Part shown: positions 1 through 64,000 of the stretch, one piece after another
How the letters are laid out: the number at the start of each line of letters is the position of its first letter
Numbering within the stretch: the stretch's first letter is position 1
Made by a program: the position numbers and the translations under genes
The notes under the pieces: model-generated
Databases searched by the model: none
The model's input: the letters and a program-made list of their open reading frames with translations, nothing else
Told to the model about the DNA's origin: nothing
Source of the DNA: Escherichia coli
GTDB lineage: Bacteria; Pseudomonadota; Gammaproteobacteria; Enterobacterales; Enterobacteriaceae
NCBI RefSeq assembly: GCF_003334305.1
Contig: NZ_QOWS01000004.1
Length of the DNA: 64,000 nucleotides
Direction: 5' to 3' (one strand)

Positions 1-193
1 TCTTCAGTAACGAACACTTCCCCGTGTTGGATTGGGCTCATAGTACCTGGATCGACGTTGATGTACGGATCCAGTTTCATGATGGTCACATTGAGGCCAC
101 GGGCTTCAAGAATGGCTGCGAGGGAGGCTGCGGCAATGCCTTTACCCAGAGAGGATACGACCCCGCCGGTCACAAAAATATAGTTCGTTGTCA
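1..193 (-). CDS. pyrG: CTP synthase, N-terminal ~64 codons only (rest of gene lies beyond window start)
   Basis: Reverse complement of 1-193 translates [64 protein letters not shown], the conserved CTP synthase N-terminus; ATG is the reverse complement of 191-193. Not in ORF track because it is truncated by the window edge. Confidence 0.85.
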
Positions 194-421
194 TGCTGAA
201 CCTGAGAAGTTAGGTTGAAAAGACGATGGAATAACCAGGACGGGAAAGCAGTATACCCGAACATGACCTGTGCCACAAACTTTCATTATCCCTCCTCTTC
301 GCCAGCGCACTATTGAAATCAGGAGTGAGAAAATAGCCCCTTTGGGGTAAATGTTTTTGACGCAAATCAAGCGCTTGTCATTTAAAAAATGACACAAATG
401 GCGCTTGACCGCGTAATTCCC

Positions 422-1213
422 TTAGAGATCAATTTCCTGCCGTTTTACCTGTTGCCAGACTTCTTCCATTGTTTCGAGGTCAACACCTGTCATTTCCAGT
501 CCACGCGCGGCAACAATACGCTCCACTTCGCGAAAACGACGCTCAAATTTTTCGTTCGCTTTTTGCAATGCGATTTCCGCTTTTGTCCCTAAATGACGAG
601 CCAGATTGACCGTGGCAAACAGCAGGTCCCCCATTTCCTCCTCCAGTTTAGCCTGGTCGACAACAGCCTGCCGCGCTTCGTACATCACCTCGTCGATCTC
701 TTCGTAGACTTTATCGACTACCGGACCAAGCGTCGTCCAATCGAAGCCAACGTTGGCGCAACGTTTCTGGATTTTTTGCGCACGCATTAAAGCCGGTAAA
801 CTACGAGGAATATCGTCCAGCGCCGAATGCTGCGCTTTCTGCGCGCGCTCTTCGGTTTTGATTTGCTCCCAACGGGCAAGCACTTCACTACTGTTTTCGG
901 CAGAACTGTCAGCAAAAACATGCGGATGGCGACGCTCTAATTTATCGCTAATCGCAGCGCAAATATCATTAAAGTCAAAGCGCCCTTCTTCCTGAGCCAT
1001 TTGCGCGTAAAACACCACCTGGAACAGCAGATCGCCGAGTTCACCGCGCAGATCGTCAAAATCTTCACGGGCGATGGCGTCCAGCACTTCGTAGGTTTCT
1101 TCAAGGGTGTAAGGCGCAATGGTGGCAAATGTCTGCTCTTTATCCCACGGGCAGCCGTTTTCCGGATCGCGCAGGCGCTGCATAATAGTGAGCAAACGGT
1201 CGATTTGATTCAT
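422..1213 (-). CDS. mazG: Nucleoside triphosphate pyrophosphohydrolase MazG
   Basis: 263-aa ORF beginning MNQIDRLLTIMQRLRDPENGCPWDKEQTF, recognised as E. coli MazG; sits immediately downstream of mazEF on the same strand. Confidence 0.95.
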   Translation of the reverse strand: MNQIDRLLTIMQRLRDPENGCPWDKEQTFATIAPYTLEETYEVLDAIAREDFDDLRGELGDLLFQVVFYAQMAQEEGRFDFNDICAAISDKLERRHPHVFADSSAENSSEVLARWEQIKTEERAQKAQHSALDDIPRSLPALMRAQKIQKRCANVGFDWTTLGPVVDKVYEEIDEVMYEARQAVVDQAKLEEEMGDLLFATVNLARHLGTKAEIALQKANEKFERRFREVERIVAARGLEMTGVDLETMEEVWQQVKRQEIDL

Positions 1214-1283
1214 TAGAATGTCCTGAAAATTGCGGGTCTGTCAGGTGGAAACCTGTGACCAGAATAGAAGTGAGTTAGTAACA

Positions 1284-1619
1284 CTACCCAATCAGTACGT
1301 TAATTTTGGCTTTAATGAGTTGTAATTCCTCTGGGACAACCGTTCCTTTCTTCGTTGCTCCTCTTGCCCGCCAGGCGATACTTTTTACCTGATCAGCTAA
1401 CGCTACGCCATCACGTTCCTGACCGGATAAAACAACTTCGAACGGATATCCTTTTGATTGCGTTGTACAAGGAACACACAGACACATACCTGTTTTGTTG
1501 TTGTACATGAAAGGACTCAGGACAACAGCTGGACGATGTCCAGCTTGCTCGCTACCTTTTGTCGGGTCAAAATCAACACAAATCAGATCGCCCATATCGG
1601 GTACGTATCGGCTTACCAT
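1284..1619 (-). CDS. mazF: Type II toxin MazF (mRNA interferase, ACA-specific endoribonuclease)
   Basis: 111-aa [16 protein letters not shown]...INVLIG, recognised as E. coli MazF; start overlaps mazE stop by 1 nt. Confidence 0.96.
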   Translation of the reverse strand: MVSRYVPDMGDLICVDFDPTKGSEQAGHRPAVVLSPFMYNNKTGMCLCVPCTTQSKGYPFEVVLSGQERDGVALADQVKSIAWRARGATKKGTVVPEELQLIKAKINVLIG

Positions 1620-1867
1620 TACCAGACTTCCTTATCTTTCGGCTCTCCCCAGTCGATATTCTCGTGGAGGTTTTCCGGCGTGATGTCGTTGACCAGTTCA
1701 GCAAGCGTAAATACGGGCTCTTTACGCACTGGCTCAATAATTAATTTGCCATCCACCAGGTCAATCTTCACTTCATCATCAATATTCAGATTGAGCGCCT
1801 GCATTAACGTAGCCGGGATCCGCACCGCCGGTGAATTTCCCCAACGCTTTACGCTACTGTGGATCAT
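1619..1867 (-). CDS. mazE: Type II antitoxin MazE
   Basis: 82-aa [50 protein letters not shown]..., recognised as E. coli MazE; directly upstream of mazF. Confidence 0.96.
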
Positions 1868-1944
1868 AACCCTTTCCTCAAACCGCTATCATATGTAGAT
1901 ACAGTATATATCAATCTACATTGTAGATACGAGCAAATTTCTGC

Positions 1945-4179
1945 CTAACTCCCGTGCAACCGACGCGCGTCGATAACATCCGGCACCTGGTTGAGTTTAC
2001 CCAGCACGCGGCCCAGCACCTGCAGGTTGTAAATCTCAATGGTCATGTCGATGGTTGCCAGTTGCTGTTTGGTGTCGCTACGGCTGGCAACACCAAGCAC
2101 GTTCACCTTCTCGTTGGCGAGAATGGTCGTGATATCACGTAACAACCCACTACGATCATTAGCCACCACGCGGACCACCAGCGAATATCCGGCGGAGTAG
2201 CTCTCACCCCATACCGCGTCAACAATGCGTTCTGGCGCATGGGAGCGCAGTTCCGCCAGTTGTTCGCAATCGGCGCGGTGTACTGAAATACCGCGCCCCT
2301 GGGTAATGAAGCCGACAATCTCATCTCCAGGAATCGGCTGGCAGCAGCGCGCGATGTGGTGCATCAGGTTGCCAACACCTTCGACCACCACGCGACCGTT
2401 ATCTTTACTGCGGTTTTGCGGCGTGTAGCTTTTTTGCTGAAGTTGCTTCAGCGCGGCGGCGTCCTGCTCTTCGGCACTCGGCTTATTAAATTGCGATTGC
2501 AGGAAGTTCACCATCTGATTGAGACGGATATCCCCGCCACCAATCGCCGCCAGCAACTCGTCGACATCATTAAAGTTGTAACGCGGCAGCAGATGTTTTT
2601 CTGCTTCTTTCAGGCTGATCCCCAGATGTTCCAGCTCGTCGTCAAGGATTTGCCGCCCAGCCAGAATGTTTTTGTCACGGTCCTGTTTACGGAACCAGGC
2701 GTGAATTTTCGAACGCCCACGGCTGGTTGTGACGTAACCGAGGTTTGGGTTTAACCAGTCACGGCTGGGGTTCGGCTGTTTCTGGGTGATAATTTCAATC
2801 TGGTCGCCCATCTGCAGCTGGTAGGTGAACGGCACAATGCGCCCGCCAATTTTTGCCCCGATGCAGCGGTGTCCGACATCACTGTGGATGTGGTAAGCGA
2901 AGTCCAGCGGCGTTGATCCCGCAGGCAAATCAACGACATCACCTTTCGGCGTAAAGACATACACCCGGTCGTCAAAGACCTGGCTGCGTACTTCGTCGAG
3001 CATTTCGCCGGAATCAGCCATCTCTTCCTGCCACGCAATCAGTTTACGCAGCCAGGCAATCCGGTCTTCATGTCCCGAACGTGCGCCGCCAGCTGCCGCG
3101 CCCTCTTTATATTTCCAGTGCGCAGCAACACCCAACTCTGCATCTTCATGCATCTGTTTGGTGCGGATTTGGATCTCAACGGTTTTGCCACCTGGCCCCA
3201 GAACCACGGTATGAATAGACTGATAACCGTTTGGTTTCGGGTTAGCGACATAATCGTCAAACTCATCCGGCAGGTGGCGATAGTGAGTGTGCACTATCCC
3301 CAGTGCGGCATAACAATCCTGTAAACGCTCGGCGACAATACGTACCGCACGCACATCAAACAGCTCATCGAAGGCGAGGTTCTTTTTCTGCATTTTGCGC
3401 CAGATGCTGTAGATGTGTTTCGGTCGACCATACACTTCAGCTTTAACGCCTTCAGCTTTCATCTCAGCGCGCAGATGGCCGACAAACTCTTCGATATAGT
3501 GTTCGCGGTCGAGACGGCGTTCATGCAGCAGTTTTGCGATGCGTTTGTATTCGGTCGGGTGGAGATAACGGAAGCAGTAATCTTCCAGCTCCCATTTCAG
3601 TTGCCCAATCCCAAGACGGTTCGCCAACGGCGCGTAGATATTGGTGCACTCTTTTGCCGCCAGTACGCGTTCATCTTCCGGCGCATCTTTTACTTCGCGC
3701 AGATGAGCAATACGCTCCGCCAGTTTGATGACCACGCAGCGAAAATCATCGACCATCGCCAATAACATCCGGCGAACGTTATCGACCTGTTCGGAGGAAA
3801 CAGAATCAGTGTGCGTCGCTTTCAGCTGGCGGATCGCCGCCATATCACGCACGCCGTGAATAAGGTTAACAACCGACTTACCGACGCTCTCACGCAGCAC
3901 ATCTTCGCTAACTACGTTGGCATCAGCCAGAGGGAACAGCAGCGCCGCCCGCAGCGTGTCAATGTCCATACTTAATGTCGAGAGGATCTCCACCATCTCA
4001 ACACCACGCCACAATAACAGACTGGCATCCGGATGCCCCTGCGTCTGTTGCAGACAATACGCCCAGGTTTCGGCTAAGCACTCACACGACTTCTGGCTGG
4101 TAATACCCAGACTTGCGATCCATTTTTCCGGATCAAATTCACCAGCCTTATTGATATGTGCACTTCTTACCGCAACCAT
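1945..4179 (-). CDS. relA: GTP pyrophosphokinase RelA ((p)ppGpp synthetase I)
   Basis: 744-aa ORF MVAVRSAHINKAGEFDPEKWIASLG..., full-length match to my memory of E. coli RelA. Confidence 0.97.
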   Translation of the reverse strand: MVAVRSAHINKAGEFDPEKWIASLGITSQKSCECLAETWAYCLQQTQGHPDASLLLWRGVEMVEILSTLSMDIDTLRAALLFPLADANVVSEDVLRESVGKSVVNLIHGVRDMAAIRQLKATHTDSVSSEQVDNVRRMLLAMVDDFRCVVIKLAERIAHLREVKDAPEDERVLAAKECTNIYAPLANRLGIGQLKWELEDYCFRYLHPTEYKRIAKLLHERRLDREHYIEEFVGHLRAEMKAEGVKAEVYGRPKHIYSIWRKMQKKNLAFDELFDVRAVRIVAERLQDCYAALGIVHTHYRHLPDEFDDYVANPKPNGYQSIHTVVLGPGGKTVEIQIRTKQMHEDAELGVAAHWKYKEGAAAGGARSGHEDRIAWLRKLIAWQEEMADSGEMLDEVRSQVFDDRVYVFTPKGDVVDLPAGSTPLDFAYHIHSDVGHRCIGAKIGGRIVPFTYQLQMGDQIEIITQKQPNPSRDWLNPNLGYVTTSRGRSKIHAWFRKQDRDKNILAGRQILDDELEHLGISLKEAEKHLLPRYNFNDVDELLAAIGGGDIRLNQMVNFLQSQFNKPSAEEQDAAALKQLQQKSYTPQNRSKDNGRVVVEGVGNLMHHIARCCQPIPGDEIVGFITQGRGISVHRADCEQLAELRSHAPERIVDAVWGESYSAGYSLVVRVVANDRSGLLRDITTILANEKVNVLGVASRSDTKQQLATIDMTIEIYNLQVLGRVLGKLNQVPDVIDARRLHGS

Positions 4180-4226
4180 CGTCCTCTCCTTTAGGGACCA
4201 GACCTGCCGAAATCGGCAAATCGTAA

Positions 4227-5528
4227 CTATTTAACGCGCGAGAAAAGTACCATCGATTCCAGATGTCCCGTGTGTGGGAACATATCCAGCATCGCCAGTC
4301 GCGCAATGGTATATCCTGCTTTTAATAACGCTTCGCTATCCCGAGCCAGCGTTGCAGGATTACAGGATACATAAACTATACGAATAGGTTCCAGTTTTAT
4401 AATTTGCTGTATAACACCTGCGGCACCTGCTCGCGCGGGGTCCAGCAACACTTTATCGAAGCCGTTTTTCGCCCACGGCTGCTTTGTGACATCTTCTTCA
4501 AGATTTTCATGATAAAACGTCACATTCTGTAAACCATTAAGACGCGCATTCTGCTGGCCTTTTTCCACCAGCGCCGGAACACCTTCTACACCCACCACAC
4601 TGGCAGCTTGTGTCGCCAATGGCAGTGTAAAGTTGCCCATACCGCAGAACAGATCCAGTACGCGATCTTCAGGTTGCACATCCAGCCATTCCAACGCACG
4701 CGCTACCATTTTTTGGTTCACACCCGCATTGACCTGAATAAAATCGCGCGGGCTAAAAGTTAAGCGCAACCCGTTTGAGTCATACCAGGGCATCTCACCA
4801 GAGACGGTTTCGAGTATCTCACTATCGGGGGCGAGATACAGATCCAGGCCTTCAGAATGCGAAAAGCGTTCCAGTTTTTCGCGATCAGCCGAACTTAGCG
4901 GTGCGGTATGGCGCAAAATCATCAGCGTGCCGCTGGTTGCCTGTACCAGTTCAACATGACCAAGATGGCGTATAGCTTGTAAGCTGCCCAGGCATGCCCT
5001 GACTTTGGGCAGCAATGCTTCAAGTTGGGGCACTAAAATGGGGCATTGTTTAACGTCGACAATGTCACTGGAGCCCGCTTTGCGAAAGCCCATCTGAAGT
5101 TGCTGTGTTTTCGGTAAGTAGTTCAAACTTAAACGCGCGCGACGGCGATAGCCCCAGGGAACATCGGCGATCACTTCAGAGACTTCGTGTTTCATTAATC
5201 GGGCGAGTGCCGCACTTTTGCTTCGCTGCTGTAAATCCACGCTGGCGTGTTGTTGCTGACAGCCGCCGCATACGCCAAAATGAGGACAGCGTGGCGTTTC
5301 GCGTTCCGGGCTATCGCTTAACCGGCGCACGACTTTAGCGCGGGCGTACTGTTTTTTATCTTCAGTAACAGTAACTTCCGCGTTTTCCTGTGGCAGTAAT
5401 CCAGGAATAAATAACGCTTTGCCGTTATGTCGCGCCACGCCCTGACCAAAAGAGTCGAGGTCGTTGACTGAAACGGTTATGATCTGACGCGTCGTCGTGC
5501 GTCGTTTTGCAGAGTAGAATTGCGCCAT
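4227..5528 (-). CDS. rlmD: 23S rRNA (uracil1939-C5)-methyltransferase RlmD (RumA)
   Basis: 433-aa [40 protein letters not shown]... with the [11 protein letters not shown] iron-sulfur motif; directly upstream of relA on the same strand. Confidence 0.95.
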
Positions 5529-5584
5529 TGGCGAGACTTTCTCAATTTAACAGTGTGACCTTAATTGTCCCATAACGGAACTCC

Positions 5585-8341
5585 ATGACCAACTACAGCC
5601 TGCGCGCACGCATGATGATTCTGATCCTGGCACCGACCGTCCTTATTGGTTTATTGCTGAGTATCTTTTTCGTCGTGCATCGCTATAACGACTTGCAGCG
5701 TCAACTGGAAGATGCCGGTGCCAGCATTATTGAGCCGCTTGCAGTTTCTACTGAATATGGCATGAGCCTGCAAAATCGCGAATCTATCGGTCAGTTAATA
5801 AGCGTACTGCATCGTCGCCATTCCGATATTGTTCGCGCGATTTCGGTTTATGATGAAAATAACCGACTCTTTGTCACCTCCAATTTTCATCTTGATCCCT
5901 CATCAATGCAGCTCGGCAGCAACGTGCCGTTTCCTCGCCAGCTCACTGTCACTCGTGACGGCGATATTATGATCCTCCGCACGCCGATTATTTCTGAGAG
6001 TTACTCCCCCGACGAATCGCCCAGTAGCGATGCCAAAAATAGTCAAAATATGTTGGGATATATTGCGCTTGAGCTGGATCTTAAATCGGTTCGCTTGCAG
6101 CAATATAAAGAGATCTTTATTTCCAGCGTGATGATGCTGTTTTGTATCGGTATTGCGCTTATTTTTGGCTGGCGCTTAATGCGCGATGTAACCGGTCCGA
6201 TTCGCAACATGGTGAATACCGTCGACCGCATCCGTCGCGGGCAACTCGACAGCCGGGTGGAAGGATTTATGCTCGGCGAGCTGGATATGCTGAAAAACGG
6301 TATCAACTCGATGGCAATGTCGCTGGCTGCTTATCACGAAGAGATGCAGCACAATATCGACCAGGCGACGTCCGATCTGCGTGAAACGCTGGAGCAGATG
6401 GAAATTCAGAACGTTGAGTTAGATCTGGCGAAAAAGCGCGCCCAGGAAGCGGCGCGTATTAAATCCGAGTTTCTGGCAAATATGTCACACGAGCTGCGTA
6501 CACCACTGAATGGTGTTATTGGCTTTACCCGCCTGACGCTGAAAACAGAATTAACACCAACGCAGCGCGATCACCTGAATACGATTGAACGTTCGGCAAA
6601 TAATTTGCTGGCAATTATTAATGATGTTCTCGACTTCTCGAAACTGGAAGCAGGTAAGCTGATTCTGGAAAGTATTCCATTCCCACTACGCAGCACGCTG
6701 GATGAAGTCGTTACTCTGCTGGCACATTCTTCTCACGATAAAGGGTTGGAACTGACGCTCAATATTAAAAGCGACGTGCCTGATAACGTGATCGGCGACC
6801 CACTGCGATTACAGCAAATCATCACTAACCTGGTGGGGAATGCAATTAAATTCACCGAGAATGGCAACATTGATATTCTGGTAGAAAAACGTGCGCTGAG
6901 TAATACCAAAGTGCAGATTGAAGTGCAGATTCGGGATACCGGCATTGGTATTCCTGAACGCGATCAATCGCGCTTATTCCAGGCCTTCCGACAGGCTGAT
7001 GCCAGTATTTCCCGCCGTCATGGTGGCACCGGTCTGGGGCTGGTGATTACACAAAAACTGGTTAATGAAATGGGCGGCGATATTTCGTTCCATAGCCAGC
7101 CGAATCGCGGTTCAACTTTCTGGTTCCACATTAATCTCGATCTGAACCCGAACATTATTATCGAAGGGCCATCCACCCAGTGCCTCGCCGGTAAGCGCCT
7201 GGCCTATGTCGAACCAAACTCCGCAGCAGCGCAATGCACGCTGGATATTTTAAGTGAAACGCCGCTGGAAGTGGTTTATAGCCCAACGTTCTCCGCGCTG
7301 CCTCCCGCGCATTACGACATGATGTTGTTAGGCATCGCGGTGACCTTCCGCGAGCCGCTAACAATGCAACATGAGCGATTAGCGAAAGCGGTATCGATGA
7401 CCGATTTCCTGATGCTGGCACTTCCTTGCCATGCACAAGTCAATGCAGAAAAACTCAAGCAAGATGGTATCGGCGCGTGTCTGCTGAAACCATTAACACC
7501 TACGCGCCTGTTGCCTGCCCTGACGGAATTTTGTCATCACAAACAAAACACGCTTTTGCCTGTAACCGATGAAAGCAAGCTGGCAATGACAGTCATGGCA
7601 GTTGATGACAACCCCGCTAACCTGAAACTTATCGGCGCATTGCTGGAAGATATGGTGCAACATGTGGAACTTTGCGATAGCGGGCATCAGGCGGTTGAAC
7701 GGGCGAAACAGATGCCGTTCGATTTGATCTTAATGGATATTCAAATGCCTGACATGGATGGCATTCGGGCCTGCGAGCTCATCCACCAGCTCCCCCATCA
7801 GCAACAAACGCCGGTTATCGCGGTAACGGCGCATGCAATGGCCGGGCAAAAAGAGAAGCTGCTTGGCGCAGGGATGAGCGATTATCTGGCGAAACCGATT
7901 GAAGAAGAGCGATTGCATAATTTGTTGTTGCGCTACAAGCCTGGCAGCGGTATTTCCTCTCGCGTCGTGACGCCCGAAGTCAACGAAATTGTGGTGAACC
8001 CGAATGCGACCCTCGACTGGCAACTGGCACTACGCCAGGCAGCAGGAAAAACCGATTTAGCGCGCGATATGCTGCAAATGTTACTCGATTTCCTGCCTGA
8101 AGTTCGCAACAAAGTTGAGGAACAGCTGGTTGGAGAAAACCCGGAAGGCCTGGTTGATTTGATTCATAAACTGCATGGCAGTTGCGGCTATAGCGGTGTG
8201 CCGCGTATGAAGAATCTCTGCCAACTGATCGAACAACAGCTACGTAGCGGTACTAAAGAAGAAGATTTGGAGCCGGAGCTGCTGGAACTGTTGGACGAGA
8301 TGGATAATGTAGCGCGCGAAGCCAGCAAAATTCTCGGGTAA
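5585..8341 (+). CDS. barA: Hybrid sensor histidine kinase BarA (tripartite HK-REC-HPt)
   Basis: 918-aa [34 protein letters not shown]... with an H-box ([17 protein letters not shown]), a receiver domain ([14 protein letters not shown]) and a C-terminal HPt region. Confidence 0.97.
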
Positions 8342-8414
8342 CGGACGTCTTGTCGAGTAGCAATCGGCTTTTTATGACGCTGGTTTCAGATTGGTGACAA
8401 AGTGCCTGTGTTTA

Positions 8415-8450
8415 TGCCGGATGCGGCGTTAACGCCTTATCCGGCCTACA
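8415..8450. repeat. REP (repetitive extragenic palindrome) unit
   Basis: gccggatgcggcgttaacgccttatccggcctaca is a near-consensus E. coli REP palindrome, lying in the barA/gudD convergent spacer. Confidence 0.8.
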
Positions 8451-8535
8451 AAACCAATTAAATTCAATGAATTAAAAAATGATGTAGACCTGATACATAG
8501 CACAACAGGCTATTTTGCGTTTAGCATCAGTCTCA

Positions 8536-8567
8536 AGCCGGCTCCAGATAGAGCCGGTTTTGGTTTT
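8536..8567 (+). terminator. Rho-independent terminator (plus-strand orientation, downstream of barA)
   Basis: GC stem gccggctc / gagccggt with a 6-nt loop, followed by TTTTGGTTTT on the plus strand. Confidence 0.6.
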
Positions 8568-8572
8568 CTGTC

Positions 8573-9913
8573 TTAACGCACCATGCACGGGCGCTTGTTA
8601 TCGAACGTCCAGCCAGGAATCAGATACTGCATTCCCATCGCATCGTCACGCGCGCCAAGCCCGTGTTTCTGATACAGCTCATGGGCTTTCATCACTTGAT
8701 CCATATCGATTTCTACACCCAGCCCCGGTTTTTCCGGCACCTGAACCAGACCGCCTTTGATCTCAAACGGTTCTTTGGTCAGGCGCTGATTACCTTCCTG
8801 CCAGATCCAGTGCGTATCAATAGCAGTAATTTTACCCGGTGCAGCGGCGGCAACATGGGTAAACATCGCCAGGGAAATATCGAAGTGGTTGTTTGAGTGT
8901 GAACCCCAGGTCAGGCCAAATTCATGGCACATTTGCGCCACACGTACCGAACCTTGCATCGTCCAGAAATGCGGATCCGCCAGCGGGATATCAACGGATT
9001 GCAGGGAGAGCGTATGGCCCATCTGCCGCCAGTCGGTGGCGATCATATTGGTTGCGGTCGGCAGGCCAGTTGCGCGACGGAACTCTGCCATCACTTCACG
9101 CCCGGAGAAACCTTGCTCCGCACCACACGGATCTTCTGCATAAGCCAGCGACCCTTTCAGGTATTTACCAATTTTAATCGCTTCGTTCAGCGACCAGGCA
9201 CCGTTAGGATCGAGCGTAATACGCGCCTGCGGGAAGCGTTGCGCCAGTGCCACAATAGACTCGGCCTCTTCTTCCCCGGCCAGTACACCGCCTTTCAGTT
9301 TGAAATCGTTGAAGCCATATTTTTCATACGCCGCTTCCGCCAGGCGCACCACCGCATCCGGCGTCATCGCTTCTTCATGACGCAGGCGATACCAGTCGCA
9401 TGAGTCATCCGACTGGCTTTGATACGGCAGCGGTGTGGCTTTGCGATCACCGACGAAGAACAGATAACCGAGCATTTCGACTTCGCTACGCTGTTGACCA
9501 TCGCCCAGCAGGGATGCCACGTTTACCCCCAGATGCTGCCCCAGCAGATCCAGCATTGCCGCTTCTATCCCGGTAACTACATGAATAGTGGTACGCAAAT
9601 CAAATGTCTGCAAACCGCGCCCACCAGCATCACGATCGGCAAAAGTATTACGCACCAGCGTCAGAACGTTTTTGTATTCACCCAGCGTTTTACCTACCAC
9701 CAGCGGAATCGCATCTTCCAGCGTTTTACGGATTTTCTCGCCGCCGGGAATTTCCCCTACGCCAGTGTGACCAGAATTATCTTTGATAATCACAATATTA
9801 CGCGTAAAGAACGGTGCGTGTGCACCACTCAGATTCATCAGCATACTGTCATGACCCGCCACCGGGATGACCTGCATTTCAGTAACAACAGGCGTCGTAA
9901 ATTGAGAACTCAT
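8573..9913 (-). CDS. gudD: D-glucarate dehydratase
   Basis: Enolase-superfamily protein. The ORF track extends to 9937 (MILKKDINM...), but the recognised protein begins [23 protein letters not shown] at the internal ATG (reverse complement of 9911-9913), which also removes the overlap with gudX. Confidence 0.93.
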
Positions 9914-9933
9914 ATTTATGTCCTTTTTCAGAA

Positions 9934-11274
9934 TCAATGACGGCCGAAAACGGGACGTTTACGGTCAAAGGTCCAGCCGGGGATCAGGTACTGCATCGGA
10001 CCTGCGTCGTTACGCGCACCGACAGGCAGACGTTTATAGGCCTCATGTGCCTTTTGTACCTGTTCCCAGTCCAGTTCCACGCCCAGACCGGGCGCATCAG
10101 GAACGGCAATTTTTCCGTTTTTAATCTCCAGCGGATTTTTGGTCAGGCGACAATCGCCCTCCTGCCAAATCCAGTGGGTATCGATAGCGGTAGGATTACC
10201 CGGTGCCGCCGCGCCCACATGGGTAAACATCGCCAGAGAGATATCGAAATGGTTATTAGAATGGCAGCCCCAGGTCAGCCCCCAGTCGTCGCAAAGCTGC
10301 GCCACACGGACTGCACCGGAAAGCGTCCAGAAGTGCGGATCGGCAAGTGGAATATCTACCGCATTGAGCATCACCGCATGACCCATTTCGCGCCAGTTGG
10401 TGGCGATCATGTTAGTCGCGACGGGCAAGCCGGTCGCCCGCCGAAACTCCGCCATCACTTCACGACCGGAGAAACCCTGTTCTGCGCCGCATGGATCTTC
10501 GGCATAGGTAAGAACATCATTCAGCCCTTTGCATAGAGAAATGGCTTCATCAAGTAGCCAGGCACCGTTGGGATCAACGGTAATCCGCGCATCAGGGAAG
10601 CGTTTCTTCAATGCCCGAACAGTGTCGATTTCTTGCTCGCCAGGTAACACCCCGCCCTTAAGTTTGAAATCTTTAAAGCCATAGCGATCCTGTGAGGCTT
10701 CCGCCAGACGCACAACGGCTTCGCTGTTCATCGCTTTCTGATGGCGCAACTGATACCACTCATGGTTGCCCGGCGTATTTTCCAGATAAGGAAGATCGGT
10801 TTTGGTCCGATCACCGATATAAAACAGATAACCGAGGACGGTAATAGTCTCGCGTTGCTTGCCTGGCCCCAACAGTTCGCAGACCGGAACATTCAGCGCC
10901 TTACCTAGCAGGTCAAGCAAGGCGGCTTCCAGCGCCGCCACGGCATTAACGCGCAATTCAAAAGTCCAGGCACCTTTGCCGAAGGTATCAAAATCGGCTG
11001 CCTGATTACCTTTATGCACCTGCTGAACCACTTTATTCAGGCGCGCAACTTCCTGGCCCAGAACCATCGGAATAGCATCGACCAGTGTTTGATAAATCAC
11101 CTCTCCGCCCGGCGCTTCACCAATGCCGGTATGCCCGGCGTTATCGGTGAGTACCACAATATTGCGGGTGAAATATGCGTTATGTGCCCCACCAATATTA
11201 AGCAACATGCTATCGTGCCCGGCGACCGGAATGACTTTCATATCAGTAATAACAGGACTGGATTGTGTCGTCAT
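9934..11274 (-). CDS. gudX: Glucarate dehydratase-related protein GudX (enolase superfamily paralogue)
   Basis: 446-aa [44 protein letters not shown]..., clearly paralogous to the adjacent gudD product. Confidence 0.93.
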
Positions 11275-11275
11275 C

Positions 11276-12628
11276 TTATTGCCCCGCGACAGGTTTCAGC
11301 TCGATACGCTTGATATCGCCCACCAGCACCAGGTAGCTCAGTACCGCGATTAAGGCATGAACACCAACATAAATCAGCGCCCCATTAAAGGAGCCAGTCG
11401 TGCCAACGATATAACCAATTGCGATTGGCGTGACGATGCCAGAAATGTTACCGAACATGTTGAACAGGCCACCGGAAAGACCGCTGATCTCTTTTGGCGC
11501 GGTATCTGCCATTACTGCCCAACCCAGCGCCCCGATGCCCTTACCGAAGAAGGCCAGCGCCATAAAGCCGATGATCATCCACTCAACGTTGACGTAGTTG
11601 CAGAACACCATCACCATCGACAGCAACATGCCCATTACGATCGGTGTTTTACGCGCAATGTTCAGCGATCCCGTGCGGCGCATCAGCCAGTCGGAAATAA
11701 TCCCACCCAGCACACCGCCGATAAAACCGCAAACCGCCGGAACGGAAGCCACAAAGCCCGCTTTCAGAATCGACATCCCACGCGCCTGCACCAGATAAAC
11801 CGGAAACCAGGTAATGAAAAAGTAAGTCAGGGCGTTGATACAGTACTGACCGATATAAACGCCGATCATCATCCGTGACCCGAGCAGTTGTTTGATCTGC
11901 CCCCACTTCACGCTGAACGGCACTTTAACTTTGGTGTTTTGCTGATCCATATTGATCAGCGCGCCACCCGCGGCGATGTACTCCAGCTCTTTCTGATTTA
12001 CCCCCGGATGTTGATTTGGCTCGTGGATGACTTTCAACCAGATAAAGCTGATGACAATCCCCAGACCGCCCATAAAGAAGAAGACGTGTGACCAGCCCAC
12101 TTCATGCGTCAGCCAGCCCATAATCGGCGCGAAGATCACCGTTGCGAAGTATTGAGCGGAGTTAAAAATCGACACCGCCGTTCCCCTTTCCTGCGCCGGA
12201 AACCAGGCCGCAACAATGCGACTGTTGCCGGGGAAAGATGGCGCTTCAGCAAGCCCGACCAGGAAGCGCAGAGTAAACAGGGCAACGATAATGCCGAATC
12301 CACTAAAGATATCGACGAAGCCTTGCAGCAAGGTAAACATCGACCAGATAAAGATCGACCAGAAGTAGACGCGTTTTGAACCAAAACGATCCAGCAACCA
12401 ACCACCAGGGATCTGCCCGATAACATAAGCCCATGAGAAGGCAGAGAACACATAGCCCATTCCCACGGGATCAAGGCCGATATCTTTGGCCATTTCCGAA
12501 CCGGCAATAGAAAGCGTAGCGCGGTCGCCGTAGTTGAAGGATGTGACGATAAACAACATCACCACTATCCAGTAACGAGCATTCGTGCGTTTTTCCACAC
12601 TGCTCGCAGCCTGACTTAAAGAACTCAT
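11276..12628 (-). CDS. gudP: MFS transporter for D-glucarate/galactarate
   Basis: 450-aa hydrophobic [43 protein letters not shown]..., with multiple predicted TM helices; first gene of the gudPXD operon. Confidence 0.93.
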
Positions 12629-13062
12629 TGTTGCACTCCTGAAAATTCGCGTTAGCCACGCTCACTCTGGACTGCGACATAGCCAGGAAATCAGAGGTGA
12701 CGTAGGGTGTTTTTTGCCGTTTTTATAGGTCGTTCGCCGAATACGGCGCGTGTTTATATCTGGCAATAGCAGTATAAAAAGCGCGCCATAGCGGCTCACC
12801 GTGCAACAACACAACATTAATGCGTTCAATGAGGCCCGATTTTGGCATTAGCCCTGGACGGTGGAATCCACTTCACGGAAATGAAAACAAGAACAAGAAA
12901 GGAAGGGTTAAAACGAAGAAATAAAGAAGAGTATGAAATGGATCGCTTGACTCCAGGCAAACGCCAGTAAAAATCCGCGCTATGAAGCAGTTTTTACTGG
13001 CATTTGCCTGAAAATATTCGATTCAGCACCGCTAAAACGACATTTACCGCTCGCTGAACATA

Positions 13063-13512
13063 TCAGGACAACAGCGTGCCCCACTGTTCGACCCACGGAT
13101 TTGATTCCGTTTCCGGTTCCGGGTTCTCACTGGCGTCAATCAACAGCATTTCGCCAACCCGCTGAGCGCTCTGTTCCTGCAACAAGGCATCGAACTGTTT
13201 GCCGCCATTGCAGAAATTTACATAACTGCTGTCACCGAGCGCAATCACGCCATAACGCAGATTCGGCTGGAAGCCCAGACTATCTTTGATTCCCTGAAAG
13301 AGCGGCACAATGCTATCAGGAAGGTCGCCCTGCCCGGTCGTGGACGTAACCACCAGAACATACTTATCCTGATAGGGCAGCCAGTCGCTTAATTCAGGAT
13401 CTTCAAATACCGTTGCTTTGTGGCCCTGTGCGGTCAGAATTGCTTCTGCTTCTTCCGCCACTAACAGCGAATTTCCGTACATGGTGCCGACAAAAATACC
13501 AATTTCCGCCAT
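13063..13512 (-). CDS. yqcA: Short-chain flavodoxin YqcA
   Basis: 149-aa [44 protein letters not shown]... with a flavodoxin-like FMN-binding N-terminus. Confidence 0.9.
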
Positions 13513-13529
13513 ACCGTTTTCTCCCTGGA

Positions 13530-14312
13530 TTAGGAACTTATCTCTCCATCCTGACCCGATGGCGCACTGAACTCAACCCTTTCATTTTCAGGAAGCAGAC
13601 CGCGCCAGCCAAATTGTGATAACGCCTGCATCCAGGTGTCGTCCAGGCCCGCGTGAATAGTCAGCGGCTCGCCAGTAAAAGGATGCGTCAATGACAACTG
13701 ACTGGCATGTAGCATTAACCGCTGGAGGCCAAAATGCTCAGCACCGCTGCGATTCTGGCGTAAATCGCCATGTTTGCTATCGCCAATAATCGGATGACGC
13801 AAATGGGCAAGATGTCGGCGAAGCTGATGTTTGCGTCCGGTTTTCGGCTCCAGTTCCACCAGGCCGTAGCGCGTGGTCGGGTAACGTCCGGTCGCTACCG
13901 GCATTTCTACGGTCGCCAGACCGCGATAATGCGTCACTGCTGGCTGCGAGCCTTTATCTTCGCGGGCAAATTTATCAGCGATTTTGTCCAGTTCTTCCAC
14001 CAGTGGATAATCCAGAACTGCTTCTTCCATCAACCAGCCGCGCACAATCGCATGGTAACGTTTCTGGATTTGGTGCTGTTCAAACTGTTGTGCCAGCAGC
14101 CGTCCGGCCTCGCTGGATAATCCCATCAACAACACACCAGAAGTGGGTCGGTCCAGACGATGAGCGGTAAAAACGTGCTGGCCAATCTGATCACGCACGG
14201 TTTGCATGACCACTACTTTCTCGTCGCGATCCAGCCAGCTGCGGTGAACCAGCCAGCCGGAGGGTTTATTTACCGCAACCAGCCATTCATCCTGATAGAG
14301 TATTTCCAGCAT
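13530..14312 (-). CDS. truC: tRNA pseudouridine(65) synthase TruC
   Basis: 260-aa [28 protein letters not shown]... with the RluA-family catalytic motif [12 protein letters not shown]. Confidence 0.93.
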
Positions 14313-14641
14313 TAGCTCGCATCATCCGCAAAAAGAGCATCCAGTTTTTCCAGCTCAGCCAGAATAAGCGCGCGTTGCGGATGGTCCGTCGCCAGCGCCA
14401 TTTCATAATAGGGTGCAACGGCAAAAGCGCCCGGTAACGGCTGTTTGTTATCTAACAAATCGTGCATTCGCGGGATCAGCACCCACTGCAACCACTCCAG
14501 TGGTTCCATGGTGTCCATAAAGAACGGTTGGGTACTATTAAATTGATGCGGCTGGGGTTCATCGTTTCGCCAGTGCTGATGTTCACGCAGTAACGCTTCA
14601 AGCGCCTGCAACTGGAGACGAACGCGGTCATGAGTGGTCAT
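14312..14641 (-). CDS. yqcC: Conserved protein YqcC (DUF446), function unknown
   Basis: 109-aa ORF MTTHDRVRLQLQALEALLREHQHWRNDEPQ...; stop overlaps truC start (ATGA), suggesting translational coupling. Confidence 0.88.
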   Translation of the reverse strand: MTTHDRVRLQLQALEALLREHQHWRNDEPQPHQFNSTQPFFMDTMEPLEWLQWVLIPRMHDLLDNKQPLPGAFAVAPYYEMALATDHPQRALILAELEKLDALFADDAS

Positions 14642-14683
14642 AAAGCAACCTCAATAAGAAAAACTGCCGCGAAGGATAGCAGG

Positions 14684-15052
14684 AATAAAAAAAGGGAGCA
14701 CTGTATTCACAGCGCTCCCGGTTCGTTTCGCAGCATTCCAGCTACTTTTGTTGCTCCCTGCTCATCCTTGACAACTTTTCCTCTGGCCTTGCGGCCAATC
14801 GTTCATCCTGAACTATTGCTTCCTGCTCACACCACCCCGATGTGATACTTCATCCTGAAGTGTCCCTGGCCTTCCTGACCCACCGAATCATCCTGACCGG
14901 TTCTCATTCTCCATCCTGGAGGTGTCCTTTAACGCGTCCTGCGTCATCCTCTTCGCTTCATCCAGAAGCCTTTCCCTGAAACACCATCCTGGTGTGTCCT
15001 GCAGAAGTGTCATCATCCTGATGTTCACTTCGTTGTCTGACTCCCTGTCGAC
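14684..15052 (-). ncRNA. csrB: CsrB small RNA (CsrA-sequestering sRNA)
   Basis: No long ORF. The plus strand carries at least 8 exact CATCCTG heptamers (CAGGATG on the minus strand) plus about 10 further TCCTG/GGA variants spaced ~15-25 nt apart. Minus-strand 5' end GTCGACAGGGAGTCAGACAACGAAG; 3' end is a GC hairpin (gggagcactgtattcacagcgctccc) followed by a U-run. Confidence 0.93.
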
Positions 15053-15225
15053 GAAGATAGAATCGTCTTTTTCGCGAAGTCTTACAAGGCGCTTACAGAC
15101 AATGCCTTAAGGAAAATTTCATATGAAAGTTAAGAATTAACAATCAACATTTTGATTTTAAATGAAAATAACGATTCTTATCTTTTTAAGTATTCGCTTA
15201 TTTCCTGGCGATCTCCTACAGAGTC

Positions 15226-15243
15226 TGTAAGAGATCTCTCACA
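15226..15243. promoter_or_regulatory. UvrY/GacA-type inverted repeat upstream of csrB
   Basis: tgtaagagatctctcaca is an 18-bp near-perfect palindrome, ~175-190 bp upstream of the csrB 5' end on the minus strand; it matches the response-regulator box described for csrB-family promoters. Confidence 0.65.
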
Positions 15244-15262
15244 ACCAGATGGGGTATTTGGA

Positions 15263-15808
15263 TTACAGAAGAGGCTTAAGTTGATTAAGGAATTCCGCAA
15301 GATTTGAGGCTAAATGCGTCCGTTTACGTGTTCCCAGCGTCTCTTTGCACACTTCACCGGAGAGATTACACACCGAGATGACCTCTAACTCTTCTTCCAG
15401 CGTCGCGATAAATAGCGTGGGCGGCAGTTTTAGCCTTTTCTGAGTCACCAGATGACCAATCAGATTTTCCTGCACCCGACGGAAGTCGTCTTCACTCCAG
15501 GTTTGCAGCAATGTCAGTTTGATATCGCCAAACTGCGCGTGCATATCCCCGGCAAACTGAGTCGTATAAAAGGTATGAATTGTGGGTTGTATCACAATAT
15601 CAAAAGCGCGTTCAACCGCGTTTACATTTTGTTCCCCGGTAAACGGCTGGGGTTGCCAGTATACGGCATCTTCGGTAGTTGAAATAATGCACGGTGAAGG
15701 AACACCGTACAGTTCCTCACTTAACGGCCAGCTTTTATGCTCTTCATGCCACGCATCGCAGTAGCGTGCAGTAAAATCTTTCAGGGCTTGTGCGGTCAAA
15801 TCGTCCAC
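15263..15808 (-). CDS. syd: SecY-interacting protein Syd
   Basis: 181-aa [43 protein letters not shown]..., recognised as E. coli Syd. Confidence 0.92.
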
Positions 15809-15875
15809 TAATTTCTCTCTTCACTTAAACCAGATACACTTGTCGTTTAGTTTATCTGGTTTATGACGGTGAAAC

Positions 15876-16724
15876 ATGTCTTCTTATGCAAACCATCAGG
15901 CACTTGCGGGCCTGACTCTTGGAAAATCAACCGATTACCGGGATACCTATGACGCCAGCCTACTGCAAGGCGTTCCACGCAGCCTGAATCGCGACCCGCT
16001 GGGTCTGAAAGCGGATAACCTGCCTTTTCACGGTACGGATATCTGGACGCTGTATGAACTTTCCTGGCTGAATGCGAAAGGTTTGCCGCAGGTCGCTGTC
16101 GGTCATGTTGAACTTGATTACACCAGCGTAAATCTGATTGAGTCGAAGAGTTTTAAGCTCTATCTCAACAGTTTTAACCAGACGCGTTTTAATAACTGGG
16201 ATGAGGTGCGCCAGACGCTGGAGCGCGACTTAAGCACTTGCGCCCAGGGTAAGGTTAGCGTGGCGTTATATCGTCTTGATGAACTGGAAGGCCAGCCGAT
16301 AGGTCATTTCAATGGCACCTGCATTGATGACCAGGATATCACTATCGATAACTATGAATTCACTACTGACTATCTGGAGAATGCCACCAGCGGTGAAAAA
16401 GTAGTGGAAGAGACGCTTGTCAGCCACCTGCTGAAATCAAACTGCCTGATCACCCATCAACCAGATTGGGGTTCGATCCAAATTCAGTATCGTGGACGCC
16501 AAATTGACAGAGAAAAACTGCTGCGTTACCTGGTCTCATTCCGTCATCACAACGAGTTCCACGAACAGTGCGTGGAACGCATCTTTAATGACCTGTTACG
16601 CTTCTGCCAGCCAGAGAAATTAAGCGTTTACGCACGTTATACCCGTCGTGGCGGTCTGGACATTAACCCGTGGCGCAGTAATAGCGATTTTGTCCCATCG
16701 ACCACAAGACTGGTTCGGCAATAA
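15876..16724 (+). CDS. queF: NADPH-dependent 7-cyano-7-deazaguanine (preQ0) reductase QueF
   Basis: 282-aa [38 protein letters not shown]... containing the QueF motif E(S/L)K(S/A)FKLYL ([12 protein letters not shown]). Confidence 0.94.
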
Positions 16725-16835
16725 ATTTTTTCTCAATTTTGCGTGCTGGATTCACGCAGAAGGTTGTGAAAGGTCATCAGGCAGGGCTATTGTAATCAAA
16801 GGGAATGACGATATTCGTCCCATAAGGAGTTTTTC

Positions 16836-18200
16836 TTGATTACACATATTAGCCCGCTTGGCTCCATGGATATGTTGTCGCAGCTGGAAGTGGATATGCT
16901 TAAACGCACCGCCAGCAGCGACCTCTATCAACTGTTTCGCAACTGTTCACTTGCCGTACTGAACTCCGGTAGTTTGACCGATAACAGCAAAGAATTGCTG
17001 TCTCGTTTTGAAAATTTCGATATTAACGTCCTGCGCCGTGAACGCGGCGTAAAGCTGGAACTGATTAATCCCCCGGAAGAGGCTTTTGTCGATGGGCGAA
17101 TTATTCGCGCTTTGCAGGCCAACTTGTTCGCGGTCCTGCGTGACATTCTCTTCGTTTACGGGCAAATCCATAACACCGTTCGTTTTCCCAACCTGAATCT
17201 CGACAACTCCGTCCACATCACTAACCTGGTCTTTTCCATCTTGCGTAACGCTCGCGCGCTGCATGTGGGTGAAGCGCCAAATATGGTGGTCTGCTGGGGC
17301 GGTCACTCAATTAACGAAAACGAGTATTTGTATGCCCGTCGCGTCGGAAACCAGCTGGGCCTGCGTGAGCTGAATATCTGCACCGGCTGTGGTCCGGGAG
17401 CGATGGAAGCGCCGATGAAAGGTGCTGCGGTCGGACACGCGCAGCAGCGTTACAAAGACAGTCGTTTTATTGGTATGACAGAGCCGTCGATTATCGCCGC
17501 TGAACCGCCTAACCCGCTGGTCAACGAATTGATCATCATGCCAGATATCGAAAAACGTCTGGAAGCGTTTGTCCGTATCGCTCACGGTATCATTATCTTC
17601 CCTGGCGGTGTGGGTACGGCAGAAGAGTTGCTGTATTTGCTGGGAATTTTAATGAACCCGGCCAACAAAGATCAGGTTTTACCATTGATCCTCACCGGCC
17701 CGAAAGAGAGCGCCGACTACTTCCGCGTACTGGACGAGTTTGTCGTGCATACGCTGGGTGAAAACGCGCGCCGCCATTACCGCATCATCATTGATGACGC
17801 CGCTGAAGTCGCTCGTCAGATGAAAAAATCGATGCCGCTGGTGAAAGAAAATCGCCGCGACACAGGCGATGCCTACAGCTTTAACTGGTCAATGCGCATT
17901 GCGCCAGATTTGCAAATGCCGTTTGAGCCGTCTCACGAGAATATGGCTAATCTGAAGCTTTACCCGGATCAACCCGTTGAAGTGCTAGCTGCCGACCTGC
18001 GCCGTGCGTTCTCCGGTATTGTGGCGGGTAACGTAAAAGAAGTCGGTATTCGCGCCATTGAAGAGTTTGGTCCTTACAAAATCAACGGCGATAAAGAGAT
18101 TATGCGTCGTATGGACGACCTGCTACAGGGTTTTGTTGCCCAGCATCGTATGAAGTTGCCAGGCTCAGCCTACATCCCTTGCTACGAAATCTGCACGTAA
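16836..18200 (+). CDS. ppnN: Pyrimidine/purine nucleotide 5'-monophosphate nucleosidase PpnN (YgdH, LOG family)
   Basis: 454-aa [25 protein letters not shown]... with the LOG-family motif [10 protein letters not shown]. Confidence 0.93.
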
Positions 18201-18757
18201 TCTCCCCCTCCCCCGGTGACGTTTGTTGCCGGGTTTTCTCGTTTTTGGTCACTTACTCATCAACTCATTTCATTTGTTATATGAATGTTTCTTACCACCC
18301 TCACGCGACAAATATCATCACAGTTAATATGTCATACAATTTATGTTGCAACGCAAACGTTTCCCTATTTTCATAAACCGTATTTTATCGCTATGAAAAA
18401 GAAATTATCGCCATGATTAACTAAAAGTATTGATTTTTTCAGTTCAACCTACATATATTGCGCGCCCCGGAAGAAGTCAGATGTCGTTTAATGGGCAAAT
18501 ATTGCCCTTAAATTCTCTTTTACTTTTGATTTACAGAGTAAAGCGTTGGGATAATCTATCTTCCAAGTAGATTATTGTATTTGAGATCAAGATCACTGAT
18601 AGATACATAACTTGTGTGTATCTTTCCGCCCTCAAATTATTACGGCGGTAAATGATTAAGCCATCGCCGATAGACAGATTTCATTTTTACGGTCAGGCAC
18701 CTTCCCGGGCTGAACTGGCTAAAAGCTGAATTATTTGCATTCCTCCAGGAGAAATAG

Positions 18758-20047
18758 ATGGAAACGACTCAAACCAGCACGATTGCGTCGAAAGACTCTC
18801 GTAGTGCCTGGCGCAAGACAGACACCATGTGGATGCTGGGCCTTTACGGCACGGCAATCGGCGCGGGCGTGCTGTTCCTGCCAATCAACGCCGGTGTTGG
18901 CGGTATGATCCCGCTGATCATCATGGCTATCCTTGCGTTCCCGATGACATTTTTTGCACACCGCGGCCTGACTCGCTTCGTACTGTCTGGTAAAAACCCG
19001 GGCGAAGACATCACCGAGGTTGTAGAAGAACACTTTGGTATTGGCGCAGGTAAACTGATTACCCTGCTCTATTTCTTCGCTATCTACCCGATCCTGCTGG
19101 TTTATAGCGTAGCAATCACCAATACAGTTGAAAGCTTCATGTCTCACCAGCTGGGTATGACACCACCGCCGCGTGCGATTCTGTCGCTGATCCTGATCGT
19201 GGGTATGATGACCATCGTTCGCTTCGGTGAGCAGATGATCGTTAAAGCGATGAGTATTCTGGTATTCCCGTTTGTTGGCGTACTGATGCTGCTGGCTCTG
19301 TACCTGATCCCGCAGTGGAACGGCGCAGCACTGGAAACGCTGTCTCTGGACACTGCATCTGCAACCGGGAACGGTTTGTGGATGACCCTGTGGCTGGCAA
19401 TTCCGGTAATGGTGTTCTCGTTCAACCACTCTCCGATCATCTCTTCTTTCGCCGTTGCGAAGCGTGAAGAGTACGGCGATATGGCAGAACAGAAATGCTC
19501 GAAGATCCTTGCATTCGCACACATCATGATGGTGCTGACCGTAATGTTCTTCGTCTTCAGCTGCGTACTGAGCCTGACTCCGGCAGACCTGGCTGCGGCT
19601 AAAGAGCAGAACATCTCGATTCTGTCTTACCTGGCTAACCACTTTAACGCACCGGTTATCGCGTGGATGGCTCCGATTATCGCGATTATCGCTATCACCA
19701 AATCCTTCCTCGGCCACTACCTGGGCGCACGTGAAGGCTTCAACGGTATGGTGATTAAATCTCTGCGTGGTAAAGGTAAGTCTATCGAAATCAACAAGCT
19801 GAACCGTATCACTGCGCTGTTCATGCTGGTAACGACCTGGATTGTTGCCACCCTGAACCCGAGCATCCTGGGTATGATTGAAACCCTGGGCGGCCCAATC
19901 ATCGCGATGATCCTGTTCCTGATGCCGATGTACGCAATTCAGAAAGTACCGGCAATGCGTAAGTACAGCGGTCACATCAGCAACGTATTCGTTGTCGTGA
20001 TGGGTCTGATTGCAATCTCCGCAATCTTCTACTCTCTGTTCAGCTAA
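18758..20047 (+). CDS. sdaC: Serine:H+ symporter SdaC
   Basis: 429-aa polytopic membrane [49 protein letters not shown]... (HAAAP family); RBS ggag 8 nt upstream. Confidence 0.96.
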
Positions 20048-20055
20048 GTCCTTTC

Positions 20056-20090
20056 GCGCCGCTTTCGGGCGGCGCTTCCTCCGTTTTAAC
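20056..20090 (+). other. GC-rich hairpin in sdaC-sdaB spacer (possible partial terminator or processing/attenuation element)
   Basis: gcgccgctttcgggcggcgc forms a 7-bp stem with a tttcgg loop, followed by ttcctccgtttt; it lies between two co-oriented genes of one operon. Confidence 0.4.
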
Positions 20091-20104
20091 GCGATGTATT
20101 TCCT

Positions 20105-21472
20105 ATGATTAGCGTATTCGATATTTTCAAAATCGGCATTGGCCCTTCCAGTTCTCATACCGTTGGACCAATGAAAGCGGGTAAACAATTTACCGACGAT
20201 CTGATTGCCCGTAACCTGCTTAAAGACGTGACCCGCGTGGTGGTTGACGTGTACGGCTCGCTCTCTCTGACCGGTAAAGGCCACCACACTGATATCGCCA
20301 TTATTATGGGCCTGGCGGGTAACCTGCCGGATACCGTGGATATCGATTCCATCCCCGGTTTTATTCAGGATGTGAATACTCATGGTCGCCTGATGCTGGC
20401 AAACGGTCAGCATGAAGTGGAGTTCCCGGTTGATCAGTGCATGAACTTCCATGCCGACAACCTTTCTCTGCATGAAAACGGTATGCGCATTACCGCACTG
20501 GCGGGCGATAAAGTCATTTACAGCCAGACTTACTACTCTATCGGCGGTGGCTTTATCGTTGATGAAGAACATTTTGGCCAGCAGGATAGCGCACCGGTTG
20601 AAGTTCCTTATCCGTACAGTTCAGCAGCCGATCTGCAAAAACATTGTCAGGAAACCGGGCTGTCACTCTCTGGCCTGATGATGAAAAACGAGCTGGCGCT
20701 GCACAGCAAAGAAGAGCTGGAACAGCACCTGGCGAACGTCTGGGAAGTCATGCGCGGCGGTATTGAGCGCGGTATTTCTACCGAAGGCGTGTTGCCTGGC
20801 AAACTGCGCGTACCACGCCGTGCTGCGGCACTACGCCGGATGCTGGTCAGCCAGGATAAAACCACCACTGACCCGATGGCGGTTGTTGACTGGATCAACA
20901 TGTTTGCACTGGCAGTGAACGAAGAGAACGCCGCTGGCGGTCGCGTGGTGACTGCGCCGACTAACGGTGCGTGCGGGATTATCCCGGCTGTGCTGGCGTA
21001 CTACGATAAGTTTATCCGCGAAGTGAACGCTAACTCACTGGCTCGTTACCTGCTGGTAGCCAGTGCCATTGGTTCTCTTTATAAGATGAACGCGTCAATT
21101 TCTGGTGCTGAAGTCGGCTGCCAGGGTGAAGTTGGTGTGGCGTGCTCAATGGCGGCGGCTGGTCTGGCAGAACTGTTAGGTGCAAGCCCGGCGCAGGTGT
21201 GCATCGCGGCGGAAATCGCCATGGAGCACAACCTCGGTCTGACGTGTGACCCGGTCGCCGGACAGGTCCAGGTGCCATGCATCGAGCGTAACGCCATTGC
21301 GGCAGTAAAAGCGGTGAACGCCGCACGTATGGCGCTACGCCGTACCAGCGAGCCGCGCGTCTGCCTCGATAAAGTTATCGAAACCATGTACGAAACAGGT
21401 AAAGATATGAACGCCAAGTACCGCGAAACCTCTCGCGGCGGCCTGGCAATGAAGATCGTTGCCTGCGATTAA
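20105..21472 (+). CDS. sdaB: L-serine dehydratase 2 (L-serine deaminase, Fe-S)
   Basis: 455-aa ORF MISVFDIFKIGIGPSSSHTVGPMKAGKQFTDDL..., recognised as E. coli SdaB. Confidence 0.96.
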   Translation: MISVFDIFKIGIGPSSSHTVGPMKAGKQFTDDLIARNLLKDVTRVVVDVYGSLSLTGKGHHTDIAIIMGLAGNLPDTVDIDSIPGFIQDVNTHGRLMLANGQHEVEFPVDQCMNFHADNLSLHENGMRITALAGDKVIYSQTYYSIGGGFIVDEEHFGQQDSAPVEVPYPYSSAADLQKHCQETGLSLSGLMMKNELALHSKEELEQHLANVWEVMRGGIERGISTEGVLPGKLRVPRRAAALRRMLVSQDKTTTDPMAVVDWINMFALAVNEENAAGGRVVTAPTNGACGIIPAVLAYYDKFIREVNANSLARYLLVASAIGSLYKMNASISGAEVGCQGEVGVACSMAAAGLAELLGASPAQVCIAAEIAMEHNLGLTCDPVAGQVQVPCIERNAIAAVKAVNAARMALRRTSEPRVCLDKVIETMYETGKDMNAKYRETSRGGLAMKIVACD

Positions 21473-22339
<867 letters not shown>

Positions 22340-22345
22340 CGGCGA

Positions 22346-22374
22346 GCCGGATACGCCGCAAACGTCGTATCCGG
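22346..22374. repeat. REP-like palindromic unit
   Basis: gccggatacgccgcaaacgtcgtatccggc is an imperfect palindrome of REP type in the xni/fucO convergent spacer. Confidence 0.6.
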
Positions 22375-22393
22375 CATTATCACATCAGCGCAT

Positions 22394-23545
22394 TTACCAG
22401 GCGGTATGGTAAAGCTCTACAATATCCTCAAGCGTTGCTTCACGCGGGTTGCCACCGGTACAAACATCATCCAGTGCCGCCTGCGCCAGTGCCGGAATGT
22501 CTTCCTTGCGTACACCAACATCACGCAAATGTGGCGGAATACCGACATCACGGTTGAGAGCAAACACCGCTTCAACAGCGGCATTACGCGCCTCTTCCAG
22601 GCTCATACCTTCCACTTTCACGCCCATAACGCGCGCGATATCGCGGTACTTCTCACCGGTAAAGTCAGCGTTATAGCGCATGACATGCGGTAACAGGATG
22701 GCGTTCGCAACACCGTGTGGAGTGTTGTAAAACGCGCCCAGTGGATGCGCCATACCATGCACCAACCCTAACCCAACATTCGAGAAGCCCATACCCGCAA
22801 CATACTGCCCGAGCGCCATTTCTTCTCCGGCATCCTTATCACCAGCAACCGATCCTCGCAGCGCCCCAGCAATGATTTCAATCGCTTTAATGTGCAGTGC
22901 ATCGGTTAGTGCCCACGCGCCACGGGTAATATACCCCTCAATAGCATGAGTGAGCGCATCGACACCCGTCGCGGCTTTCAGCGCTGGAGGCATACCATCC
23001 ATCATGTCAGCGTCAATAAACGCCACCTGCGGGATATCATGCGGATCAACGCAAACAAACTTGCGCCGTTTCTCTTCGTCAGTGATCACGTAGTTAATGG
23101 TCACTTCTGCCGCAGTACCTGCTGTGGTAGGAATTGCCAGAATCGGTACACTGGGTTTATTGGTCGGGGAAAGCCCTTCCAGGCTACGCACATCGGCAAA
23201 CTCCGGGTTGTTGCTGATAATGCCAATCGCTTTACAGGTATCCTGTGGAGAACCACCACCAATAGCGATCAGGTAATCCGCGCCGCTATTCTGGAATACA
23301 CCGAGCCCTTCTTTGACGACAGTAATTGTTGGGTTGGGCACTACGCCGTCGTAAATCGCCCATGCCAGCCCTGCAGCATCCATCTTATCGGTCACTTTCG
23401 CCACCACGCCGCATTGCACCAGCGTTTTATCGGTGACGATCAGCGCCTTCTGATAACCACGGCGTTTCACCTCATCGGTTAAAGCCCCAACAGCACCCCG
23501 ACCAAACCATGCCGTTTCGTTCAGAATCATTCTGTTAGCCATCAT
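22394..23545 (-). CDS. fucO: L-1,2-propanediol oxidoreductase (lactaldehyde reductase)
   Basis: ORF MMANRMILNETAWFGRGAVGALTDEVKRRGYQK..., an iron-containing alcohol dehydrogenase. The true start may be the second Met (23542), giving 382 aa. Confidence 0.95.
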   Translation of the reverse strand: MMANRMILNETAWFGRGAVGALTDEVKRRGYQKALIVTDKTLVQCGVVAKVTDKMDAAGLAWAIYDGVVPNPTITVVKEGLGVFQNSGADYLIAIGGGSPQDTCKAIGIISNNPEFADVRSLEGLSPTNKPSVPILAIPTTAGTAAEVTINYVITDEEKRRKFVCVDPHDIPQVAFIDADMMDGMPPALKAATGVDALTHAIEGYITRGAWALTDALHIKAIEIIAGALRGSVAGDKDAGEEMALGQYVAGMGFSNVGLGLVHGMAHPLGAFYNTPHGVANAILLPHVMRYNADFTGEKYRDIARVMGVKVEGMSLEEARNAAVEAVFALNRDVGIPPHLRDVGVRKEDIPALAQAALDDVCTGGNPREATLEDIVELYHTAW

Positions 23546-23569
23546 CCTTCTCCTTGTTGCTTTACGAAA

Positions 23570-24217
23570 TTACTCTTCAATCCGTAACCCATAGGTTTTG
23601 AATTTCTCCAGCACTACGGCAATCTCTTCATCGCTCAGCACTGGCACCGGGTCCGTAATCGCCAGGGTCGTCAGGTAAAGTTGCGCCAGCACTTCAACTT
23701 CATGCGCCAGCCATAACGCTTTTTCCAGATTCACCTCACAAGCGATAAGCCCATGATGTTGTAACAAAGTTGCCTTACGATTTTTGAGAGCCAGCGCAAC
23801 ATGTTCAGAAAGTTCGCGTGTTCCAAAGGTCGCATAAGGCGCGCAAGGAATAGAATTACCACCTGCCGCCGCAATCATGTAGTGAATAGCGGGGATCGGT
23901 CGGTTAAGAATGGAAACTGCTGTGCAATGAACGGCATGATTGTGAACAACCGCGTTGGCATCCGGTCTGCTTTGATAGGCCGCCATATGGAAACGCCATT
24001 CGCTTGAGGGGAGCTTTCCTTCCTCATGTTTACCGTTGCCATCAATAAAGACAATATGCGACTCCGTCAGTTTTTCATATGGAATGCCTGTAGGCGTAAT
24101 CAGCATCCCATCCTGATAACGTACACTGACGTTCCCCGCTGTCCCCTGGTTCAGTCCCAGGCGGGTCATTTCCAGGCAAGTGTCAATAATCTGACGAGCA
24201 AGTTTATTTCGTTCCAT
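23570..24217 (-). CDS. fucA: L-fuculose-1-phosphate aldolase
   Basis: 215-aa ORF MERNKLARQIIDTCLEMTRLGLNQGTAGNVSVRYQDGMLITPTG... (class II aldolase). Confidence 0.96.
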   Translation of the reverse strand: MERNKLARQIIDTCLEMTRLGLNQGTAGNVSVRYQDGMLITPTGIPYEKLTESHIVFIDGNGKHEEGKLPSSEWRFHMAAYQSRPDANAVVHNHAVHCTAVSILNRPIPAIHYMIAAAGGNSIPCAPYATFGTRELSEHVALALKNRKATLLQHHGLIACEVNLEKALWLAHEVEVLAQLYLTTLAITDPVPVLSDEEIAVVLEKFKTYGLRIEE

Positions 24218-24402
24218 TAGCTACCTCTCTCTGATTCAAAACAGGGCAATAATGTTGTTCCTTTCACACTATTGAATTAGCCGTTTAATTACCCACCATC
24301 TTCTTCCTGATTAACAAGAAAGAAATTCACAAGCTTATATTTTGTGACCTGGTTCAACTAATCACAGTAAATAACTGCAAGTTCTCTTTTTATAACCCCA
24401 TT

Positions 24403-24545
24403 AAAAATGACCGCTCTTAAAAATATTTATCAAAACGGTCATTTTTCTATTCACCCAAGCCAGGAATGCCCGTTTTCGGCATAAACAATTAATACGGTCA
24501 TCTGGTTTGTGTTTTTTATGATTTATTTTCTGAAACGGGCATGAA
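24403..24545. promoter_or_regulatory. Array of five CGG(T/G)CAT heptamers in the fucA/fucP divergent control region (candidate FucR operator sites)
   Basis: atgaccg (24407-13), cggtcat (24436-42), atgcccg (24466-72), cggtcat (24495-501) and cgggcat (24536-42). The first two form a 10-bp inverted repeat, AAAATGACCG-N20-CGGTCATTTT. Confidence 0.5.
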
Positions 24546-24559
24546 ATTTCGATTATTAA

Positions 24560-24575
24560 AGTGATGGTAGTCACA
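24560..24575. promoter_or_regulatory. CRP-binding-site-like sequence upstream of fucPIKUR
   Basis: aGTGAtggtagTCACa matches the TGTGA-N6-TCACA consensus at 9/10 positions, ~190 bp upstream of the fucP ATG. A weaker site, tTGTGAcctggtTCAAc, lies at 24342-24358. Confidence 0.55.
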
Positions 24576-24763
24576 TAAAGTCACCTTCCAGCTAATAAGT
24601 GTGACCGCCGTCATATTACAGAGCGTTTTTTATTTGAAAATGAATCCATGAGTTCATTTCAGACAGGCAAATATTCACTGATATGAAGCCCGAACTCGCT
24701 GGTTTTGCACTTTTGAAAACATAACCGATTACGTGCTTAAGCTTCTGAACCTAAGAGGATGCT

Positions 24764-26080
24764 ATGGGAAACACATCAATACAAACGCAGAGTTACCGTG
24801 CGGTAGATAAAGATGCAGGGCAAAGCAGAAGTTACATTATTCCATTCGCGCTGCTGTGCTCACTGTTTTTTCTTTGGGCGGTAGCCAATAACCTTAACGA
24901 CATTTTATTACCTCAATTCCAGCAGGCTTTTACGCTGACAAATTTCCAGGCTGGCCTGATCCAATCGGCCTTTTACTTTGGTTATTTCATTATCCCAATC
25001 CCTGCTGGGATATTGATGAAAAAACTCAGCTATAAAGCAGGGATTATTACCGGATTATTTTTATATGCCTTGGGCGCTGCATTATTCTGGCCCGCTGCAG
25101 AAATAATGAACTACACCTTATTTTTAGTTGGCCTATTTATTATTGCAGCCGGATTAGGTTGTCTGGAAACTGCCGCAAACCCTTTTGTTACGGTATTAGG
25201 GCCAGAAAGCAGTGGTCACTTCCGCTTAAATCTTGCGCAAACATTTAACTCGTTTGGCGCAATTATCGCGGTTGTCTTTGGGCAAAGTCTTATTTTGTCT
25301 AACGTGCCACATCAATCGCAAGACGTTCTCGATAAAATGTCTCCAGAGCAATTGAGTGCGTATAAACACAGCCTGGTATTATCGGTACAGACACCTTATA
25401 TGATCATCGTGGCTATCGTGTTACTGGTCGCCCTGCTGATCATGCTGACGAAATTCCCGGCATTGCAGAGTGATAATCACAGTGACGCCAAACAAGGATC
25501 GTTCTCCGCATCGCTTTCTCGTCTGGCGCGTATTCGTCACTGGCGCTGGGCGGTATTAGCGCAATTCTGCTATGTCGGCGCACAAACGGCCTGCTGGAGC
25601 TATTTGATTCGCTACGCTGTAGAAGAAATTCCAGGTATGACTGCCGGCTTTGCCGCTAACTATTTAACCGGAACCATGGTGTGCTTCTTTATTGGTCGTT
25701 TCACCGGTACCTGGCTCATCAGTCGCTTCGCACCACACAAAGTCCTGGCCGCCTACGCATTAATCGCTATGGCACTGTGCCTGATCTCAGCCTTCGCTGG
25801 CGGTCATGTGGGCTTAATAGCCCTGACTTTATGCAGCGCCTTTATGTCGATTCAGTACCCAACAATCTTCTCGCTGGGCATTAAGAATCTCGGCCAGGAC
25901 ACCAAATACGGTTCGTCCTTCATCGTTATGACCATTATTGGCGGCGGTATTGTCACTCCGGTCATGGGTTTTGTCAGTGACGCGGCGGGCAACATCCCCA
26001 CTGCTGAACTGATCCCCGCACTCTGCTTCGCGGTCATCTTTATCTTTGCCCGTTTCCGTTCTCAAACGGCAACTAACTGA
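24764..26080 (+). CDS. fucP: L-fucose:H+ symporter (MFS)
   Basis: 438-aa hydrophobic ORF MGNTSIQTQSYRAVDKDAGQSRSYIIPFALLCSLFFLWAVANNLNDILLPQFQQAF...; RBS aggatg precedes the ATG. Confidence 0.96.
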   Translation: MGNTSIQTQSYRAVDKDAGQSRSYIIPFALLCSLFFLWAVANNLNDILLPQFQQAFTLTNFQAGLIQSAFYFGYFIIPIPAGILMKKLSYKAGIITGLFLYALGAALFWPAAEIMNYTLFLVGLFIIAAGLGCLETAANPFVTVLGPESSGHFRLNLAQTFNSFGAIIAVVFGQSLILSNVPHQSQDVLDKMSPEQLSAYKHSLVLSVQTPYMIIVAIVLLVALLIMLTKFPALQSDNHSDAKQGSFSASLSRLARIRHWRWAVLAQFCYVGAQTACWSYLIRYAVEEIPGMTAGFAANYLTGTMVCFFIGRFTGTWLISRFAPHKVLAAYALIAMALCLISAFAGGHVGLIALTLCSAFMSIQYPTIFSLGIKNLGQDTKYGSSFIVMTIIGGGIVTPVMGFVSDAAGNIPTAELIPALCFAVIFIFARFRSQTATN

Positions 26081-26112
26081 ACATATTTTCCGAATAAAGT
26101 GAGGAATCTGTA

Positions 26113-27888
26113 ATGAAAAAAATCAGCTTACCGAAAATTGGTATCCGCCCGGTTATTGACGGTCGTCGCATGGGTGTTCGTGAGTCGCTTGAAGAACAAA
26201 CAATGAATATGGCGAAAGCTACGGCCGCACTGCTGACCGAGAAACTGCGCCATGCCTGCGGAGCTGCCGTCGAGTGTGTCATTTCCGATACCTGTATCGC
26301 GGGTATGGCTGAAGCCGCTGCTTGCGAAGAAAAATTCAGCAGCCAGAATGTAGGCCTCACCATTACGGTAACGCCTTGCTGGTGCTATGGCAGTGAAACC
26401 ATCGACATGGATCCAACCCGCCCGAAAGCCATTTGGGGCTTTAACGGCACTGAACGTCCCGGCGCTGTTTACCTGGCAGCGGCTCTGGCAGCTCACAGCC
26501 AGAAAGGCATCCCGGCATTCTCCATTTACGGTCATGACGTTCAGGATGCCGATGACACATCGATTCCTGCCGATGTTGAAGAAAAACTGCTGCGCTTTGC
26601 CCGCGCCGGTTTGGCCGTCGCCAGCATGAAAGGTAAAAGCTATCTGTCGCTGGGCGGCGTTTCGATGGGTATCGCCGGTTCCATCGTTGATCACAACTTC
26701 TTTGAATCCTGGCTGGGAATGAAAGTCCAGGCGGTGGATATGACCGAACTGCGTCGCCGTATCGATCAGAAGATTTACGACGAAGCCGAACTGGAAATGG
26801 CACTGGCCTGGGCTGATAAAAACTTCCGCTATGGCGAAGATGAAAATAACAAACAGTATCAACGCAATGCCGAGCAAAGCCGCGCAGTTCTGCGCGAAAG
26901 TTTACTGATGGCGATGTGTATCCGCGACATGATGCAAGGCAACAGCAAACTGGCCGATATTGGTCGCGTGGAAGAATCACTTGGCTACAACGCCATCGCT
27001 GCGGGCTTCCAGGGGCAACGTCACTGGACCGATCAATATCCCAATGGTGACACCGCCGAAGCGATCCTCAACAGTTCATTTGACTGGAATGGCGTGCGCG
27101 AACCCTTTGTCGTGGCGACCGAAAACGACAGTCTTAACGGCGTGGCAATGCTAATGGGTCACCAGCTCACCGGCACCGCTCAGGTATTTGCCGATGTGCG
27201 TACCTACTGGTCACCAGAAGCAATTGAGCGTGTAACGGGGCATAAACTCGATGGACTGGCAGAACACGGCATCATCCATTTGATCAACTCAGGTTCTGCT
27301 GCGCTGGACGGTTCCTGTAAACAACGCGACAGCGAAGGTAACCCGACGATGAAGCCGCACTGGGAAATCTCTCAGCAAGAGGCTGACGCTTGCCTCGCCG
27401 CTACCGAATGGTGCCCGGCGATCCACGAATACTTCCGTGGCGGCGGTTACTCTTCCCGCTTCCTTACCGAAGGCGGCGTCCCGTTCACCATGACTCGTGT
27501 CAACATCATCAAAGGCCTGGGACCGGTACTGCAAATCGCGGAAGGCTGGAGCGTGGAATTGCCGAAGGATGTGCATGACATCCTCAACAAACGCACCAAC
27601 TCAACCTGGCCAACCACCTGGTTTGCACCGCGCCTCACCGGTAAAGGGCCGTTTACGGATGTGTATTCGGTAATGGCGAACTGGGGCGCTAACCACGGGG
27701 TTCTGACCATCGGCCACGTTGGCGCAGACTTTATCACTCTCGCCTCCATGCTGCGTATCCCGGTATGTATGCACAACGTTGAAGAGACCAAAGTATATCG
27801 TCCTTCTGCCTGGGCCGCGCACGGCATGGATATTGAAGGTCAGGATTACCGCGCTTGCCAGAACTACGGCCCGTTGTACAAGCGTTAA
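26113..27888 (+). CDS. fucI: L-fucose isomerase
   Basis: 591-aa [39 protein letters not shown]...; RBS gaggaa upstream. Confidence 0.96.
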
Positions 27889-27907
27889 TACATTACTCCC
27901 TGATGTG

Positions 27908-27977
27908 ATGCCCGGTCGCTCCGGCTACCGGGCCTGAACAAGCAAGAGTGGTTAGCCGGATAAGCAATGTTATCCGG
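27908..27977. repeat. REP/BIME-like palindromic units in the fucI-fucK spacer
   Basis: gcccggtcgctccggctaccgggc and gccggataagcaatgttatccggc are two GC-rich imperfect palindromes resembling REP units. Confidence 0.6.
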
Positions 27978-27996
27978 CTATATTGCAGGAGCGATT

Positions 27997-29415
27997 ATGA
28001 AACAAGAAGTTATCCTGGTACTCGACTGTGGCGCGACCAATGTCAGGGCCATCGCGGTTAATCGGCAGGGAAAAATTGTTGCCCGCGCCTCAACGCCTAA
28101 TGCCAGCGATATCGCGATGGAAAACAACACCTGGCACCAGTGGTCTTTAGACGCCATTTTGCAACGCTTTGCTGATTGCTGTCGGCAAATCAATAGTGAA
28201 CTGACTGAATGCCACATCCGCGGTATCGCCGTCACCACCTTTGGTGTGGATGGCGCTCTGGTAGATAAGCAAGGCAATCTGCTCTATCCGATCATTAGCT
28301 GGAAATGTCCGCGAACAGCAGCGGTTATGGACAATATTGAACAGTTGATCTCCGCACAGCGGTTGCAGGCTATTTCTGGCGTCGGAGCCTTTAGTTTCAA
28401 TACGTTATATAAGTTGGTGTGGTTGAAAGAAAATCATCCACAACTGCTGGAACGCGCGCACGCCTGGCTCTTTATTTCGTCGCTGATTAACCACCGTTTA
28501 ACCGGCGAATTCACTACTGATATCACGATGGCCGGAACCAGCCAGATGCTGGATATCCAGCAACGCGATTTCAGTCCGCAAATTTTACAAGCCACCGGTA
28601 TTCCACGCCGACTCTTCCCTCGTCTGGTGGAAGCGGGTGAACAGATTGGTACGCTACAGAACAGCGCCGCAGCAATGCTCGGCTTACCCGTTGGCATACC
28701 GGTGATTTCCGCAGGTCACGATACCCAGTTCGCCCTTTTTGGCGCTGGTGCCGACCAAAATGAACCCGTGCTCTCTTCCGGTACATGGGAAATTTTAATG
28801 GTCCGTAGCGCCCAGGTTGATACTTCGCTGTTAAGTCAGTACGCCGGTTCCACCTGCGAACTGGATAGCCAGGCAGGGTTGTATAACCCAGGTATGCAAT
28901 GGCTGGCATCCGGCGTGCTGGAATGGGTGAGAAAACTGTTCTGGACGGCTGAAACACCCTGGCAAATGTTGATTGAAGAAGCTCGTCTGATCGCGCCTGG
29001 CGCGGATGGCGTAAAAATGCAGTGTGATTTATTGTCGTGTCAGAACGCTGGCTGGCAAGGAGTGACGCTTAATACCACGCGGGGGCATTTCTATCGCGCG
29101 GCGCTGGAAGGGTTAACTGCGCAATTACAGCGCAATCTACAGATGCTGGAAAAAATCGGGCACTTTAAGGCCTCTGAATTATTGTTAGTCGGTGGAGGAA
29201 GTCGCAACACATTGTGGAATCAGATTAAAGCCAATATGCTTGATATTCCGGTAAAAGTTCTCGACGACGCCGAAACGACCGTCGCAGGAGCTGCGCTGTT
29301 CGGTTGGTATGGCGTAGGGGAGTTTAACAGCCCGGAAGAAGCCCGCGCACAGATTCATTATCAGTACCGTTATTTCTACCCGCAAACTGAACCTGAATTT
29401 ATAGAGGAAGTGTGA
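27997..29415 (+). CDS. fucK: L-fuculokinase
   Basis: The ORF track begins at 27967 inside the REP region; the preferred start is the ATG at 27997 ([26 protein letters not shown]...), preceded by the RBS gcaggag. FGGY kinase family. Confidence 0.93.
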
Positions 29416-29416
29416 A

Positions 29417-29839
29417 ATGCTGAAAACAATTTCGCCGTTAATTTCTCCCGAACTATTGAAAGTGCTGGCAGAGATGGGACATGGAGATGAAATTATTTTT
29501 TCCGATGCTCACTTTCCCGCCCATTCGATGGGACCGCAGGTGATCCGCGCTGATGGCCTGTTGGTGAGCGACTTGCTCCAGGCGATTATCCCGTTATTTG
29601 AGCTGGACAGTTATGCCCCGCCGCTGGTGATGATGGCAGCGGTAGAAGGTGACACTCTCGATCCTGAAGTAGAACGACGTTACCGTAATGCGCTTTCACT
29701 ACAAGCCCCGTGTCCTGACATCATCCGCATCAATCGTTTTGCGTTTTATGAACGGGCGCAAAAAGCCTTTGCGATCGTTATCACAGGCGAACGAGCGAAG
29801 TACGGGAATATTCTTTTAAAAAAAGGGGTAACACCGTAA
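29417..29839 (+). CDS. fucU: L-fucose mutarotase
   Basis: 140-aa [42 protein letters not shown]... (RbsD/FucU family). Confidence 0.95.
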
Positions 29840-29896
29840 TCTCATACCGGTACGCCCGCATGACGCGGGCGGTTATCGAATGATGGGGTGAAAAAT

Positions 29897-30628
29897 ATGA
29901 AAGCGGCACGCCAGCAAGCGATAGTCGACCTGCTGCTGAACCATACCAGCCTGACCACGGAAGCTCTCTCTGAACAGCTAAAGGTCAGTAAAGAAACCAT
30001 TCGTCGTGATCTCAATGAATTACAGACGCAGGGTAAAATTCTGCGCAATCATGGACGCGCTAAATATATCCACCGTCAAAATCAAGACAGTGGCGATCCC
30101 TTTCACATCCGGCTGAAAAGCCATTATGCGCATAAAGCAGATATCGCGCGCGAGGCGCTCGCGTGGATTGAAGAAGGGATGGTGATAGCCTTAGACGCCA
30201 GTTCAACTTGCTGGTATCTGGCACGCCAGTTGCCTGACATCAACATTCAGGTCTTCACCAATAGCCATCCGATTTGCCATGAACTCGGTAAACGCGAACG
30301 CATTCAACTGATCAGTTCCGGCGGCACACTTGAGCGCAAATATGGCTGTTACGTCAATCCCTCGCTGATTTCCCAACTTAAATCGCTGGAAATCGATCTG
30401 TTTATTTTTTCTTGTGAAGGGATCGATAGCAGCGGCGCACTGTGGGACTCCAATGCCATCAACGCTGATTACAAATCGATGCTATTAAAACGTGCCGCGC
30501 AATCGTTGTTATTGATTGATAAAAGTAAATTTAATCGTTCAGGGGAAGCCCGCATCGGGCATCTGGATGAGGTAACGCACATTATTTCTGATGAGCGCCA
30601 GGTTGCAACTTCTTTGGTAACAGCCTGA
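29897..30628 (+). CDS. fucR: DeoR-family transcriptional activator of the fuc regulon
   Basis: The ORF track begins at a GTG (29888); the recognised protein begins MKAARQQAIVDLLLNHTSLTTEALSEQLKVSKETIRRDLNEL at the ATG at 29897 (243 aa), with an N-terminal HTH. Confidence 0.93.
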   Translation: MKAARQQAIVDLLLNHTSLTTEALSEQLKVSKETIRRDLNELQTQGKILRNHGRAKYIHRQNQDSGDPFHIRLKSHYAHKADIAREALAWIEEGMVIALDASSTCWYLARQLPDINIQVFTNSHPICHELGKRERIQLISSGGTLERKYGCYVNPSLISQLKSLEIDLFIFSCEGIDSSGALWDSNAINADYKSMLLKRAAQSLLLIDKSKFNRSGEARIGHLDEVTHIISDERQVATSLVTA

Positions 30629-30671
30629 CGGAAAGGGTAGCAGGCCGGAGACGACGCCCCGGCCTTGCCTG

Positions 30672-31772
30672 TTATCGCTCGTCGCGACGACCACCCACCG
30701 CAGCCCAGATGCGGCGGACGTGCACCGTCACTTCTTCGCGATCGTGATACAACTGCCGCGCCTGAATCTGAGCATTTATGCCATGTTCATCAAGCTGTGC
30801 CTGAATATACGCCAGATTGTGTGACACTTCTTCGTAGCGTTTTTTCATCGGCAGTTTGAGGTTGAAAATGGTTTCACGACACCAGCCATTAACCAGCCAC
30901 TGCGCCATCAATGCCGCAACTTTCGCCGGTTTTTCAACCATATCGCATACCATCCAGGAGATATTGCTGCGCGTCGGACGGAATTTGAAACCATCTTCCC
31001 GCAGCCACGTCACCTGTCCGGTATCCATCAGACTTTGCGCCATCGGGCCGTTGTCGACGGAATAAACCCACATGTTGCGCTTCACCAGTTGGTAGGTCCA
31101 GCCGCCAGGGCAAGCGCCTAAATCCACCGCCCACATCCCGTTCGCCAGGCGTTCATCCCACTCATCCGCAGGAATAAACACATGAAATGCCTCTTCCAGT
31201 TTGAGCGTGGAACGACTCGGCGCATCTGCCGGAAATTTCAGGCGCGGAATGCCCATATAGAACGGCGAATTATTGTTGCTGTATGAGTAACCGGTATAGC
31301 AGCAGCCTGGTGCAATAAAGAATACATGCACAACCGGACGCTTCGGCGTTTCATAGTTCGCCAGCACCCCAGCATCGCGCAAGGCAGCGCGTAGCGGAAC
31401 AGTGAATTTACGGCAGAATTTCAGCAACTCTTTGCTTTCGTTGGTATCGGCAACTTCAACACGCAGTTCACCGCCCTTCTCTACTACGCCCTGTAACATG
31501 CCGACAATGGGGGTAATACGATCTTCTGGCGGCAAATGCTGCAGGAGCTCCCCCACCACAAACCACTGGCGGGCAAAAATTAATGAACTGAACGGCAGCT
31601 CACGGATTAACTTATCGCCATCATCAGGTTGATAACATTCATAAATGACATAACCCGCATTCTCTTTCACGCGGGCAAAACCGAAAATTTCCCGCTGGCC
31701 GGCTTTATCGGTAATTTCTGCGGCGCACTCTTTTTCAAAGCCCGGACGGCACAGCAATACAACCTTATTCAT
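30672..31772 (-). CDS. rlmM: 23S rRNA (cytidine2498-2'-O)-methyltransferase RlmM (YgdE)
   Basis: 366-aa [51 protein letters not shown]... with a THUMP-like N-terminus and a methyltransferase fold. Confidence 0.93.
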
Positions 31773-32160
31773 GACTTACGCCCTTGCGCTTTAAACGGAT
31801 AGCACCAACTAACATTAACGCCCAGCCCGCGAGGAAGCTCACGCCGCCAACCGGAGTGACAAACGCCCACAAACGCAGATGGGACAGTGCCAGGCAATAA
31901 AGGCTGCCGCTGAACAGCACCGTGCCTAACGCGAGGAAAACGCTACTCCAGTAAAACCAGATACTGATGCGACGCTGCATTGCCACCGCCAGACCTAAGA
32001 TCGCCAGCGTATGAAACGCCTGGTATTCGAGGCCGGTCTGGATCCAGCCCATCTCAACGGCCCCCATGGTTTTACTTAACACATGCGCGCCAAAAGCGCC
32101 CAGAGCCACAAAAATGAAGCCGCTAATGGCGGCGAAAATCAGCATAAAACGGCTGGTCAT
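31765..32160 (-). CDS. ygdD: Inner membrane protein YgdD (DUF423), function unknown
   Basis: 131-aa hydrophobic [32 protein letters not shown]...; overlaps the rlmM start by 8 nt. Confidence 0.88.
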
Positions 32161-32178
32161 GGTCGTACCCTACGTAAA

Positions 32179-33096
32179 TTATTGTTCATAACGAAAGCGG
32201 AATTTTTCTTGTTCAGCAGCGGCTTTCGCCAGGATCCATTGGCGAAAGGCGGCTATTTTACCCAGTTCTGCCTGGCTGTCATGACAAACCAGATAAAAAG
32301 CGTTTTTACTGACCAGAACATCATTAAACGGGCAAACAAGACGTCCGGCTTCAATTTCAGATTGCGCCATCACGTTATTTGCCAGCGCCACTCCCTGCCC
32401 GTGAATAGCCGCTTGCAGCACCATGGCGCTATGACTAAAAATTGGCCCTTGCTGAACGTTGATATGATTTAACCCCAACTGTCGGGTATATGTCTGCCAG
32501 TCACGGCGTGACGCATCATGTAATAACGTATGTTTAGCCAGATCTTCCGGGGTCTTCAAGGGTTTTTCGCCTGTCAGCAGTAGCGGCGAACACACCGGCA
32601 ATAAATATTCGGCGTACAGTTTTTCCACCCGTAGCCCCGGCCAGTTGCCCCGACCATAAAATATCGCCACATCAACATCATCCGCCAGCTTATCTTCCTG
32701 ACGATCAACCGCCTGGATTCGAACGTCAATTCCCGGATAAGCTGAATTAAAGCTGGAAAGTCGCGGAACCAACCAATGAATGGCGAAACTGGGGAGTAAA
32801 CTGACCGTCAACGCCCCCTTGGCGCTACGGGCCTGGAGTTTACGCGTCGCTTCGGTTAATTGCGAAAATATCTCTTTGATATCGAGGAAATAGCTTTGCC
32901 CTTCCTCGGTCAGCAGGAGTGAACGATTACGGCGGCGGAACAGTTTTAGCCCCAAAAAATCCTCAAGAGACTTGATTTGATGACTTACTGCGGCCTGGGT
33001 CACAAAAAGCTCTTCTGCTGCGCGAGTGAAACTTAAATGGCGTGCTGCGGCATCAAAAACTCGTAAGGCATTTAGCGGTGGTAATCGTTTAGACAT
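32179..33096 (-). CDS. gcvA: LysR-family regulator of the glycine cleavage system, GcvA
   Basis: 305-aa ORF MSKRLPPLNALRVFDAAARHLSFTRAAEELFVTQAAVSHQIKSLE... with an N-terminal LysR HTH. Confidence 0.96.
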   Translation of the reverse strand: MSKRLPPLNALRVFDAAARHLSFTRAAEELFVTQAAVSHQIKSLEDFLGLKLFRRRNRSLLLTEEGQSYFLDIKEIFSQLTEATRKLQARSAKGALTVSLLPSFAIHWLVPRLSSFNSAYPGIDVRIQAVDRQEDKLADDVDVAIFYGRGNWPGLRVEKLYAEYLLPVCSPLLLTGEKPLKTPEDLAKHTLLHDASRRDWQTYTRQLGLNHINVQQGPIFSHSAMVLQAAIHGQGVALANNVMAQSEIEAGRLVCPFNDVLVSKNAFYLVCHDSQAELGKIAAFRQWILAKAAAEQEKFRFRYEQ

Positions 33097-33224
33097 GGCT
33101 TTTAAACTTTGATGTTAAATGAATTTAACAATTAGATCACACTATGTAACCTATTAGTTTTTTTAATCTGAGCCATTATAAATTGTCCGTTGAGCTTCTA
33201 CCAGCAAATACCTATAGTGGCGGC

Positions 33225-33430
33225 ACTTCCTGAGCCGGAACGAAAAGTTTTATCGGAATGCGTGTTCTGGTGAACTTTTGGCTTACGGTTGTGATGTTGT
33301 GTTGTTGTGTTTGCAATTGGTCTGCGATTCAGACCATGGTAGCAAAGCTACCTTTTTTCACTTCCTGTACATTTACCCTGTCTGTCCATAGTGATTAATG
33401 TAGCACCGCCTAATTGCGGTGCTTTTTTTT
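33225..33430 (+). ncRNA. gcvB: GcvB small regulatory RNA
   Basis: No ORF. Begins ACTTCCTGAGCCGGAACG, carries the GU-rich seed tract GTTGTGATGTTGTGTTGTTGTGTTTGC, and ends in the intrinsic terminator gcaccgcctaattgcggtgc + T8. It is divergent from gcvA, the canonical arrangement. Confidence 0.93.
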
Positions 33431-33446
33431 ACCTTGCGATCGCGAA

Positions 33447-33674
33447 TTACTGATCCAGTTCGACCATCTCTTTCACGTCAGTACGGTTGATCTGCTGTTT
33501 GTTGCCATTAGCGTCTTTATACGAAATCATACCGGTATCGTTATCAGTCTGTGGTTTGCCGTCAGAGACGATGGTACGTCCGTCATTGGTGTGCATCACA
33601 TAGTTCGAACCGGAACAGGCGCTCAGGGCAAAAGTCAGCATACAGGCAGAAATAATTGCGGCAGTCTTTTTCAT
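33447..33674 (-). CDS. ygdI: Small lipoprotein YgdI (DUF903)
   Basis: [79 protein letters not shown] with lipobox LSAC. The start is taken at the second Met; the ORF track gives 33677. Confidence 0.88.
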
Positions 33675-33865
33675 CATCTTCTCCTTAAAGCGATTAATAA
33701 ATCTTAATAGTATTGATTAACAGGCTAAAATTAACGCCTAACACTATTCAGCATATGTTACTTACGCGGCTTCGCCAGGATATCCAGATAATTCTGATGG
33801 TTAGCACTCTCCTTGTATCAAAGTGAATTTTGCGTCACGATCGGTGCATCAAGCCGAGGAGTACC

Positions 33866-35071
33866 ATGAACGTTTTTAATCCCGCGCAGTTTCGCGCCCA
33901 GTTTCCCGCACTACAGGATGCGGGCGTCTATCTCGATAGCGCCGCGACCGCGCTTAAACCTGAAGCCGTGGTTGAAGCCACTCGACAGTTTTACAGCCTG
34001 AGCGCCGGAAACGTCCATCGCAGCCAGTTTGCCGAAGCCCAACGCCTGACCGCGCGTTATGAAGCTGCACGAGAGAAAGTGGCGCAATTACTGAATGCAC
34101 CGGATGATAAAACTATCGTCTGGACGCGCGGCACCACTGAATCCATCAACATGGTGGCACAATGCTATGCGCGTCCGCGTCTGCAACCGGGCGATGAGAT
34201 TATTGTCAGCGTGGCAGAACACCACGCTAACCTCGTCCCCTGGCTGATGGTCGCCCAACAAACTGGAGCCAAAGTGGTGAAATTGCCGCTTAATGCGCAG
34301 CGACTGCCGGATGTCGATTTGTTGCCAGAACTGATTACTCCCCGTAGTCGGATTCTGGCGTTGGGTCAGATGTCGAACGTTACTGGCGGTTGCCCGGATC
34401 TGGCGCGAGCGATTACCTTTGCTCATTCAGCCGGGATGGTGGTGATGGTTGATGGTGCTCAGGGGGCAGTGCATTTCCCCGCGGATGTTCAGCAACTGGA
34501 TATTGATTTCTATGCTTTTTCAGGTCACAAACTGTATGGCCCGACAGGTATCGGCGTGCTGTATGGTAAATCAGAACTGCTGGAGGCGATGTCGCCCTGG
34601 CTGGGCGGCGGCAAAATGGTTCACGAAGTGAGTTTTGACGGCTTCACGACTCAATCTGCGCCGTGGAAACTGGAAGCTGGAACGCCAAATGTCGCTGGTG
34701 TCATAGGATTAAGCGCGGCGCTGGAATGGCTGGCAGATTACGATATCAACCAGGCCGAAAGCTGGAGCCGTAGCTTAGCAACGCTGGCGGAAGATGCGCT
34801 GGCGAAACGTCCCGGCTTTCGTTCATTCCGCTGCCAGGATTCCAGCCTGCTGGCCTTTGATTTTGCTGGCGTTCATCATAGCGATATGGTGACGCTGCTG
34901 GCGGAGTACGGTATTGCCCTGCGGGCCGGGCAGCATTGCGCTCAGCCGCTACTGGCAGAATTAGGCGTAACCGGCACACTGCGCGCCTCTTTTGCGCCAT
35001 ATAATACAAAGAGTGATGTGGATGCGCTGGTGAATGCCGTTGACCGCGCGCTGGAATTATTGGTGGATTAA
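33866..35071 (+). CDS. csdA: Cysteine desulfurase / cysteine sulfinate desulfinase CsdA
   Basis: The ORF track begins at 33830; the recognised protein begins [35 protein letters not shown] at the ATG at 33866 (401 aa), preceded by the RBS gagga. PLP-dependent class V aminotransferase fold. Confidence 0.94.
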
Positions 35072-35514
35072 TGACAAACCCGCAATTCGCCGGACATCCG
35101 TTCGGCACAACCGTAACCGCAGAAACGTTACGCAATACCTTCGCACCGTTGTCGCAATGGGAAGATAAATATCGCCAGTTGATCATGCTGGGGAAACAGC
35201 TTCCGGCTTTGCCAGACGAGTTAAAAGCGCAGGCTAAAGAGATTGCCGGATGCGAAAACCGCGTCTGGCTGGGATATACCGTGACTGAAAACGGTAAAAT
35301 GCACTTCTTTGGCGACAGCGAAGGGCGCATTGTGCGCGGCCTGTTGGCGGTGTTGTTGACTGCCGTTGAGGGGAAAACCGTCGCCGAATTGCAGGCACAG
35401 TCGCCGCTGGCATTGTTTGATGAGCTGGGATTGCGTGCACAGCTTAGCGCCTCACGCAGCCAGGGGTTGAATGCGTTAAGCGAGGCGATTATCGCTGCGG
35501 CGAAGCAGGTTTAA
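35071..35514 (+). CDS. csdE: Sulfur acceptor protein CsdE (SufE-like)
   Basis: 147-aa [51 protein letters not shown]...; start overlaps the csdA stop. Confidence 0.93.
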
Positions 35515-35526
35515 GCACAGAACCAG

Positions 35527-35556
35527 GTCGGATAAGACGTTCGCGTCGCATCCGAC
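35527..35556. repeat. REP-like palindromic unit
   Basis: gtcggataagacgttcgcgtcgcatccgac is an imperfect palindrome in the csdE/tcdA convergent spacer. Confidence 0.6.
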
Positions 35557-35564
35557 CTGATTGT

Positions 35565-36371
35565 TTAACCCTGACGCGCCGCTTTCGCCATCATCTTCTT
35601 CAGCGCATGAGAAACCGCAACAAACCCAAAGGTGGCGGTCACCATCGTTGCCGCGCCAAATCCAGATGCACAATCCATCCGCTTCGGCCCTTCTGCCGTG
35701 GCTTTCATCGCACACACAGTACCGTCTGACTGCGGGTACACCAGCGCTTCAGTAGAAAACACGCAATCGACGCCGAGCTTACCTTTACTGTTTTTCACTA
35801 CGCCAAAATCGCTTTTCAGGCGCTCGCGCAACTTCGCCGCCAGCGGATCCTGAATCGTTTTCGCCAGATCGGTAACCTGAATCTGCGTCGGGTCAATCTG
35901 CCCACCCGCGCCACCGGTCGTGACCAGCGGGATTTTATTGCGCCGACAATAAGCAATCAGCGCCGCTTTGGGCCGTACACTATCAATGGCATCAATCACG
36001 TACGAATAACCCACGCTCATATACTGCGCTACGTTATCCGGCGTCACGAAATCATCCACCACCGTTACACGGCACTCCGGGTTAATCTGGCGAATACGCT
36101 CCGCCATGACTTCCGCTTTTGCCAGCCCGACGTTATCGCGCAGAGCGTGAATTTGCCGATTGGTATTGGTGACGCACACATCATCCATATCGATAAGCGT
36201 GATTGCGCCAATCCCCGTGCGCGCCAGCGCTTCCGCCGCCCAGGAACCGACACCACCGATACCAACCACACAAATATGCGCGTCAGCAAACAGTTGCAAC
36301 GCTTTTTCACCATACAGACGCGCTGTGCCACCAAAACGCTGACGCCATGCATCACTAATTACCACAGACAT
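35565..36371 (-). CDS. tcdA: tRNA threonylcarbamoyladenosine dehydratase TcdA (CsdL/YgdL)
   Basis: 268-aa ORF MSVVISDAWRQRFGGTARLYGEKALQLFADAHICVVGIGGVGSWAAE... with an E1-like (ThiF/MoeB) nucleotide-binding motif GxGGxG. Confidence 0.93.
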   Translation of the reverse strand: MSVVISDAWRQRFGGTARLYGEKALQLFADAHICVVGIGGVGSWAAEALARTGIGAITLIDMDDVCVTNTNRQIHALRDNVGLAKAEVMAERIRQINPECRVTVVDDFVTPDNVAQYMSVGYSYVIDAIDSVRPKAALIAYCRRNKIPLVTTGGAGGQIDPTQIQVTDLAKTIQDPLAAKLRERLKSDFGVVKNSKGKLGVDCVFSTEALVYPQSDGTVCAMKATAEGPKRMDCASGFGAATMVTATFGFVAVSHALKKMMAKAARQG

Positions 36372-36447
36372 AGCACCTCAGAATTAAAAAGGGTGAGGTT
36401 ATCCCTCACCCTGGCGTATCCGTAAAAACGGTATACAGAATAACACA

Positions 36448-37545
36448 TCAGCCGCTAAAGACGTTACCTGCGCCCGGGGCGGTTTTCAGCACCCAGACAC
36501 GTCCATAGTGGTTGTACCAACCTGCGCGATGTCCGGCTTCCGGCCCGATCCCTTGATAGATATCGAAGTGTTGGCCTTTGATTGCGCCACCGACATCCAG
36601 CGCCACCATCAGACGCAATTCGTACTGACCGTTAAATTTGCCGTTATTATCCAGCAGCGGCACTTCTGCCAGCAAGGTAGTACCTGGCGGAATAATTGAA
36701 CGATCGGAGGCAACAGAAGCACGGCCAACCAGCGGCACCGCACTTGCCCCTTTCACCGGTGCAAAAGATTGCGGTTTAAAGAAGACGAAAGACGGGTTCT
36801 GTTCCAGCAGCTCGCGAACCTCGGCTTCACTGTGTGTTTCGCCCCAATGACGAATCGCCTGCATCGACATATCTTCTTTTTTCACTTCGCCACGGTCGAT
36901 CAGCACCTTACCAATGCTGCGATAGGCATGACCGTTTTTCCCTGCATAGCTGAAAAAGTTAAGCGGACTGCCATCACCAAAGTCGATATACCCGCTACCC
37001 TGCACATCCATAATGAAGTTATCCATCAGGGAGTTGCTGTAAGCGAGAATATATTTATCACTCAGCGCCCCTGCGTAGATCTCCGCACGAGACGGCAGAC
37101 GACCACGTTTTGGCGGCATACGGTAAATCGGATACTGGAACTCGCCCTGGCGGGTATGGCGCGCCTGAATTACCGGCGTGTAATAGCCTGTAAACTGCAC
37201 GTTACCATAGTTGTCGGCACCTTCCATCTGCCAGGCATCAATGCCGAACTGACGCATATTGCGGGTATCACCGCCTGCGCGCAGCCACTCTTGCACCGCG
37301 TTATAAACATTACTCTGGTTGCCATACAGACGCGGTGACGAATTACGGATATGGTTAATTTGCTCGGCAAAATCACCGGCGTTAATCGGCGCGCCAACGG
37401 CATCTGGCTGGTTCACCAGAGAGAAAGGCTGGGTAAATTTCCCGTCTTTATATTGCTGTCCGCGATCGGTTGGTTTGGAAGAGCAGGCGGCAAGCATTGC
37501 CACAACCGTGCCCATAAGAAGGTACTTTACCCAACGTCCTTTCAT
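36448..37545 (-). CDS. mltA: Membrane-bound lytic murein transglycosylase A (lipoprotein)
   Basis: The ORF track runs to 37890 (480 aa) but that extension crosses the tRNA locus. The recognised protein begins MKGRWVKYLLMGTVVAMLAACSSKPTD (lipobox LAAC) at the ATG that is the reverse complement of 37543-37545, giving 365 aa. Confidence 0.93.
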   Translation of the reverse strand: MKGRWVKYLLMGTVVAMLAACSSKPTDRGQQYKDGKFTQPFSLVNQPDAVGAPINAGDFAEQINHIRNSSPRLYGNQSNVYNAVQEWLRAGGDTRNMRQFGIDAWQMEGADNYGNVQFTGYYTPVIQARHTRQGEFQYPIYRMPPKRGRLPSRAEIYAGALSDKYILAYSNSLMDNFIMDVQGSGYIDFGDGSPLNFFSYAGKNGHAYRSIGKVLIDRGEVKKEDMSMQAIRHWGETHSEAEVRELLEQNPSFVFFKPQSFAPVKGASAVPLVGRASVASDRSIIPPGTTLLAEVPLLDNNGKFNGQYELRLMVALDVGGAIKGQHFDIYQGIGPEAGHRAGWYNHYGRVWVLKTAPGAGNVFSG

Positions 37546-37712
37546 TGTTCTCTTCTTCAGGTTAAAAAATAAGGCGCAACGAAGATAACAAACCGCCGCG
37601 TTTAATGAAATGAGCAGCCTCTCCCTGACGCAAATTTTGCACAAAAAATAGGCTTTAGTGATTTGTTTTTGTTCAAAATCATGCCAAATCCGTGATCGGG
37701 GTAAAAAAAAGG

Positions 37713-37740
37713 TTGCATGAAAACGCGAGCGGAGTATAGT
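37713..37740 (+). promoter_or_regulatory. Sigma70-type promoter for the tRNA-fMet gene
   Basis: TTGCAT (-35), a 16-bp spacer, then TATAGT (-10), followed by a GC-rich discriminator (gcgc) about 10 nt before the tRNA 5' end; this is typical of a stringently controlled stable-RNA promoter. Confidence 0.6.
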
Positions 37741-37753
37741 GCGCATCCACGGA

Positions 37754-37830
<77 letters not shown>

Positions 37831-37837
37831 ATTATTG

Positions 37838-37864
37838 AACACCCTAACGGGTGTTTTTTTGTTT
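37838..37864 (+). terminator. Rho-independent terminator downstream of tRNA-fMet
   Basis: aacaccc taac gggtgtt stem-loop followed by TTTTTTTGTTT. Confidence 0.7.
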
Positions 37865-37874
37865 CTGCTCTCCC

Positions 37875-37903
37875 AAAAAAAAAGCGCCATTCAGCGCCTT
37901 TTT
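37875..37903. terminator. Bidirectional terminator-like hairpin between the tRNA and the amiC 3' end
   Basis: aaaaaaaaa GCGCCATTCAGCGCC ttttt: a short GC stem flanked by an A-run and a T-run, so it can act in both orientations; it ends 2 nt before the amiC stop codon. Confidence 0.5.
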
Positions 37904-37904
37904 A

Positions 37905-39158
37905 TCATCCCCTTCTCGCCAGCGTCGCCCCATCGGCAAAATACGCTTTAATTCCCGCAAGAATAGACTCCGCAACTTCCTGCTGGAAAGTCGCCGTTTT
38001 CAGTTTACGCTCTTCCTCAACGTTACTGATAAACGCCGTTTCGACCAGAATGGAGGGAATATCTGGTGCCTTTAGTACGGCAAACCCGGCCTGTTCAACT
38101 TGATTTTTATGCAGCTTGTTGATTTTACCGAGCTTATTCAGTACCGCTTTACCAAACTTCAGGCTGTCGGCAATGGTCAGCGACTGCACCATATCGAACA
38201 TGGTGTGGTCGACATAGCGGTCACCGCTTTTGCTCACGCCACCAATCAAGTCCGAGGCGTTCTGGGTTTGTGCCAGATATTTTGCCGCAGTACTGGTTGC
38301 ACCTTTGGTTGAGAGCGCAAACACAGAGGAACCGCTCGGCTGACGACTGGTAAAGGCGTCGGCATGGATAGAGACAAACAGGTCAGCACGCTGTTTCTGG
38401 GCTTTTGCTACGCGCACTTGCAACGGAATGAAGATGTCTTCATTGCGCGTCATGTACACCTTCATATTGCCCTCTTTCTCGATCAGAGAGCGCAAACGGC
38501 GAGCTATTTGCAATACCACGTCTTTTTCGCGCGTTTTGTATTTCCCCACCGCACCGGAGTCTTCGCCACCGTGGCCAGGGTCAAGCATAATGACAATCGG
38601 ACGATCGCGCCCTGCTTTACCCGGTTGTGGACCACTTTGTGCTGGCGGCACCTGCTTTTCGAGGTCGCCTTTGTTGTAATCCTCCAGCAGCGCCAGCAGC
38701 GGGTCCTGCATATCCTGTGCATTGGCCGGATAGAGGTCCATCACCAGACGCTCTTTAAACCCGGCGACCGGCGCAAGGGCAAACAGCTGCGGTTTTACGT
38801 TTTGCTTTAATTCAAAAACCATCCGTACGGTCTGCGGGTCAAATTGCCCGACGCGCGCCGACTTGATGAACGGGTCGTCTGCACGAATTTGTGCCGCCAT
38901 CCCCTTGAGTACCGAGTTCAGGTTTACATCTTCGATATCCACCACCACGCGTTCCGGGTTACTCAACGCGAACTGCTTATATTTCAGCTGACGATTTGAT
39001 TCTACCGTCACACGGGTGTAGCTGGACGCAGGCCAGACGCGCACCGCCACGACCTGGCTGACCGCAGCCAGACTGACCTGACTTACGCTCAATAGCCACA
39101 TGGCACCCGCGCCTTGCAGTAAACGACGACGGCTGATTGCAGTGTTGGATCCTGACAT
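37905..39158 (-). CDS. amiC: N-acetylmuramoyl-L-alanine amidase AmiC (Tat-exported)
   Basis: The ORF track begins at 39248; the recognised protein begins [31 protein letters not shown] (twin-arginine signal motif) at the ATG that is the reverse complement of 39156-39158, giving 417 aa. Confidence 0.93.
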
Positions 39159-39340
39159 GCCTCTCCCGAGCAAAAGAAATCTAAGCTGTGTAACAAGTAA
39201 ACGACTAATTTGACCGGAAACTTTAGCGAAAGACGCATAATCTGTCATCTAATAAACGGTAAACATTCTTTTTATATTCACGGCATTACTGATAAAAAAG
39301 TCGCTCTCGCATAAAATTTACACTTGCACCCTGCGAAAAA

Positions 39341-39378
39341 ACAGAATAAAAATACACTAATTTCGAATAATCATGCAA
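39341..39378. promoter_or_regulatory. Candidate ARG boxes (ArgR operator) upstream of argA
   Basis: agaataaaaatacac and tcgaataatcatgca are two adjacent imperfect matches to the TGAAT-w4-ATTCA ARG-box consensus, immediately upstream of the argA GTG start. Confidence 0.4.
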
Positions 39379-39389
39379 AGGGGTGTGCC

Positions 39390-40721
39390 GTGGTAAAGGA
39401 ACGTAAAACCGAGCTGGTCGAGGGATTCCGCCATTCGGTTCCCTATATCAATACCCACCGGGGAAAAACGTTTGTCATCATGCTCGGCGGTGAAGCCATT
39501 GAGCATGAGAATTTCTCCAGTATCGTTAATGATATCGGGTTGTTGCACAGCCTCGGCATCCGTCTGGTGGTGGTCTATGGCGCACGTCCGCAGATCGACG
39601 CAAATCTGGCCGCGCATCACCACGAACCGCTGTATCACAAGAATATACGTGTGACCGACGCCAAAACACTGGAACTGGTGAAGCAGGCTGCGGGAACATT
39701 GCAACTGGACATCACTGCTCGCCTGTCGATGAGTCTCAATAACACGCCGCTACAGGGCGCGCATATCAACGTCGTCAGTGGCAATTTTATTATTGCCCAG
39801 CCGCTGGGCGTCGATGACGGCGTGGATTACTGCCATAGCGGGCGTATCCGGCGGATTGATGAAGACGCGATCCATCGTCAACTGGACAGCGGTGCAATAG
39901 TGCTAATGGGGCCGGTCGCTGTTTCAGTCACTGGCGAGAGCTTTAATCTGACCTCGGAAGAGATTGCCACTCAACTGGCCATCAAACTGAAAGCTGAAAA
40001 GATGATTGGTTTTTGCTCTTCCCAAGGCGTCACTAATGACGACGGTGATATTGTCTCCGAACTTTTCCCTAACGAAGCGCAAGCACGGGTAGAAGCCCAG
40101 GAAGAGAAAGGCGATTACAACTCCGGTACGGTGCGCTTTTTGCGTGGCGCAGTGAAAGCCTGCCGCAGCGGCGTGCGTCGCTGTCATTTAATCAGTTATC
40201 AGGAAGATGGCGCGCTGTTGCAAGAGTTGTTCTCACGCGACGGTATCGGTACGCAGATTGTGATGGAAAGCGCCGAGCAGATTCGTCGCGCAACAATCAA
40301 CGATATTGGCGGTATTCTGGAGTTGATTCGCCCGCTGGAGCAGCAAGGTATTCTGGTGCGCCGTTCTCGCGAGCAGCTGGAGATGGAAATCGACAAATTC
40401 ACCATTATTCAGCGCGATAACACGACTATTGCCTGCGCCGCGCTCTATCCGTTCCCGGAAGAGAAGATTGGGGAAATGGCCTGTGTGGCAGTTCACCCGG
40501 ATTACCGCAGTTCATCACGGGGCGAGGTTCTGCTGGAACGCATTGCCGCTCAGGCGAAGCAGAGCGGCTTAAGCAAATTATTTGTGCTGACCACGCGCAG
40601 TATTCACTGGTTCCAGGAACGTGGATTTACCCCAGTGGATATTGATTTACTGCCCGAGAGCAAAAAGCAGTTGTACAACTACCAGCGTAAATCCAAAGTG
40701 TTGATGGCGGATTTAGGGTAA
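39390..40721 (+). CDS. argA: N-acetylglutamate synthase
   Basis: The ORF track begins at 39324; the recognised protein begins (M)[36 protein letters not shown] at an in-frame GTG (39390-39392), giving 443 aa. It has an amino-acid-kinase-like domain followed by a GNAT domain. Confidence 0.92.
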
Positions 40722-40733
40722 GCGATGAAAATC

Positions 40734-40774
40734 GTCGGATGCGACATGCGTAACACTCGTACGTCGCATCCGGC
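40734..40774. repeat. REP-like palindromic unit
   Basis: cggatgcgacatgcgtaacactcgtacgtcgcatccggc contains the inverted repeats cggatgcgac / gtcgcatccg, in the argA/recD convergent spacer. Confidence 0.6.
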
Positions 40775-40782
40775 AATTACGT

Positions 40783-42609
40783 TTATTCCCGTGAACTAAA
40801 CAACGCCGCCAGACCACTGCGCCGCTCAGTACGAGTGGCGATTGCCGCACTTAATATGCGCTCATCGGCATACAGCGACAGACGGCGACGCGCGCGGGTC
40901 ACCGCGGTATAAACCAGCTCTCGCGTTACTACCGGCGTGCGTTGGCTCGGCAAAATCAACGCCGCATGGTCGAACTCCGATCCCTGCGATTTATGTACCG
41001 TCATCGCCCACGTAGTTTCGTGCTCTGGCAAGCGACTCGGTTGCACAGACTTAATATTGCCGTCCGGCATCGCAAACCAGACGCGCGTCCCCTGCCCGCG
41101 ATCCAGCGCAATACCGATATCGCCATTAAACAACCCAAGCGCGCTGTCATTACGGGCAATCATCACCGGTCGACCTTCGTACCAACGAGAGTGCGGATGA
41201 CGATGAATTTTGCGCTTCTGTTGCATAAACTGCTCAATTCGCTCATTCAGTCCAGCCACGCCAAACGGCCCTTCCCGCAGGGCGCACAAAAGCTGGTACT
41301 CATTGAACGCCTGAATGATTAAATCCGGCTCGGCACGCGCTTGCAGCAGATCCAGATAACGTCCGTAACCCGCAAGAGCTTCCTCAAGCATCGCAATATA
41401 ATCTTCGCCGCTCTGTAAAAGCCGTTTTTCGATATCAGTAAAATCCTGCTGAAAAACGGTTTTCACTGCCGTTTTATCACCACGGTTGATCGCCGCAGCT
41501 AACTGACCAATGCCAGAATCGCTGCCGAAACGATAGCTTTTTTGCAGCAGGCAGAGACTGTCGCGCAAAGATGCCGCTTCTGTGCCGGTTCCTGCCGGAA
41601 CGTGAGTCCCCGTCAGGCGGCTTAGCTGCCCGGCACGCTCGGCGGTAAAGCCGGCATTGGCATAAGCGCAGATATCGCCCAGCACAGCCCCAGCCTCAAC
41701 CGAGGCCAGTTGATCACGATCGCCGAGAAAGATCACTCGCGCATGATCGGGCAAGGCGTCGATCAGTCTCGACATCATAGGCAGATCGATCATTGACGCT
41801 TCATCTACCACCAGCACATCAAGATGCAGCGGGTTACCGGCATGATGACGTAAACGCTGGCTACCCGGCTGCGCACCCAGCAATCGGTGCAAAGTACTGG
41901 CATCTTCCGGAATGCGTTTCTTTTGTTCATCGGTCAGCGGTAACTGTCGCAAAGCCTTGCCGAGAGATTCGGTTAAGCGCGCGGCAGCTTTACCCGTTGG
42001 TGCAGCCAGACGGATACGGCAGCGTTCGCCGTCGGCCATTTGAATTAACGCTGCCAGTAACTTCGCCACGGTGGTCGTTTTACCGGTGCCTGGGCCGCCG
42101 GAAATCACCGAGATCCGCCGCGTCAGCGCCACTGCCGCTGCAACTTTTTGCCAGTTAATTTCATCGCTTACTGGAAAAAGTTTGTCCAGGGTTTGCGCCA
42201 GTAGAGCTTCATCAACCTCAATGGCATGATTCACCTCATTGAAGAAGCGCGCTACCGTCCGCTCGTTACACCACATGCGATTCAAATAAAGACGATCGCC
42301 ACAGAGGATCATCGGCGTGGGTTCATCTCCCCTGCTGACTGCTTGAGAAGCCAGCAAGCATTCTTCCCAATTTTGTAGCTCACCGATTTCACTGACACAG
42401 GTCGCCAACAGCGGATGCGACGCCTCGTTATTTTCCAGTCGTGAAAGCGGCAAACAGACGTGTCCCTCTCCGGCATCATGACTTAACAGTGCCGCCGCGA
42501 GGGTGACGGCAGGATGTTCATCTCCCGCCACGGTCAGGGCAAATTGCACATCCAGCGGGCGTAGCTGTTTGTGCTCCACAGCTTCCAGTAATTGCTTTTG
42601 CAATTTCAT
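40783..42609 (-). CDS. recD: Exodeoxyribonuclease V alpha subunit (RecD helicase)
   Basis: 608-aa [32 protein letters not shown]... with Walker [10 protein letters not shown]. Confidence 0.96.
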
Positions 42610-45600
42610 TACGCCTCCTCCAGGGTCATACCGGCAAACATCTCATCCATCAGGGCAATCAACCCGGCGTTGGGTCGGGTTGTGTAAATCCCTTGTTGCG
42701 GATGTTCTTTATCAACGCCACGCAGGAACAGATAGATAACGCCGCCAAAGTGACGATCATAGTCGTAATCAGCAATGCGATGGCGCAGATAACGATGCAG
42801 CGCCAGGGTATAAAGCTGATATTGCAGATCATAGCGGTGTGCCTGCATCGCTGCTGCCATAGCCTGTTGGGTGTAAGCCGAACTGTCTTCACCCAGCCAG
42901 TTGGATTTATAGTCGAGCAGGTAATAACGCCCTTCGTGGCGGAATACCAGGTCGATAAAGCCTTTTAACATGCCGCGTACCTGCATGAACTCCAGCGGCG
43001 GGCAGCCAGCGGATAGCGGGTCAAACTGGCGAATTAGTGCATCAAGCTGGCTGGCGATGAGCGGTTCGCTAATCGGCAGGTAAAACTCCATCTCCACCTG
43101 TTTATCGCGGTCGGAAAGCTGACTCAGGCTAACACCCGTTTCATTGAGAGATGCCTGGAGGACAGCCGTGATCCACTCGGTCAACACCGGTTCCCACTGC
43201 GATTCAAAGCCGCCGAGTTCCAGTTTTTCCTGTACCCAGTTCGGGTCAACCGGCCGGGTAAAATCGAGGTCTTCAAACAAACTGTGCAAGAATGTCCCCG
43301 GTGACGCACCGCGCGGGAACTGATGCGGTGTTAACGTCGGTTCTTCAACGACGCTGACCACGCCTGCGGCATCAACATCCAGCCGTGGCATCAGATCCTG
43401 AGCGATACCGTGACCACGCTGCTGCAAGCCGGAGTAGCTGGTGACACGCCAGTTATCGCCGGGCAATCGTTGTAGTGTCCTCGCATTCAGTTCTGCAGTT
43501 AAAGCATCATTAACCTGCCAGGGCTGGTTATCACCAGTTTGTGCCGTTTGCCAGGCAATATCATCATCGCATAACGCTTCAATACAGGTGCGAAGCCCTG
43601 CCGCATCTTGCGGTTCCCCTTTTTGCAGCAAACGCCCGAGCGCACTTTGGTGGACGTCGGTGTCACCTTTTTTATCGCCACGACGGCGCACCAGCGGTGC
43701 AACGCCGAGACTACAATGCCAAACCGAACGCGTCAGCGCCACGTAAAGCAAACGCAGATCTTCCGCCAGACGTTCGGCCTCCGCGAGATCGACACTTTCT
43801 GGCACAGCGTTAAGATCCAGAACAGCCTCAAACGAGTGTCGATCGTGATAAAACGCCTGATCCTGGACGCGGAAATTGGTAATAAATGGCAACCAGACCA
43901 GCGGATATTCCAGCCCTTTCGATTTATGTATCGTGACAATCTGCACCAAATGTTTGTCGCTTTCGAGGCGCATTTGTTGGCTGGAGGCATTACTGTCTGG
44001 CTCGAGGATATGTTGCGATAACCAGCGTACCAGCGCATGTTCACTTTCCAGCTGCGTTCCGGCTTCTTGTAGCAGTTCGCTGATATGCAAGATATCGGTA
44101 AGACGCCGCTCACCGCCTGCCGTTGCCAGCAAGTTTTCTGCAATGTTACGCGCCGACATCAGCGCCCGCAGCATCGGCATAACGCCACGTTTGCGCCAGA
44201 TTTGCCGATAACCATCGAACTCTTCGACTACCGCATCCCACGCATGTTCGTCATTATTCAGCGTTTCAATATCCAGCGCATTCAGCCCCATCATTGACGT
44301 TGCCAGCGCACTGCGCAGGGTGTTCTCACGTTCGGGCGTCATCACCGCCTGCAACAACCAAAGCATTTCCTGCGCTTCCAGAGTTTCAAAAACACTGTCG
44401 CGGTTCGAAAGGTAAACGGAAGGGATTTCCAGCAACGTTAAGGCATCGCGCACCTGGGCGGCCTCCTGGCGGCTGCGCACCAGCACGCTGATGTCCGAAG
44501 CACGCACCGAACGCGCGTCGTCGCCGTTCATCAGCAACGCTTCGCCCCGCTGTCCGGCTTGTAGCCAGTCGCGGATTTGCGCAGCACATACCTGCGCCAT
44601 GGTACTTTGATAGTCGCCAACGCCGCAGCTTTCGCCTTCCATCAGCCACATTTTCATCGCAGGCTGCGTTTCACCTTTAAATACAAAACGTAACGCCTGA
44701 TTTTTCCCGGCTGATTTCACTGGAATAAACGGTATTTCGCGAAACATGAACGCGTCATCAGTCTGGCTGAAAAGCTTATTCACGCTGTTCACCATTCCTG
44801 GTGCGGAACGCCAGTTGGTGTCTAAAGTGTAGTGGGCGTGAACTTCGCTACGCGCCTTCATATAAGTGAAGATATCCGCACCCCGGAATGCATATATGGC
44901 CTGTTTCGGGTCGCCAATTAGCAACAATGCGGTTTCCGGCTGATGGTGCCAGATACGGCGAAAAATTCGGTACTGCTGGGGGTCGGTATCCTGAAATTCA
45001 TCGATCATTGCCACCGGGAATCGCGTACGGATCGCCGCTGCCAACACCTCACCGCTTTCGCTACGCAGCGCGGAATCGAGCCGACTTAACATGTCATCAA
45101 AACCCAATTCGCCACGGCGGCGTTTTTCACGCGCTACTGTTTCGCGGATCTCAGCCAATGCGCGGGTGATCACCAGATCGCGGATCGACAATGGTTCTGC
45201 AAGCAGTTGATCGATCGCCTCAAACAGTGGATGTCGCGGGGTTTCCCCCCCGGCTTTCGTGCGATCTTCTAAGAAACGCTGGGAGAATTTTTCCAGCGAC
45301 TCTGGCAACTGATAACTGTTGGTCTCTTCTTCTGCCCAGGCGCTGATCTTTTCGATCCATTTAGCCTGATTACTACGGTTAAACTTGCGTCGATCAATAC
45401 CAGAAGATTCGATCAGCGCATCCAGTTCACCCACTGCGTCGCGCCACTGCTGTTTTACCGTATCAATACGCGCCACAATTTGCGCGTGGCGGGAAGCCAG
45501 CGTTTCATCATCGGGCGGCGGTGCTTTGATAACCGGCGCTTCGCCTTGCAGATAACGATTAATATCGCGCAGCAACGCCTGCGGCCCTTTCCAGGTTTCA

Positions 45601-46151
45601 AAGACGACCTGGGCTATTTCACGCGGCAGCGGGTAGCAGTGGCGACGCCAGAAATCGGCGCAGGCCTGGTAGCGTAGCAGAGACTCATCTTCAATCAGCT
45701 GCTGCTCAAACAGCATACCGGATTCAAAGGCATTCAGGTTGAGCATGCGCTGGCAAAAACCGTGAATAGTAAAGACTGCCGCTTCATCCATCTGCCGTTC
45801 GGCTAACAACAACCACTGCGCGGCTTGCGCTTTATCGTCGATCTCTTCCAGCAGGCGTTCGTACAGTGGATTGTCGGTGGTTTCACGCAGACAGGCGATG
45901 CGCAACTCGTGGATATTGCTACGGATACGACCGCGCAATTCTGCCGTGGCAGCCTCGGTAAAGGTGACCACCAGCAGTTCTTCAACGGTCAGCGGGCGGG
46001 GAAAGGCGGCGGAACCGCCTAGTCCAAGTAACAGGCGCAAATAGAGCGCCGCAATCGTAAAGGTTTTGCCTGTGCCGGCAGAGGCTTCAATCAGGCGCTC
46101 GCCCTGTAAGGGCAAGCGCAAAGGATCTAGTGTCTCGGCGACATCACTCAT
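42609..46151 (-). CDS. recB: Exodeoxyribonuclease V beta subunit (RecB helicase-nuclease)
   Basis: The ORF track begins at a GTG (46160); the recognised protein begins [41 protein letters not shown] at the ATG that is the reverse complement of 46149-46151, giving 1180 aa. Confidence 0.96.

Positions 46152-64000: not shown

Follow-up and report, generated by a model that had tools for sequence, protein, structure and literature searches.

The stretch of Escherichia coli DNA analysed here, 64,000 nucleotides long and hereafter called the window, carries the gene for the small regulatory RNA GcvB between gcvA and ygdI, together with a promoter and putative binding elements for the regulator GcvA. 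The features are set out below in the order of the plus strand, with nucleotide (nt) numbers counted from the first base of the RNA and negative numbers counted upstream from it.

32179-33096, minus strand: gcvA, the LysR-type activator of gcvB, divergent from it; a 305-aa ORF whose protein is identical to K-12 GcvA (b2808)
33153-33167, no strand assigned: putative GcvA element IR1, ATTAGTTTTTTTAAT, of the form ATTA-n7-TAAT, centre at -65
33175-33189, no strand assigned: putative GcvA element IR2, ATTATAAATTGTCCG, a nearly invariant block, centre at -43
33190-33218, plus strand: predicted sigma-70 promoter of gcvB, from a promoter scan, with a -10 element conserved across Enterobacterales
33225-33430, plus strand: gcvB, the 206-nt Hfq-dependent small regulatory RNA GcvB, from RF00022, identity to b4443 and fold energy
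33233-33283, plus strand: stem-loop 1 (SL1, nt 9-59), Rfam consensus structure
33287-33314, plus strand: R1 seed (nt 63-90), GU-rich, between SL1 and SL2, from a tract scan and the alignment, with its function taken from PMC3536696 and PMC9299463
33318-33336, plus strand: stem-loop 2 (SL2, nt 94-112), Rfam structure
33338-33358, plus strand: stem-loop 3 (SL3, nt 114-128), the predicted internal terminator t1, GGTAGCAAAGCTACC followed by T6, from a terminator scan
33359-33374, plus strand: R2 conserved region (nt 135-150), CACTTCCTGTACATTT / CACUUCCUGUACAUUU, invariant or nearly so in 49 homologues
nt 145-177 of the RNA: stem-loop 4 (SL4), whose 23-nt loop holds R3, Rfam consensus structure
33378-33396, plus strand: R3 seed in the SL4 loop (nt 154-172), invariant or nearly so in 49 homologues
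33402-33430, plus strand: stem-loop 5 (SL5, nt 178-199), the predicted terminator t2, AGCACCGC-CTAATT-GCGGTGCT and a U-tail, from a terminator scan
33447-33674, minus strand: ygdI, encoding a DUF903 lipoprotein, convergent with gcvB and identical in protein to K-12 b2809; context only

The identity of the RNA gene is established by two matches. When the window was scanned with all Rfam families, positions 33225-33430 of the plus strand gave an end-to-end match to the GcvB family RF00022 (model positions 1-204 of 204), with a covariance-model score of 199 bits against a gathering score of 42 and an E value of 1.1e-46. The same stretch is identical at 206 of 206 nucleotides to gcvB (b4443) of strain MG1655, whose curated record lists 'ncRNA gcvB b4443, small regulatory RNA GcvB' at NC_000913.3 2942696-2942901, and the two ends coincide exactly. 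Moreover, the bases G156, G160 and C162 (33380, 33384 and 33386) match the R3 mutant numbering of Miyakoshi et al. (PMC9299463), and since the mutated positions land on G, G and C, the published numbering fits a start at 33225. It is thus virtually certain that 33225-33430 (plus strand) represents the gcvB gene on the chromosome of an E. coli strain, and nothing in the sequence speaks against this. The window sequence is the type sequence of the GcvB family, and, as far as the letters tell, the locus is an unaltered, already known and ordinary feature. An earlier note on this DNA had proposed a 206-nt small RNA, gcvB, at precisely the coordinates that the Rfam model matches; its reader had placed a known small RNA to the exact base from the sequence alone, and the interpretation given there is fully upheld.

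The gene occupies part of a larger gap. The earlier note had spoken of a 206-nt interval between gcvA and ygdI, and the figure holds for the gene inside the gap, whereas the gap itself measures 350 nt (33097-33446). The divergence from gcvA that it described is borne out, with gcvA on the minus strand and gcvB on the plus strand and 128 nt between the gcvA start and the first base of gcvB. At the other end, 16 nt lie between the last base of gcvB (33430) and the last base of ygdI (33447). The order of the neighbouring genes, rlmM-ygdD-gcvA, gcvB and ygdI-csdA-csdE, is common to the window and MG1655. Compared with MG1655, the entire 350-nt gap carries a single substitution, T for A at 33101, which lies 5 nt upstream of the gcvA ATG and at -124 from the gcvB start; the same T is present in strain 120899 (NZ_CP025916), a 100% match. 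A minor point concerns the start of ygdI, for which the mechanical ORF (33447-33677, minus strand) begins MMKKT and gives 76 aa, while the annotated start at 33674 lies one codon downstream, begins MKKT and gives 75 aa; the two differ trivially, in which of two start codons is taken.

Within the RNA, the most conspicuous element is the GU-rich tract GTTGTGATGTTGTGTTGTTGTGTTTGC at 33288-33314 (RNA nt 64-90), of which 93% is G or T. Nowhere else in the 64-kb window, on either strand, does a 27-mer hold at least 25 G or T, and the intact seed tract anticipated from the sequence is indeed there. The flanks of R1, GGTTGTGA and TGTTGTGTTTGC, show no variation among 49 homologues. Inside it the 8-mer TGTTGTGT is duplicated exactly and in tandem (33295-33302 and 33303-33310); both copies occur in homologues from Escherichia, Citrobacter, Enterobacter, Klebsiella and related genera, and a single copy in those from Yersinia, Serratia, Photorhabdus, Xenorhabdus, Edwardsiella, Pectobacterium and others. 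In the centroid fold, nt 71-93 are unpaired, that is, predicted to be single-stranded, and nt 63-64 and 67-70 join a weak long-range helix with nt 134-140. The whole RNA has a predicted minimum free energy of -62.1 kcal/mol (z = -3.63), and none of 200 dinucleotide shuffles folds as well.

The two terminators found by the terminator scan lie in the 3' half of the RNA. The t1 hairpin spans 33338-33352 and is followed by six T, and the t2 stem (33402-33423) has 8 pairs, 6 of them GC, before its T-run, in keeping with the canonical intrinsic terminator that had been described for the end of the gene. The t2 stem is invariant in the 49 homologues, and SL5/t2 is presumed from the literature to be the Hfq-binding module. 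Terminator t1 has been described for E. coli with a short form of about 130 nt, and the pair of predicted terminators agrees with the published description of RNAs of about 130 and 206 nt (PMC1557403).

To place these elements in an evolutionary frame, loci were collected from one genome per bacterial species with the pattern GGTTGTGATG-N40-70-CACTTCCTGTA, which spans R1 to R2. It returned at least 120 loci, nearly all of them named as Enterobacterales genera, and, among the matches listed, every one of the 109 Enterobacterales loci whose flank is long enough has a gcvA homologue divergently upstream. An alignment of 49 diverse Enterobacterales GcvB homologues, made with MAFFT, is invariant or nearly so at the 5' end, the base of SL1, the flanks of R1, R2, R3 and t2. 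The apex of SL1 has 46 distinct sequences among the 49 homologues; an apical hairpin is present in all 17 of the SL1 folds printed, and the folding energy of SL1 over the 49 homologues runs from -10.6 to -21.6 kcal/mol, with a mean of -16.7. Since a MAFFT alignment is not structure-aware in this variable apex, the Rfam structure was mapped onto the alignment and each SL1 was folded separately.

Mapped in this manner, 87.7% of the alignment cells form standard pairs, against 37-52% (maximum 52.4%) when the 3' partners are slid by 1-3 columns, a comparison in which the tested structure, being the Rfam model mapped onto the window sequence, is favoured over the slid controls. This bias leaves the compensatory changes in SL1 and SL2 unaffected. 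Compensatory change is seen at 13 pairs, and the observed covariation score was reached by none of 500 shuffles. The changes are concentrated in SL1, where 9 of 20 pairs show them, and in SL2, where 2 pairs show them and the share of paired cells is 91.8%. The stem of SL4 is the weakest (70.6% paired, no compensatory change). Folding de novo with RNAalifold on the MAFFT alignment recovered the base of SL1, SL2 and t2, with only 2 compensatory pairs, and mispaired the 3' end of R1 with SL3. Overall, covariation across the homologues supports the predicted family structure SL1-SL5, with SL4 alone weak; the weakness of SL4 and the partial recovery by RNAalifold touch the details of the fold and not the identity of the gene.

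A rival reading takes the region to encode a small protein. The mechanical ORF list contains a 46-codon ATG ORF inside gcvB (33258-33398, plus strand), whose 46-aa product reads MRVLVNFWLTVVMLCCCVCNWSAIQTMVAKLPFFTSCTFTLSVHSD, and on this reading the transcript would be a coding or dual-function RNA, which we consider extremely improbable. The 20 nt before the ATG (GAACGAAAAGTTTTATCGGA) hold no Shine-Dalgarno sequence, and the ATG lies at the apex of SL1, with the A and U in base pairs and the G as the first base of the loop. Of the 49 homologues only 24 retain the ATG, the longest ATG ORF varies among the 49 between 0 and 46 aa, and the conserved RNA carries indels whose lengths are not divisible by three, the 8-nt duplication in R1 among them, which would shift the frame. 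Further, PMC1557403 cites Urbanowski 2000 for translational fusions in which E. coli GcvB was not translated in vivo. With the ribosome-binding site missing, the ATG partly paired, the ORF unconserved and the published fusions negative, the small ORF was rejected as a coding sequence. That it is nevertheless translated under some condition, so that GcvB would be dual-function in E. coli and its closest relatives, is a proposition to which we give hardly any credence, and GcvB is treated in what follows as a non-coding regulatory RNA.

The region upstream of the RNA carries its own signature of constraint. The promoter scan places a -35 hexamer, TTGAGC, at 33190-33195 and, after a 17-nt spacer, a -10 hexamer, TATAGT, at 33213-33218, which ends 7 nt before the first base of the RNA. 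When the promoters of 49 diverse Enterobacterales loci were aligned, conservation was poor from the gcvA start codon to about -73. There follows a block from -72 to -31 in which most positions are invariant, ATTAGTTTTTTTAATC.GAG.CATTATAA.TTGTCC.TTGA, and then the -10 element.

Two putative GcvA elements lie in this block. IR1, ATTAGTTTTTTTAAT, fits the form T-N11-A and, read on the minus strand, contains CTAAT (33153-33157), and in the 49 Enterobacterales promoters all its positions are invariant except the eighth T (33164). IR2 (33175-33189) abuts the -35 hexamer and is the putative weaker, activation-proximal GcvA site. Published work gives the GcvA consensus as T-N11-A containing CTAAT (PMC3658693). 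GcvA protects 48 bp in the gcvA-gcvB intergenic region, and the protected DNA has both 5'-CTAAT-3' and 5'-ATTA-n7-TAAT-3', and in E. coli the two inverted repeats are placed at -65 and -43 relative to the start of gcvB (PMC5002191). GcvA sites had been suggested as something to look for in 33097-33224, and the elements centred at -65 and -43 lie there at the published positions. CTAAT itself occurs twice in this interval, on the minus strand at 33131-33135 and 33153-33157, against about 0.1 expected per 128 bp, an expectation derived from its 54 occurrences across the whole window. The distal copy (33131-33135, -94 to -90) was considered as an extra GcvA site and rejected, as it is unconserved outside close relatives. 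The sequence elements for the predicted GcvA control are thus present and under constraint.

A further reading would take the GU tract and hairpins as a chance or purely structural feature, for example a terminator region of ygdI, with no trans-acting RNA involved. It draws on the position of the t2 hairpin just downstream of the ygdI stop codon, ygdI ending on the opposite strand 16 nt past the 3' end of gcvB. Yet on the minus strand an A-run precedes the t2 hairpin and no T-run follows it, unlike a canonical ygdI terminator, and a role for t2 as a bidirectional terminator serving ygdI was rejected on that ground. Chance is likewise at odds with a covariance-model E value of 1e-46, with long stretches of the 206 nt being invariant across genera while the flanking intergenic sequence diverges, and with the conserved and correctly spaced promoter upstream of gcvB. 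Synteny, moreover, is with gcvA (in each of the 109 loci noted above, among the matches listed) and not with ygdI, and for K-12, whose sequence is identical, a plus-strand transcript of 206 nt is already on record in the literature. We therefore regard the chance or structural reading as vanishingly unlikely and retain that of a trans-acting small RNA gene.

A megablast search found 33097-33446 in all 5426 of 5426 complete E. coli genomes, in 5385 of them with at least 99% identity. Among the E. coli genomes, the gcvA-gcvB intergenic region was also seen once on a plasmid. In each of the 15 PGAP-annotated RefSeq records listed (15/15), no feature lies under the match, and an ncRNA row for gcvB was not found in the two PGAP records inspected in detail, including NZ_CP025916.1. 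Among the records inspected, gcvB is annotated only in the curated MG1655 record. The warning of the earlier note that ORF-based annotation easily misses the gene is thus upheld by the PGAP RefSeq records inspected, which lack a feature there. Because these records carry no gcvB feature, a scan relying on deposited annotation would see an 'empty' gap of 350 nt at the gcvB locus. Known since 2000, GcvB is among the best-characterised global small RNA regulators. As a discovery, the locus is of little weight, and the practical point is its annotation.

An exception in structure is found in NZ_AP042483.1, the bovine isolate E. coli OkiPb01677, in which an IS4-like element, ISVsa5, lies inside gcvB after about nt 125 (locus L124, 3254-4700). 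Since the insertion parts R1 from R2, R3 and t2, OkiPb01677 is probably a natural gcvB mutant.

For K-12, the 206-nt RNA, its control by GcvA and GcvR and its base-pairing mechanism have been shown by experiment (PMC1557403, PMC3658693, PMC9299463, PMC3536696), as has the Hfq-dependent repression of amino-acid and peptide transporter mRNAs (PMC9299463, PMC3536696, PMC3658693). GcvA activates gcvB at high glycine, and GcvA together with GcvR represses it when glycine is limiting (PMC3658693, PMC1557403, PMC3536696). The Hfq-dependent RNA acts on most of its targets through R1 and on others, phoP and lrp among them, through R3 (PMC9299463, PMC3536696), with a role for R2 that is perhaps limited to cycA, and more than 50 targets have been validated in E. 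coli (PMC9299463). The sponge RNA SroC pairs with SL1 and with SL4/R3 of GcvB, after which RNase E degrades GcvB (PMC9299463, PMC3536696).

The present analysis itself shows the identity, anatomy, synteny, conservation and structural covariation of the gene. As the RNA and promoter sequences are identical to those of K-12, the experimental results can be carried over to the gcvB gene of the window, and the following course of events may be proposed. Judging from the motifs and the literature, transcription would start at 33225 from a sigma-70 promoter dependent on the divergently encoded LysR-type protein GcvA, which would bind the inverted repeats at -65 and -43, activating when glycine is abundant and, with GcvR, repressing when it is scarce. 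Transcription would end at t1 or at t2, yielding RNAs of about 130 nt and 206 nt, respectively. The 206-nt RNA would then bind Hfq, and, as in the K-12 literature, R1 would pair with C/A-rich sequences at or upstream of ribosome-binding sites in dozens of mRNAs for amino-acid and peptide transport and metabolism, including dppA, oppA, livJ, gltI and cycA. R3 in the SL4 loop would play the same role for the other target set, which includes phoP and lrp. Pairing is expected to block translation and to promote decay by RNase E, and GcvB itself would be destroyed after pairing with SroC at SL1 and SL4.

Elsewhere in the window, a few departures from MG1655 and one further RNA gene were observed. 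At 37754-37830 (plus strand) there is one initiator tRNA-fMet (CAU) gene, where MG1655 has three in tandem (metZ, metW and metV; NC_000913 2947387-2947683), and the two extra 110-bp repeat units of K-12 at this locus are without a counterpart in the window. Between tcdA and mltA, at about 36393-36412, some 140-160 nt of MG1655 are missing, the flanking blastn segments abutting with a 20-nt overlap; the missing segment may be a REP-type intergenic repeat. A full-length CsrB small RNA lies at 14684-15043 on the minus strand (Rfam RF00018, 380 bits against a gathering score of 71).

Among known systems, the closest is gcvB of K-12 MG1655 (b4443), which has the same 206 nt, ends, neighbours, promoter and GcvA sites and shows no difference within the gene. 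The GcvB RNAs of Enterobacterales outside the Enterobacteriaceae, from Yersinia, Serratia, Photorhabdus, Xenorhabdus, Edwardsiella and others, share the layout of five hairpins, and with it the invariant core of R1, R2, R3, t2, the divergent gcvA, the GcvA box and the -10 element. They differ in having one TGTTGTGT unit in R1, whereas the window and its Enterobacteriaceae relatives have two in tandem, and in an SL1 apex of unrelated sequence that is still hairpin-forming.

A more distant parallel is offered by OxyS, an Hfq-dependent small RNA that, like GcvB, acts in trans by base pairing with mRNAs. The two are unrelated in sequence and govern other regulons, the signal being oxidative stress for OxyS and the availability of glycine and amino acids for GcvB. 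The arrangement of OxyS and oxyR is nonetheless the same, with the gene for a LysR-type regulator and its small RNA target diverging from a shared control region, and within it oxyR-oxyS belongs to the group with three inverted repeats and gcvA-gcvB to that with two (PMC5002191).

Follow-up and report, generated by a model that had tools for sequence, protein, structure and literature searches.

The window examined here, a 64,000-nucleotide stretch of Escherichia coli DNA, carries two genes for very small lipoproteins, ygdI and ygdR, on opposite strands and 27.7 kb apart. Are they true paralogs, why have both been kept, and what might their products do? RefSeq, Pfam, NCBIfam and the PDB already cover the two genes as well as their family, paralogy and structures, and nothing in this part is new as a discovery. 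The products form a strongly conserved, stress-induced and structurally solved pair of outer membrane (OM) lipoproteins. In the searchable literature, neither gene appears in the title or abstract of any paper, and no ligand, partner, biochemical function or protein-specific loss-of-function phenotype is reported for YgdI or YgdR, in line with the first-pass annotation of this DNA, which had called the function of the pair unknown. We suggest that YgdI and YgdR are two OM-hugging periplasmic binding modules that have been kept through their wiring to different stress regulons, a reading that we regard as moderately probable as a whole. Its parts differ in strength: the identity and location of the proteins are near-certain, and the binding-module and subfunctionalization parts are much less certain.

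The extent of ygdI required a correction (Table 1). The list of open reading frames holds a 76-aa frame at 33447 to 33677 on the minus strand, and the first-pass annotation had taken 33677 as the start; RefSeq starts ygdI one codon later, at the second ATG. Three observations argue for the later start. First, in an alignment of upstream regions, the ATGATG of E. coli is AAGATG in the orthologous loci. Second, the spacing to the Shine-Dalgarno sequence is 6 nt for the second ATG, against just 3 nt for the first. Third, the NF033216 match to YgdI opens at the residue right after the Met encoded by the second ATG. We, therefore, place ygdI at 33447 to 33674; the coordinates given earlier for ygdR, which is on the plus strand, were exact.

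Table 1. Features of the ygdI and ygdR loci, in positions of the window
Feature	Position	Strand	Basis
gcvB small RNA gene, convergent with ygdI	33225..33430	+	Rfam RF00022, 199 bits, full model
GC-rich hairpin AGCACCGC/GCGGTGCT, between gcvB and ygdI	33402..33423	both	terminator scan, RNA fold
ygdI CDS, DUF903 lipoprotein, 75 aa + stop	33447..33674	-	ORF, RefSeq WP_000750398.1, PF06004, NF033216
ygdI signal peptide, residues 1-19; lipobox L-S-A, then Cys20 (codon 33615-33617), Ser at +2	33618..33674	-	sequence
ygdI Shine-Dalgarno sequence AAGGAG	33681..33686	-	sequence; invariant across three aligned orthologous upstream regions
Conserved upstream element of ygdR TTTAAGATTTTCC, imperfect RcsB-box likeness (candidate)	61335..61347	+	E. 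coli, Salmonella, Enterobacter alignment
Candidate ygdR -10 hexamer TATTAT (Enterobacter TATGAT)	61385..61390	+	conserved block ACTATTAT in alignment
ygdR CDS, DUF903 lipoprotein, 72 aa + stop	61419..61637	+	ORF, RefSeq "lipoprotein YgdR", PF06004, NF033216
ygdR signal peptide, residues 1-19; lipobox V-S-G, then Cys20 (codon 61476-61478), Ser at +2	61419..61475	+	sequence
Terminator-like hairpin after ygdR, 10-bp stem, tail AGATTTTTCT	61642..61666	+	RNA fold, z=-2.9

Both genes had also been described as monocistronic. For ygdI this is necessarily the case because it is flanked by the divergent csdA and the convergent gcvB. For ygdR, which has its own Shine-Dalgarno sequence (GAGGA, 7 nt ahead of the ATG), the hairpins 3' of ygdQ and 3' of ygdR make a monocistronic transcript likely; the T tract of the terminator behind ygdR is weak, however, and transcription may continue into tas.

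Several lines of evidence identify YgdI and YgdR as paralogs. First, BLASTP aligns the two proteins with 60% identity over 72 aa (E=1e-31). Second, the mature domains, from Cys20 on, are identical at 31 of 53 positions (58%) with a score 17.4 sd above that of 2000 shuffles, among which the highest identity was 49%; the mature identity is thus well above background, and the paralogy proposed from the first reading of the sequence stands. Third, both proteins match the PF06004 (DUF903) model over positions 1-49 of 49 (E=8.7e-24 for YgdI and 2e-24 for YgdR) and the NF033216 model far above its cutoff of 42 bits (113.2 and 105.9 bits), and the motif read earlier from the translations, DGRxIxxDGKPxxDxDTGxxSYxDxxGNxxQINRxDV, fits both. 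RefSeq, which names the ygdI product (WP_000750398.1) "YgdI/YgdR family lipoprotein", the two family models and the lipobox also bear out the gene names, the DUF903 assignment and the lipoprotein nature that had been proposed. In a tblastn search of the window with both mature domains, these two copies alone were found, and the matches begin at 33617 (ygdI) and 61476 (ygdR). The two genes are the founding members of the family; they share full-length HMM matches, the lipobox, a length of 72-75 aa and the same β-barrel, and no difference from other DUF903 lipoproteins was found in either gene of the window.

A phmmer search of 1.84 billion representatives recovered 150 clusters at E<=0.001, and the family extends past the Gammaproteobacteria to Niveibacterium and Pseudodesulfovibrio. 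Three long matches were left out of the family: P0036 (627 aa) and P0053 (591 aa) are D/T/G/S-rich repeat proteins that look like compositional matches, and the 791-aa metagenomic protein P0147 matches in five stretches (E=7e-4). P0147 contains at least five repeats of the form G(Y/V)xLVDANG...SYTDAQGNKH with a weak likeness to the DUF903 β-hairpin motif, and the match could reflect either repetition of a DUF903-like module or composition alone. One source names a Rouxiella homolog BamE (SmpA/OmlA); this name is an annotation artefact, and Pfam and NCBIfam scans of YgdI and YgdR gave no SmpA_OmlA match. Some Enterobacterales have further DUF903 paralogs beyond YgdI and YgdR. In Erwinia sp. OLTSP20, an extra paralog (locus L007, 6001-6222) lies near ldcA (Peptidase_S66), a gene for an SLT lytic transglycosylase and ycgR, and a 77-aa form of the protein (P0028) is widespread in Enterobacter.

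In E. coli, the lipobox Cys is lipidated by the Lgt/LspA/Lnt pathway, and under the Lol sorting rule an Asp at position +2 keeps a lipoprotein in the inner membrane. Both signal peptides agree with the lipobox pattern [LV]-[AS]-[GA]-C (LSAC in YgdI and VSGC in YgdR), and both proteins have Ser at +2 and, thus, lack the Asp that confers Lol avoidance. Cys20 is predicted to be lipidated and, because the +2 residue is Ser and not Asp, Lol would sort YgdI and YgdR to the inner leaflet of the OM, facing the periplasm. The same signature runs through the family: the lipobox is present in 96 of 124 size-matched homologs, and the residues found at +2 are S, A, M, G and T, with D absent from all 76 clean lipoproteins of the family. 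In both proteins the mature part, a domain of ∼55 residues, is acidic, with D+E against K+R residues at 9 versus 6 in YgdI and 11 versus 5 in YgdR. The predicted placement agrees with the published use of YgdI as OM and OM vesicle (OMV) cargo: YgdI-His acts as an OM lipoprotein in preparations of the OM and of OMVs, and peroxide treatment enriches it in the vesicles (PMC8284480). YgdI has been detected in proteomes (PMC8284480, PMC5437024), and ygdI is listed as a "verified lipoprotein" (PMC8767339).

The family to which the pair belongs is ancient and fully annotated, and seven structures of its members have been solved, a point absent from the first-pass annotation. At the nucleotide level, ygdI and ygdR are 59% identical, with 36% identity at third codon positions, and the Nei-Gojobori (NG86) dS between them is undefined, the synonymous sites being saturated. 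Each copy keeps its own synteny in the Enterobacterales, with the order csdA-ygdI-gcvB-gcvA for one and mutH-(ygdQ)-ygdR-tas for the other. Genes of the ygdR type follow mutH, with or without ygdQ, and precede tas in Salmonella, Enterobacter, Musicola (Pectobacteriaceae) and Rouxiella (Yersiniaceae). This order persists where full-length identity has dropped to 53-59% (60-66% in the mature domain). Genes of the ygdI type lie beside csdA/csdE down to 58% identity. Saturation at synonymous sites and the separate synteny of each copy together argue that the duplication is ancient and older than the split of these families. Between E. coli and Salmonella, ygdR has a dN/dS of 0.04, and a comparison of ygdI with its ortholog in locus L014 gives 0.075; values of 0.04-0.08 indicate that both copies are under strong purifying selection. 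Within the species, a 701-bp stretch annotated as ygdI and csdA is present at >=95% identity in 5426 of 5426 complete genomes, and a 551-bp stretch annotated as ygdQ, ygdR and tas in 5424 of 5426; the ygdI region of the window is 100% identical to that of many E. coli genomes. In the same genome collection, the ygdI query and the ygdR query each matched a single plasmid-classed record; this could be either a plasmid-borne piece of chromosome or a replicon that was assigned wrongly.

The family has seven PDB entries (2ra2, 5cai, 3bdu, 2jn0/3fif, 2rd1, 2rb6 and 2k57), all from structural genomics and all titled "putative lipoprotein", and a search of the literature on these entries found no functional study. 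E. coli YgdR was solved by NMR (2jn0) and X-ray crystallography (3fif), and 2ra2 is Salmonella YgdI. The fold is a five-stranded Sm-like/SH3-like β-barrel of ∼50 residues, as in 2ra2, 3bdu and 2jn0, and the lipidated Cys stands only ∼4 residues ahead of the first strand. Counted from that Cys, C1, G13, P22, D35 and G38 are invariant or nearly so, and Y6, T10, D12, K21, D25, T28, G29 and Y33 are also strongly conserved. The conserved Gly and Asp residues lie at hairpin turns, and the β2-β3 loop GKPxxDxxTG is the longest conserved nonstrand segment.

On the basis of these features we propose how the proteins might work. Because only ∼4 residues lie between the lipid anchor and strand β1, the barrel would lie flat on the OM and would be unable to reach the peptidoglycan. 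YgdI and YgdR would most likely act as a small, nonenzymatic module that binds or stabilizes an OM-proximal partner, since neither a catalytic motif nor a conserved partner gene is present; four distant homologs (from Niveibacterium, a metagenomic lineage, the extra paralog of Erwinia and Pseudodesulfovibrio) are solitary in unrelated contexts, with no conserved neighbor that would indicate a partner. The candidate contact site is the β2-β3 loop together with Y33 and D35, the most conserved nonturn stretch of the family. The conserved residues are mostly turn Gly, Asp or Pro, and their role could be purely structural. What the analysis adds is a set of three constraints: a near-absent tether between anchor and barrel, a β2-β3 loop conserved across the family and the lack of a conserved partner gene in the neighborhood. 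Taken jointly, they direct attention to the inner face of the OM and not to the peptidoglycan.

The second part of the proposal is that two copies have been retained by regulatory subfunctionalization. In this scheme, ygdI would be driven by the general stress sigma factor RpoS, in stationary phase and acid, with an influence of Cpx in Citrobacter, and ygdR by the Rcs phosphorelay that senses envelope damage, so that either alarm would supply the same kind of module. Published work on each gene is consistent with these assignments. Expression of ygdI depends on RpoS in E. coli and Salmonella (PMC5437024; PMC6153362), a ygdI::yfp reporter strain has been used beside an rpoS mutant (PMC13162491), and ygdI is down-regulated in a Citrobacter ΔcpxRA mutant (PMC6153362); ygdR is annotated as Rcs-induced upon peptidoglycan damage (PMC5105897). 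The split is not clean because both genes are induced by inhibition of LolCDE (ygdI 25- to 53-fold and ygdR 8- to 12-fold; PMC5105897), by a shift to acid (PMC2270276) and by cathelicidin treatment (PMC6737244).

The upstream regions of ygdI and ygdR share no similarity. Upstream of ygdR, the conserved element in Table 1 does not qualify as an exact RcsB box, the spacing of the conserved TAAGATTTTCC being one base under the consensus, and we describe it as box-like only. A sigma-70 scan called no ygdR promoter at TATTAT; a -10-like TAT(T/G)AT without a good -35 would suit an activator-dependent promoter. Upstream of ygdI, the sequence CAATACT (33709-33715) looks like a sigma-S-type -10, but L014 does not share it and we set it aside; the alignment of orthologs pinned down no conserved sigma-S -10 element in this region; TATGCT at 33750-33755 is conserved and is an alternative candidate -10.

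In regulation and location, YgdI and YgdR resemble OsmB, OsmE, Slp, Blc, YbaY, SlyB and MliC, which are likewise short lipoproteins sorted to the OM, are induced by RpoS, Rcs or envelope stress, and appear in the same lists of induced genes (PMC5105897); most of these are without a known partner. The comparison extends to regulation and location only, as YgdI and YgdR are unrelated to them in fold and sequence, with no cross-match in Pfam or NCBIfam.

The same expression data can be read in another way, namely that ygdI and ygdR are simply redundant back-ups that share one function, overlap largely in expression and persist by a dosage benefit under stress and not by divergent regulation. The co-induction of both genes by LolCDE inhibitor, acid shift and cathelicidin favors this reading, as do the 58% identity of the mature domains, with conserved columns common to both proteins, and the acid resistance of a single ΔygdI mutant, which is that of the wild type (PMC2676305). 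However, plain back-ups are seldom stable for as long as the saturated dS and the order-wide synteny imply, the literature gives the two genes different primary regulators, RpoS for ygdI and Rcs for ygdR, and their upstream regions are dissimilar. On balance, we consider redundancy unlikely.

A different explanation for the retention of ygdI would lie in its DNA. As noted at first reading, ygdI adjoins gcvB: only 16 nt separate the ygdI stop codon from the gcvB 3' end, and a single hairpin occupies the junction. On the plus strand, this hairpin is a strong intrinsic terminator for GcvB, and the terminator scan calls this strand only; on the minus strand, it is the sole hairpin after ygdI, is preceded by an A-tract and followed by a poor U-tract, and folds with an 8-bp stem (z=-3.45). 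ygdI transcripts may, therefore, run past the hairpin and antisense into gcvB. It is conceivable that the ygdI locus is partly cis-regulatory, in that sigma-S-driven convergent transcription into the hairpin and gcvB lowers GcvB in stationary phase; we rate this reading as improbable and give the specific version, in which RpoS-driven read-through from ygdI helps to shut off GcvB by antisense transcription or polymerase collision, the same low probability. The narrow gap and a shared hairpin that terminates well only on the gcvB strand count in its favor, as does the convergent layout, which is kept in the orthologous locus L014. GcvA and GcvB regulate the one-carbon pathway. Transposon insertions in ygdI, as in hfq, raise fitness under trimethoprim and sulfamethoxazole (PMC8767339), both of them drugs of this pathway. 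Set against this are the strong conservation of the YgdI protein and its presence in proteomes, by which the gene is not merely a transcription unit, and the observation that ΔygdI does not copy the acid phenotype of ΔgcvB (PMC2676305). If read-through did occur, ygdI would double as a regulator of amino acid and one-carbon metabolism, and polar or antisense effects on gcvB might account for the gain in fitness of ygdI insertion mutants under antifolates.

Another alternative is that YgdI and YgdR would be periplasmic inhibitor or immunity proteins directed against incoming hydrolases or toxins, comparable to MliC, PliC, Ivy or orphan immunity lipoproteins of type VI secretion systems (T6SS). 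Both are small periplasmic lipoproteins without an enzymatic motif, ygdI is induced together with mliC and ivy after Lol inhibition (PMC5105897), and in Serratia a DUF903 cluster correlates statistically with one type of T6SS (PMC12165300). Yet both are core genes, found in 5426 (ygdI) and 5424 (ygdR) of the 5426 complete E. coli genomes, at fixed loci and with a dN/dS of 0.04-0.08, unlike the fast-evolving immunity genes that are linked to effectors. Moreover, none of the loci examined has an effector-like neighbor, and neither protein matches MliC, PliC or Ivy in sequence or in fold. This makes a role in inhibition or immunity quite improbable, more so than an effect on gcvB.

The Sm-like barrel also invites comparison with Sm, LSm and Hfq proteins. 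The resemblance is at the level of the fold only: YgdI and YgdR are not members of the Sm family, they lack the Sm1/Sm2 motif, and, in contrast to the cytoplasmic or nuclear Sm/LSm/Hfq proteins with access to RNA, they are exported and lipid-anchored and, therefore, cannot meet cytoplasmic RNA. The least probable of the readings considered, that the two proteins form Sm/Hfq-like rings on the inner face of the OM as a stress-induced scaffold similar to the lipoprotein cages around porins, is weakened by the inclusion of 3FIF/2JN0 (YgdR) in a benchmark of X-ray/NMR pairs that its authors describe as monomeric proteins (PMC10475850), by two NMR structures of family members that show a single chain, by Pfam scans of YgdI and YgdR that gave no LSM or Hfq family even at E<=10, and by a sequence identity to Hfq of ∼10%. 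The crystals contain 6-8 chains, and we provisionally treat YgdI and YgdR as monomers and not as rings.

Some features of the surrounding DNA deserve mention in their own right. The lgt gene, which encodes the diacylglyceryl transferase of the first step of lipoprotein maturation, sits between the ygdI and ygdR loci (at ∼55-57 kb, by homology with positions 23058-23933 of L002, a locus of strain 504239); this position is probably coincidental. Downstream of ygdR, tas is an intact ORF of 346 aa in the window (61745-62785); the annotation of strain 504239 (L002, 29493-30533) gives it as a pseudogene interrupted by an internal stop. Between mltA and amiC, the window has one tRNA-Met gene (37754-37830) and the otherwise near-identical strain 504239 has three in tandem, a copy-number variation of the tRNA array.

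What the first reader, a model, noticed from the sequence alone, without database searches (positions are those of the whole stretch)
46144..46151. Pervasive stop/start overlaps indicating translational coupling (recB/ptrA, ppd genes, rlmM/ygdD, mazEF, yqcC/truC, csdAE)
Several adjacent genes overlap: ptrA ends 8 nt inside recB; ppdA/ppdB overlap 10 nt, ppdB/ygdB 4 nt, ygdB/ppdC 16 nt; rlmM/ygdD 8 nt; mazE/mazF, yqcC/truC, csdA/csdE and recD/recB overlap by 1 nt. ptrA is a periplasmic protease nested between the recBCD subunits yet is not functionally related to them, which makes the recB–ptrA overlap notable.
Basis: seen in the sequence. Interest (0 to 1): 0.3.

Follow-up and report, generated by a model that had tools for sequence, protein, structure and literature searches.

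The report
Ordinary stop/start gene overlaps in E. coli
The short overlaps between neighbouring genes are real, but they occur at the normal E. coli rate and are already catalogued; the ptrA/recB overlap probably lets ribosomes finishing ptrA restart weakly on recB, an idea already published but never directly tested.

Summary
The window is the E. coli chromosome from mazG to lplT. That includes ptrA/recB, which share ATGAGTGA on the minus strand at 46144-46151.

They are not unusual in number. Ten of 40 same-strand neighbour pairs (25%) lie in the -8 to +6 nt spacing class, against 24% genome-wide in E. coli (p = 0.48). Overlaps of 1, 4 and 8 nt are the three known enriched spacings. Eight of the nine pairs appear with identical distances in a 2023 supplementary table.

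The ptrA/recB case is already described. A 2025 eLife paper states that the recB ribosome-binding site lies inside ptrA and suggests translational coupling. It also shows that deleting an Hfq site in the ptrA leader doubles RecB output per mRNA.

New here:
- The overlap is kept in 78 of 80 Enterobacteriaceae species (4 nt in 43, 8 nt in 32, 20 nt in 3) and in four further Enterobacterales.
- The recB Shine-Dalgarno (SD, ribosome-binding) match is weak in all 80 Enterobacteriaceae species.
- recB/recD always overlap, behind what looks like a strong SD wherever I checked.

The most likely mechanism is low-efficiency termination-reinitiation. Verdict: real, ordinary, already known.

The parts
46144..46151 (-). 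ptrA stop / recB start overlap, ATGAGTGA (-8 spacing, NTGNNTGA class)
   Evidence: identical in K-12 and in at least 96% of 5,426 E. coli genomes
46152..46162 (-). recB translation-initiation region inside the ptrA coding sequence (GAGUGAAAAGA). Very weak Shine-Dalgarno complementarity: -2.5 kcal/mol, the fifth weakest of 52 genes in the window
   Evidence: weak SD in all 80 Enterobacteriaceae species
46144..49032 (-). ptrA (pitrilysin / protease III), the upstream cistron
42609..46151 (-). recB, the downstream cistron. Its N-terminus MSDVAETL matches the deposited RecB chains
49047..49082 (-). 36-nt Hfq-binding segment of the ptrA 5'UTR. Its deletion doubled RecB proteins per mRNA in the published experiment
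   Evidence: exact match found; experiment in PMC12342828
42609..42621 (-). recB stop / recD start junction: GGAGGAGG SD (42621-42614) then TAATG with a 1-nt overlap at 42609. This is the strongest SD in the window (-12.1 kcal/mol)
   Evidence: -4 or -1 overlap in 76 of 76 resolvable species
40783..42609 (-). recD, third cistron of the ptrA-recB-recD operon
1619..1619 (-). mazE/mazF 1-nt overlap (TAATG)
   Evidence: listed as -1 in PMC10666635 suppl.
14312..14312 (-). yqcC/truC 1-nt overlap (TAATG)
31765..31772 (-). ygdD/rlmM 8-nt overlap (ATGAATAA)
   Evidence: -8
35071..35071 (+). csdA/csdE 1-nt overlap (TAATG)
   Evidence: -1
52897..52912 (-). ygdB/ppdC 16-nt overlap
   Evidence: -16; the ppdC start gives the leader [10 protein letters not shown]|FSLPE
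53301..53304 (-). ppdB/ygdB 4-nt overlap (GTGA)
   Evidence: -4
53855..53864 (-). ppdA/ppdB 10-nt overlap
   Evidence: -10; the ppdB start gives the leader MPVKEQG|FSLLE

Best explanation
These are ordinary operon junctions of the kind found at about a quarter of same-strand gene pairs in E. coli. At the flagged site, ptrA, recB and recD are read from one mRNA. A ribosome translating ptrA runs over the recB AUG and terminates at the UGA 5 nt downstream of it. A small fraction of the terminating ribosomes then slip back and restart at the recB AUG (termination-reinitiation). The recB Shine-Dalgarno match is very weak, so little initiation is expected from free ribosomes. RecB output would therefore be a small, fixed fraction of ptrA translation, which fits fewer than 10 RecB molecules per cell. 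It would also explain why repression by Hfq at the ptrA ribosome-binding site, 2.9 kb upstream, is passed on to RecB. recD is then coupled to recB through a 1-nt overlap behind a strong SD, which suits equal amounts of two subunits of one enzyme. Shown: the geometry, the weak SD, the conservation, the single operon and the Hfq-site effect (the last two from the literature). Inferred: that reinitiation, not independent initiation, supplies most recB translation.
For: Geometry: -8 spacing ATGAGTGA, one of the three spacings enriched in all prokaryotes and counted as reinitiation-compatible. Weak SD: -2.5 kcal/mol, fifth weakest of 52 genes, against -12.1 for recD. In 80 species the recB SD stays between -2.2 and -6.9 kcal/mol; the window genes average about -6. 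The one clear recC/recB -1 junction outside Enterobacterales has a strong SD of -10.6. Conservation: ptrA lies directly upstream of recB in all 80 Enterobacteriaceae species. The overlap is 4 nt in 43, 8 nt in 32 and 20 nt in 3, with a +2 gap in one and a +413 gap in one. The geometry has changed between clades but stayed tight. No sigma-70-like promoter was found near the 3' end of ptrA. [quoted passage not shown] I located that site at 49047-49082. Precedent: translational regulation passed to a downstream gene by coupling, rplK to rplA (PMC12548453).
Against: The papers I read report no experiment that places a premature stop in ptrA and measures RecB; PMC12342828 does not measure PtrA. The Hfq result could come from the second Hfq site inside recB or from altered mRNA fate, since recB mRNA halved in that mutant. 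An 8-nt overlap reinitiates less well than -4 or -1. One of five tested E. coli overlapping pairs (bioBF) initiated independently despite a weak SD. The recB start region is not locked in a predicted structure that would block free ribosomes: z = 0.13, with SD and AUG unpaired in the minimum-energy fold. A second calculation gave a mean unpaired probability of only 0.31, so the structure evidence is inconclusive. An overlap may persist simply because nothing selects for a spacer.
Confidence: 0.55

Rival explanations
1. The overlaps are neutral by-products of compact genomes. recB is initiated independently by free 30S subunits at its own weak site, and the low RecB level simply reflects the weak SD and scarce mRNA. 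The overlap itself does nothing.
For: The density of overlaps equals the genome average. SD strength and predicted accessibility of overlapped starts do not differ from other genes in the window (Mann-Whitney p = 0.99 and 0.96). SD and AUG are unpaired in the minimum-energy fold. The bioBF precedent shows uncoupled initiation at an overlap. In Intestinirhabdus alba ptrA and recB are separated by a 413-nt insert.
Against: 82 of 84 Enterobacterales junctions remain overlapped while switching between -4, -8 and -20. The species with the 413-nt gap has a better recB SD, GAGGA at -5.8 kcal/mol, as expected if uncoupling needs compensation. Deleting an Hfq site 2.9 kb upstream, at the ptrA ribosome-binding site, changes RecB translation efficiency.
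Confidence: 0.3
2. Coupling exists but works by RNA unfolding. The recB start is masked by pairing with ptrA coding sequence, and ribosomes translating ptrA open it for new 30S subunits.
For: The mean unpaired probability of the recB initiation region is 0.31 in a -70..+40 window, in the lower part of the window's distribution. This is one of the two accepted models of coupling (PMC12548453).
Against: The 130-nt junction folds no better than shuffled sequence (z = 0.13; 107 of 200 shuffles fold at least as well), and SD and AUG are unpaired in the minimum-energy structure. The result depends on the window chosen. No conserved pairing partner was identified.
Confidence: 0.1
3. The overlaps are annotation artefacts. 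The true starts lie downstream, so the genes do not overlap.
For: Most starts in this window, especially ygdB (GTG), ppdB and ppdC, have no N-terminal sequencing evidence that I could access.
Against: The recB N-terminus M-x-D-x-A aligns across 80 species, with an in-frame stop 3-12 nt upstream of the ATG in 64 of them. Deposited RecB chains of 1180 residues start at MSDVAETL. The ppdA, ppdB and ppdC starts give 6-10-residue leaders before the G|(F/Y)(S/T)L(I/L/P)E prepilin motif. RefSeq PGAP and the K-12 table agree on the distances.
Confidence: 0.03

Closest known systems
[quoted passage not shown] 2019, PMC6728339)
   Same: [quoted passage not shown]
   Different: Those pairs have -4 spacing and were tested with premature-stop reporters. 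ptrA/recB has -8 spacing in Escherichia, a much weaker SD, and no direct test that I found.
The -8 NTGNNTGA spacing class (Huber et al. 2023, PMC10666635; Brown & Wade 2025, PMC12548453)
   Same: ATGAGTGA (ptrA/recB) and ATGAATAA (ygdD/rlmM) are exact instances. Both pairs are already listed at -8 in the paper's E. coli table.
   Different: Nothing structural. The papers note lower reinitiation efficiency at -8 than at -4 or -1.
Transfer of translational regulation by coupling, rplK to rplA (reviewed in PMC12548453)
   Same: A repressor acting at the upstream gene's ribosome-binding site also controls the downstream gene. Here that would be Hfq at the ptrA site controlling RecB.
   Different: rplK and rplA are functionally related and the coupling was demonstrated. 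ptrA and recB are unrelated and coupling is only inferred.
Classic coupled operon junctions trpE/trpD, trpB/trpA and galT/galK (Oppenheim & Yanofsky 1980; Schumperli et al. 1982; cited in PMC12342828)
   Same: Stop/start overlap or near-abutment within an operon. recB/recD (-1, strong SD, two subunits of one enzyme) is the closest analogue in this window.
   Different: In those cases the aim is roughly equal output of partner proteins. At ptrA/recB the likely outcome is strong attenuation.

Membership tests
Translationally coupled overlapping gene pair (termination-reinitiation) | Both genes on the same strand and on one transcript | tested here: met
   Same strand. No promoter-like site near the 3' end of ptrA. 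The ptrA-recB-recD operon is stated in PMC12342828.
Translationally coupled overlapping gene pair (termination-reinitiation) | Stop-to-start spacing within about -8 to +6/+10 nt | tested here: met
   -8 for ptrA/recB and ygdD/rlmM; -4 for ppdB/ygdB; -1 for mazEF, yqcC/truC, csdAE and recBD. ppdA/ppdB (-10) and ygdB/ppdC (-16) fall outside this range.
Translationally coupled overlapping gene pair (termination-reinitiation) | Translation of the downstream gene depends on translation of the upstream gene reaching the junction (premature-stop test at constant mRNA level) | not testable with these tools
   Needs an experiment. The only indirect evidence is that deleting the Hfq site in the ptrA 5'UTR doubles RecB per mRNA.
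Translationally coupled overlapping gene pair (termination-reinitiation) | SD motif for the downstream gene inside the upstream coding sequence (usual, but not essential) | tested here: inconclusive
   recB -2.5 kcal/mol (very weak), truC -3.3, ygdB -4.1, csdE -4.9, rlmM -5.2, mazF -6.9, ppdC -8.3, ppdB -8.5, recD -12.1. Huber 2019 found the SD requirement varies from essential to none.
Coupled pairs that encode subunits of one complex | The two products form a heteromeric complex | tested here: not met
   This row scores the flagged ptrA/recB pair: a periplasmic protease and a cytoplasmic helicase-nuclease, marked 'CMPLX not' in PMC10666635. recB/recD and mazE/mazF are marked 'CMPLX yes' in the same table.
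RNA-unfolding type of translational coupling | The downstream start region is sequestered in a stable structure with upstream coding sequence | tested here: inconclusive
   z = 0.13 with SD and AUG unpaired in the minimum-energy fold, but mean unpaired probability 0.31 in another window.

The most novel reading that the evidence does not exclude
In Enterobacterales ptrA may have been kept between recC and recB because it acts as a long 'throttle' reading frame. On this view RecB synthesis depends entirely on rare reinitiation by ribosomes finishing ptrA, so Hfq (and perhaps a small RNA) acting at the ptrA ribosome-binding site sets the mean and the noise of an enzyme present at fewer than 10 copies per cell. 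The shift from the widespread -4 junction to the -8 junction with an even weaker SD in Escherichia, Salmonella and Citrobacter would then be a further turn-down of RecB. The out-of-frame AUG in UGAUG at the ptrA stop could act as a decoy restart site.
Probability: 0.2. Interest if true: 0.4.

Novelty: already known. Interest (0 to 1): 0.12.

Why it matters
It matters little as a discovery. The overlaps are standard, previously tabulated features of the E. coli genome, and the ptrA/recB coupling idea is already in print. The useful residue is a sharper, testable point. The published model has Hfq blocking the ptrA ribosome-binding site to lower RecB, and that only works if recB translation depends on ptrA translation. 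The comparative data here fit that dependence: the overlap is kept in 82 of 84 Enterobacterales, the recB SD is weak in all 80 Enterobacteriaceae species, and the one species with a long spacer has a better recB SD. One premature-stop experiment would settle it.

Tried and rejected
1. Enrichment of overlaps in this window: rejected. 10/40 against 24% genome-wide gives p = 0.48, and 9/51 against 15% gives p = 0.35.

2. Stronger SD or lower accessibility at overlapped starts than at other starts in the window: no difference, p = 0.99 and 0.96.

3. A stable RNA structure masking the recB start: not supported (z = 0.13), but a second window gave a lower accessibility, so this stays inconclusive.

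4. An internal sigma-70 promoter for recB in the 3' part of ptrA: none found. The only hit is 2.5 kb upstream, and hits were fewer than in shuffled sequence. The scan is crude. A published sigma-28 SELEX site lies inside recB upstream of recD, not upstream of recB.

5. Ribosome-profiling or proteomic numbers for PtrA against RecB: Li et al. 2014 and Schmidt et al. 2016 are not held in the library, and a text search found nothing usable.

6. The 1986 Finch et al. sequence papers, which from memory first reported the ptr/recB and recB/recD overlaps, could not be retrieved. That priority claim rests on my own recollection only.

7. Mis-annotated starts: rejected for recB and the prepilin-like genes.

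Full report
**Identity of the window.** A 2.5-kb segment around the flagged site matches all 5,426 complete E. coli genomes and is 100% identical to several, including strain H15, where it is annotated ptrA (pitrilysin) and recB. I fetched the RefSeq annotation of H15 for the whole stretch and mapped each coding sequence onto the window with BLAST. The window runs from mazG to lplT and holds 52 complete protein genes.

**The observation.** On the minus strand the junction reads ...CCCCUGAUGAGUGAAAAGA AUG AGU GAU GUC....
- The recB ATG is at 46151-46149 and the ptrA TGA at 46146-46144, so the two genes share the 8 nt ATGAGTGA at 46144-46151.

- For recB, the N-terminus M-x-D-x-A aligns across 80 species, and 64 of them carry an in-frame stop only 3-12 nt upstream of the ATG.
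- Deposited RecB chains of 1180 residues begin MSDVAETL.
- The ppdA, ppdB and ppdC starts give 6-10-residue leaders followed by the G|(F/Y)(S/T)L(I/L/P)E prepilin motif.
- ygdB, rlmM, truC, csdE, mazF and recD have no alternative start further upstream.

**Is it more than chance?** It is not, in the sense of being unusual for E. coli.
- Huber et al. 2023 count 707 of 2,987 same-strand pairs (24%) at -8 to +6 nt in E. coli K-12. The window has 10 of 40 (25%), binomial p = 0.48.
- Nine of 51 adjacent pairs overlap, against about 15% typical of prokaryotes, p = 0.35.
- The spacing classes themselves are strongly non-random genome-wide: -4, then -1, then -8 (NTGNNTGA) are the three enriched spacings in bacteria and archaea.
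- The supplementary E. coli table of that paper already lists eight of these nine pairs with identical distances, including ptrA/recB at -8 marked as not forming a complex. I did not query yqcC/truC there.

**What is already published on ptrA/recB.** Kalita et al. (eLife 2025, PMC12342828) make these points.
- ptrA, recB and recD form one operon.
- PtrA is a periplasmic protease unrelated to repair, and its gene probably entered by horizontal transfer.
- The main Hfq cross-link peak lies next to the ptrA ribosome-binding site.
- Deleting 36 nt of the ptrA 5'UTR raised RecB proteins per mRNA from 7.9 to 16.3.

That 36-mer is at 49047-49082 on the minus strand of the window. [quoted passage not shown] It requires recB translation to depend on ptrA translation, but PtrA was not measured and no premature-stop test is reported.

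**New comparative evidence for ptrA/recB.** A scan of one genome per species with the first 300 residues of RecB returned 80 Enterobacteriaceae species at 76-99% identity.
- ptrA lies immediately upstream of recB in all 80, and recC lies upstream of ptrA in 77.
- The junction is a 4-nt overlap (ATGA) in 43, mainly Enterobacter, Klebsiella, Raoultella, Kluyvera and Lelliottia.
- It is an 8-nt overlap in 32 (ATGAATGA 20, ATGAGTGA 12): Escherichia, Salmonella, Citrobacter, Phytobacter and some Kosakonia.
- It is a 20-nt overlap in 3 (two Kosakonia species and Enterobacter sp. Bisph1), a +2 gap in one, and a 413-nt insert in Intestinirhabdus alba.
- Vibrio rotiferianus and two other genomes at 50-53% identity have recC directly before recB and no ptrA.
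- So -4 looks ancestral for the ptrA/recB junction and -8 derived. The geometry has changed several times but stayed overlapped in 82 of 84 genomes. One further error-ridden long-read contig (L089) was left out of this count.

**recB/recD and the recC-ptrA spacer.**
- recB/recD overlap in all 76 resolvable species (-4 in 65, -1 in 11). A GGAGG-like SD was present in every junction I printed, about one in four of them.
- The recC-ptrA spacer is 110-185 nt in all but three species.

**Signals at the recB start.**
- Pairing of the 20 nt upstream of recB with the 16S rRNA tail gives only -2.5 kcal/mol, the fifth weakest of the 52 genes in the window. recD has the strongest, -12.1 (GGAGGAGG).
- The weak recB SD holds across species: mean -3.0 in the -8 group and -4.7 in the -4 group, never beyond -6.9.
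- The species with the 413-nt spacer has GAGGA (-5.8). The one clear recC/recB -1 junction outside Enterobacterales has -10.6.
- No sigma-70-like promoter is predicted near the 3' end of ptrA.
- The junction RNA folds no better than shuffled sequence (z = 0.13), and SD and AUG are unpaired in the minimum-energy structure. A partition-function calculation in a different window gave a mean unpaired probability of 0.31. A structure-based mechanism is therefore neither supported nor excluded.

**Mechanism.**
- The best-supported reading is low-efficiency termination-reinitiation. Ribosomes finishing ptrA at UGA, 5 nt past the recB AUG, occasionally restart on recB. Free ribosomes rarely start there because the SD is poor.
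- This would make RecB a small fixed fraction of ptrA translation, consistent with fewer than 10 molecules per cell. It would also pass Hfq control at the ptrA ribosome-binding site on to RecB, as regulation passes from rplK to rplA.
- recD follows recB through a -1 overlap with a strong SD, as expected for two subunits of one enzyme. Pairs at -8 to +10 nt are 4.5-fold enriched for complex subunits in E. coli.
- I put this reading at about 0.55. Independent weak initiation with a functionally neutral overlap is about 0.3, supported by the bioBF precedent and the lack of any special feature of overlapped starts in this window. Coupling by RNA unfolding is about 0.1, and mis-annotation about 0.03.
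- For the other pairs, -1 and -4 junctions are good coupling candidates on general grounds. The -10 and -16 ppd overlaps are weaker ones, because coupling declines with longer overlaps. I found no direct test for any of them.

**Comparison and novelty.**
- The junctions are exact members of the known -1, -4 and -8 spacing classes. Membership of the functional class 'translationally coupled pair' cannot be established without the premature-stop test.
- The overlaps are tabulated in PMC10666635, and the ptrA/recB coupling suggestion is in PMC12342828.
- From my own recollection, the ptr/recB and recB/recD overlaps were noted when the genes were first sequenced (Finch et al., Nucleic Acids Res. 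1986). I could not retrieve those papers.
- The finding is therefore already known. The small addition is the cross-species picture of a persistently overlapped junction with a persistently weak SD.

**Verdict.** The finding is ordinary and already described, so interest is low.

Noticed in passing
window 37754-37830 (+), mltA-amiC spacer 37546-37904: There is only one initiator tRNA-Met gene here, where strain H15 has three tandem copies. The K-12 spacing in a published table (amiC-mltA 578 nt against 359 here) also fits three copies. The window is about 220 nt shorter at this locus than H15. In a spread sample of 5,426 E. coli genomes, only the top 2 of 40 rows cover the spacer in one piece (strain A7 is 100% identical), so the single-copy form looks rare.
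   Followed up: partly
window 18731-20572 (-), opposite sdaC (18758-20047) and the start of sdaB: A 613-codon open reading frame runs antisense to sdaC. It exists because sdaC has no TTA, CTA or TCA codon in 429 codons. The window-wide rate of those codons is 2.3%, giving a naive P of about 4e-5. The first 156 codons of sdaB have none either. This is probably extreme codon bias and not a gene, but I did not test that.
   Followed up: partly
window 1284-1619 (-), mazF: The MazF encoded here differs from the crystallised K-12 MazF (3nfc, 5ck9) at two positions, W14C and A97V.
   Followed up: no
window 46142-46146 (-): The ptrA stop is part of UGAUG. An out-of-frame AUG (46144-46142) opens a 5-codon frame, MSPRH-stop, and could compete with recB for reinitiating ribosomes. 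It arises from the RecB Asp3-Val4 codons. It is present in Escherichia, Salmonella and Citrobacter but absent in Phytobacter and Kosakonia.
   Followed up: partly
L026 3587-4001 (Intestinirhabdus alba): This is the only species of 80 with a long (413-nt, GC-rich) insert between ptrA and recB. Its recB has a better SD (GAGGA). I did not examine what the insert is.
   Followed up: no
L001 39004-39011 (just beyond the window end at lplT): lplT and aas overlap by 8 nt, another -8 junction in the same neighbourhood.
   Followed up: no
window 52577-52588 (-), ppdC stop to recC start: recC starts only 12 nt after ppdC. A published table taken from EcoCyc lists a ppdAB-ygdB-ppdC-recC transcript, so recC may be co-transcribed with the prepilin-like genes.
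   Followed up: no
inside recB, about 500 nt upstream of recD (K-12 coordinate 2952958): A genomic SELEX study lists a sigma-28 holoenzyme binding site inside recB, oriented towards recD. It may be an internal promoter for recD (PMC5493296).
   Followed up: no
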